Assembly (NCBI GenBank): GCA_951406725.2
Contig: OX597821.1
Span: 11,966,001-12,030,000 of the forward strand
DNA length: 64,000 nucleotides
Source of the DNA: Octopus vulgaris
Lineage: Eukaryota
Direction of reading: 5' to 3'
Shown here: positions 1 through 64,000 of the stretch, piece by piece
Numbering within the stretch: the first letter of the stretch is position 1
Layout of the letters: each line of letters starts with the position of its first letter
Position numbers and translations under genes: made by a program
Notes under the pieces: model-generated
Database searches by the model: none
What the model saw: only the letters and a program-made list of their open reading frames with translations
What the model was told of the DNA's origin: nothing

Positions 1-577
1 TCCTACATAAATCCCAAATTTCCGCAATCTAATGATATTTCATCCCTTAATATCGAAATTAAAAAATATATATAAAAACACGAAGATATTTTCCCCTACA
101 TTTATGACATTCGCTGAACTAAATATCTAAAAAGACACTTTAGAGAATTGAAGTTGTCACATAAGAAGATAAAATATTTAGAAAACATATTTATCAAAAT
201 ATTGAAGAATAAGCTACAAGACATAAATTTTTCATTATATTGATTGCCTGTCTGTTAATTTTCTTATCAGTATCCGGAGAAAGATTGCACCGGTTTTCCC
301 CATGTGTAATATGTACATTACATTACATTAGTATTCATTGATGTTTGAAAAACAGATATTTTTATTTAACATCTTTTACTCGAGAGAATAGATTTCTTAA
401 ATTCTATATCTTTTAGAGTTTTTGCTAATGGTTTTCGGGGAAAATTATAAAAATGAAATGTATGTTCCTACGTATTTGTATGCATATATACCACACTAAT
501 GTAGATATGTGTATATAAAGCGCACGCAAAAAGACACATGGACATACACACACATGTATATACGTATATGTATATTT

Positions 578-633
<56 letters not shown>

Positions 634-1788
634 ATAAATGTAGATATGTATATATATTATATTATATATATATATATTTATATATATATGTGTATGTGTG
701 TATGTAAATGTGTGTGTTAGTATGTATATTAAAAACAATATATTTTGCATGAGAACGTATATGGTTGTTAATGTCTTTCTCTATGTATGTGTAGATGAGT
801 GTTTCTGTGTCTGTGTCTGTGCATGAGTTTATGTGTGTGTGTGTGTGTGTTTATGCATGTGTGTGCTTGCAGTTGTGCATGTGCATATGCGTTTCCATTT
901 GTATATTTTATTTGTATTTTTTACAGAAACTGCACATCGAGTTCAGAGTTATACTGATATCAGGCGTTTGTATTTATTAGCATAACTGAATCTGTACGCA
1001 GTTCTGTATGCATACAAATATGTCGCATTGGCATCTGAATAAAGACAATCATATATATACATATATATATATATATAAATATATAAATAATATGTACACC
1101 TGCGTTTATACATATTTATTTCAGTGTTTAATATTTCTTTTTATAAAGCTGAATAATTTCTTGTTAGATGTTCTCTCTTTTGAATGAAATTTGTAGAAAT
1201 CTCATCGATGTTTCATATTATCCTTTTTAACATAAAATTTAATACTGCCACATCGACGTGGCTTTTGTAAAGTAAATTTTAAGAGCAGTATTCTCTGCAT
1301 GCACAAGTATTGATATATATAATTGGAAGGGTATATGTATATATATATATATATACACATATATTTGAAAGAAGGTTTGAAAATGCAATTTTATAATATG
1401 TGTATTCACTTGACCGGTTTCACTGTTTTAAAAAATGATTGTCATTTGTAACATGTAAAAGCTTTGTTGTGTTAGGTACTGGTTGTCACAAAATATTACA
1501 CTACATATATACATTCTTTGATAATAATAAGAACATGTTAAAAACAGTTCACAAGGAAAAATCTTGAGAAAATATTAAAAAGTTCATTAATATTTTGGGT
1601 ACAAAAAATTACAATACATATTTAGTTTCTTTGATAATAATCACAAAATGTTAAAAACAGCTTACATAAAAATTTTTATTGAGAAATTATTAAGAAATTC
1701 ACAAAACCTATTAGGATTTCAATAGAAATCATGTTTGTTTGGAAGTATCTATATATATACACAGAAAATTATAAGTTCAAAAAGGTCT

Positions 1789-2018
1789 TTATACTGTGAA
1801 ATTCAATTTAATACTAAATTGAACTTTCCCCTGTAAGTTTGGAGTTTTACTCCCAAATATTTTATTATATTATATATATATATATATATTTTATATATAT
1901 TCATATATATATATATATTTACTTAATGCATGTAGGAATGTATGTATGTATGCACATATGTATATGTATATATATATATATACATATACATATGTACATA
2001 CGTACATACATTCCTACA

Positions 2019-2068
<50 letters not shown>

Positions 2069-2135
2069 TTTGGGAGTATAACTCCAAACTTAAAGGGAAA
2101 ATTCAATTTAGTATTAAATCAAATTTCACAGTATA
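1789..2135. repeat. Fold-back palindrome centred on (TA)n near 1975
   Basis: 1789-1862 (ttatactgtgaaatt...ctcccaaatattt) is the reverse complement of 2064-2135. Inner arms 1931-1968 and 1981-2018 differ at only 2 positions. Confidence 0.9.
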
Positions 2136-2149
2136 AATATATAACATAC

Positions 2150-2607
2150 AAATTAGAGATAAAACGACTATTATGCAACTCAAGCAGTGATAGACATAAA
2201 TCAAAGCATAACTAACAAATGATATACATTTTTGTAAAACATATAACTTATAACTAGATCTCAAAAAGAATAAAAATTAATGATCAATATATAAGTAAAA
2301 AAACGTAGTTGTAGGAAATAAACCTAATATTTTAAGTTCCTAATTTAGTTAATAAAAATTATTTTATTTATTTTTCAAATAAATATTGTTTAAATCTATT
2401 TGCTTATATATTTATTTAACCATTATCATTAACCTGAAGATTGACTATAATTTTAAATCAAATTCATTTCAATTGAATTTTAAATCAAGTGTAATTCGAA
2501 TTTAATTGTAGCCATGAAACGTACGCAGTTTTTTACTTGTTATTAACGTTTTGGTTTATGTGTATCACTGTTTGAGTTGCAGAATAGTGGTTTTTATCTC
2601 TAATTGA
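2150..2607 (+). mobile_element. Penelope-like element 3' fragment with inverted terminal (pLTR-like) copy
   Basis: 2151-2227 is an inverted copy of 2528-2606. Contains an HHR at 2431-2530 and is followed by (AT)n. Confidence 0.65.
2431..2530 (+). ncRNA. Hammerhead ribozyme motif (long helix II; U16.1 appears mutated to C)
   Basis: AAC-CTGAAGA-T-TGACTATAATT...AATTGTAGCCA-T-GAAA-CGTACG-CA-GTT. Stem I is AAC/GTT and the helix III segment CGTACG is palindromic. Confidence 0.7.
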
Positions 2608-2624
2608 TATATATATATATAATT

Positions 2625-3010
2625 ATGAGCAAAATAAAATTTCCTAAGTCTTTTAACGATTTCCAACATAAATTGAAAAAAAGATATTAATCATATAAAG
2701 AGCTCCAAGAAAAAAGCACTTTCTTCGGATAAAACCAAGAACTTATACCTGGTAGATAACAGCAAATACACACAACTCTTACACAACAGCATCATTAATA
2801 ATTATACTAAGGCTAGCGCACAGACATATAACGAAATCAATAAAGAAGCTAGCGTCATCGCCGCTAAACTTAAATTAGATAAAAAAATAGAAGCCCTTCC
2901 CCAAAAAGAGGCCTTTATTACTATTAAAGATCATGAAGAAAACTTCCTTTCCAACCCTAAATGTAGGCTTATCAACCCAGCCAAGTCAGAACTTGGGATT
3001 TAGTATAAGC
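2625..3010 (+). pseudogene. Penelope-like retroelement ORF fragment (region leading into the RT), frameshifted
   Basis: Translates as MSKIKFPKSFNDFQHKLK/DINHIKSSKKKALSSDKTKNLYLVDNSKYTQLLHNSI...EAFITIKDHEENFLSNPKCRLINPAKSELG. This matches the recalled DKTxNLY...KDHKxNF..NPKCRLINPAKSE.G motif of invertebrate PLEs. Confidence 0.8.
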
Positions 3011-3376
3011 CCTATACTAACGGCAGCGGAAGGTGCGGTCTATGCGACATGGAGAGATGGCTTATCTGGAAAAGCAGCTTAGACCCTACTACATGTCTAA
3101 ATACAAGGACAGAGCTTTTCGGATCATGCCCACATGTGACTAAGTTTCTGTTACGTTTTTGGTCCCCTAAAGAAAACAGATAGAACATGCTTTCTATGTT
3201 ATGTCCCAAGAAGAATTTATATATTTTTATATATTTTTTATATATTTTTTATGTATTTTTATATAATTTTTATGACGAAAAATGCGAGCGATGTATAAGT
3301 ACGCAGGCAAGCAGAGTTATAACAGAGTAATTTCCCTTTATTTAACGGTATTTTTTCATAACGTTTTCAAATAGCC

Positions 3377-3439
3377 AGATAACCGAAGAGATGGTGCTGT
3401 GGATTTCCACTTCGGCATCTGAAACTCAGAGTTTTATCT
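3377..3439 (+). ncRNA. Hammerhead ribozyme motif, U4C core variant, in a pLTR-like fragment (about 3310-3538)
   Basis: AGATAA-CCGAAGA-GATG...CATC-T-GAAA-CTCAGAG-TT-TTATCT, with a perfect 6-bp stem I. CCGAAGA is also present in the related sequence at 36390-36419. Confidence 0.7.
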
Positions 3440-3533
3440 TGACTACCGAGTAGTGTAACATATTGTATAGATAAATTTCCTCTATTTACATAATATTGAG
3501 GTCTCTTTCTTTCTTTTGTTATCTTACCGTTTT

Positions 3534-3596
<63 letters not shown>

Positions 3597-3630
3597 ATGT
3601 GTGTATAAATATATACATACATATATATAT

Positions 3631-3889
3631 TAGGAGCACTCGTCGGTTGCGATGGCGAGTGTCCCAGCTGATACTATCAACGGAGAAGCTTGTTCGTGAT
3701 ATTAACGAGCAAGTGGCTGAGCCCTCCATAGAGACATGAACCCTTCACGTAGTTCCCAGGGAGATTCAGGTTGCCACGGAATGTGACGAGGCAGGCTCTT
3801 TGAAATATAGGTGCTATTTATTTTTCCCACTGGAGCAACGTGAAATAAATGTTTTGCCCAAGGACAAAACGCGTCGCCGGGAATTGAAG
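3631..3889 (-). mobile_element. SINE (family C), decayed; related fragment at about 10848-10955
   Basis: Minus strand begins with B-box-like TTCAATTCCCGG. It shares ggagcaacgtg.aat.a...caaggaca.aacgc with 10852-10890. Confidence 0.6.
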
Positions 3890-3914
3890 TCATACACACA
3901 CACGCACACTTTCA

Positions 3915-3955
<41 letters not shown>

Positions 3956-3998
3956 AAAAAAGGAGATGTCGAACACGAGTGGTGATATATAAAAAAGG

Positions 3999-4290
3999 AA
4001 ATGAAGAAAATGCTGACAAATAATTGAAGTAATTTAAGTAATTTAATTAGGTGAAAGTTCTTTTTACCGGTTGCGCATTTGTTATGCTTATCAAAATATA
4101 AAAGAGAGAATAGAGTTCCTTTCTTATAGAATTTTTCCTCTTATCTCAGATAAGAGGAAAAATTCTATAAGAAAGGAACTCTATTCTCTCTTCTATATTT
4201 TGATAAGCATAACAAATGCGCAACCGGTAAAAGAACTTTCACCTAATTAAATTACTTAAATTACTTCAATTATTTGTCAGCATTTTCTTC

Positions 4291-4294
<4 letters not shown>
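3999..4294. repeat. Near-perfect palindrome (about 148-bp arms, 1-nt loop at 4147) of a pLTR-like fragment
   Basis: Centre ...cctcttatct-c-agataagagg... The arms differ by one substitution and one 1-nt indel, with (TA)n nearby on both sides. Confidence 0.95.
4191..4235 (+). ncRNA. Hammerhead-like motif, U3:A8 variant with GAAA changed to GCAA (mirror copy on - strand at about 4058-4103)
   Basis: TT-TTGATAA-GCAT-AACAA-ATGC-GCAA-CCGG-TA-AAAGAA. Has a 4-bp stem II and a palindromic CCGG. Confidence 0.55.
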
Positions 4295-4387
<93 letters not shown>

Positions 4388-4410
4388 ATATTGTGTGTGT
4401 GTGTGTGTGT

Positions 4411-4698
4411 GGAGGCGCAATGGCCCAGTGGTTAGGGCAACGGACTCGCGGTCGTAGGATCGCGTTTTCGATTCCCAGACCGGGCGTTGTGAGTGTTTAT
4501 TGAGCGAAAACACCAACAAAGCTCCACGAGGCTCGGGCAGGGGGTGGTGATCCCTGCTGTACTCTTTCACCACTCTTTCTTTCTGGCCTGCTCGCTTAGC
4601 CAGCGGGGTGGCGTCATTCAGAGGCTAAAACAATGCGAACTCATTGTGACAACCGATGTGTAACATCTGATGGTGTGGTCGGTCACGTGATCACGTGA
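4411..4698 (+). mobile_element. tRNA-derived SINE (family D) with RTE-like 3' tail
   Basis: A box TGGCCCAGTGG, B box GTTTTCGATTCCC; ends in cacgtgatcacgtga. The head is shared with 39600-39766. Confidence 0.85.
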
Positions 4699-4724
4699 TA
4701 TATACATATATATATATATATTAC

Positions 4725-4926
4725 GGAGATGTACTCGCACAGCAAGTAATTTGATCTGAGATCGTATGCTGAAACGAAAACAATTGCAGCGTGGAAGGTG
4801 TTTGTAAGCCATTTAAGAAACACACAAAAGCCGTTCGATTCACTTCAACATTTAAGTTTAATTTGTCAAAATATTTTCGTCGCTAAAATCCGCGACCTGT
4901 TCACTGACAAAAATCCGTGATGCAGC

Positions 4927-4931
<5 letters not shown>
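4725..4931 (-). mobile_element. About 205-bp HHR-bearing dispersed repeat (pLTR-like), copy 1
   Basis: Nearly identical to 53039-53244 and to 56920-57069 (opposite strand); embedded in (TA)n. Confidence 0.85.
4862..4911 (-). ncRNA. Minimal hammerhead ribozyme motif, G3:C8 covariant core
   Basis: Minus strand reads TTTGTCA-GTGAACA-G-GTCGC-GGATTTTA-GCGAC-GAAA-ATAT-TT-TGACAAA: 7-bp stem I, 5-bp stem II, palindromic ATAT. Confidence 0.8.
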
Positions 4932-4984
<53 letters not shown>

Positions 4985-5716
4985 AATTGAAAATGTGTGT
5001 GTGTGTGTTTATATATGCATCGATGTATCAGATATGAATCGCTTAGGGATTTGCGTTCATAAGGCCAATGTTAGCCTGTCTTCAAAATCACAAATTATAT
5101 GGCATGAAACTTCTCAGTTGGTATTAAAGTCGCAAGCAGAGGATTATAAAAGAAATCTATAAAGATCACTTCTTTTACCAGATATATTTTATTGTATATT
5201 CATATAGTAATTCTGTTTTAGGTTTTACTTTTCTTTGTTACATCATAGGAATGTTAAGGATGAGTAAATGCTGCGTAAGGTCCGTTACCTTGTATTAAGA
5301 CTTGATATTTCCATTCTTACCAGTTGTATAATTGTACATAATTATTAGTACTGCTAATGATTTCATCGAACAAAAAAGAAAACACAATGTACGTTTCCCC
5401 CTTCTCTCTCTCTCTCCCTCTCTCTCTACCAGTCTATCTATTTATCCATCTGTCTGTCTGCCTATTTCTCTGTCTGTTTGTGTATCTGTCTACATATCTA
5501 TCTGTGCGCCTGTGCGTGCTTGAGTGTGTATGTTTGGTTGTACATATATGGGTTCATTACTGAAATATTATATTAATCTAGATTTACAATTTGGAACTCG
5601 ATCGAAATAAGTACGCAAAACTAGTACTATATTAAAATTTTAAGACAGTAGATACCGATCATACAGCACGGATAACAGGTTCAGTTATGTATGAATATCG
5701 TAGATTAAAAATGTAA

Positions 5717-6148
5717 GAGCTGGCAGAATTGTTAGTACGCTGGACGAAATGCTTAGCGGTATTTCGTCTGTCTTTACGTTCTGAGTTCAAATTCCACCGA
5801 GGTTGATTATGACTTTCTTCCATTTGGGGGCGATAAATTACGTACCAGTTACGTACTGGGGTCGATCTGATCGATTGGCCCCATTTCCCAAAATTTCGGG
5901 CCTTGTGCCTAGAATACAAAAGTATATTGCAGATGGGGAAAAGGCGGCGAGCTGGCAGAAACATTAGCACGCCGGACGAAATGCTTAGCGTTATTTCGAC
6001 TGTTCTGAGTTAAATTACGGCCGATGTCGACTTTGCCTCTCATCCATTCGAGGTCGATAAATTAACTACCAGATGCGTTCTGGGGTCGGTCGAATCGACT
6101 GGCCAGCTCCCCAAATGTTCGGGCTTTGTGGCTAGAGTAGAAAAGAAT
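5717..6148 (+). mobile_element. Two tandem copies of SINE family B
   Basis: gagctggcagaa..gttag.acgc.ggacgaaatgcttagcg...gttctgagtt.aaatt occurs at 5717 and 5950. Same family as 36756-37159. Confidence 0.85.
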
Positions 6149-6438
6149 ACCTGGTGATGATTGTTTTAAGCATGATACGTTTATATTATTTTTTAAACAT
6201 GATACTCGAGGAGCTATAGTCAGCGAAATGCACTTCAGAATATTATTCTTAATCATTCTATGCATTTGAAAGACATGCAAAATATTTCAGACAAACATCT
6301 GCCAACATTAATTTGAGAGACAGCACACACGGTCACATTTTTCTAGACACAAATGTATGGAATATAAATAGCATGTTAGTCACGGCTGAAATACTTTTGC
6401 ATGTACCATTGCTCGATCGGTTTATAACAAAAAATTCC

Positions 6439-6498
<60 letters not shown>

Positions 6499-6502
6499 TT
6501 AG

Positions 6503-6555
<53 letters not shown>

Positions 6556-6564
6556 GACAGAGAC

Positions 6565-6605
<41 letters not shown>

Positions 6606-9564
6606 AGATCAAGACAAATGCAATGTACACGTTTCCTCGATGTAATTAGCTAATTATTTTAACACGCACGGGAGACATGTAATATGATTTGCTTTTATTA
6701 AGACATCATCAGTCAAACACAGTTCTCACATTCGTCCAAATAATATTCTGTTAATCTTTTAGTTACATGAACGCACAGACAAAATGTTTGCCACTTCCCA
6801 ATACTTTACGGCATTAGAAATGTTAACACTAACTTATCCACTATTTGTCAATGCATATGCAACGTTTCAGTAATTTGTTCTCAAATTAATTTTAGTGTAC
6901 AGCAAAGAAACAAAAGTTTCACAATGCTGGCATTAAATTTGATTTTATGAAGTTAGCCAACTGGAATTCTGAAATAATCACTATGAACTTCAAGCAGAAT
7001 GTGATAAGAAATAAACCAAACATGTTCAATATGGACTCTGAATAGTGAAGCATTGTAATGTGTAAGGATTCTTAACATAGCATATCAGTCGCTGTGGCAC
7101 TCTAGTAAATAATTCATCCAAATTTTGGTAAAGGGCCAGAAGTTTTAGAGGTAGGAGGAATGTTTCATATATCAACCTTAATGTGTCTGTTAACTTGTAT
7201 TAATTGGTTGTGTCTATCTATTAATCTATCAATACCTTGTATTAGTAGATTGGTACTTCATTTCATCGACCCCAAAATAATGACAAGTAAATTTAAATTT
7301 GGTGGCGTTTTAAACTCAGAATTTAAGGAGCCAGTACAAATGCCGCAAAAAAGTTTTATCCGACATGCTAACGATTCTTTCAGATCGTCACTCCTGGTTT
7401 CCGATTTAGGCACAAGGCCAGTAATGTTGAAGTGAGAGTGTTAGTCGATATAATTGATCATGTACTTGTGTGTAATCTATTTACTCGGAGCTGGAAAGAT
7501 TAACTTTGAAGTTCACATCCACGTTGTTTCAATTCAGAGGCTAAAGAACCTTAACGAAATATCGCAAGAATGTTTGGGGTGATTCTGCTTATCACATTGC
7601 CTTTCTCTCTATTTAATAACACTATGTAACAAATTTCTTCTCTATTTATTCAATCAACAAGTGTTACTTCCAATTTGCTTCTCTCTAAAAATCAATGGAA
7701 ATGATTACCATTCCCTACATACTTTGCTTTTCAGACTTGGACATCAACGTTTTAAGAATGACATATTTTCTATTACCTTTCAAACAGATTCTGCGCTGTG
7801 TTGCTGAAGTAGAAATATCGTTATAGCAAGTATTGTGGTCAATAAAACATATTTGCATGTCGATTGCTTGACCGTAACTACTTGAACATGTCCCATAGTG
7901 GGTAACAATATATGTATCTCTGATCATGAGCAGGAGTTGTTGGGGAGCATCATAGCCATGTGTTAAGAGGGAATATTTGGAGTTTGAATAAATATTACAA
8001 AAGTAAAGATGGAAGGAAATACCAGACATTTTTCATACTTTCCAGGTTTAAGTATAAAATAACTTGACAAAAAATATAGAGAGTGTGTCAGAAAAAGGTA
8101 GAGTCGGTGGAACTTGGAACGAGACAGTTGCACAACGTTCGAGTATGGGTGAAAAAGCTTTTTGTCCATTTCGACAGTCTGCACTGCAAACATACATTGC
8201 TCCGATCTCGGTTTTGTCTTTTTATCTTTTCAGGGTCACTTGCATCAGGAACAATCAACGGTGGGGTATTGTAGGAATTTCAGATTGTTGTATGTTGGAT
8301 ATTGAGGGCTCTACTTGCAGCTCTTTGCATTCTGAGATTTTGCATCGTAGAACAGGAATATATGGTAGTGACTTTTAGGGAATTCCATGTTTTCCACTCA
8401 TTCTTATCAGACTGTTGGTTTGCGAATGATTCCTTCCATATCTACCACTAATCTCGATGACCTGAAAATATAGAATGTCATGGGTACTACCCCACACTAC
8501 CTAACTTATAAGAAAATAAAAGGAGACAACATATAAAATTCCAACGTTTCGAAACGTAGTCCTTTATTAGAAGAATTAAATCAACAGAGGGACTATGAAA
8601 TTTGCATTATGCACCAGTGTAATTTCAAGTCCCAATGTTCAAAGCAAAACACAGAATAATACAAGAATTAATTCTATCACAGGCTTAAGGGTAGAGATTC
8701 GGGAAGAAATGGTACTGTTGATTAAATCAATACTTGACTGATACTGTATTTTATTAAACCGAAATGATGAAAGGTAAAGTTAACTTCGGCCTGATTGAAA
8801 ATCCTAGTGTAATGAACCGTCACTAAATATCTCAATGTATTTTATCTGGCGAGCTTTCGTGACGGCCACTAATGATATCGACGTATAAAATAAGTATTGA
8901 TTTCTGATAAAGGCATGGTGCCAGATATTAGTGGTGTTAGTTTTGATTGTGAAGGAAAAAGTACTGTTTATTATGATAATTGTAGTAGTAATGATCGTAT
9001 TAATGATGGTTCCGATCTCTCCCGCCACGCAAAGTTTGTACAATTGTACGTGAATAAACTTTAGTGCAGACTATATTTGATTAGTATTTGCTTAGTACTT
9101 TATATTGTCGAAGTTGGACAGATGCACTATAAACTTGAACATAACTCCATGTGAGGTCACACTAGAGAACAAAACCTTGTAAATAAATATATCTTTTGTT
9201 TCTGATTTTCACGATTACGAGAAATGCATAAATATGGATATTTATTTTGCTGCATTTTTTTTACAACCAGCAGATAACAATTGTCTATTTCCAACACGAG
9301 AACGGGTACTTTATAGTATTCACCCGTTGGATGTTGTACGGTTGTGTTTGTTAGAACAACCAACGGAAACTATAATAATACTTTTGTATTGTTTAAACAT
9401 CAAAGAGAAAATTAACTCTTCATACATAATGCAACTTGAACCATCTACAAAGGCAATAAGAGTAAAAGTTTTGAACGTATAAATATGAGTCTGCGATAGT
9501 TGTACATACATATATACAGATATACATACACTGTTGGCATGACTGTTATTGTATTCATTTGATA

Positions 9565-9650
9565 CATATATATATATATATGTATATATATATACATATA
9601 TATGTATATATATATATACATATATATATATATGTATATATATATATGTA

Positions 9651-9681
<31 letters not shown>

Positions 9682-9696
9682 GTATATATATATGTA

Positions 9697-9727
<31 letters not shown>

Positions 9728-9780
9728 GTATATATATATATATAAATATATATGTATATATATATACATATATATATATG

Positions 9781-9811
<31 letters not shown>

Positions 9812-9830
9812 GTATATATATATGTATATA

Positions 9831-9863
<33 letters not shown>

Positions 9864-9876
9864 GTATATATATATG

Positions 9877-9907
<31 letters not shown>

Positions 9908-9950
9908 GTTGTGTGTGTATGAATAATGCATGCATAAATGTACGTATATA

Positions 9951-9992
<42 letters not shown>
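9565..9992. repeat. Compound (TA)n microsatellite (one of many; e.g. 11620-11830, 23077-23340, 38038-38214, 39767-39990, 47460-47570, 48093-48360)
   Basis: Read directly. Confidence 0.95.
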
Positions 9993-9994
<2 letters not shown>

Positions 9995-11003
9995 ACACAA
10001 ACACACACACACATGCAGACATCATTTGCATGTGTAGGCGCAGGCATGGTTCTGTTAAGAGGATTGTTGTGCAACCATGCGGTGTCTGGTTCAGTTTACA
10101 CTATGGCACCTTGGAATGTGCTTTCTATTATCGCTCCTTGTTAGTAAATTTGTTATACGAAAACTAAACTGCGTTGCAGCCGCCCATGCATATGCAGAAC
10201 AAGAGGAGACAAGTGTGGTGGCGTATCGCTGAAGTGGTCACAAGATATGTGACAAAAGATTTCCTGACAATGGACATAAAGTAAGAACAATAATAAATCT
10301 GGAGTGAAGTCCGTGTGTTTATTTGGTAAGAAAGAAATGACCGACGCGAAATTTAACAATATTTATCAGTTTTACTGTGAGAAAATTGTAAAAACATACA
10401 ACAAAGTATTCTTTCTTTATTGTTACATATGTGAAAATCCATCCTAGACAAGTTTGTTCGAACATATTCTAAAGATGCCCTTTACAACGTTACTTATCTT
10501 TATTACAATGAGGCGTATCTCAAATATATTTTTTCCGATGTTTATGCCACATATTATCCTTACATTTATATTAAAAAGTGTTACATTTGGCTAAGATATA
10601 ACGTTAGGATCTAAATTTTATTTCAAATTCTGCCATTGAGGACCTAAATATAATTTCTGGAAATTCATTGTCGAATGACAAATTATTTCTTTACAGAAGA
10701 TCAAAGTGGGTAACCTAAATTTCCTGTACAATTAGCATAGCGAGTTATGCATTTAAATTAAAAATGACATTCCAAGGTAACACGAGGAGGGGAAAACTCT
10801 AAAGAGAGACGGGCTGTTCTTGTAGATTGTAGGTACTTATCTTGAATTGAGTGGAGCAACGTGGAATGATATCCGTCTCAAGGACACAACGCACGATGCA
10901 ATCGAACCCATCATCTTATGATTGCGTGTCTAACACACTAACTGCATAGCTACGCTCATACCTTCATGCACACGTACATATATATACTGATACATGTGAT
11001 ACA

Positions 11004-11426
11004 GGCGCAGGAGTGGCTGTGTGGTAAGTAGCTTGCTAACCAACCACATGGTTCCGGGTTCAGTCCCACTGCGTGGCATCTTGGGCAAGTGTCTTCTGCT
11101 ATAGCCCCGGGCCGACCAATGCCTTGTGAGTGGATTTGGTAGACGGAAACTGAAAGAAGCCTGTCGTATATATGTATATATATATATATATGTATGTGTG
11201 TGTAGGTGTTTGTGTGTCTGTGTTTGTCCCCCTAGCATTGCTTGACAACCGATGCTGGTGTGTTTACGTCCCCGTCACTTAGCGGTTCGGCAAAAGAGAC
11301 CGATAGAATAAGTATTGGGCTTACAAAGAATAAGTCCCGGGGTCGATTTGCTCGACTAAAGGCGGTGCTCCAGCATGGCCGCAGTCAAATGACTGAAACA
11401 AGTAAAAGAGTAAAGAGCAAAAGAGT
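11004..11426 (+). mobile_element. tRNA-derived SINE (family A), near full length
   Basis: A box TGGCTGTGTGG, B box GGTTCAGTCCC, internal microsatellite, (aaagagt)n-like tail. Near-identical inverted copy at 57088-57493. Confidence 0.9.
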
Positions 11427-11622
11427 ATGTATGTTTATATGTGTCATGCCTTTCGCAGTCTCTTCACGGAAAAAGACATTTCTATCTTGTCGTTATTAGT
11501 ATTATTATTTGCACCATCTTAGTGACACGATTCTGTTCGGTAAGCTGGTGCATTTCTTTTCAAAAATTGTAGCCTGCTGGTGTAATTGGTTCTGTTTAAT
11601 ACTTCAGAATGCTGAATATTTA

Positions 11623-11809
<187 letters not shown>

Positions 11810-12402
11810 ATGTATATGTATATATATATTTCTTAGTCTCTTCATGTCTATCAAAGAATTTTTTAACCATTCTATAGAACTGTTATAGGTCTTGGTTCAT
11901 TTCGAAATATCACAGGAATTTTTCACAATAGCCCCGATATCTGCGATAGCTCACTCTGTGTTCTTGTCTCACCAAGGTGAATGAAGCTTTCTTTTCTTTT
12001 TATATTTTGTGCATTTGTTTAATTTCGCTGTTCTATTAATTCAATGATCTTTACAAAATAGTTCAGTTCTTTCCATTTATTTTACGACATCCAACTACTG
12101 TATTTTGCATCTTTAATTTTTTTTTTTTTTTACGATTATGCTTGAACTTATGGAAAAATTTATTGGAAATAGTATTAATTATTCGGGGGAATGGACAGGT
12201 TCCTATGCTAACGTGTCATTATTTGACTCCATGATGTATGTATGAATGAATGGATGTGCGTTTGGATCTCTATATGTATGTTTGCATTCATATGTGTAGG
12301 AATGCATCTATGTATGTATGTATGTATCTATGTATGTATGTACGTACGTACACACGTATATACGTATGTATGTATGTACGTTCGTTTTTATGTACTTATA
12401 TA

Positions 12403-13599
12403 TTAGGTCGTCAAGTATGAAATTCGTAGTAAAGAAAAATGTTTCTTAATGTTTTATAAAGAAAAGGAATAGTTTTATTCATTAAAGTATGCACCCATAT
12501 TGTCGATACACTTTTGCAAATTTCAGCGCTATTTTGTCCAGCCCGGAACTGTAAAAGCCTAGAGTCAATAAAATCTTGGAAGTCCTGCTTTACAGCATCG
12601 TGGTAATTAAATGCTTTCCTTTCAAAAAGATAACCAAATTCCGGAAGAAGTGGTAGTCAAATGGGCAAGATCAAGTGAGTATGGTGGATGATGGAGAACT
12701 TCCAACTCCTACTCCAGTAGTTACGCCAAAGTAATTTTTGTGATGTGTGGTCTGGTATTGTTTTGTAAGAAAATAGGAGTGGATCTTTTGGGTAATCTAG
12801 GCTGTTTTTAGTTAGTGTCTGCATCATTTAGTCCAATTGACTGCAGCATACTTCGGCCGTGATTGATGAACCAGGTTTAATGAAATCATAATGGATCAAA
12901 CCTGGGCCAGACCACTAAACACACACTATCAGCTTCTTTTGAAGAATTTTGCTTTTTGGACTGTGTTTTGGTGGCTCCACTTTGTCCAATCATTGTGATG
13001 AACGTTTACTGTATTGGATCCATTTCTCATCACATGTTACAATTCGATTCCAAAATTATTCATTTTAGTGACAAGAAAGTAGCATAACGCAGGCTTCCAA
13101 ACGTTGAAGTTTCTGATTTTCATTGAGTTCATGTGGAACCCGCTTATCCCACTTTTTTCCTTTGCCAATCTGAACTAGGTGAGTCAATATTGTTTGCTTG
13201 CTAACACCAAGCAAAAGCGATAATTCACGGATCTGACTCAATGTTGACTGTCAGCTCGTCGTTATCTACCTTTGCAAACCAATTTGATACTGTCTACTGC
13301 GTAATAACATTATAATGAAATACTTCATTAATATTCCAAGCTGTCTGTGATGCTGTATTTCCAAGAAAGAACTAATATTTCAAAACTGTACACATTTCCG
13401 ACTTATCTATCTCTAAACAAAAATAGCAAAAACGATTTACAAGTACTTCATAAAGCGCAAAATGAGTCAGAAAAAAGGAATAGATGTATCAGTTTTCTAA
13501 CAAAAAATAAAGATTGTCAAAATATAGTAATAGTGCAAAATGTGTAGCTGTCAAAATTTACCATGTACCTTATTACAAATTTCAGACTTCACGACCTAA
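12403..13599 (-). mobile_element. Decayed mariner (DD34D-type) transposon
   Basis: TIRs ttaggtcgtcaagtatgaaatt / aatttcagacttcacgacctaa with TA flanks. Minus-strand remnants RVPHEL (WVPHEL), RIVTCDEKWI, LQNNTRPH, HPPYSLDLAP. Confidence 0.92.
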
Positions 13600-13716
13600 T
13601 ATGTATGTATATACGTGTGTATATATGTGGTGAGAATTTATAAAAATGCAAAAGACGAAGGCCGGTGTGTAAACAACAAACAGATGTATTAGTTTAACGC
13701 TCGGGAAGTGAGACAG

Positions 13717-13754
13717 TCTTTTACGTTTCGAGCCCACGCTCTTCGACAGAAAGA
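13717..13754 (-). ncRNA. Minimal hammerhead-like motif (A6 changed to U) in a pLTR-like repeat at about 13630-13818
   Basis: TCTTT-CTGTCGA-A-GAGC-GTGG-GCTC-GAAA-CG-TA-AAAGA. Related to 41995-42029 and to the truncated copy at 46522-46549. Confidence 0.6.
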
Positions 13755-14216
13755 AACAGAATTAAACAGGCAGAGAGAAAATAGAAAAAGGTTTAGTGGC
13801 TAGCGATCTATCATGGCGGTATGTATGTATGTATGTATGTATGTATGTATGTATGTATGTATGTATGTATGTATGTATGAATGCATGTAAATTCTTACGG
13901 TGCTTAGATAAGAGTAACCACAATCGAGAGAAAATTATTATTGTCAATGTCAATTCTCACAGTAGCAAAAGAGGAGTCATGATACTTCATTACACTACAA
14001 TTTAAAAAGTGTCCCCGAGAAATACTGAAATGTTTGTTATAATTTTATACTTGACAGTCCTCTTCAAATAACAGCAGACATTAGGATTCTAAACAGATAT
14101 AGAAATTTGAGTGAAAATAAACCAGAGATAAATCTACTAAAAATAAAGGTACTGGAATATTCATGTTGCCATCTTCCGCATGAAGATCTAACAGCTAGAG
14201 TGCTGGGTGCCATACT

Positions 14217-16278
14217 GTAGGTGGTGAAATGAAAATGATTCCTTATTATTTGAAATTACAAACCAACGAACAAGAAATTCTATTGTGGTTAATATAAATT
14301 AATGTTTAAATAAGAAATTCTAATTGATACATGCTACTGTGTGCTCACCAAAGTAGCCAATTTATAAAAATAGGTCTTCTGCACAGAAGGCGCGCATGGT
14401 AAATTTTTAGATCTTAGTATCTTAATTTGCATAATTAATAAATTTATTTTCCTCAAAATACCATATCTTTTGTCTGTTCTAAGATATTTGCATATGTGGG
14501 TGGTGAATTTTCAGGTTGAAGAATATTTATAAAGTCTGGAACATGTCGGAAGTTGACTCCACTGCTTTCTAAAATAATACTCATTCATTCTCTTTTATAT
14601 CACCATTTAATTTCGTTAAGCTGAACTTTCGTATTTTTCACAGTTGGTTCATTTGAGATTAATTTTCTGGAACGAATAATGTTTCTCAGATGTATTTGGA
14701 AGTAATTGGAATTTCCTCTCTGCTTACTTTCACCCACATATATTCATGCATACATACTCATATATGTATGCATGTATGTATGTGTTTAAACATGCATATA
14801 TGTGAGCGTGCGTATATGTGTAAGTATGTCTTTCAACAAACAAAAATGGGAACATAATACACAATTGAACTGAAAATAGTCAAGGAGTAATTGATTTAGT
14901 AAAGCTCTTCATATCAAAGAATATCTCAAGAGAATATATTGTTTGAATTCCAGAACTAACATCATTTAATTTTCCAAGCTGTTCTTTCTTTCTATTTCAT
15001 ACCAAATATCAAGACACCTAGTTATGCATGTAACATCAGTATATACCTATTGATCTATTTATATAAGTATTGATTGATATTTATCGGTATACTTTTCGTA
15101 ATCGTACGTAGTTATTCATATGGTGCAACGTAGAAAAACGAAAGAAGCTAAGACAACATTCGGACGTTACTCTCAGTTTCCTGGTGTTTAAAGTGGTTAA
15201 AACAGCGCCTTCCATATACTGTGTATTCGGGCTTAATTTGACCGTTTTCCTTTCAGAAAAAAATATGCTATCCAAAAATAAAATTCAAAAAATCAAAAGG
15301 GACAAAGTTTTCTCAAAGTGCATTAACTCGTGGTTTGTTAACAAGAATAGTAAAGTCCACCTGTTGCTATAGACAAAAACGGCCTCATATGCCTCTAGTC
15401 ATTATAGCACTAAATGTGGACACAGTACTTTATTATTGTTATGAATAGCAACTTATTTTCAAAAGTCTATTTCTCTTTTGAAACATGGCCCACAGGCAGC
15501 GATAGTGCTTCAGGCATTTGTTCCGATTTTGAGCGTTGGCTTCACGGGGGCCATATCTGACATTCATAATTTCCCGGTTGAATAAAATGTGCCAATCTTA
15601 GGTGCTGGATTCGCAGAACTCTATCATCATTGCACCAGGGCCGTTGCGTTATTTCTTACAGCATTTTGCGTTCTCAGCTCGCATCCCGCCAAGGCATATT
15701 TGGCTTATAGATATAACCCTTTAGCTGGTTTAAAACAACCTCATGACACTATACAATTTCAAGCATTCGGGTCAGTCCGCCACCCCTTCAACAGAAATGT
15801 CTAATGTACCATAGAGACTTACTTTCTCCTTGACTAAAAGATAAATTCAACATTGACTAGCAAATGGAATATTGCTTCTGACCATGGAATTATTCATTTG
15901 ATCAGTTGCCATTCTCAAAAAACGCATCAAATTCCAGACTTTATTCCAGACATATTCCAGACTTTATAAATATTCTTCAACCTGAAAATTCATCACCCAC
16001 ATATGCACATATCTTAGAACAGACAAAAGATATGGTATTTTGAGGAAAATAAATTTATTGATTATGGAAATTAAGATACTAAGATCTAAAAATTTACCAT
16101 GCGCGCCTTCTGTGCAGAAGACCTATTTTTATAAATTGGCTACTTTGGTGAGCACACAGTAGCATGTATCAATTGAATTTCTTATTTAAACATTAATTTA
16201 TATTAACCACAATAGAATTTCTTGTTCGTTGGTTTGTAATTTCAAATAATAAGGAATCATTTTCCTTTCACCACCTAC
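14217..16278. repeat. Inverted duplication: about 335-bp arms (14217-14551 and 15944-16278), about 1.4-kb spacer
   Basis: gtaggtggtgaaa...gaaggcgcgcatggtaaa...ataaagtctggaa is mirrored with only scattered mismatches. Confidence 0.95.
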
Positions 16279-19200
16279 GTTATATTCATAAACACAAATG
16301 GACAGGATCTATAATATAATCCGAGATAACCTTTACGATGAACCTGTTTATAGCTTTGAACAATAAGTCTAATGTTTTACGGTTAAACCGAGACCAAAAT
16401 CCAGAAGTGACATGAGATTTTGGTCACTAAACCATATTGACAAAATAGCTTCTTACAAGGAACTTGTTATGTAATCTCTTGTTGCCTTATCAAATTTTAG
16501 CCTTCTGCCCAAGAATCCAATAATAAAAACATAGCATCCATAGAGCTTCTATGTAGTCATTTTATTTACATGAAATGTCTGCCAAGTCTCCCTGAAATAA
16601 CAACCGCCCGTTTTAAGAGAGAATCGAGAAAATAAATTAGATAATCGATTATCAAATATTGTGCGAGATGCTCCTAACAATAAAGGATGTCCGCTAAATA
16701 TATGCGTTTGAGAAGTCACTGATTTTGAGAAATGCTCGGAGGTTTCAAAACAGAACAGTTTTCGACATTGAAACGTATTCCAAATCTTTTCTTTTACTAA
16801 ATTTACCTAAGAGCAATATTTATGACAAAGTTCTGCTCAGAAATTTCATATCTTAATTCAGTTCGATTTCAAACCATTTAGATATTTCAAACTCAATTGT
16901 ATCATTTAACATCTGTTTGGGCAATCGCAGGAAAGCAGGAATCAGCTCAGGCCACATCTTATATTTCCGTTCCCCGGAAATTAAATGGTGCTGTCCACGG
17001 AAGCGCTGGTACATGAGCTTATTTATCGCAACAGATGTTATCTGCTTCTTAATTGTTTATTATGTTTCAAAGAAAGAGACTGTTCCTGTCATTTAAAATC
17101 TTTTCACGTTGGTGAAATAAATTTGATTTTAAAGAACTAAGTATATATTTTTCTCTTATGTCTTGTTTCGAATGTAAGGTCCTAATTATTCGTGTTTAGC
17201 TATTACTCCGACCTGGGCGAATCTGTTTTCTACTAGGTGCCCAAGTGTTTATTAACTGAGTTATATTTCTTTATAGTTTACATAATTACTCGTTTATGTG
17301 ATGTATCAATAGGCTGATCAGATGTAGGACGCAGCTTGTATTATTGTCTTGATTCTTTTAGCAGTATGTATTGTTGACGCCCACCACACGTTGCAATATT
17401 TGCTGGGGTGTGGTGGCCTATATAACTCAGTAATTGTATGAGCATCGTCAGCAGAACGCAAGCTTTAGGGCCTCACAAGCTAGACAGTTCAAAGGATAGA
17501 AACCAGACCAATATGAACCACCTCCTTCCAGACATAAAACGTCAACACACTACCTAAAAAAAAAACCCACTAAGTTTCAGAAACACCGATAAGATTTCAA
17601 GCCAACACATCTAGGTGAGAACAGCCTAGATTCGTGAACAGTCAACGATAACTTATGCTGTATAAGTAATTTTGCTGCAATACATGAGACATGACATGAG
17701 ACATTGAGAAGCCTTTGTGGAATTATTCTATGTGCTATAAATACTAGCGAAATTTCTTCAAATTACATGCTATCGTCTTTATACAAGAAAGATGTCGATC
17801 GTTTTGACAAATTATTACTATATATATACGGAAAGGAAATTATGTTTATGATTAGAAGTCCATTTTAACACAGTCTATTGGATTAGTGATTTCCAGAGAT
17901 TAAAAAACAAAATGAGCTTTCACATGTAAAGATCTAACCAGGAGTCCTTAGTCTAAAAATTAACACAAATGGCTCATACACCTATCCTAAAGCCAAAAAC
18001 ATATCGAATAATGTGATATTAGATATACTGCGGTTGAAAATAACAGCATTTGTCAAAGGTTATAAATTGCTGCCTTATAAGTCTGTTTGATCAGAAATGT
18101 TCTAAGTTTAAAGGAGATCAGACAAACAACAACTTTATATCGTATGTCTATGGCAAGTGAACTTGTAACTACTTTACAAGAGTTGAAACTAGTCTCTGCT
18201 AAATGATGAAACAAATTTCCATGATACTAAACCGTTACAAATTTTATTGCTGTACTTACCTCTATATTCATCTCGGTGCATTAAACTAAATGAAATTCAA
18301 TGCCGCGTTGCACTTTGGATGTACGAAAATTTATTAACGCTTTAATCGATCCCATTCATCTAATTAACTACAGGACTCTTCATTTTCATTTGGATATAAA
18401 TTATAGCTTCGTTGTTAAATGCCAATATAGATTATCACCGATGCCTCGTAAATGTACACTTTGTCATAGTCTCTTTTGACTCTTTAATCCGCCGATATAT
18501 TTATTACTGCCAAACGAAAGGGAGGGTCAACTCTGAATGATGTCTAAACTGTGAAACAAGTAGGATGAAAGTAAATACTGATTTATATTTAGACATGAGG
18601 TCACGTATTTATTAGGTAAGGAATGTAACAGCGTTACATTTATATGTTTTTCAAAATCATTACTTAAGTGTTTAGCCGAAATCTTTTATAGATTGCGTAG
18701 AGGCTTAAACGCGCTTCACTCATAACCATTCCTCGTTGAATAACATTGATTCGATTATTGAATGTCTTCTTGTTAAGGCGACAAGGTGTGATAGGCGGGA
18801 GCAGAGTGTAAGATTTATATTATTCATGTACACATGTAGTATTTTGTGAAAAATAGCGAGTTTTATAAACCGTGGAAAAAACATAATACGAAGAATTCTA
18901 AACTTCACTTATTGAGTGTGTGTATATATATATATATATATATACCGTTACAGGCTGCCCCGCTCAAAACTTGAGCTACTGAAGAATTGACCGTTATGCC
19001 AAAAGTACTTTGTTGAATGCTTCTCGCACAGGTATTTGAAACAGCCATAAGATGTTTGCAGATCAAGATTTTTAACCACATAGCAATGCCTGGGTAATTC
19101 GTCGCATCTCAATAAAGAGAATAAGTTTCAGATCTAACAGAAAACGTAGGTTGATTCTCATACATTTTTTGTTCGGTGTTCTTTAGAATTATTTTTTTTT

Positions 19201-19401
19201 AATGGTTCGGAATATTAGTTTGCATGCAAAATAACAATAATCTATAATTGCATTGGTAAAATAGTTTGCACTAGAAATAAATACTACGTTGGGACTCAAA
19301 TGCTCACGCACACACGCGAATATATGTATATGTGTAATTGTTGAATGTTTAAGTTCCTGTCAGATATTGGGTATGCCTATCACTTTGTCACTTTATACAT
19401 G

Positions 19402-19440
<39 letters not shown>

Positions 19441-20174
19441 CTATATGCGTGCGTGTGTATGCACGAATATTGTCTTACTGGATCAATCTTTAAATTGTAT
19501 TAAATTCAAAACATGATCATATTCTGTTGATTTCCTCTCTTAATTATATTAACAAATTCTGAGGAAATGATATTAAAAATAAAGAAAGCAAAGAGAATTA
19601 TATCAAAATATCATTCTCATCTTGTTGACTGCGGTGGCGTTAATGGTGATGCTGATGGTGATGAAGTGGGTAGGGAATGGTACAATGATGTAGAAATCCT
19701 TCGTTTTCGACGGAAGTATAGCTATTGACGGCTAGTTGGCAACAGTGAACAGCATCTAATAAAAGACTGCGTGGATGTTGGGGAGAAAGTTGTGCAGGAG
19801 AGATGATGAAAGAGAAGAAAAGACTTTTCCTAGAAGCAACAGAAGTTAAATTTACAATGTTATGTGTTGTGAGATTGCAATTAAAATATAATTAAACTAA
19901 TTAACTAACACAATTCCTCTCACTATTGTAATTTAAAAGAAAAATATAATTACTATTTCATTGTAGCCTGCCAAAACTGATTATAATCGATGGCTGCGTT
20001 AATGTTACTCGAGAATACAAATTGTCAAAAGCTTTGCTTAGTTTTTACTTCATCTTTCTTTAACTCGTTAGGATTTTTACTTACAATTCAACGTAATAAT
20101 ATCAAAGGGATATAACTCAAGTTTGTTATGATGCTCCGTGGAAAGCGTTTGGCGTATAAACACACACACACACA

Positions 20175-20219
<45 letters not shown>

Positions 20220-20249
20220 ACACATACACACACACTGACACACACGCAT

Positions 20250-20293
<44 letters not shown>

Positions 20294-20305
20294 TTATACA
20301 TATAC

Positions 20306-20383
<78 letters not shown>

Positions 20384-20678
20384 GTGTACTTACAGCTATG
20401 TATATAATATATATGCAGTCGGTAGCAAACGTGGCTATCAGGCATGCGGCTGGGTTTCCATTCCCGAAATGGGAACACAATTATTTTAAAGGTAGTGCCT
20501 CAGCAACTTTAAAGCTGAACCAAGCTAAAGATTTATATACATATGTATACACACATACATACATTCGTACATGTATACCTAATACATAAACGCAGACACA
20601 CACAGACATACACACACACATATATATAATCGTATGAGTATATATACACATTTGTACTCCTACACATGTATATACACC

Positions 20679-22265
20679 CAGTGGTCCTCAAAATTATTCA
20701 TACTCCATCGAGACTAACATTCTTTTTCAGTTTTCTTTTCTGAAAGCTATTATGTTGGTACTCCCTGTATATCTTTTGTCTTCTAATTGCTATGCACACA
20801 TCCACTTATGTGTTGGCTACACTTTATCTACATGATAATAGATATGATCTAAATTTCCTTTTTGTACATGTTCAGAATTAATCACACCTCTGTTTTCGCT
20901 TCCTGTGGATATGCTAATCTTTGTCGTATAGTTATTTCCAGAACTGCAGATTATAAATAGTGGAAAATTATTCTGGTCATTCTTAGTTCCTGATGATCAT
21001 GGCCAAGAAGAGGGAGTGCAGTGAGAAACTACGTCAACGTCTTGTGCATGCCCACACTGAAGAAAAGGCTTACAAGGCCATTTCAAAGAAGTATGATATC
21101 CCTGTGGCAACCATCTAGAGCATAGTCAACTAGTAGAAGAGGTTCAATAGTGTTAAAAATCTCAGTGGGCGTGGCAGGAAGAGTAATGTATCTCCCAAAC
21201 TTGGCAAGAAAATCTGTTGAGAGGTTAACAACAACACCATACTACAAATAAGGCCCTAATTGAAACGCACCAGATAGAGACGAATGAGTCACAGTCCACG
21301 ATTGAGCGAGTCGTGAACAGAGGTCTCCATCGCGAAGGCCTCAGAAGACGTCACTGTTTTTGTTTTTAATTAAACTTTTTTTTTCATTTTCGATAAATAT
21401 ACTTCTTCTGGAAGCTCGCCTTGCCTTTGCTAGAGGTCCCTGAAGCAAGATCTCAGCTTTTGGCAACCATCCTTTGGTCTGATGAGACGAAGTTGGAGTT
21501 GTTCTGCCATGTGGATACTGAATATGTGGGGAGGAAGAAAGGAAGAGTATACAAGACGAAGAACACTGTGCCCACCGCCAAGCATGGTGTTGGAAACATA
21601 GTGCTATTGGTATGCTTCTCTTCCAGTGGCACAAGGAACGCCGCCAAAGTCTAAGGAATCATGAGAAAGGAGGATTACATCAGGATCCTTGACGAAAACA
21701 TGAAGGAATCTCCTGAGAAACCCCAACTAGGCCACAGCTGGAAATACCAACAAGACAACGGTTCGAGACATACCGCCAAGATAGTGAAGAACTGGTTCAA
21801 GGACAATGACATCCCATGTCTTAGAATGGCTAACTCAGAGTACTAACCTGAATCCAATTGAGAACTTGTGACGCGACTTGAAGACCAGAGTCATGGTTAG
21901 GAAACCGACCAACTTGACCCAGCACGAGACTTTCTCCAAGGAAGAGTGGACCAACATCCTACAGGAGACATGCAGGAAGCTTGTGGACACGTACAAGAAT
22001 CGTGTAGAAGCAGTCATAAAAAAAGGCTATGCAATTGAATATAAAAAAACATATTAGATTCAATGAACCTATGTCTTGAATAACTTCAAATATGGAATTG
22101 TTTTTAAACCCATCAATAAAATACCCGTGAAATGAAGAATTTCTTGAATTGTGCATTGTTGGTCACATAACTCGTAAACAAACATGACAAAATGCATTCG
22201 TTTCATCACAAAAATAAAAACAAATCACAATAATTAACAAGGGCATAAATAGTTGAGGACCACTG
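20679..22265 (+). mobile_element. Decayed full-length Tc1 (DD34E) transposon
   Basis: TIRs cagtggtcctcaa / ttgaggaccactg. Broken transposase from 20999: MAKKRECSEKLRQ..., GRGRK, WSDETKLELF, QQDNGSRH, NPIENL; multiple stops and frameshifts. Confidence 0.95.
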
Positions 22266-22333
22266 TTTTAATATTGTGTTCGCTTATATTTATACGTACA
22301 TATGTATAAATGCATGAATCTGTATGTGTGTGA

Positions 22334-22369
<36 letters not shown>

Positions 22370-23093
22370 CTATATATGGTCATGTGTCTATGCGTGTGAT
22401 GCTCATGAGGTTATTTGTGTCACTTAAGATATAATAAAACGCTCAGTTTATCGATCAAACAACAGCTGAAATACTCTGTAGTCGAGGAAAAGAAAAGCGG
22501 CAAAATGGCCGCCTGATGTAGAATTGAAGAGAATCGAGCGAAAGATGTTTCATTGATAAGACAAGAGCAATTATCAATCGACTTTTACAGCAATTTTAAA
22601 GATCTCGCACTGCACCATAGGGACTCCTTTAAAAACGTGTTAGGAAAGATAATATTAAGAAGCTTTTCAGAAAATTTATCTGTACAACTCAATGTATAAA
22701 TTGTTAAAGCTTTTTGAATACGAAATATAAAAACAATAAAAGATACATATATTTAGCTATGACAAATCTTTGGCAATATTTATCTCCCTTGGGTGTTTCA
22801 TGTTATAGGCTCTGCAACTAATTAAATAGCATCTCGGTAGATTATGTTTATGCTTAGGTTTATATTCCATTGGAAAGTTTCGGCGTCAATGTTTATGAAG
22901 CTGTATGTCACCGCAGGTGACTCTTTCTTGAAATGGTTGTCCTAGCGTTTTTAATAACAATGATTTAAAAATATTTTGATATAAAATGCATGCATCTTGA
23001 TTGCTATGGAAAATTCACAAATAAATTAATCACTAATGCGTGTTTCGCTGAGCACTCATTTACACTGTTCCTATTTATATATATATATGTATG

Positions 23094-23168
<75 letters not shown>

Positions 23169-23235
23169 GTATGTATTTATGTATGTATGTATATATATGT
23201 ATATATATATATGTATATATGTATATATTTCTATG

Positions 23236-23297
<62 letters not shown>

Positions 23298-23534
23298 TAT
23301 ATATATATACATATATATACATATATGTGTATGTATGTATGAATGTTTATGCATGTGCGCGCGCACAAGCCGTATGTAGTTATGTTGTACAAATAGTTTT
23401 CCTTTACAGATGTTTTCTAGATATTTTTTTATAACAGAACTAGTGTTCCCGAGCAATCTGCGAGTACTGTTCTCTTAGCCTATACAAGTTACAAATCAGG
23501 ACAATAGAAGAAAAGAAGGAGAAAAGAGAAGGAT

Positions 23535-24140
23535 GAGAGAAAGAGAATTAAAGGAGAACTGGAGGTATAAGCAAATAGAGGATAAATTATAGATGGAAAG
23601 AGAAGATGAAGGAAAGAATAAGAGGTAGAGGAAGTAAAAATAAAAATTAAGTTTCAGATATTATTAGGTAAGGTTAGATGTTATTCGAAGTAGCTGAAAG
23701 AGTGTTTGTCTCTAATGTAAACGCCTGTAAACACGTTCTTTATATGTGTTGACCAGTGTATGTTTGGAAAAGAGGACAAATAGTTGTTCGTCCGTACAAA
23801 GAGGAGAGATACTAATGCACAATTTTTTTTCGATTGGAAAATTTTATCAAAATCATTTCCCTGTGATAAGGGGAAGTCCTCTTTGAACGGTTTCCTTTTT
23901 TCCAAACATACACTGATTAACACTTATAAAGAAAATATTTACAATTATTTTTATTGGAAAAACATTCTCTCAGCTGTTTCAAATAATATCTACAGCTTAC
24001 CTAATAATATCTGCAACTTAAGTCTTTATTCTTAGTTTCTTTACCTCATATTCTTCCCTTCAACTTTTCTTTCCATCGATCATTTATTCTCTACTTGCTT
24101 ATACCTCCATTCATCCTCCTTTAATTCTCTTTCTCTCTCT
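23535..24140. repeat. Diverged fold-back element, about 270-bp arms, about 70-nt loop
   Basis: gagagaaagagaattaaaggag / ctcctttaattctctttctctc; cagatattattaggtaag / cttacctaataatatctg; cagtgtatgtttggaaaa / ttttccaaacatacactg. Confidence 0.85.
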
Positions 24141-24319
24141 CACTTCCTTCTCTTCATCTCTCGCCCTGTGATGTCAAATTTATTAACGGCATTTTAAAAA
24201 TTACTTGCGTTTCCCATACAACTTTGCTTTCCATATATATACATGGGTATATGCATGTAAGTGTGCATGTATGTATATGCATGTGTGCATGTGTGTATTT
24301 ATATGTATACATATTTATG

Positions 24320-24357
<38 letters not shown>

Positions 24358-24664
24358 AATGTATATACATATATGTATATGTATGCATACATATATACAT
24401 ACATACATATCTATATATAAATATCTATATATATATATAAATATCTATCTATCTATATATATATATATATATATATATATAGATAGAGAGAGAGAGAGAG
24501 AAAGTGAGAGGAGAGCCTTTTCGGTCATGAATGACAATGGGACTGCAACTAGAAAGTTACCCTCCGATGTACAAGTCAGAGCAAGATGGAATGCTAGCAG
24601 TCGCCCATACATACTAGCCTTCACTCTCCATACCACTGAACCATGCACCTTCACACACACACAC

Positions 24665-24719
<55 letters not shown>

Positions 24720-24734
24720 AGAAAATATATATAT

Positions 24735-25349
<615 letters not shown>

Positions 25350-25459
25350 GTTTCAATGGAATATATGTGAGTCTGACATGTCTCCTGTACATCTGTGCGG
25401 TGTGTAGGTGCGAAGTCTAGGTAAGTCTCTGACTAAGAGACCATAACAAACAACTTCCC

Positions 25460-25549
<90 letters not shown>

Positions 25550-26070
25550 GGTATAACAAATACATGGAGATACATGAAAAGTGTTCATATTTCTATGAAG
25601 GTCATTAAATGCAATGTTTCTTCTGTTTCACCAAAACCAAGTGTTTGTTTTCTATCAACCTTTGAACTCGGAATATATATACGAGGTGTGTCCAAATGTT
25701 TAAAACAATTGCTTGGTAATCATACATACCGGATTTAATTTTGTTGAATAGTGAGTAAAATTTGATGGACAAATAAGGTGTATGTCCGTGTCGGATAGGA
25801 TGTATGTATATTTCAAAGGTACTGCACAATTAATATTAGTAGCACGCTTATATCGCCGCAGAATTAAAGTAAAGCTCTATTTGTCGGCAGAATATTTAGA
25901 TATTTACATTCAATTCAATAACGCTGGTTCTATAGCTCATGGAAAAATGTAATACTCGTGTCAGTTGTGAACTAAATATATTACTTTCTTTCTACCGATA
26001 TATGTGTCTAAATATCTACCTGTCAATTGGTTTTCTGGTCTATCTATTTATCTATTTATCTACTTATCTG

Positions 26071-26145
<75 letters not shown>

Positions 26146-26695
26146 TATATATATGTATATATATATACATGCACACACATACTTTTTATATAAGTAATAG
26201 ACACAAAGAAAATATTCAAGTACATATATATGTGTATATATATATATATATATATACTCTAAAATTCTTTACCTCCTGGCTGTTCTTTCTAGTTTCAATG
26301 CGCTAAATTGAATTGTAATATATTTTTCTAAGGTACAAGATGTTCACAAATGATATTAAGTATATTAGCGACTAAATTCTATTTCCAAAGAAAGCGGATA
26401 TGACAAGAGTATTTTCGTCAATTTTCAAGGAAAAGATAAGCAATAAGCAAAATTACAATGAATATATAACTAAAGAAGATATTAAAATGACAGGTGTGAA
26501 TTAAATAACACGTCGCTAGAAAATGTGTAGCTCTCTTACAGATTCGGAGAGAAAATACTTAGCGTTTTATTTCGTTTCAACTTCAGACTCCAAGCTGTTA
26601 CTAAAGAGATACTTTAAGTTTCTCCATTTCACTTACTACCATGTGTTATCCTATGAGTTTTCAATTAGGCATTTCAGCAATTAATCAACCACTCA

Positions 26696-26696
<1 letters not shown>

Positions 26697-26787
<91 letters not shown>

Positions 26788-26893
26788 GTCTATCTATCTA
26801 TCGATCTGTCTGTCCGTCTGTATGTCTGTCTATTTATCTATCTATCTAGCTAGCTAGCTATCTATCTGTATGTCTGTCTGTCTGTCTATCTAT

Positions 26894-26958
<65 letters not shown>

Positions 26959-26972
26959 AATCTATCTATCTA
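26697..26972. repeat. (TCTA/GATA)n microsatellite (others at 20308-20381, 44620-44883, 45199-45258, 50045-50470)
   Basis: Read directly. Confidence 0.95.
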
Positions 26973-26973
26973 T

Positions 26974-27027
<54 letters not shown>

Positions 27028-27195
27028 AAAGTCAAATGCGATACAATAAAATTAATTATTATCGCCGGTGATCTAGGACACGCCATATATTATTCATATA
27101 TAAGTACATTAAAAGGCGAAGTGAGTACTAGATACACAAAAGCTGGATAAATTTAATGAGATGAAAATTAAAAACTTTTACAAACTTAGTTCTTC

Positions 27196-27264
27196 TTAGA
27201 CTGCAGTTTCGCCTATTTCAGCAATAAAAATAATATTTATTTGCTCAGGTAGGCTCTTCTGTAA
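27196..27264 (-). ncRNA. Hammerhead-like motif (U4 changed to A)
   Basis: TTA-CAGAAGA-GCCTA...TAGGC-GAAA-CTGCAG-TC-TAA: extended helix II, palindromic CTGCAG, GUC site. Confidence 0.65.
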
Positions 27265-28542
27265 CATTCCTGTTATTATGGGAAACGCACATCAATAGAG
27301 GCACATGCGTCTATTAAATTGCTCTTTCTAAACTATTCAAATCACTGTTATATATATATATAACATGGTCGCCTTTCAGTTTCCCTCTATCAGATTCACT
27401 CACAAGGCTTTGGTCGGCTAAAAACTATAGTAGAAGACCCTAGCCAGATATACCACGCTCTGAGACTGAACACAGAACCTTGTGGTTTGGAGGGATACTT
27501 CTTACCGCACCGTCTGATCTGCAACATATGTGTGAGTGTGTGCGAGTGTGTGTGTGCATGGATTCGTGCGTGTGTGCGTGTGTATAGAAGTATATACACA
27601 TGTGTATATAAATACATATACATGTATGAATACACGCACACATACACACAGACACACATATACATGTAGTGGATAAATGGTGACAGAGAGTCGTTGAGAA
27701 AGATAAATGGCGAATATTTTGTACGTACTCCTTTTAAGTGTTAGTCATACTTAAAAAATTATGTGCCGGAGGAAGTTTGTGCCGCCGGGCACTGTCATGA
27801 GCTGAAACCGTGTATAAGAACCTCAAATTCGTGTATTTATATGGCTTATACGGTTGTGCCTGCTCTCAATAACAGATAATGCTGTAAAAATTTTATGTGG
27901 AAATATTTATTTCCAAAGGCAAATTTTTGGAGAAACGTTTGATATCTGTTAAGAAACGATACCGTAATAATCTTAAATACCCGCTATATATATATATTTT
28001 TGCTTTTGGTGTTAAGGATGGGGATTGTATTATTATTCTAAGTGGAATTTTTGTTATTGTTGATGCTGTTGTTGTTGTAGCTGTTTTTATTCTCAGATTT
28101 CGTTGTCGTTGTAATGGAGGCGATATTTATGATGTAATTACTAGCGATTTGTTGGATGATATTTCCAGCGTTTATGTTTTGTCAGATTTATATTAAACAA
28201 AACATAATTGTCTCCATAGTTGCTAGCTTTACTGTTTTGTGATATTAACATTGTAAAATTGCAAAAATGGTGTTACAACGTATATCAAGAAGTGTCTCCT
28301 TCATATTTATATGTAAACTTAGTTCTGTCTCCATGTGGGAGTTCTAGCCGTGCAAATGAAGTGCCACTACATATGCATATATCTATGTTTGATTATATAA
28401 CTCAATTTTCGCAAAATTTTCCTCACTTCAAAAGGGTTTTATGATAATATTCATCTGTTTATGTACGCACGAGTGTAGGTATTCCAGCATCAACCTATCT
28501 ATCTACCTATGACTCTATATAAGCCTATAAATATCTATATAT

Positions 28543-28599
<57 letters not shown>

Positions 28600-28747
28600 C
28601 ATGCATGGGTATGCTTGTACACAAACATACAAGCACACTCACACATACATACACACACGCATATTCATATATACGTATATGCATATACTTATATCTCTCG
28701 ATGCTAAATATTTCTCATCTCTATATACCTCTCTCTATATAACTATA

Positions 28748-28791
<44 letters not shown>

Positions 28792-28793
28792 TA

Positions 28794-29170
28794 GGCGCAG
28801 GCGCGGCTGTGTGGTAAGAAGCTTACTCCCTAGACCGAGTGGTTACGGGTTCAGTTCCACTGCGTGGGACCTTGGACAGGCGTCTTCTACGATGGTCTGG
28901 TGTTGACCAAAGACATGTGAGTGGAATTGGTAGACGGAACCTGAAAAAAGCCTGTAGTATATATATCTTTGTGTTTTAGTGTCTGTATTTCTCTCTCCAC
29001 CATCGCTTGACAACCAATATTGGTGTGTTTACGTCCACATAACATAGCGGTTCCGTAAAACGAGTCAATAATTTCCAGGCTTACAAAAATTAAATCTAGA
29101 GGCCGATCTCTTCGACTACAAGGCGGTGCTCCAGCATGGCCACACTCAAAATGACTGAAACAGGTAAAAT
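28794..29170 (+). mobile_element. SINE family A, diverged copy (further fragments at about 10037-10140, 27370-27520, 36060-36290, 51520-51650)
   Basis: Colinear with 11004-11426. Confidence 0.85.
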
Positions 29171-29388
29171 AACATGTGTGTACTTATTTGTGTATGTGTG
29201 TGTGAGTGTGTGTGTTTGCACACACGTAAACATACACACTATACAATAATAGGTTGCAACCCAACCAATGCCATTCTTTTTTGCATAAATAGATATATGC
29301 GCTTACATGTGTCCGCGTATGTGTGCGATTGTGTGTGCATATGTATATATATGTGTGTATGTGAAAGAGTATGTGTGTATGTGTGTCT

Positions 29389-29471
<83 letters not shown>

Positions 29472-30313
29472 CATGCATACACGCACATATACATACATAT
29501 ACATATATGCATATAGATACATATATATACATATTAGGTTTGTGTGTTTATGCATATGTGTGTGTGTGTGTGTGTGTGTTTGTCTGGTGCTCGTTTATGT
29601 GCAATTGTATATATGCTGTAGGGAAGTGGAGAAAAAAATTTTTAAATCGTTGATTGCGAAACTGGGTGTTATCCAGAAATTAGTGTTGTTGGGTGCTACG
29701 CTTGCGGCGGTTGTGTTTGTTACTCTTGTTTGTTACAGGAAAAAAAAAAAGAATACGAAGATATATAAATTGCTAATGCAAATCCTTAAGATATTGTTTT
29801 TTATGGAATGTGTGTACGTGTGTGCACATGAATCTCTGTGTGTCTGCGCATTTAAGTGTGTATATGACGCTGTAGGGGTGTTTGCGCTTGTACGTAGGTG
29901 GATGTTTTGGAACGGGTTTTTGTGTGGGTGTGTTCAGATAAGTCCTTTGAATGCGTTTCTATGTGTGCGTATATGTGCGCCTATTTAAGTGTATATACAC
30001 ATTCGCTCACATTATTCTGTGCGCTGCGTTGAACTACTTAAATACATCATTTATATGCCTACAACTATGCTCTTATTGTTTGTGCATATATATATATACT
30101 TATATATATATATATATATGCATTTATATATATAAACATGTATATGTACACATATACATTTATATATATAAACATATATATGTACATATACACACAACAT
30201 ATGTATATATATATATATATTTATATATGCATATATATATAGACATATATAAATAGATACATTTATATATACATATGTAAATGTCTCGCATATACACACA
30301 CTCACAAACATAC

Positions 30314-30349
<36 letters not shown>

Positions 30350-30438
30350 CATATACATCATACATAGTACATATTCATACATATTCAAACATGTATCTAT
30401 GTAAATATGCAAGCATGTTTGTGCGCGTATATACATAG

Positions 30439-30488
<50 letters not shown>

Positions 30489-31927
30489 TTGTATGTGTTT
30501 ACGTGCGTATATATGTACTTATGCACTAGTACTTTTCTAAGGCGATAATGATTATGTAACGTAATAAAATACAGGTAATGATGTGCTTAAATCCGTATTT
30601 GAATGGTTATGAAGATTTAATAAAATTATATATTTAACTGAATATAATTATGTTTGAAACATAATATATGTACTTGTACGCATTATGTATTTAGATACAT
30701 AAGTTCGTATATTTGTTTATTTGTTTACACTTGTAAATAATCGTATAACACACTGATGCAGTGATACACATATTACGTGATTACTACTCTACATTGCAAC
30801 GAAATGTATAATTCTACTATTCCCTCTCAAAAAGAACACCGGATGATATGCCATATGACGTTGAGTGCATAAGCCAAAATAAGTGCCGCTCATAGCTGCA
30901 ATGCTCTTAATCATGGGTCTTTTGTCAGATCCGTCCCGGAGTCAAATATAAACGATACATCAAAAGATAACGCTGTTAGACCTTTTGAATTGTGTAGCAA
31001 TAAATTAATAAATAATTTTCTGTTGAATTTTCGAATTTGTACAATCTAAATAAGCCTTGATTACGCACAAAGACGTTTTAACTATAGCTAGACCTCTTAT
31101 AGTTTTTAGGTATTATTTTGATCTATACTTAAACCACATGTCTAAATAAAATCGGTATTAAAGTTCATTTTGTTTGTTTCAAAGTCTAAGCATCGTTCAG
31201 CGTTGATCTTCCCTTTCGCCATTGTTTTTACAGATAACCATAACCAAGTCCACTGCAGAGACACTCAGCTTTTTCTTTCTATTTCATCGGCTCCACTCTT
31301 GAACCTGTCAACTACTTCATCTTCTTCCGGGCCAATTTTTTTCACAGGTCTTGGGTGGAAATTATCTGGAAGGAAGATGAATTATTTAAGGCACTTCATG
31401 TTCCTTTGTCTCTAACAAGTCTACCAACTTCATTGACATTTCAGTTACCACTATAAACAGCAATCTGACCATCCATTCTCCTTTCTTCTTCTGACCGGCC
31501 AACCTCCATTACTACCTTAATAACTCCTTAAGCGAATCATCTCGTATTCCCAAATTCTGTAAAACCTCCGTCTCGGTAACCCCGCCGGCCATGGTTTGGA
31601 AAATTCTCCTATGACGAATATACATCTACGTTAGTTCATTGTCCTCATGTTTTCACTTATGTCCTCCATAACGATGGCTTCACCTTTATGACATCACCTT
31701 TACGATAGATCGACGACACTTTTCCCATTCCTACTACATCTAAAACTATCTCTCCAGTGCACGATCTTACAGCATACACGACTCTATAATTTACCACCTC
31801 CCTATAATCTACACCCCCTTTCTTATCTAACCTTCATTTCCTTTAATCATATCTGCAATCTTCGTCATCTATTGCTCCATGGCTCTTCTCCTCCAGCGCG
31901 CAACCGACCTGTTTATATGCTTTACAC

Positions 31928-32624
31928 CAGTGCTTCTCAAACTATCTGATGTGGCGTACCAGCAGTTTTATTTTTTTCCAAAATGGCGGTGACCGGTAAT
32001 ATTTCTTAGCAATACTAATTTATACCGGAAACAATATATATCTATTATATAAAATCCGTTCTGTATGTCTGTGTGTGTGTCTTCTAGGATCTCGGGCATC
32101 CTCCATTCGATTGCGCTCAAATTTGATATGCAGATACCGACGGTATCAGTCTTGGAAAAATTACAAAAATCGATTCCAGGTGAGAATGCGATCGATAAAG
32201 CAGTTTTTGTCCTGTTTTTCTTTCGTGAACCTGTACATAACTGCACCTTCCAATTTTGGTTGTTTTTGTACTGCTTAAAGGCACGTTTCTTTCCTGCCAA
32301 GCTTACTGTTTAAACCACGTTTGTGTTCTCCCAGTCAACAGCCTTATCATTACTGGTACTTTGAACTCTTCGGCTGCATATTTTTTTGAATAAAATCCTT
32401 TTTCTTTGGACGGGGGGGGGGGGCATTTTGTTCGTAGTGAATATAATAAAAGTCTGCAATTTTTAGATCTTATATTTGCTTTGTAAACAAATAATACAAT
32501 ATTACATAAACATTTTATAAGCATTTCATAATGTGTCTTTCTTTTCTGGAAACTCACCACCTACCGATAGCCGATGGCTCGCAGACCGGCACCGGTCAAC
32601 TTACCACCACTCTGAGCAGCACTG
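31928..32624. mobile_element. hAT (Charlie-like) non-autonomous element containing a nested Helitron fragment
   Basis: TIRs cagtgcttctcaaa / tctgagcagcactg. Diverged 8-bp flanks ctttacac / ctccatac. Confidence 0.75.
32041..32205 (+). mobile_element. Non-autonomous Helitron-like 5' fragment
   Basis: A|TCTATTATATAAAA start; colinear with 40337-40510. Confidence 0.7.
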
Positions 32625-33326
32625 CTCCATACCAACCCTCGTTACAGCTCCTGTGCCTCCTCACAAATAGCACAACCTTCTATTCAACCGGCTATTTATC
32701 CCTCACCTTTAAGAGACTCATATAGTGCTCAAAAATTCCATTCATGTAGATCAGCGTAGAATGCATTAATATGCCTACAGATATTCTGAACAATTAAAGA
32801 ATATGCGATTCAATAACCGATAAGTTGTCACTGCATTCAGGTGATTTATTAAGACGGAACATTTTAAAAAGGACAGGAACTTATGCTCTTTCACGGAACC
32901 CTTGTTCTATATTGTTTAAATTCTCTAATTACGTTCCATTAACCAGATTTTCAAATGCACGTACATCACAACTAAACATGCGCAACCACAGTAAATGATC
33001 CCAAACAAACACGCATGTACACATCTGATGTTGGTAGAAGCACATGCGCATGCGCTGGCACATAAGCGTATACATACAGAGGCAATATTCCACTACGATC
33101 AAACACGATATATGTACATAGAAGCACAAACACACGCCAATCTACATAGACAAAAATAGTACTACATTCACACACTTCTAAAAACGCACTGAAAAATACA
33201 CACGCCCTTCACGCACATATCTGCCACCATCAGTATTGACATACGCAAAGAACGTACTGAGAACTTGAATGCAATCATGCATATGTATAGATGCTGGCAG
33301 ATGCACACAGTATTAATTTCTGTTAA

Positions 33327-33775
33327 GAGCTGACAGAATTGTTTGCACGCTGAGTACTATGCTTAATGGCCCTGTGTCCGTAATAATATTCTGAATTAAA
33401 ATTTCACTGAGATCTGCTTTACGTTTTATCCTTTCAGGGTCGATAATATAAACTCCCAGTTGAACACCGGGATCGATGTACTCGATGTACGCCTCCCCCG
33501 AATTTTCTGGCTTTCTGCAAAAATATTAGATAAATATTACTTTCAATTCAAAGCGGTGAACTGATAGAATTGTTAGCATGCCATGCAAAATGCGTAGGAG
33601 TGGTATTTTTTCCGTCTTTATGTCCGGTGTTCGAATTCTGCAGAGGTTGGACTTGCATTCCATCCTTTCGCGATCGAGAATATAAGTACGACATGCTACA
33701 TGACCATTGTGATCGACATAACCGATTTACTTTGTCCCCGAAACTGTTGGCGTTGTACCAAAATTTTGAAATCAA
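33327..33775 (+). mobile_element. Two decayed tandem SINE family B copies
   Basis: gagctgacagaattgtt..., ctttcagggtcgata..., second head at about 33553. Confidence 0.6.
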
Positions 33776-34201
33776 TATACTTTCCGTTGTGAAATCTCCG
33801 ATATCTAATGTCGCATTCTTGCCTCTCTTACTTCCAAATCACATCTAAATCATGACTTGATCTTAAACGGACGTTGGTAAAATTAAACCCTTTTGCATTT
33901 TACATCTTCTTTCTTTATTCCCCCGGTTTCATTCTGTTCTTTTCCTATCTAAAAAGGAATATTTGTTTGGAGCCGCAGTAATATCTTTCCTGTACTATTT
34001 CAGTGTCACATTCATTCAGTTTTACATCGTATTATTCCTCGTATCTGTGGTTGTTAAACACATAAAAATTATACTTTACACACTGTCACGTATAAACTCA
34101 ATTTTTTTTCTATCTAAGTCGTGTTACGTCCTAGTATATAACACAAACCGGAAGCTTACCGTTGTAGACTAATTCGATTATAAATTCGGATTACACCGGA
34201 T

Positions 34202-34272
<71 letters not shown>

Positions 34273-34472
34273 TATACATACATATATGTATGTATGTATG
34301 TATATGTATATATATATATAGATATATATATATGCATGTATGTATGTATACAATCACACAGGTGCACGCACCCACACGCACTCACACTCACACTCACACG
34401 CACAAACACGCACTCAAACGCATATATTTATATATGTACGTATATCTATCTCTCTATCTATCTATCTATCTA

Positions 34473-34520
<48 letters not shown>

Positions 34521-35171
34521 AATACATATATGCAGGAGAATAAATGCATTTTCCCACATAGGGACACGTAGGAAAAAATTATTTGAAAGTGTACTCTAAG
34601 AAAATATATTTATAATTGCTCAACCGGATTCACAAATCTCGTCAGTTTTCGTACTAGTGAAAAATCAAATCCTAGATCTATACCTCATTCTAAATTTCTG
34701 ACGGATGTTGATAACAATAGATTATCATAGTAGGTTCATCGTCTGGTTTATGTTCTGATTTTCTGTTTCCTAATTTTATTCAGTTGTTTTCAGAGTTGTG
34801 TTCTCTCAGGGACGGATAACTTTCACTCACTTAAACTCCTATTACATCGGAAAATATATTGGGAAACACAATTGTTTTATTTTTTACTGACCTTAAAATT
34901 GTTAGTGGTTTTGTTCTGATCCAGCTGTCTGTCAATACTTTCCCGAGGGGGTGTTTAAAGTTACGAGCTTTAGATCAAATAGAATTCAGGGAGATCATTT
35001 AGTTAGGGTTTTATCCAAAATATTCCCATTTCAGATTCACTCGCTTAATCAAGCGGTATTTCAGTTTTTTAAGCCCTGTAAAACTCGCAAGTTTTGGCCT
35101 CCAACCAGACCCTTCGCAGCACCCTTAAAGTAAGGAACCTTCTAGTATCCCGTTGTATGAAGTCAATGCTA

Positions 35172-35422
35172 CAGCCGTGGGCAAAAGTTTGGAAATTATT
35201 TTAAAAATTAAAATTGTCATGCCTAAGTACAATTCGATTCAAATGTATAGAAGTTAGAGCTATTCTTCCCTGATCCAACAGTTGAATATCTAGAAAAGTT
35301 TTTATACCAATGTTCCAAACTTTGGTCTAGAAATAATACATTGGAAATTAAATATAACTTTGGGTATTTTATATAAAAGTACTAAGATTTAGAACTATGT
35401 TCCTAATTTTTGGCCACGACTG
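35172..35422. mobile_element. Tc1-type MITE (251 bp)
   Basis: TA|cagccgtgggcaaaagtt ... aatttttggccacgactg|TA. Confidence 0.85.
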
Positions 35423-36755
35423 TAATTTGTACGTTCAGTTTGTTATTTTTCTTTTTTTTTTACCGAACATTTCCATGGTTTCAAATGATATGTATTAAGG
35501 CAACTCAGTAAATAATTTCTCTCTCGAAATTTTCAATTACTTCTTTTCTTCGAAACATTCTGATGGTCGATCCTTTGATGTCGTCTGTTCCTAATTTGAC
35601 ATTTCCGTTTCTTCACTATAAAAGATTTCCAAGTAGCGTGTTACAATTATTCCTATGTTTTCTTCAACCGTGGTTTATATTCTTCATAAACGTAGCTTCT
35701 TTCTTTGTCCGTATTAGAACTGTACTTTTGTCACGACGAAGTTAAGAAGTGAAGGCAGGTAATTTGGAAGATTTGGTTGCTGTACATATGAATTTATGTT
35801 CCTATGCAGCTATCTATGTATAATTAAGATCATGTATTTATTCCCCTCTGACAAGTGGGTTTGGTTCTCAAGGAAAATTTCGTTTACCCGATGCATTCTT
35901 ATTTACAGCCATTGTATTTCATAGCAAAGGTTAACTTTCTGACAAACAGATGAAGTGGTAATTTTCCAGGCGGTCTATGCAGGATCCGCATTTTAGATGA
36001 ATAGATCTGATACTGTAACATGTATCTCAGACACTCTTCCCCCACTCCCTCGCTGTATATATAAGCTTGCTTCCAACCACATGGTTCCAGAATCAGTTCT
36101 AGTGTGTAGCACCTTGGGGCAAGTGTCTTCTACTATAGCCTCGGCTCGACCAAACTACGTAGTGTGTATGTATTTCAGTCTCTATGTTTATCCCGCCCTG
36201 TTCTCTTCACAACTGATGTTGATGTGCTTAGTGGTTACTTCCCATTTGTTTAAACTTATGTGGTTCGAAACAAGTAAAAGAATAAATAAATATATATATA
36301 TATATATATATAAATATATATATAAAATATATCCATAGAATAAGTACTACTCCGTAGTCAAGATAAGACCTGAGTTTCAGTCGATTTGTTAGCCAGATAA
36401 CCGAAGAGATGGTGATGTGCATGTCCGCAGTCAAATGACTACCGAGTAAAACATAGTATAAAAATATATATAATATTCAGTATGTGGCAAAGTAATTTAC
36501 CGTTTTATCAATATATAAATATAATATATATTTATACAATGTATATATATATATATATATAAGCTTAGTATAGTTAAAGTTTGGAATAACCGTTTAAGGG
36601 ATAAAAATATCCGTTATACTGCTGGTATAACTACCTATGTTCAACCTGGACATACATATGCAAGCATATTATACTCATAGTTTACAGATAATGACAATGA
36701 TAAAGTTAGTTTCTCAGGAATCAAATTTAAAGAAAACAGAAAATGGAGAAATACT

Positions 36756-37159
36756 TATTTATTTATTGCCGACAGGGGGGCTAAACATAGAGGGGACAAA
36801 CAACGACAAGAAAGGGATTAAGTCGATTACATCGACCCTAGTGCGTAACTGGTACTTATTTAATCGACCCCGAAAGGATGAAAGGCAAAGTCGACCTCGG
36901 TGGAATTTGAACTCAGAACGTAACGGCAGACGAAATACCTATACAAGGGGCTAAACACAGAGAGGACAAACAAGGACAGACAAACGGATTAAGTCGATTA
37001 TATCGACCCCAGTGCGTAACTGGTACTTATTTAATCGACTCCGAAAGGATGAAAGGCAAAGTCGACCTAAGCGGAATTTGAACTCAGAACGTAGCGGCAG
37101 ACGAAATACCCTTAGGCATTTCGCCCAGCGTGCTAACGATTCTACTTGCTCGCCGCTCT
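36756..37159 (-). mobile_element. SINE family B with internal tandem duplication and 16-bp TSD
   Basis: TSD aaaatggagaaatact at 36740-36755 and 37160-37175. Body duplicated at about 36770-36940 and 36944-37110. Confidence 0.9.
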
Positions 37160-37175
37160 AAAATGGAGAAATACT

Positions 37176-37787
37176 GATCTACAACAAGTGACTAACATCA
37201 GTTGTTAATTTCTAATTCAACACAAATACACTGTATCCCATCTAACAGATATTTCTGCTTCCGACGTTATATTGCATTGTCATTGAAAATTTCTAAAAAT
37301 GATATTCATCATATTTCGTAATATATCAGATCTGGAACATGGAGCTTTATGAGAGTGGAAGAAAAAATACATACATAAAAGAAAAGAAAAGTAGAAGAGG
37401 CTTGAGAAGAAGATGAAAGCCTTAATATATTTAAATCATTCAATTTTCCTTATGTGTTGCTCGGGACATTGAGGAAAAAAAATAATTACTCAACGTCCCG
37501 AAGAGACACAAGCAAAATGGAATTATTTAAATATATTAAGCCTTTCATCTTCTTTTCGTGCCTCTTGTTTTCTTTTCTTTACTTTTTTGTCTGTACTTTT
37601 CTTCACTCTGCTGAACCTCCATATTCCAGATCCGGCGTATTACCAAATATGATGGATATTATTTTTAGAATTTTCAATGGCAATGCCATAAAATATTGGA
37701 GGCAGAAGAGCTGTCATATGGGATACAGTCTTTTGGTATTGAATTAAAAAGTAATGGCTGATATTAGTCAGTTGCTGTTTGCATCAT
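37176..37787. repeat. Diverged fold-back element, about 295-bp arms, about 15-nt loop
   Basis: cgggacattgag / ctcaacgtcccg flank the loop; gaagatgaaagccttaatatatttaaat mirrored; actgtatcccat / atgggatacagt. Confidence 0.9.
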
Positions 37788-37914
37788 TTGCATGTCTCGG
37801 TCATTGCATTGCGGAGTTATATATAATTTAGTAACAATTTGACACCGATCCATGGAAAGTAAAATTCCTAAGCCTGTACTAAAGCCTGTTCTCTCTCCTT
37901 ATATATATATTATA

Positions 37915-38000
<86 letters not shown>

Positions 38001-38052
38001 GTAAAGTATCTCTCTCCCTCTCCCTCTCCCTCTCTCTATATATATATATATA

Positions 38053-38216
<164 letters not shown>

Positions 38217-38266
38217 CAATGATAAATCTCAGAGCGAGTTATAAACAGTAGCGGTAACACATCGTG

Positions 38267-38731
38267 ATGCATATATGCCATTTGAATATGGCTAACCCAT
38301 AAGGGTGGATGCTACTGTAGTTTGTAGCCCCAGGAAGATATCTCCTCCAGCTGGCTATAGACACACTATCTGTGTTCTGTCAGTATTTGTGAAGGGGAGT
38401 CATCCTCCCCGTCTTCAACACATGATACACCCGTACCCGAGTTTCAAGGTGTTTACCTTTCATCAGCGTGTGACAATCATGGTTGTCGACGAGAAGTTAG
38501 ATTCCTTTACAAATACATATAATGTTTCCAGTGTCGATATGACACTGATATTGAAAAAGTGAAATGATACGTGTGTATCATGTGTTGAAGACGGGGAGGA
38601 TGACTCCCCTTCACAAATACTGACAGGACACAGATAGTGTGTCTATAGCCAGCGAGAGGAGGTGTCCTCCTGGGGCTACAAACTACAGTAGCATCCACCC
38701 TTTTGGGTTAGCCATATTCAAATGGCATATA

Positions 38732-38736
<5 letters not shown>
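38267..38736 (-). mobile_element. PLE-like insertion: HHR-bearing pLTR fragment plus inverted copy (about 168-bp arms)
   Basis: 38267-38435 is mirrored by 38568-38736. HHR at the inner end of the left arm; related sequence at about 40198-40290. Confidence 0.8.
38428..38472 (-). ncRNA. Minimal hammerhead ribozyme, canonical core
   Basis: CACACG-CTGATGA-AAGGT-AAAC-ACCTT-GAAA-CTCGGG-TA-CGGGTG: perfect 5-bp stem II, GUA site. The other arm has CGTGTG, which gives a perfect stem I. Confidence 0.85.
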
Positions 38737-38801
<65 letters not shown>

Positions 38802-39325
38802 ACAGGTTATAAATAATGGTTATTAGAAATTTATGAAATATAGGTAATGACTATCATTTAAACCTTGTCTTATGTATCATTGTGTGTAAAAAGCAGTTTC
38901 AATTTGGCCCAACTATAGACTTAAGATATAGAATTACGAGAATCTTGAAAACTGCCATAAGAATACTTCACTAATCTAAAAAATTTTGTTAGTCAGGTCA
39001 CAATAGAGAGCTTTTCTGGTATCTTTTTCTATTTTGAAAATCCCTTACTATTAACTCTTTTACAATTAATTGTAATATGAATAACCATTTTAAAACCACG
39101 AATCAACTGTACTATGAGCATAGATGATTATAAGACCAGAATTCAATTCGATTTAAAAGTAACGCTTAAACCTTTAACTGAATACGAATGTAGGGAGCTT
39201 GTTTGAATTAATTCACTTTGAAAACGTGTATGTGTGTCTGTAGATATATATATATATATATTGTTGTATTTAGGAATGGTCATTTTGCTAGTTTAACCAA
39301 TATATATACGTACATATATATACAT

Positions 39326-39409
<84 letters not shown>

Positions 39410-39499
39410 CATATATGAGGGGGAATCCACTAAAAGTGAACTCTCTTACGCTAGCCACTAAAAGTTATTCTGAAGAAAAAATTTAGCACACCATGAACG

Positions 39500-39548
<49 letters not shown>

Positions 39549-39552
39549 TTTG

Positions 39553-39766
39553 TACTTGTTTCAGTCATTTGACTGCGGCCATGCTGGAGCACCGCCTTTA
39601 GAGTGGTGAAAGAGTACAGCAGGGATCACCACCTCCTGCCGGAGCCTCGTGGAGCTTTTAGGTGTTTTTTGCTCAATAAACACACACAACGGCCCGGTCT
39701 GGGAATCGAAACCGCGATCCTCCGACCGCAAGTCCGCTGCCCTAACCACTAGGCCATTGCGCCTCC
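39553..39766 (-). mobile_element. Chimeric SINE: family D head plus family A tail
   Basis: 39600-39766 matches 4411-4576 and 39553-39601 matches 11355-11404. Confidence 0.85.
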
Positions 39767-39800
39767 ATATATATATATATATATATATGAATATATATAT

Positions 39801-39832
<32 letters not shown>

Positions 39833-39835
39833 ACA

Positions 39836-39977
<142 letters not shown>

Positions 39978-40019
39978 ATATATATATACAAAAAAATAAG
40001 CAACAAGAATGAATCCAGT

Positions 40020-40110
40020 AATTTAGTACAATTGTTTCATGCTACAACATTTTATTTAAAGCTATAAATACTACAGCAGATTTAAGATGCTGAGTAATCT
40101 TCAGCTAATT
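40020..40110 (-). ncRNA. Hammerhead ribozyme motif, canonical core, long imperfect helix II
   Basis: AATTAG-CTGAAGA-T...AT-GAAA-CAATTG-TA-CTAAATT; palindromic CAATTG, GUA site. Confidence 0.65.
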
Positions 40111-40336
40111 TATATAGGTTTTCCAATAATATAAAGGTTTTCAAATCAATTAATGTATATATATGATTGACAGCTACATGTGGCGATCTCATAGAGGACG
40201 ATGTTACTCTTGTTTTTTAGCCCCAGGAAGAGATCACCTCCAGCTGGCTAACGACACACTGTCTGCGTCCGATTAATATTTGCGAGGGGAGGTCATGAGG
40301 CCGCCACATCTAGTTGGCAAATATATTATATATATA

Positions 40337-40713
40337 TTCTATTATATAAAATATGTTCGGTCTGTCTGTGTGTGCGTCTTCTAGAATCTCGGCATCCTCT
40401 ATCCAATTGTGCTCAAATTTGATGTGTAAACACCGACGGTGTCAGGGCGTGTATAATTCTTGAAATAATTACGAAAATTGATTCCAGATGAGAATGCGAT
40501 CGATAAAGCTGTGGGAACGTGCATTTGTAAAATGCTTTTCTTTGAATAGAAAATAGTCTATCTTTATTCTGTTGCTGCTGTCTGAAATTTAGGCTAAATC
40601 AGTGCTTCTCAAAGGGGAAACCTATGGGTCGGTCGAAAAAATTGTTTTGAGAAAATTTGATTTAAATGTTTGACAACCCAGCAACGTCCATTGGATGGGA
40701 GCGTTTTGCTCGT
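40337..40713 (+). mobile_element. Non-autonomous Helitron-like element
   Basis: TCTATTATATAAAA start; ends acccagcaacg...gCTCGT; shared with the 32041 copy. Confidence 0.65.
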
Positions 40714-41363
40714 GTATATCTATCTATCTATTTATCTGTCTATATATATATATATATATATATACATACACACACATATATCTATATTTATATATATTTT
40801 CATTCAAAACTTGACTACCTTCTTTTTCTCCGTATACATATACATATATATATATGTGTGTGTATGCAAATTATATATATGTATGTTTGTATGTATGTAT
40901 GTATGTATATACGTATATATGTGTGAGTGTCTGCCTGTCTGTACAAAAGTGAGAAAGAGCAAGAGAGAGAGTGAGAGAGAAGGAGAGATAGTGATACATA
41001 TCGGGTAGGGGAGTTTGTGAATGATTATGTAATACTCTCTAATAGGCTTATCTGAGGCTTTATCTTTCCTTACAGATAATGGTATTGGATATTATTGAAA
41101 TGGTTTCTCGGTCGCTTAATCGAGACATATTGAACATGTTTCAGTTCGTAACTTCAAGATAACAACATATTTGTCATTTGTATAGTTTCTTTATCGTTGA
41201 CAGCACTAAGCTATTTCGTGTGTTATCTGATTGCAGGTGGTTGGACTGAAAAAATTAGAAAGAATATTTGTTTCAAAATATATAGTGTTTCCACAGATTT
41301 GATTAGCCTAGAGTTTGGAAAACAGTAGGTCTCACTGAAACACCTATCGATATATATATATAT

Positions 41364-41953
41364 AAATTTTAAAATAGGATAAAATCTTAATAAGAAATTA
41401 TCAAGTAGTTAGCGTGAAAAACCTCATAAATCAAAAAAATCTGTAAATTTTTTTCACTTGAAAATATTTATTTATATTATATAGAGGGCATTATTACACA
41501 TAAATGCCACACGCTAGGAGGGACTTTTAAAGTCATAACTACCAAAAATAAACAAATCGTACCGAATGCAATTCTCGAAGCGAGATATTTAAAAACAGAA
41601 TTTAGCTCCCGATCACCTGTGATTTCGCAATTAACGTATTATCTACGTCTCCTACTCGTCAGTGAAGCGAATTCAAAATAGATCATGAATGAACAAAATC
41701 AACATACCAGACAGAACCAGGCGGACAACCGGCGCCTCCATCGTAGCATATGGAACTGTTCACCCTTCATATATTTATGTAAATGGCGGGCTTTTTCGAA
41801 TTGTATTTCGGTAACAACGTGCTTCTTCGGAACAAATTTGAAAATAGGATAAAATCTTATTAAGAAATGATCAAGTAGATAGCGTGAAAAACCTCATAAG
41901 ACAAAAAAATCTGTAAATTTTTTTCACTTGAAAATATTTATTTATATTATATA
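41364..41953 (-). mobile_element. ORF-less HHR-containing element: 470-bp unit plus 120-bp terminal direct repeat (retrozyme-like or non-autonomous PLE)
   Basis: 41364-41483 is repeated at 41834-41953 (offset 470). Flanked by (TA)n on both sides; HHR at 41605-41668. Confidence 0.75.
41605..41668 (-). ncRNA. Type I hammerhead ribozyme, canonical core
   Basis: GCTTCA-CTGACGA-GTAG..ACGTA-GATAA-TACGT..TTGC-GAAA-TCAC-AG-GTGA-TC-GGGAGC; AUC site, near-palindromic helix III. Confidence 0.8.
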
Positions 41954-41994
41954 TATATATATATATATATATTCATATATATATATAAATATAT

Positions 41995-42029
41995 GTTTCT
42001 GACGAAGAGCTCCGCTCGAAACGTAAAGC
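41995..42029 (+). ncRNA. Minimal hammerhead ribozyme motif in a pLTR-like fragment (41995-42110)
   Basis: GTTT-CTGACGA-A-GAGC-TCC-GCTC-GAAA-CG-TA-AAGC. Confidence 0.75.
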
Positions 42030-42111
42030 CCTCCTTCTTCCCTTCCTTCCTGAGCGTCCAATAATACTATATTTGTTCCACGTCCTCGCGTTGTTGTGTT
42101 TTCATGTTTGG

Positions 42112-42199
<88 letters not shown>

Positions 42200-42214
42200 A
42201 TATATATGTATATG

Positions 42215-43320
42215 TTATTCTGGGATATGTTTTAACTGTGTTGATGCTGGGGCACTGCCAGTGTCATCACCCTTAACTGGCCAATTCTCCGTGATTGGCT
42301 TTTGGTGAAGGAGGAATTTTGACACTGCTGTCTTGTTTTGTGTTTCTTTCCTGGACATTGGTTCATCTAGGATTTTGGACAGCAAGTGGTAAATATGTTT
42401 CTTAAAAGCATTTACTCCCACCCCGTGGAGATGGCTCACATGTTTTGACAAGGCGTTAAATAGCTGCGGGTCCTTGAATGCCAAGCTTTTGTAGTACATG
42501 CTCCTCACATCAGTTGGGGCATCTGGGACTTCTAGAAAAGTAGAGTGACATTCCGTTCGACATCTGGTACATCATTGAATCCCAAAGTTTGGTGTCTGCT
42601 CTTCCGGCATCTTCCACTCATATATCTCTGCATACCAGTCTAGTCTTCGCTCCAGATGGCAATGTCGTAGCTTTTTCAGACTCCTCCTGTAGTTCAAATG
42701 TTCCAATGATGCAATCTTTCTTGTGTAGCTTCGCTGAACCGCTTCAAATTCCGCTATTCATCCGACACAGTAACATGACTGGATTTGAGAGCAGTATTCC
42801 AGGCGGCTGTGAACGAATGTCCATAGGAGCGGCAGAGTTTCTTGTTCCCTTGTTCTGAAGGTTCTCAGAATCTCTCAGGCCATTTGCCTTCACACTGCCA
42901 CTATCTTAGTGATATGCATGTGACACGAGGCATTGTTGCTTATATCAATCCCGGTTGTGAGGACGTTTTGGAAGAGAATCTGAAGCGGTCTTACTAGAGC
43001 TTCTTTCCAGATCTTTAGGAGGACTATTGAGAATTCATCAGTAACTATGGTGCGTTTGGCCTAATTTCATCAATGGTTTATATCACATCAGTTTCCTCCG
43101 TTTTGACACTATCAATAATTGCTATTTCGTTGTATAGAGCTGTGGAGTGAAAGAACTCATCAGGCATGGCTATTCGCAGTATCCCAGTGGAGTGGTGAAA
43201 ACATTGTTGTATTGCACATTGTGTATTTCACTGATCCTCTTGGAGTCCGGAGTCGGTGAGCCATTTTCTTCGAATACTCTCCCCATTTTGTATCCTACTA
43301 AAGCAGACACTTTTGCATAT
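42215..43320 (-). mobile_element. Decayed CR1/L2-like LINE 3' fragment
   Basis: ORF 42215-42508 (SLAFKDPQLFNALSKHVSHLHGVGVNAFKK..LLSKILDEP) resembles the ORF2 C-terminus of CR1/L2-group elements. The upstream extent is approximate. Confidence 0.75.
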
Positions 43321-43435
43321 ATAGAATAAATTTCAAAAAACGAGGTAAAACACAAGAGAATAACAACAACGCGAAGGCGTGCAACATGCAAAGTATTAGC
43401 ATACGCTCATATGTGCTTGTGTGTGTTATATACGC

Positions 43436-43520
<85 letters not shown>

Positions 43521-43559
43521 GTATATATATATATGTATATATATATATATGTATATATG

Positions 43560-43590
<31 letters not shown>

Positions 43591-43591
43591 G

Positions 43592-43638
<47 letters not shown>

Positions 43639-43841
43639 TATTCATACATACATAAGTACATACCTCCGAAGGAACACATGTAATAAGTATTTATAACGCA
43701 TGCGCAGAAACTAGCCCGCATACACACACAAACACACTCATACCCACAAATATATATATAAATACGCATGCATATACCTGTGCGTGTATATATACATGCC
43801 TGCATATTTGTGTATGCATATGTACCCCTATATCATTGGAA

Positions 43842-43894
<53 letters not shown>

Positions 43895-44644
43895 CGTGTG
43901 CGCCGCGTGTATCTGCCACTCGAATGTATCGGAATTTTTGTACTGACCAAGTACTCTGGGAAATGTAAATATTAATTTCGATAAAAGCCTTCGTATAATA
44001 ATATGTACGACGATAACCCTGCCTCACGTGTGTTCCTGACGATACGTATAGCGACTGATTTATCAGCAACAACTTCTGTTCCCTTAGGTTTTATAATCTG
44101 TAAGTTCAATAAATGCAAATTTTTCGTGCCAATGAGCTTTTGTCAAGATCTGTAAAGTACTGTTGAAAATAACCAGAATTTTGTAAGACACACAGCTGAT
44201 AACCTCTATGCTGAAATACGATGCAAGTTATCTCTTCATTTTGACTCCAAATGACATATATGTCCATTTTGCATTTCTTTATATTCCAAGTTCATAAACT
44301 CAAGAAGTTAATAATGTAGTTGAGTCGATAAAATCGAAGGAATGTTTGGAGTAAAGTAGCACAGAACGATCATAGTCTATAGTTACAGGGATTGCGTTCA
44401 GTACAATTACATATAGGTGACGTGTTCGTTCTTTGAATTTAACAACTGTGTCTGCTAGTTGCATTCGTTAAATGCACATACTTCCATACATATATTAATG
44501 GCCCAGTAGTCGAGACACAAACAATTACATACTCACACACATACATGTATATAAGTACACATAGAGTATTGTAGAGCTAGATCGAAACACACACACACAC
44601 ACACAAATACGCACACGCACAGATAGACAAGTAGATAGATAAAC

Positions 44645-44687
<43 letters not shown>

Positions 44688-44776
44688 CAGACAGAGAGAT
44701 AGATAATTAGATAGATAAATAGATAGCTAGATAGATCGATAGATAGATAGATAGACAGACTACAGACATAGATAGA

Positions 44777-44836
<60 letters not shown>

Positions 44837-44841
44837 TAGAT

Positions 44842-44883
<42 letters not shown>

Positions 44884-44885
<2 letters not shown>

Positions 44886-45197
44886 TGTTTCTTTATTAGC
44901 CACACAGGGCTGCACACAGATAGAACAAATTACAAGGTAGAGCTTTTCTTTTGAAGGTTTAAAAAAAAAAAAAAAGGAAGGGGGAGTTTCGATCAAAAGG
45001 GATCGTAAAAGGAGAGAAAGAGGACAAAAAAAGGGGGGTTAAAAAAAAAGGGGGAGAGGAAAAAAAAAAATTTGATCAATAGGGATCGTTATCACAGAAA
45101 TGTCAATATGAAGTGTAAAGGGGAGGACAGGTGAGGTTTACCCGTGGAAAGAAAAGCCTACGGAAAAGACCACGGTAACCTCGGTCAATGGAGTCAC

Positions 45198-45198
<1 letters not shown>
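44884..45198 (-). mobile_element. 3' UTR fragment of an L1/Tx1-like LINE inserted in (GATA)n
   Basis: Pyrimidine-rich minus strand ending gccctgtgtggctAATAAAgaaac, with (GATA)n on both sides. Family assignment is from recall. Confidence 0.65.
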
Positions 45199-45259
<61 letters not shown>

Positions 45260-45812
45260 TCATACATACATCAGTTTATGCTTGTGTGAACTTCCTGATA
45301 TGTATATAAACAGTTTGCTTTTGTTGAACTTGCTCTCCTTTATACGTCCCTAATCAACGCAGGTTACAAAATCAATAAACAATCATTCCATCTTTGACCA
45401 TACCGTCTATACAGATTGCATCTTGAACATGTACTAGCATTTCTCCAGAGTCTTTTGTGTTATATAAAGCAGTTAGACGTAAGTAGCGGTGATGAAACGT
45501 GTTAGCCTTATTGCAAAGCAAGCCTTTATATGAATATCTTTATCTAAAATTGATGCTGGAAAAACGTTAACTCCATTAGCTCATTAGGTCATTGACCAAC
45601 AGCAGTCATTGTTCTAAGTCCACGATTAAGAAATCTCATGGTGTTTAATCTTAATTATTAATTATTGTCTTAATTCATAGTTTTTCTATTTAGCAAATTT
45701 TAAGTTTGCATTTTTACCTAGACCTATGTAACTTTAAACTCTACGCCACTGAGGTAAGAAGCATGTACTTATATATACATACAACATACATAAATACATG
45801 CATATACATATG

Positions 45813-45872
<60 letters not shown>

Positions 45873-45936
45873 GAATGTTATATATATATGTATAATACCA
45901 TGAAAAACTATACAATAATACACATACACACATACA

Positions 45937-45987
<51 letters not shown>

Positions 45988-46219
45988 TAACAATATATAT
46001 AATGTATAATGATATATCAAAATAATATATTTACTCCGATTGAAAGTGATATTTATATACAAATTTACTAAAATATGATGAGCTAAAAAAGGCGGGAATC
46101 GAAACCACAAATTAACGCTTAAACGGCGCCATGCGCATCCGATTAATCCCAAAGATCACTCATCAATTTCAGCCAAATTTTATGACTATATACTTTAACT
46201 GTCATATATTACATATAAT

Positions 46220-46409
46220 ATATGTAAACAAAACGAGGAGGCTTTGTAAGTTACAGAGATACAGCGTTTATGGAAGTCTATTAGTATAATAATGACTATA
46301 TAATAATTTTGATATAGATATATTATTATATAGTTATTATTGTACTAATAAATTTCCTCAGGTCGCTCTATCTCCGTAACTTACAAAGCCATCTGTCGTT
46401 TACAAATAT
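46220..46409. repeat. About 190-bp imperfect hairpin
   Basis: ggctttgtaagttacagagata / tatctccgtaacttacaaagcc and tattagtataataatgactatataataat / attattatatagttattattgtactaata. Confidence 0.85.
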
Positions 46410-46550
46410 CCATACTCATATATATATATAGGGATAGTTTACGAAAAAAAAACAAAGGACGAAGACAGGTGGTGTACAAAACAAACAGATGTATTAGTAT
46501 AACGCTCAGGAATAGAAAAAAGTCTTTTACGTTTCGAGCCTACGCTCTTA

Positions 46551-47135
46551 CGGCAGTTGGACAAAATAATGGAGACACCTTACGATTTCAAACAAACTTA
46601 TTTTAATATGGGTTAGGGCAGATTTTGCCAATAATAACAGCTTGAATTCTACGGGGTATGGACTTCTACAAAGTTTGAATTCTTTTCAAATGAATTTTTC
46701 TCATTTTCCTGTTCTTGTAGTGATGATGGTCGAGGATATCGACTCCTGACTTGTGTTTCTAAAATGCACCATAAATGTTCAATAATATTGAGATCTGGGG
46801 ATTGTAGTGGCCAGATAAGATGTTAAACTTTACTAGAATGTTCCACGTGCCATTCAGCAACAACTGTAGCTGTGGGAATTGGTGCATTATCATCCTGATG
46901 ATTGCGTTTCCCTCCGAAAAGAAATCCGCAACCATAGGGTGAATTTGATCCGATACAATGCCTAAATAGTCTTGACTATTAATTCTGCCATGAAGGGAAA
47001 CCATTAGGCCGGGGGATTTCCAAGATAAGGACCCAAGATCATCATAGATACTCCACCATGGTTAACAATTGGAAGAAGGCAGTCTGGGTCAAATTCTTCT
47101 TTCGGCTGTCTCCACACGGATACTCGGCCGATCGT
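46551..47135 (-). mobile_element. Tc1 transposase 3' fragment with probable TIR
   Basis: Minus strand: MVSLHGRINSQDYLGIVSDQIHPM, QDDNAPI, WPLQSPDLNIIEHLW; TA|cggcagttggacaaaataatgg end. Confidence 0.85.
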
Positions 47136-47459
47136 AAGATGCTTAAAATAATTAATTCAAAACTTTTAAACGGTCATATACATTATATATTTACATATAT
47201 TTTTATACATATTTATATTTATTTATTTATATATTTGTATTGCAACAATTATCTTTCACACGTGCATATCTTTCTGTGGAGTTTTGATATTGATTTCCTA
47301 ATATGAGTAGTAATATATTATCAAAAAATATACATGTATACATTCGCTCGTATTAAATGTATAAATACTTCAATAGAATTAATACTTTGATACAATTGAG
47401 CACCCAATATAAATTCAGTATATTATATAATGTTCTCATTGAATATATTTATATATAGG

Positions 47460-47573
<114 letters not shown>

Positions 47574-48090
47574 ATAGGTATATTAGTTGTAAGTTAACTT
47601 CTAATCAACGGCTATCCACAAAAATCAACATCTAACTTCTATGACTAAAACTATTTGTTAGTCAATCAGTGAATTCTTCCGTTGGACATTTCTGTAAACT
47701 CTTCGCTAGGCAACAAAAATTGTCTGTATCAATTACAGACACACACATATATTAAAACGGGCAAGGAGCCTTACAAATACAATAATTTCGAACTTAACCT
47801 ATGTTGGGGCAAGACCATAAGTCGGACAGTGACTGGAGTGAAGTTGACGTCAGTAGCACATACCTATAAATAACATCCCCACTTCTATCAGATTACTAAC
47901 AAACATTTACTTCGTCCAGTTCATTTAAAGGTTGATCAAATGGAGAGACTGTGAAGAAACTGCACCGACAAAAGTACAAGGCTGCATTATAACAGTGAAT
48001 AGTCGCTGCGGCGAAAACACATGTAGGTAACTACAATATACTGTATATAAACATAAAATAAATGTTTTGGATATACTCTTTATTATTATC

Positions 48091-48292
<202 letters not shown>

Positions 48293-48293
48293 G

Positions 48294-48363
<70 letters not shown>

Positions 48364-48444
48364 GCTGTGTGTTTGTGTCTTCCCTATCAATGATTTAGAA
48401 TATGTATATGTACATACATAGATACCTCTCTATCTATCTCTCAA

Positions 48445-48506
<62 letters not shown>

Positions 48507-48644
48507 TACAGAGGGAAAGAGACACAGATAGACAGAGAGTGTTTGTGTGAGAGAGAGGAGAAAGGCTGATCTATTGATTGATAGATTGGAAGGTAAGTAG
48601 TTAGGTAGGTAATGAAGTAGGTAGGTAGATAAATAGATAGATAA

Positions 48645-48677
<33 letters not shown>

Positions 48678-49077
48678 AAAATAGACAGATAGAGATGTAG
48701 GTATAGATATAGATTTAAATACACACGCACGCGCGCGCGTGCGCCCACGCACACACACACACACAGTGAGGCAGTCAGTCAGACGAACAGGTTCACAGGC
48801 GACCAGACTCAAAGAACAGAAGGCTGTGAAAGGCGGAAGACATTTCCACTTATTTTGTTCTAAATAAAATACACACGACAAATATTTGTAAATACAAGAT
48901 CCACTACAAATTATTTTACATGGTTTCGTTCTATCGCGTTGAATAGCGAACCGGTTGGCTGCAAAGTGAACATCATATCCACAAGAAAACACTTACACAC
49001 ACACACATATCACCATCAACACCTCCACCTCTCTCTCTCTACCTATCTATCATCATAGGTATGTGTTCATATATATA

Positions 49078-49115
<38 letters not shown>

Positions 49116-50066
49116 TATAGGTAGTGAGAGAACGAAAGTAAGTAGTGGGGGGAGAGAGATAGAGAGACAGATGAGACGATGAATTCTCCCCAGTTTAAGC
49201 GCGCATTCTTTAGGGAAGTCTTAGAGGCGTATGAGACATTCTTCTCTTTCTATTACAATTTTCAACAAACAAGTTTCCTAGAAAATGACGTAGTTTACTG
49301 CATTTACTGAGCTAACATTTACACATGCATTGGTTGCATATATCTTCATACATATACAACGAAAAGCATAACCTCTCACATGTGTGAGTATGCGCATAAT
49401 GTGTGTGAACGCGTGGATGTATGCTTACATATATGTATATGCATATAGGCATGCATATATATATATGTATATTTGCATCATTTATGTGTGTTTATATATG
49501 TGCGTGCATCTGTATATGTGTGTGTGTGCGTACAAATATATGCGTATGTGTGTTTTTGTGTGTATTTTTGTCTGTAATACAGTTTATATAGACATTAGTA
49601 ACAAAAGACCGCTTGTCAGAACAATTTTTAATGGCTTCTCCTCTGTGTTCGATTCCGGAAGTTTAAGTCATTTATTTTTTTTTTTTTTCATTGGTCATGA
49701 AGAAAACCTCACTTCCTGTGTTATTTGATACTGATATCTATTGTCAGCAACATTTCTTCAATAGCTGCACTTATACGTTCTCATTTAGACAAACATGCCG
49801 AGAACCTAAAACAAACTTTCGCCTTTATTATGCATGTAAATAATAACTTTTTTGGTATCTATGAAATGTGAAGCAATACAGATTATGTTACTAAGATGAT
49901 CTTTTTTCATGATAGCCCAAGAAATAGACATATTTATGCACTACGAAACAATGCAATAGAATTGTATATGGACATCTGTTAACCTGTACACCAACACACT
50001 ATGAATGGCAAAATATGTTTGTCTCTCCTTTGCTCTTTCCCATATATCTATCTATTTATCTATCTA

Positions 50067-50144
<78 letters not shown>

Positions 50145-50169
50145 GCATTCTTTATTTCTATCTATCTCA

Positions 50170-50205
<36 letters not shown>

Positions 50206-50288
50206 TTTCTTTCTTTCTTTCTATCTATCTATCTATCTAACTATCTATCTATCTATCTAGCATTCTTTATTTCTATCTATCTATCTTA

Positions 50289-50374
<86 letters not shown>

Positions 50375-50375
50375 G

Positions 50376-50438
<63 letters not shown>

Positions 50439-51049
50439 ATCTGTCTGTCTGCCTGTCTCTCTATCTATCTATGTGTGTGCGCGCGTGCGTGTGTGTGTCT
50501 GTCTGTCTGATGTGTCTGTGTGTGTGTGTGCGTGCGTATGTACCTTATAAATTCGAAAACTGAGTCGCTGATTTTGACGTATGAGGTATCAAACGATTCA
50601 GTAATCTTTCGGCTACTAAATAGAGTACGTTTGTTGCCCAAATCCATTCTACTACAAAGATAAACTCGAAAATTATGTCGGGTCGCACTATTTTGTGATC
50701 TTTAGCTAAGGATGGCAACTCTACCTGAACAATCTGTCTTGGATAGAGCATAATAAGAAAATGTATTAAAAGTATGGAGTTTTACTAGGGAAGGTAACTT
50801 CGAAGATATACACTCAACTTTATTAGTATTATTTAATTGATAATCTTTTAATGTGTAGTATGTTTATCAGTGTCTTGTTTAGTTCAGAAATGCCTCTGAT
50901 ATAGCAGATCCTCGGCAGGGTATTTATTTTGTTTTCTTCTTCCTGAAATACTCTAAATCTGTGTCTTTTAATAAAAGAGATTTGGCTGATATTTGTAGTA
51001 GCTCAAATACCCACAGAAACAAATTTGTTTGTGGTTGTGCGTGTGTGTA

Positions 51050-51090
<41 letters not shown>

Positions 51091-51829
51091 TGTGGTGAAA
51101 ATTACTTTTCACAGAATATTTTGCACTAGAATTTTAAAGAAATCTGACTACCTTTCTTAGTGCTAACTATTCAACTTCCAATTACAATTGTTTATTGTTA
51201 GAGGCCAAGAAGACTGACAAGTACATATAGTGCTTTCGTATAGAATGGAAGTCCAATACGAAGTTTTGAACTCATTATTTTGTTGTTATTAATCCATTAC
51301 CTTAAATTTGAAGACATTGAGCCCTTAAGTGTTTACACAATATTTTACACTGAAAAATTTAATTGATAATACTGACCGCAGTACGTATTTCAATCTGGCA
51401 TTTAATTTATAGATCTCCTCTTGGTGATCTGCAAACATTGGGATATAATGAGACGCGGTACTCAGTTTAACAACAGATGTAAACCAACACACACACACAA
51501 ACATTTGCACAATAATGAGTGTGTGGTTGGGAAGATTGCTTCCGAACCACATAATTCCACGTTCAGTCCAGTCCTTCTGCATGATACTTTGGCAAGTGTT
51601 TTCAATTATTGCTCTGACTGAATTTGGTAGACGGAATCTGCAGAGTTGTTCATCAGCAAATGACAGAAAAACATGTTTATAAAGAGGAGTTGTTTGCTCC
51701 ATAGTCCTCGTGTTCCGATTCTGCCCATAAGAAAGGAACAAAATTACAATTCAATTCATAACACCTAGGCAACTCCAGGATGCAATGCTAGTATCATATA
51801 TATATATATATATATACCACAGAACGCGA

Positions 51830-52090
51830 ACATTTTGATCGGAAGTTGTACACCTGGCGCCCCTTCTGCAAAGAAGGAGCCGCACACTTTGAACTAATCC
51901 GACATGAGGAACTTGAGGAAAAAGCAGGTCAACGTCATCTCGGACGAACAAACAACATAATGGGCAACTTCCCTTGTCATCTGTGTTCAAGGACATGCCA
52001 TTCCAGGATCGAACTGCTTTTATATCAATCAACTCAAAAAATGTAGGATAAGATCCCTAAAGGACAACGTCGTCGTCGACATTGACGAAT
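51830..52090 (+). mobile_element. RTE (BovB-like) LINE 3' end
   Basis: WRPFCKEGAAHFE..R..LEEK...FPCHLCSRTCHSRIEL resembles the C-terminal zinc-finger region of RTE ORFs. Confidence 0.7.
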
Positions 52091-52280
52091 ATCTATGAGC
52101 AAATAACATACATACATACAGGTATACATATATATGTACCTATAATTTCATTTATACACAGACACAGACAGTAACACATACACATATATATATGTATCCT
52201 ACATATATTGTGCACTACGTATATATATATATTTATGTGTGTGTGTGTGTGTGTACGCTATGTATATATAAATATATATA

Positions 52281-52406
<126 letters not shown>

Positions 52407-52607
52407 ATGTTTTTGCTGAGTGGATGAGTGCATAAATGGATATGTGTGTATCTTTGGATACGTATCCATCTATTTATGTGTATATGTATCAAAACCGAAG
52501 CTGAGATGGAGACGTAACACAAAGAATTATAACGTGTGGTCTATGTGCACATGTGCGAGTGCTTGTGTGCATCTTTGCATCTGTATATATTTATGTATGT
52601 ATATATA

Positions 52608-52990
52608 TCTATATATATAAAACTGTAGTTGTGTGAGTGTCTGTCCCCTTCGATTTAGATTCCTAACTACTCCCACATTTTGCGGTGCAGTTTAACCAAA
52701 ACCGGGTATCTTATAGTCGCGATTCATATCGAGCCATTCTGGGTATTAGCGCGCGTCTACGATGAGTCTACGATTTAAAAAAAAAATTTACCATCATTTT
52801 TTTCCATTTTCATGCATATTTTTTTAAAGGGAAGTAGCTCTCTAAAAATATCTACGATGAGTCAACGATTTAAAAAAAAATTACCATCATATTTTTTCCA
52901 TTTTTAATGCATTTTTTGCTATTTTTTGGCTATAAAATGCTGTATAGTTATTTCCCTTACAAACCCGAGCAACGCCGGGTGATACTGCTA

Positions 52991-52991
<1 letters not shown>
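52608..52991 (+). mobile_element. Non-autonomous Helitron
   Basis: A|TC 5' end, subterminal hairpin CCCGAGCAACGCCGGG, CTAG|T 3' end, internal duplication tctacgatgagtc.acgatttaaaa. Confidence 0.9.
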
Positions 52992-53038
<47 letters not shown>

Positions 53039-53040
<2 letters not shown>

Positions 53041-53244
53041 AGATGTGCTCGCATAGCAAGTAATTTGATCTGAGATCGTGTGCTGAAACGAAAACAATTG
53101 CAGCGTGGAAGGTGTTTATAAGCCATTTAAGAAACACACAAAAGCCGTTCGATTCACTTCAACATTTAAGTTTAATTTGTCAAAATATTTTCGTCGCTAA
53201 AATCCGCGACCTGTTCACTGACAAAAATCCGTGCTGCATCTGAG
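53039..53244 (-). mobile_element. HHR-bearing repeat, copy 2 (G3:C8 HHR at 53176-53225)
   Basis: Near-identical to 4725-4925; HHR sequence identical. Confidence 0.85.
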
Positions 53245-53313
<69 letters not shown>

Positions 53314-53365
53314 CATGCATGCATGTATGTAAATGTGTGTGTGCGTGTGTGCGTGTGTTTGTTTG

Positions 53366-53443
<78 letters not shown>

Positions 53444-53448
53444 AATAA

Positions 53449-53500
<52 letters not shown>

Positions 53501-54164
53501 GGTATATGTATATGTATATGTACATATGTATGCTTGCATATATATATGCGTTACTCTTTCTCTCAATGAGTTTCTTTAACTTGACTTGTATAGACGTAAA
53601 TAGATCCTGAAGTAAGAATCACAGAGATTCTCTGAAATCTTATAAAATTCCCACTTTATATCATCATCTAATTTCATTCTATCAGACAGGACCAGGGTCT
53701 CTTAGTTGTAAACCTATCTCAGCTGATGCATTTTAACATTTGCTCTATAGGCTATGGCAGGATAAACCTCATAAAAGAAAAACTCTAACGGGTTTCGAAA
53801 TTAGTTGAAACTGCAGGCACTAATTTTTGAATATTAGTAGAAAGTGTCATGTGATTTGAATATATTTTATGTCTCTGTTCAGCTTCATTTTGCTAACAGT
53901 TGGTCTTAGATCAATAAAATAAAAGAAAATAACAGATGCACTTAACTCTCAAACAAAATCCAGCAATAACGAAAGACAAAACAAATTACAATAATAATGA
54001 CTAAGAATGTCTCACTGATAGTTGTTGGCAATGATGATGATGCGCAGGAGGAGTTGAAGGAATAGTAGGAGGATGATAAAGACGACCATGTTTATGACGA
54101 TGATGAGGTGAAAACAAAAAGGATGACGTATATATGCATATGTCTCCCCTCTCTCTCTCTCTCT

Positions 54165-54200
<36 letters not shown>

Positions 54201-54222
54201 GCATATATAATTATATACATAT

Positions 54223-54261
<39 letters not shown>

Positions 54262-54284
54262 TATAATATATATATATATACATC

Positions 54285-54384
<100 letters not shown>

Positions 54385-54949
54385 AGAACAAGTAAGCAAT
54401 CAAGAAACAAAATGTAGTACAAGGTTTAAAAATACACGAAGGGGGTTATTTTAAATGTGCACTTCCGGCAGCTACTAACCCGTCACAGGAAATGATCGAA
54501 TAAAGTCGAATATTTTTTATAGCATTTAATTTGAATCAACCTAATCTTTTTCATACTTTTTGTATTCATTTCTCACTCTTTCTATTCTTTACTTGATTTC
54601 TCCTTTTTCTTGCTTTTGTTCTTTTGTTCGTCTTATTTTCCTATCATTTTCTCCTTTTATTATTTTCATTTTTGTAGCATTATAAAAAATTACTTTAGCT
54701 AAGATCTTAGTCTAATACAAGAATCGACATTATCAATAAGTTTTATATTTCTTCAAATCTCATTTGATTTCCTGCTATGAATTTACGTCCCCTTCTCTCG
54801 GTGGATAATTTTCCTGTATTTGTAAGAAAATTTCAAATCAATATTATTAATATTATTGTATAAATTGAGCAGCGGAGTCGACATAATTGACTACTGGCCT
54901 ACGCCAAAATTTCAGGCCTTTTTGCTATAGTAGAAAGGCTTGTTTTTTT

Positions 54950-55580
54950 AAGCTGAAGGGCATGAGGAAAGAAACTTTCGGCTCCGATAGAACCTTCATC
55001 GAATATTCGAAGGTTCACTTGAAAAGGAATGTGATGGCTTAGACAGAGGTGCTGTCCTCAGTCGAATTCATTGAAAGGTGAACGAAAGTTGCGAAAATGG
55101 CAAAAGTGCGTGGTCCAGTCCCTGTGAGTCGGAGAACAGAAGATGGAGCAGGCACCTACCCTTGGCATTCACGGAGACCTCCGTCGGTGGGTTTTCTTAA
55201 TTATCCCTAGTGGTTCTCCTGTGTCAGACGTGCGACATCATTATCATCATACCCCTTTTTTTTTATTTTCAATCTTGTATACTATGCAAATTTATCCTCT
55301 CTGTCTTATTTTATAGAGTGTATACTTTCTATGCATTTAAATATATATTTTTCTCTCATTTCATTGTATGTAAACTTCCACAGTTGATGTCTTTCATTGT
55401 ATTGCCCGCTCTATCCTGCCCTTGGAGTTCGTGGAGTCGTCGGTCGCTGGGTTTCCTTGATTATCCCTAGAGGTTCTCCTGTATCAGAAGTGCCACATCA
55501 TTATCATCATTCCTCATTGTTTTATTTTTAACTTTGTATATTATGTATACTTATCTTCTCTGTTTTAATGCATACTCTCT
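54950..55580 (+). mobile_element. Decayed L1/Tx1-like ORF2 end with tandemly duplicated (about 260-bp period) 3' region
   Basis: KVHLKRNVMA*TEVLSSVEFIER*TKVAKMAKV resembles recalled octopus L1-like termini. 55160-55335 is repeated at 55420-55585. Confidence 0.55.
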
Positions 55581-56403
55581 ATACGTATATATACATATAA
55601 AATATAAAAAAGAGCAGATAGTTTAATATAATGCAGGTTCGATTTTTAACCGTTACCCTCGAATACTGTGTCATATTTTGTATGTACGTGTGTGTGTGTG
55701 TGTGTGTGCGTATGTATGTTTATGCGTGTGCGTGCGTGTGTGTGTATGTGCGTATGTATGTTTATGCGTATGTGCTTGTGTGTGTGCCTGCGTGTGTGTG
55801 TGGGTGTGTATGTGTGTAATAGGAAATATGTATGTAGAAGTGGATTAGCATATGTGAGTATATAATGTAAGATTATAAGTATATTTACGAGTGTGTCTAT
55901 ATGATTGTGTGTACTTGTGTATATGTATTTGGATATATGTGCACAGTTGCACCTAGACGTTGTATCCATTCACCGTTAGACGATGATGTGAGGAACAAAC
56001 ACACACCCACACATATATATATATATATATATGCGTGTGCGTCTATACAAACAAACATATCTGTGTGTATATATACAAACTTCAACAAAGTAACAGTCAA
56101 GTACACAACTTAGAAAGACACATACCAGTACACGGTTCACATGCACATACACATGTACACACACACACAGACGCGTCTGCCCTTTCTCCTAGATACTCAC
56201 ATACATACGTAGCACATATGTACATACATACATACATGCCCGCGTATGGGCATACACACGTACATACCCACGTACATGTACACACCCACATACATACGCA
56301 CATGCATACGCGCGCATATACATACATACGTACATGCGTACATACGTGCATACACACATACATACATACATACATACACACATACATACGCATATATATA
56401 TAT

Positions 56404-56544
56404 ATTTCTTTATTGCCCACAAGGGGCTAAACATAGAGGGGACAAACAAAGACAGACAAAGGGATAGAGTCAACTACATCGACCCCAGTGCGCAACTGGT
56501 ATTTTATTTATCGACCCCGAAAGGATGAAAGGCAAAGTCGACCT
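56404..56544 (-). mobile_element. SINE family B, 5'-truncated
   Basis: Matches 36760-36897; ends gtgggcAATAAAgaaat. Confidence 0.85.
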
Positions 56545-56919
56545 TATATATATATATAACCTGAACTAACTACATGTAAGGGAGAAAAGGGGGTAAAAAA
56601 AATAAAAAAGTAATAGTAAAACAAAAGTTTTGTGATATAGAGATAAGTGACTGATAATAGGCGGAGGGAGGTTGAAATTTGATATTATTGTGATGAGTGG
56701 TCAGTCTACATCTATCCATCATTACAGGTTTATAGCTTTAAGTTTAGAGTGTGTGTGTGCGTGCATATACATACATACATTCACACATACATACACACAG
56801 GCGTACATGTATAAATCTCTTACATACATGCATGCATGCATACATGCATGCGTGCATACATACATACATACATACACACATACATACGTACATGTATATA
56901 ACGAACAAACTATTACTTT

Positions 56920-57069
56920 CTCAGATGCAGCGCGGATTTTTGTCAGTGAACAGGTCGCGGATTTTAGCGACGAAAATATTTTTGACAAATTAAAATTAAA
57001 TGTTGAAGTGAATCGAACGGCTTTTGTGTGTTTCTTAAATCTCTTACAAACCCCTTCCACGCTGCAATT
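56920..57069 (+). mobile_element. HHR-bearing repeat, copy 3 (G3:C8 HHR at 56939-56989, one extra T at the cleavage site)
   Basis: TTTGTCA-GTGAACA-G-GTCGC-GGATTTTA-GCGAC-GAAA-ATAT-TTT-TGACAAA. Confidence 0.85.
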
Positions 57070-57087
57070 ATATATATATATATATAT

Positions 57088-57490
57088 ACTCTTTTACTCT
57101 TTTACTTGTTTCAGTCATTTGACTGCGGCCATGCTGGAGCACCGCCTTTAGTCGAGCAAATCGACCCCAGGACTTATTATTTGTAAGCCCAGTTCTTATT
57201 CTATCGGTCGCTTTGGCCGAACCGCTATGTAACGGGGACTTAACCACACCAGCATCGGTTGTCAAGCAATGCTAGGGGGACAAACACAGATACACAAACA
57301 CAGACACATATATATATATATACATGCATATATACGACGGGCTTCTTTCAGTTTCCGTCTACCAAATCCACTCACAAGGCTTTGGTTGGCCCGAGGCTAT
57401 AGTAGAAGACACTTGCCCAAGATTCCACGCAGTGGGACTGAACCCGGAACCATGTGGTTGGTAAGCAAGCTACTTACCACACAGCCACTC

Positions 57491-57493
<3 letters not shown>
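57088..57493 (-). mobile_element. SINE family A
   Basis: Reverse complement of 11008-11420 with few differences. Confidence 0.9.
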
Positions 57494-57563
<70 letters not shown>

Positions 57564-57611
57564 ATATATATATATATATATGTATATGTATATCTTTATG
57601 TATATGTATAT

Positions 57612-57998
57612 ATCACCTTGACTGACCAGTCCGTCGGGCGTCCATTTGACCCCGCTGGTCACAGAACGCTGTCCACTCCTCTCTAGATTGCCCCTTTCTC
57701 ATGCACATGATTCCAATCGCCCTCTTGAAATCGTAACTCCACCGTCGTGGAGGCCTTCCGAGTGGTCGTTTCCGCTCGCGCGGGTACCACTCGACAACTG
57801 CGCGGGTCCACCGATTATCGGTGAGCCGGGCGTCGTGTCCAGCTCATCTAAACTTGCTGGGTTTATATTCTACGATGACATCCCTCACGCCAGACTTCTC
57901 TGTCATGACCTCGCTACAGATGTGCACTCTCAACGAGATTCCAAGCATTGACCTCTCCATGGCTCTTTTAGCCGTTGCCAATCTCTGTTCTTCTGTCT
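57612..57998 (-). mobile_element. RTE-type LINE 3' fragment
   Basis: Minus strand: AMERSMLGISLR...R*AGHDARLTDNRWTRAVVEWYPRERKRPLGRPPRRW. Confidence 0.88.
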
Positions 57999-58010
57999 TT
58001 GTATATATGT

Positions 58011-58079
<69 letters not shown>

Positions 58080-58187
58080 TAGTTTTCTCTCATTTCATTA
58101 CATGAAAACACCCACTCTTGATGTCTCTCTTTCTATTGTCCCACTTATTCTCCGGCCTGGTGCAAAATAAAAGGAATCCTCGCCAGG

Positions 58188-58243
58188 ATTATTATTAAAA
58201 ATTATTATTATTTTTATTATTATTATTATTATTATAATTATTA

Positions 58244-58277
<34 letters not shown>

Positions 58278-58288
58278 CATTATTATTA

Positions 58289-58319
<31 letters not shown>

Positions 58320-58336
58320 CATTATTATTATTATTA

Positions 58337-58367
<31 letters not shown>

Positions 58368-58399
58368 CATTATTATTATTATCATTATTATCATTATTA

Positions 58400-58461
<62 letters not shown>
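58188..58461. repeat. (ATT/ATC)n then (AGT)n trinucleotide microsatellite
   Basis: Read directly. Confidence 0.95.
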
Positions 58462-58462
<1 letters not shown>

Positions 58463-59034
58463 TGGTGGTGCACGCAAGTTGCTATCGTGCCGAACAAAAT
58501 GTTCAACAGCATTTACTACGGATTTATGTTCTTAGTTCATGTTCTGCCGAGGTCAACTTTGCCATTAATCTTCACAGGATCGAAGAAATAAGTACCAGTT
58601 GAGCATTGGCCTCCTATTAATGCTACAAAGGATTGATACCGTCATTAGTCTTTTCGTTGTTGCTGCTTTCTTGTGAAATGTGAAGAGTGGGTGGTACTTC
58701 TCTAAGTGAAGACTTGTGAGTAGGAGAAAGAGTATTGGAAGGGCCACAAGCTTTTGGTATTTAGGGAGATCTCGGACAGTAGGATTATTCAATTATCCAA
58801 AGAGTTTTCCTCTTTCAGGAAAGCTACATCTCTGTCATCCAACGAACTTTTTTAAATTGTCTATGCTATGTATGTTTCCCTTCTTTTTCAATGTATAACT
58901 GTATACTGACCCACCCCATATTAAAAAAAAATATTTTATCACTTCATTATACGTAAATCGCCATACTTTGTGTCTGTCTGTGTATTGTCCCCTTCATCCT
59001 CCCTAGTGGAAAATAAATGAAATCACTATTATTA

Positions 59035-60256
59035 TTTGACGAAACATCACGGCATATTTTGCTGGGTATGTATGAAATATCAGATGTCCACAACCAGCAG
59101 AAAAGGTGAATCTTGTTTACTGATCATGCTTCAAGAACTCTGCGAAGAATTCTTGCAGTTTCAAGCAATCCGGATTTTTGTTGACGTTCTACCATTATAT
59201 TTGTACCAATTTTTGAGCCATGTTAGTAGTTGCATGCTGATACTTTCTGGTGGGCCAATGACTATTGGTCCCACGTCTATTCTCCTCATTGACCACATCC
59301 ATCATATTTCCCAATTCAAATCGTCATAGTTGTTCAGGTTTTCTTATTTTTCTTTGATCTTGTTGTCGCCAGGACATGCCATTCCGATTGTAATGCAGGT
59401 CCTTTCTGCTTTTTTGTCTTCACTACATCATCATCATCATTGTTCGACCGTGGTCGAGACAATGGAATTTACCATGCTACGCCAGACTTCACGGTCCATC
59501 ATGGCATTACGGAGGTCCTGTTGCTGGGTGCCTGTATCCCTGGAGATTACATCAGGGTAGGAGAGTGTGCGCCCTCTGGTATTGCGAGTAGATGGCTTCC
59601 ACAGGAGAAGTGTAGAAATTGCTTCGTTTTCAGCCCTACAACAATGTCCAGCAAACTGGACTCTCTTACCTTTCACAAGAGATGACACAGGTGGTAGTTT
59701 CCCATATATTTGCACTTTCGTTGGATGACGCTTCCACGAGAGATTTTCAGCTCTCATAAGGAGGCGAGTGTAGATTCCACCCAACCGCCTCTCAAGCTTC
59801 TTTGATAACGTCCAGGTTTCTGAGCCATATAGTAGAATTGGTTCGACTGTGGCTTTGAAGATTTCAAATCTAAGTAGAGACTTCAAACTTGAAATCTTCA
59901 AAGTCTTCACTACAACAATGTCCAGTATAGGATATCTGGTCAGGTGATCGTACAGAGTCATTGAAGCCCATAGGATTTTGTATTTTCATTCCCAGTGACT
60001 CCTTCTGGGGTATGATCATACCATGTCTTTGTCCTTTGTAGGCCGTGATTTCCACTGAGTCTCACTGGATCATTCTTGCCGCATAGTCATTTTCTCTTTT
60101 GTATTGGTGTTGTGTCAATTTCGGTCATTCGCTAACGATGTGCCATACGGTTTCACCCCGCTCTCACTACACATTCTGCGTTAGTCGCTGTCGGTATTGT
60201 TATCGATTCTGTATTTCACATAGCTGGTCTTTTACGTTTGTTCTTGAGCTGCGCAT
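59035..60256 (-). mobile_element. R4/Dong-like non-LTR retrotransposon 3' fragment (zinc knuckle plus REL endonuclease), split by an RTE insertion
   Basis: Minus strand: CAAQEQ..KTSYVKYRID..RMC, KILW..M...DHLTR...DIVVV | KKAERTC..IGMACPGDNKI, W.MWSM, PIVIG, LLETARILRRVLEA*. Confidence 0.85.
59428..59902 (-). mobile_element. 5'-truncated RTE-type LINE with (TGA)n tail and 12-bp TSD
   Basis: IFKATVEPILLYGSETWTL...QFAGHCCR...DREVWR. TSD gtcttcactaca at 59416-59427 and 59903-59914. Confidence 0.92.
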
Positions 60257-60319
60257 GTAAGTGTTTCTGTCTCTATCTTCAGGTCACTCATCCTCACCCA
60301 TATCCAACTGTTACTGTTA

Positions 60320-60797
60320 TTATTATTTTTATTGTTTTCTTTCGTTTCTTCAAATTTTCTTCCATTTCTCGCCGAGTGTTTTCCGTACACCTAGGCAAGA
60401 GAAGCACAGTGTGTGCATTCCGAGATCACACACACAAATTCACAGGTAAAATATGTATCTAAAAAAAAATAATAAATAAATAAATTCATGTAGGGATGTT
60501 GTTTTCACAGCGACAATGCTCTTCTCAGTACATAAGTCGTTCCAGTAAGGATGGTCAGCCTGGTATCATTTTCAAATCGGCTTCAGTACCTTCTTTTATC
60601 ATTCCTAGAGATCCTGCAATCACCGGTACTGTAGTCGTCTAGAGATGCCACATTTATTTCAGTTTCTATTAGCAAGACTTTACATTTACTGATCTTGTCA
60701 AATTCTTTCGACGCTACATTGTGATCGCAAGGAATACTCATGTAAATTAATAAACACACCTCTTTTGTCTGATCTTTTATAATAATATTCGGTTTAT
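60320..60797 (-). mobile_element. Second R4/Dong-like 3' fragment (REL domain plus 3' UTR) within (TAA)n
   Basis: KPNIIIKDQTKEVCLLIYMSIPCDHNVASKEFDKISK...MWHL*TTTVPVIAGSLG...VLRRALSL; (TTA)n on both flanks. Confidence 0.85.
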
Positions 60798-60798
60798 T

Positions 60799-60836
<38 letters not shown>

Positions 60837-62192
60837 CATTATTATTATTATTATTATCATCATCATTATTATTATTGCAATTGCTGTTATCATACTATTA
60901 TAATTATTATCTTCAAAAGTGCTCTAAGCAATTGGGTTTTGTGCAGATAGATGTGACAGGTTACGCTATCGATTTATTTTTTTAGTACGGTCGTACTGAA
61001 ATGAAGCGGCCGCATATTGAGAATAAAATAGTGCGGTAACAACTGCAACAAGATCGACAAGTAGAAAGATTCTTAGTCGTGGTTGTTATCAACGTTCTTA
61101 TTACAATTCTTTTTAATTTGAATTACCTTGTATATCAGCTATTTTATGACAATAATCTATTTTTATGTCTACAGAGCTGCAACGAGTGAGACATATATTT
61201 TCAAAAATCCAATTAAAAATTAATTGCCAGAAAAGCAAGTATTCTGGTAATTTATTGATGCAAGTACTTGGAAGATAATTGTCGATGCAAGATTCAAGTT
61301 TGTGCGACCAACTACAGAAGTTGTATGAAAGAAAAATCAAATATGAAAATGTTATACAAAGCACGTATGTAATAGAATCTCTTGAGCAGTGCCCGCCACC
61401 TCACTATATTCAAGATTTTTGAAGGAGAACACTCCCAAAACAAAGAATCCTTCGATGCAGGTTAGTGATGAAGGTCAGCATGTTAACGCTAGCCATGCTA
61501 ATTACTAACACTCATCTTTCAGTCAATGTTCTGGAGAGCAACAGCTTCTATTCCACTCTCACATTTCTCAACAAGTAAAGTTAACAAAAATGTCAGACTG
61601 CTTGGCACAATTGGAAAGGGCTGGTGCTCTCTCATTACAGTCGCGTCCACCACACCAACAGTTTTAATGCAGTCAGTTAACGAAGTAAAGGATACTGTTA
61701 AACATTGAATGAGACATACAGTAACAGTTTAGTCTCGTTATAATCATCTTAAACAGATCCGGCATTTCCTTGTTTTCAGAGTTTAATTCCAATCGATATC
61801 TCATTAATTTGTCACTGAAGGCGAGGGTTTTTAGATATCATCCAAAGTGACCGATTTGCAAAACTTCTGAAGAATTGGAATAGATATTTGTCGACGAAAT
61901 CCCAATTTTCCGCAAGAACAGTAGTGTTCGTATGTGCATTCGGCGCCTGTAAAATGATACCTTGGAAGTTATACCCATTTCATTGCCTGAGTGGTAGAAA
62001 AATGTGCCCAGCTGAAAGCATGCTATACACCCAGCTGGGTGATAGTGTGAGGTCTACTTAAATGTTAGAAAAACGAGTGATTGGGACACGCTTCTGTTGT
62101 CTCTTGCTTGTCAACTTTATATAGACATGCTTTAGTTATGTACTTTTCTGTTTTCTTCTCTTAATATCTATGATCCCCAAAGTTTGACTCAC

Positions 62193-62460
62193 CTCTTACT
62201 AATAATTTCGTTTCTATAGTTAGAAGATAGCGTAGTTGTAGCACTGCTTTGGGCCAGTTTAATAAACCATTTGTCCATTTGATCCTTTAAATCCAACACA
62301 GAAATTAAGGTTCGTTTTTTTGTCGTTGGAGCTGCGGGCGGTGGTGCTCAGAGTATAGCCTCTTCTTGCTGCCTGCCTGTACAATTTTCATTTCTGGTCC
62401 ATTAATCCTATTCACTGCCCAATTTTCATCTCCACTTTTCTTATACATTTGTTCATACAA
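62193..62460 (-). other. Possible exon
   Basis: Acceptor ttcatcactttcAG and donor GAG|GTGAGT bound 268 nt of non-repetitive sequence. No frame is open throughout; late ATG gives MDKWFIK... Confidence 0.2.
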
Positions 62461-64000
62461 CTGAAAGTGATGAAATCAGAGGTAGCAATTTCATATTATT
62501 TTAGACAATAAAAAAAAATGTTTCTATATTTGTGATTAAAGCGATGTAATCTTTTCTTCAGAATAAAAGTCGCTCGCTACTTGACTTTTATGATCATTTA
62601 TAATATCTCCACTCTCTCCATGATTATAATTAGCATACTTATCGGTACCTGATTGTTACTTTATGTGAACAAATCCAAAAGGATAAAAGGGAAACTCTAT
62701 CCCTGTGGAATTTGAACAGAAAGGAAAGAATCACAAATTACTGAATACCGTAATGAAATACTGAATACCGTAATGAAATTACGGTATTCGTAGCACTACT
62801 TATTCAGACTTAAAACCGCATTACTCAGCTTACACACAATCTTTTTGAATACTATAAGGAAGATTATGCATTTACTTCTACATACACTTGAAATTATCCG
62901 CAAAAAGGATAAACGAAGGAAATTACCAATATTTAACTTACCCCCTGGGATTGTTGTTTCAACATGTCTGCGTTCTTGAACAAGATGCTAATCGTAATTC
63001 TAGAAATGTGTTTTGTGGCTTTTTAGTTACATCTACAATCAGTTAACGTAGTGCACAAAATAGAATAGTAATTAGTTAAACAAACAATAGGCTTGGTATG
63101 TCTTCCTAAATTATATTTGAAGTAATTATTGTTGTTTTCATAAATTGTTTTTAATTAATTAATCCATTTTAATTAATTATTTATTTAATTAATTAATTTC
63201 AATTAATTAATAATCAATTTTCTTAAATTAATTTACTCAGCAATATTTAATAAACCATTATAACAAGTTTTTGATTAACGAAGATAGAATCAGGGTTCTA
63301 AACTCTTCTTTATAAATGAATTCTATCATATATACAACTAAATTTTAAAAATATGATAATGCATATATAAATTTACAATATAATAACTTCTCCTAAATTT
63401 CTTTAGGAGTGTTAGATAATTAATATCAACAACATTTGCAAATATTTATTTTATTAATCCCTCAGATTCAACGTTTCTAAAGATTTTTCATGCTATGTTA
63501 CTGTTAAATGTACTACTAAATTAGATTCAGAAAGAACTGGTTTTCTATGTCGACCTCATCATTTTTTATATCCGAAAGTTTATCTCATCTTCATAAGTTT
63601 CTTGTCCCAGTTACTTAGTTGTTTTATGCACGTTTGCTTTCCTCCCTTGATCACGTACAAACATTTATAATATTGTTGATCATTGCTCTCATACCTAAAT
63701 TTAACCTCTTTCGCTCATCGCAAAACGCAACTATACATAATTCCATGGTCATACTTCCGTCGAATTTTCTTCTTTTATTCCCTGTATTAAAAATACTTAT
63801 CAAATGAAGTCTTTCTACGAATACTCTCCCCTTAATTTTTGTTACCTCTTGTAAGAAAAGCTTAAACACAAGTAGTTTCTTTGCTCGAAATTCTGTTTTA
63901 TGGAAGAATCTTTCTTATTATTTACCAAATAAAATAAATCTTAATTTTTCACATCTTGCACAAATAATTTTATCATTTTTAGCTCAGCTTATTTTTATAT

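Follow-up and report, generated by a model that had tools for sequence, protein, structure and literature searches.

A hammerhead-bearing, retrozyme-like repeat of Octopus vulgaris and its resemblance to Penelope-like insertions

Hammerhead-bearing elements and layout of the octopus locus

Small non-coding repeats carrying a hammerhead ribozyme (HHR) represent a kind of element already known, and the link between retrozymes and Penelope-like elements (PLEs) is already in print. Retrozymes are reported as pLTR-derived in a preprint (Li, Clavereau & Pollet 2026, 10.64898/2026.07.22.740005), the available text of which gives a unit range of 51-972 bp, many dispersed solo monomers and cleavage in one of nine dimers tested. 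Metazoan retrozymes are described as having less than 50% GC (PMC7229834). It has also been hypothesized in published work that greater-than-unit cDNAs and insertions arise from circles (PMC4209133; PMC7761336). With respect to PLEs, PAc of the anole cuts AT-rich DNA in vitro and initiates reverse transcription (RT) at two internal sites downstream of the HHR, while uncut RNA is inserted equally well, so that HHR cleavage is not needed (PMC11167929). Partial tandems, optional tails and (TA)n targets are additional PLE traits (PMC8557442; PMC3846280). The annotation of O. vulgaris includes 190 Penelope-like families, corresponding to 6.83% of the genome, with no mention of ribozymes in its available portion (PMC13282606). 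A literature search limited to openly accessible sources returned no description of a cephalopod retrozyme.

The window analyzed here is a 64,000-nt stretch of O. vulgaris DNA (contig OX597821.1, positions 11,966,001 to 12,030,000), in which the element is a 590-nt insert (41364-41953) between (TA)n tracts. The features of the locus are the following:

41020-41339, no strand: left flank, single-copy, outside the element; its 320 nt occur unchanged in DNA runs X1 and X2
41350-41363, no strand: (AT)7 tract, presumably the left portion of the TA target, adjoining the 3' end of the element
41364-41483, minus strand: R1, the last 120 nt at the 3' end of the element, read in hammerhead sense
41364, minus strand: site B, the 3' end of this copy, 247 nt downstream of the cut
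41456-41484, minus strand: site A, AT-only tract where R meets U; the same tract is where R2 has its right end
41484-41833, minus strand: U, the 350-nt unrepeated body, 40% GC, non-coding, containing the ribozyme
41598-41674, minus strand: type I hammerhead with complete core, extended helix I, long bulged helix II and helix III of 4-5 bp
41611/41610, minus strand: predicted cleavage site, after AUC
41834-41953, minus strand: R2, second copy of the 3' end, lying upstream, truncated at its 5' side and pseudo-LTR-like, without ribozyme
41954-41994, no strand: imperfect (TA)n tract, right part of the target; the period-2 array spans 41934-41994
41995-42111, plus strand: adjacent unrelated Penelope-type 3' end, with a minimal hammerhead at 41999-42025, 86 nt and then (TA)n; inverted, head-to-head

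The original prediction of a 120-bp direct repeat at offset 470 holds, since R1 and R2 measure 120 nt each and are 95% identical, differing by six substitutions and no indels (BLAST E 1.5e-50). No further copy of R was found in the 64-kb window. The (TA)n sequence that had been noticed on both flanks is also confirmed, and with such flanks, at which the flank contigs end, the target-site duplication is unreadable. The window as a whole is rich in TA microsatellites, with 125 tandem-repeat rows and 128 runs of (TA)6 or more. Family contig depth is high up to 41364 and at single-copy level to the left of it.

As also predicted, the element has no open reading frame of note. The longest frame beginning with ATG has 55 aa, stop-to-stop frames reach 83 aa on the plus and 64 aa on the minus strand, and no frame of the element matched Pfam; the 1-nt indels occurring among family copies were counted together with this absence of coding capacity. 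Among the 107 frames of the window, Pfam returned no RT or GIY-YIG match, the lone match (OATP) being sub-threshold and discarded. The 64-aa frame crosses the R2/U joint; of the protein searches meant to find that joint in other copies, one gave no candidate and another a single match (P0001), which was rejected as chance, being weak, 20 residues long and added up from about 20 repeats within an unrelated NCBI protein. The 470-nt unit has 34% GC. In the flank identical in X1 and X2, 41060-41156 (plus strand) contains a polypyrimidine tract with AG, after which come a frame of 28 codons and a stop, with no Pfam match; this may be a terminal exon, in which case the element would lie within or close to a 3' UTR.

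The repeat family and its hammerhead

Part of the stretch is contained in 20 of the 24 runs listed, none of which holds more than 0.37 of its words, and no run containing the stretch is recorded as RNA. The contigs of four runs were placed on 41020-41833 at 80% likeness. The flank 41020-41339 showed depths of 39.5 (X1) and 24.6 (X2) with no differences, and the element drew 1,973, 2,280, 817 and 83 contigs in the four runs. Its summed depth, which is not a copy number, was 46-8,687 times that of the single-copy flank in X1 and 122-31,142 times in X2. The family was present in contigs of three labelled organisms, and 61-66% of the placed contigs were less than 95% alike. On account of these contig counts, depths and divergence, the family is large, old and very high-copy. 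Scans with short patterns found no loci in metagenome contigs, viral contigs or prokaryote genomes.

Divergence was further assessed in 32 listed pieces out of 5,211, long pieces being biased towards diverged copies. Subtracting two flank pieces and nine pieces that start at 41473 or later leaves 21 that touch R; among these listed pieces, the median difference from the 41364-41953 copy is 14%, and one of the 21 differs by 5% or less. R1 and R2 are 5% apart and thus both derive from one close lineage. The private letters of the copy at 41610, 41652 and 41681 have nearly zero depth in X1 and X2 while the flank is identical over 320 nt, which hints at a polymorphic insertion, contigs being unable to prove absence. 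Family depth climbs again at 41776-41831. The depth profile was also considered as proof of truncation at the cut site and was rejected, because depth tracks the divergence of the copy from the family. In run X9, guessed to be RNA, diverged family pieces cover approximately 41377-41647 and two of them cross the cut site; such contigs are blind to ends, strand and circles and were given no weight as evidence.

The core of the hammerhead consists of CUGACGA (41662-41656), GAAA (41626-41623) and the cleavage triplet AUC, with C17 at 41611 (minus strand). Helix I comprises 6 bp plus a 5-bp extension (41598-41674), and helix II comprises 4 bp, a 3x3 loop and 5 bp. The motif therefore conforms to the hammerhead core CUGANGA / GAAA / NUH with three helices, helix I being open. 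A core-plus-helix scan fired in 3 of 5,000 dinucleotide shuffles of the element, and over the whole window it gave two real matches against none in 20 window shuffles. Free folding of the ribozyme alone was no better than that of shuffles (z -0.8 to -1.0), hence the motif rests on the core-plus-helix scan. Rfam gave no match in the window at the gathering score and no hammerhead at E<=10 either; the 12 weak matches seen at E<=10 were irrelevant. The intact-core HHR noticed on the minus strand is confirmed, the lack of an Rfam match being one qualification and the state of this copy another. Here the innermost pair of helix I (2.1/1.1, at 41663/41610) remains unformed, with A·G mismatched, and the active fold, at -13.6 kcal/mol, lies 3.4 kcal/mol above the minimum-energy fold of -17.0. 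Such a mismatch in the innermost helix I pair would be expected to slow hammerhead cleavage. Our literature search found no paper on the effects of a helix I mismatch.

Common family variants put this decay in perspective. In each of the four runs, 99.8% or more of the family depth carries A at 41610 (U in the RNA), so that the A-U pair at the cut is restored. At 41654 the family turns the U·G of the 41364-41953 copy into C-G, and at 41652 its G·U into A-U, both being helix II wobbles of that copy and both replaced at 97-100% in three runs. N7 (41658), a free position, varies in the family, and the conserved core bases are untouched among the variant rows listed (40 of 97). Helix pairing is accordingly conserved across copies, with three pairs restored; among the same 40 of 97 rows, a variant at 41645 (6-39%) counts against this, as it breaks a helix II pair unless its partner compensates. 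A C-G/U-A swap is possible at 41667/41606, although unphased. The predicted hammerhead fold is thus retained in the family. Since the variants common in the family repair the three weak pairs of the 41364-41953 copy, including the A·G at the cut site, the ribozyme of this copy, decayed at those pairs, is probably impaired, and the copy is probably a dead fossil. A loose end of X2 at 41650 points to a subfamily that keeps helix I and the core (N7 = U) and has a different helix II.

Overall, the shuffle scan and the high-copy contig family agree with the prediction of a mobile, non-coding, hammerhead-bearing family as opposed to a chance or one-off structure. In addition, the hammerhead is closer to the canonical class of retrozymes than to the minimal one found in metazoan autonomous PLEs.

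Ends, tandem joints and neighbouring insertions

R was found to continue into U across 41483/41484, with at least 31 letters on each side, in 10 of the 21 R-touching pieces among those listed. Since R bridges into U in other copies, R is the normal 3' sequence of the family and R2 is a 5'-truncated upstream copy. Loose ends were studied in 24 listed rows out of 442. On the left side, where ten rows are listed, TA-type letters occur at 41464-41478 (site A) in 54 of 62 contigs. Among the rows listed, right-side (5') departures are scattered. Record 11 of X2 departs from the element at 41532 with 347 unlike letters beyond, and the loose ends at 41420 and 41631 appear by eye to be unrelated sequence or microsatellite.

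Two joints of X2 go back within the element, from 41571 to 41464 and from 41797 to 41469, in one contig each, corresponding to head-to-tail periods of about 114 and 338. The joint from 41833 to 41364 expected for a 470-nt period is absent from the joint listing, which leaves out the repeat at 41340-41376 with the three joints there, where this joint would fall. Two or more tandem units with a hammerhead each were not found at the locus, which holds one hammerhead in 590 nt. Other joints in family contigs omit 75-170 nt, and these suggest internally deleted variants.

At the locus, the 3' end forms a partial tandem whose upstream copy is 5'-truncated, and the family exhibits defined 3' ends at AT-rich targets with variable 5' ends (among the rows listed, 41340-41376 being left out); both are footprints of the PLE type. 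Read from the sequence, the pattern of ends and joints is that of target-primed insertion of the Penelope-like type, in which RT starts internally and jumps between templates. PLE-type mobilization, as originally proposed, fits the TA targeting and the 5' truncation. Among the rows listed, the 3' ends of family copies cluster at defined places and are not randomly permuted.

Additional hammerheads are present in the vicinity. The one at 41999-42025 (plus strand), about 45 nt to the right of the element and absent from the earlier prediction, matches the minimal consensus, with an extra base after A9 and a palindromic ACGU helix III, as given in the supplement of PMC4209133. The end to which it belongs (41995-42111) shows no sequence similarity to the element and is probably a separate insertion into the same TA tract. 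It recalls the inverted 5'-truncated partner of PLE insertions, yet belongs to another family; co-integration is possible. A third intact type I hammerhead was located at 38466-38434 (minus strand), 219 nt upstream of a TA tract ((TA)n near 38214), with a 33-nt palindrome just upstream and a sequence unrelated to the element. Two copies of another PLE-type end, 81% alike over 129 nt, lie near 13750 and 46550 (both minus strand); they have a degenerate core, are related to the 41999 motif and each stop at a TA-rich tract.

The window also contains two tandem 171-nt copies of a SINE-like repeat (36777-37110, 92%), which we take to be an octopus-type SINE; ARAGORN found no tRNA genes, including at this repeat. 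Finally, a 182-aa frame at 59437-59985 (minus strand) has no Pfam match and presumably resembles the C-terminal part of a non-LTR retrotransposon ORF.

Possible routes of insertion and comparison with described systems

In our view there is an even chance that 41364-41953 represents an old member of a high-copy family of retrozyme-like, non-autonomous Penelope passengers and arose from linear RNA or by template jump. On this reading, the family would be moved by the GIY-YIG endonuclease/RT of an autonomous Penelope-like element. The PLE endonuclease would nick the (TA)n tract, and RT would start at a defined internal site downstream of the ribozyme, namely site B (41364) in this copy. In many other copies, whose ends are observed, the start may lie at site A (approximately 41456-41484), as the mechanism of PAc suggests. 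After 470 nt had been copied, the 3' end would be re-entered via linear read-through RNA of a tandem parent or, alternatively, by a jump back to site B of a sister RNA, jumps with other periods being observed. Copying may then have gone on for 120 nt and ended at the AT-only tract, for which microhomology might allow annealing to the TA target. Some observations weigh against this passenger reading. The U-to-R joint 41833/41834 is neither seen nor excluded elsewhere, as 41340-41376 was left out of the listing, and no partner PLE ORF is present in the window (no RT or GIY-YIG among 107 frames). Furthermore, the (TA)n of site A may have arisen by expansion of a microsatellite inside the element and not mark a start site, the distance between sites A and B is about 100-120 nt compared with the published 30-40 nt 'tail', and the 41645 variant breaks a helix II pair unless compensated.

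A different origin, which we consider rather doubtful, is that the insert represents the 3' end (pseudo-LTR) of an autonomous PLE, of which a 5'-truncated copy broke at 41833, where a single jump led back to the 3' start already used, the 470 spacing being private to the locus. Hammerhead-bearing ends of the PLE type are indeed common in the window (intact cores at 41999 on the plus and 38466 on the minus strand, degenerate ones near 13750 and 46550), and the other tandem joints have private periods. Furthermore, 19, 24 and 11 contigs overrun the ends of the compared stretch, the 11 of X7 necessarily at 41833, and record 8 of X1 departs at 41824 with 84 further letters. However, the hammerhead is unlike the minimal metazoan type, having no extra base after A9, a 6-bp extended helix I and a helix III of 4-5 bp, and the one long frame upstream of the ribozyme (the one searched out of three) lacks a real homologue. 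It is more difficult still to account for the structure by an ordinary insertion followed by DNA-level local duplication and deletion aided by AT tracts, with no special RT event. R1 and R2 resemble each other more than they do most of the family pieces listed and the 128 runs of (TA)6 or more would offer suitable tracts, but a 470-nt duplication and a 350-nt loss ending exactly at the 3' end of the family would be needed, and similar head-to-tail joints exist in other copies; this course of events is thus highly improbable.

The original prediction explained the insert of about 1.25 unit lengths by reverse transcription around a 470-nt circle or by a template jump. The template-jump or linear route is the better supported of the two. 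The length itself does not diagnose a circle, because an ordinary partial-tandem PLE footprint gives it and the PLE enzyme needs no hammerhead cleavage. With only one ribozyme, the 41364-41953 locus would be unable to excise a unit-length circle alone, and a circle would need master loci with two ribozymes, none of which was seen. A true non-LTR retrozyme with a fixed 470-nt unit, in which multimeric master loci yield hammerhead-cut monomers and circles that RT copies 1.25 times round, is a reading we judge unlikely. It draws on the canonical-like type I hammerhead, whose pairing is conserved in the family, and on a unit size and 34% GC within the reported ranges (51-972 bp; less than 50% GC). 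Compared with shuffles, the predicted circle has a somewhat better fold (z -2.2; one of 60 as low), but it is 65% paired compared with 62% for the shuffles and so not strongly self-paired. Similarly, the depth climb at 41776-41831 is expected if U runs into R, but is equally explained by the many differences of the copy from the family at 41636-41775. Neither a 470-period joint (41340-41376 left out) nor a two-ribozyme array was seen, the observed joints having periods of about 114 and 338. Moreover, a monomeric circle gives identical R1 and R2 at insertion, so that all six differences must be later mutations. In its widest form, the proposal is of a retrozyme family with thousands of copies, probably cephalopod, with an unusual long bulged helix II and a 470-nt circular RNA made at master loci, inserted by a Penelope-like RT into TA microsatellites from two fixed internal sites 100-120 nt apart and past unit length. 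Taken as a whole, this proposal seems improbable to us.

The value of the family lies in its use as test material. Being very abundant and having ends that can be mapped, it could tell a circular intermediate from a linear or template-jump one and reveal whether the 'two start sites' signature of PLEs can extend over about 100-120 nt. If the circle route were true, the dispersed copies would provide a genome-wide record for testing whether animal retrozymes transpose from circles, which has so far only been proposed.

As far as the available portions of the cited papers allow, the element may be compared with three groups. It resembles the non-LTR retrozymes of metazoans, among them the 350-390-bp Mytilus units (Cervera & de la Pena 2020, PMC7229834), in being non-coding, below 50% GC and high-copy with a unit of a few hundred bases, in its type I hammerhead with a 6-bp helix I and a 4-bp helix II base, and in its co-occurrence with minimal hammerheads of the PLE type. 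It differs from them in that its locus has one ribozyme and no head-to-tail full-unit array, an internal loop and 5 further bp lengthen its helix II, its helix III has 4-5 bp compared with the 1-2 bp usual in animals, and it sits in (TA)n where target duplication is unreadable.

The element also shares with the partial tandems of EN+ PLEs (Penelope/Poseidon and Neptune; PAc, Frangieh et al. 2024, PMC11167929; Craig et al. 2021, PMC8557442) an upstream repeat of the 3' end that is truncated at its 5' side, a sense hammerhead near the 3' end with defined 3' ends past the cut, and AT-rich or (TA)n targets with two alternative 3' ends. Unlike those PLEs, it has no RT or GIY-YIG ORF, its repeated part is devoid of a ribozyme, its ribozyme is not of the minimal dimer-dependent type, and its 3' ends are about 100-120 nt apart compared with 30-40. 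The extra base after A9 and the 1-2 bp palindromic helix III of the minimal metazoan PLE hammerhead (consensus in the supplement of PMC4209133) are likewise lacking. Finally, as a short non-autonomous unit with pLTR-type structure, the element is similar to the pLTR-derived retrozyme monomers and dimers (10.64898/2026.07.22.740005) and to non-autonomous Chlamys elements, e.g. MRC1 (PMC8557442); most Chlamys elements are described as being without canonical hammerheads, whereas the octopus element carries one.
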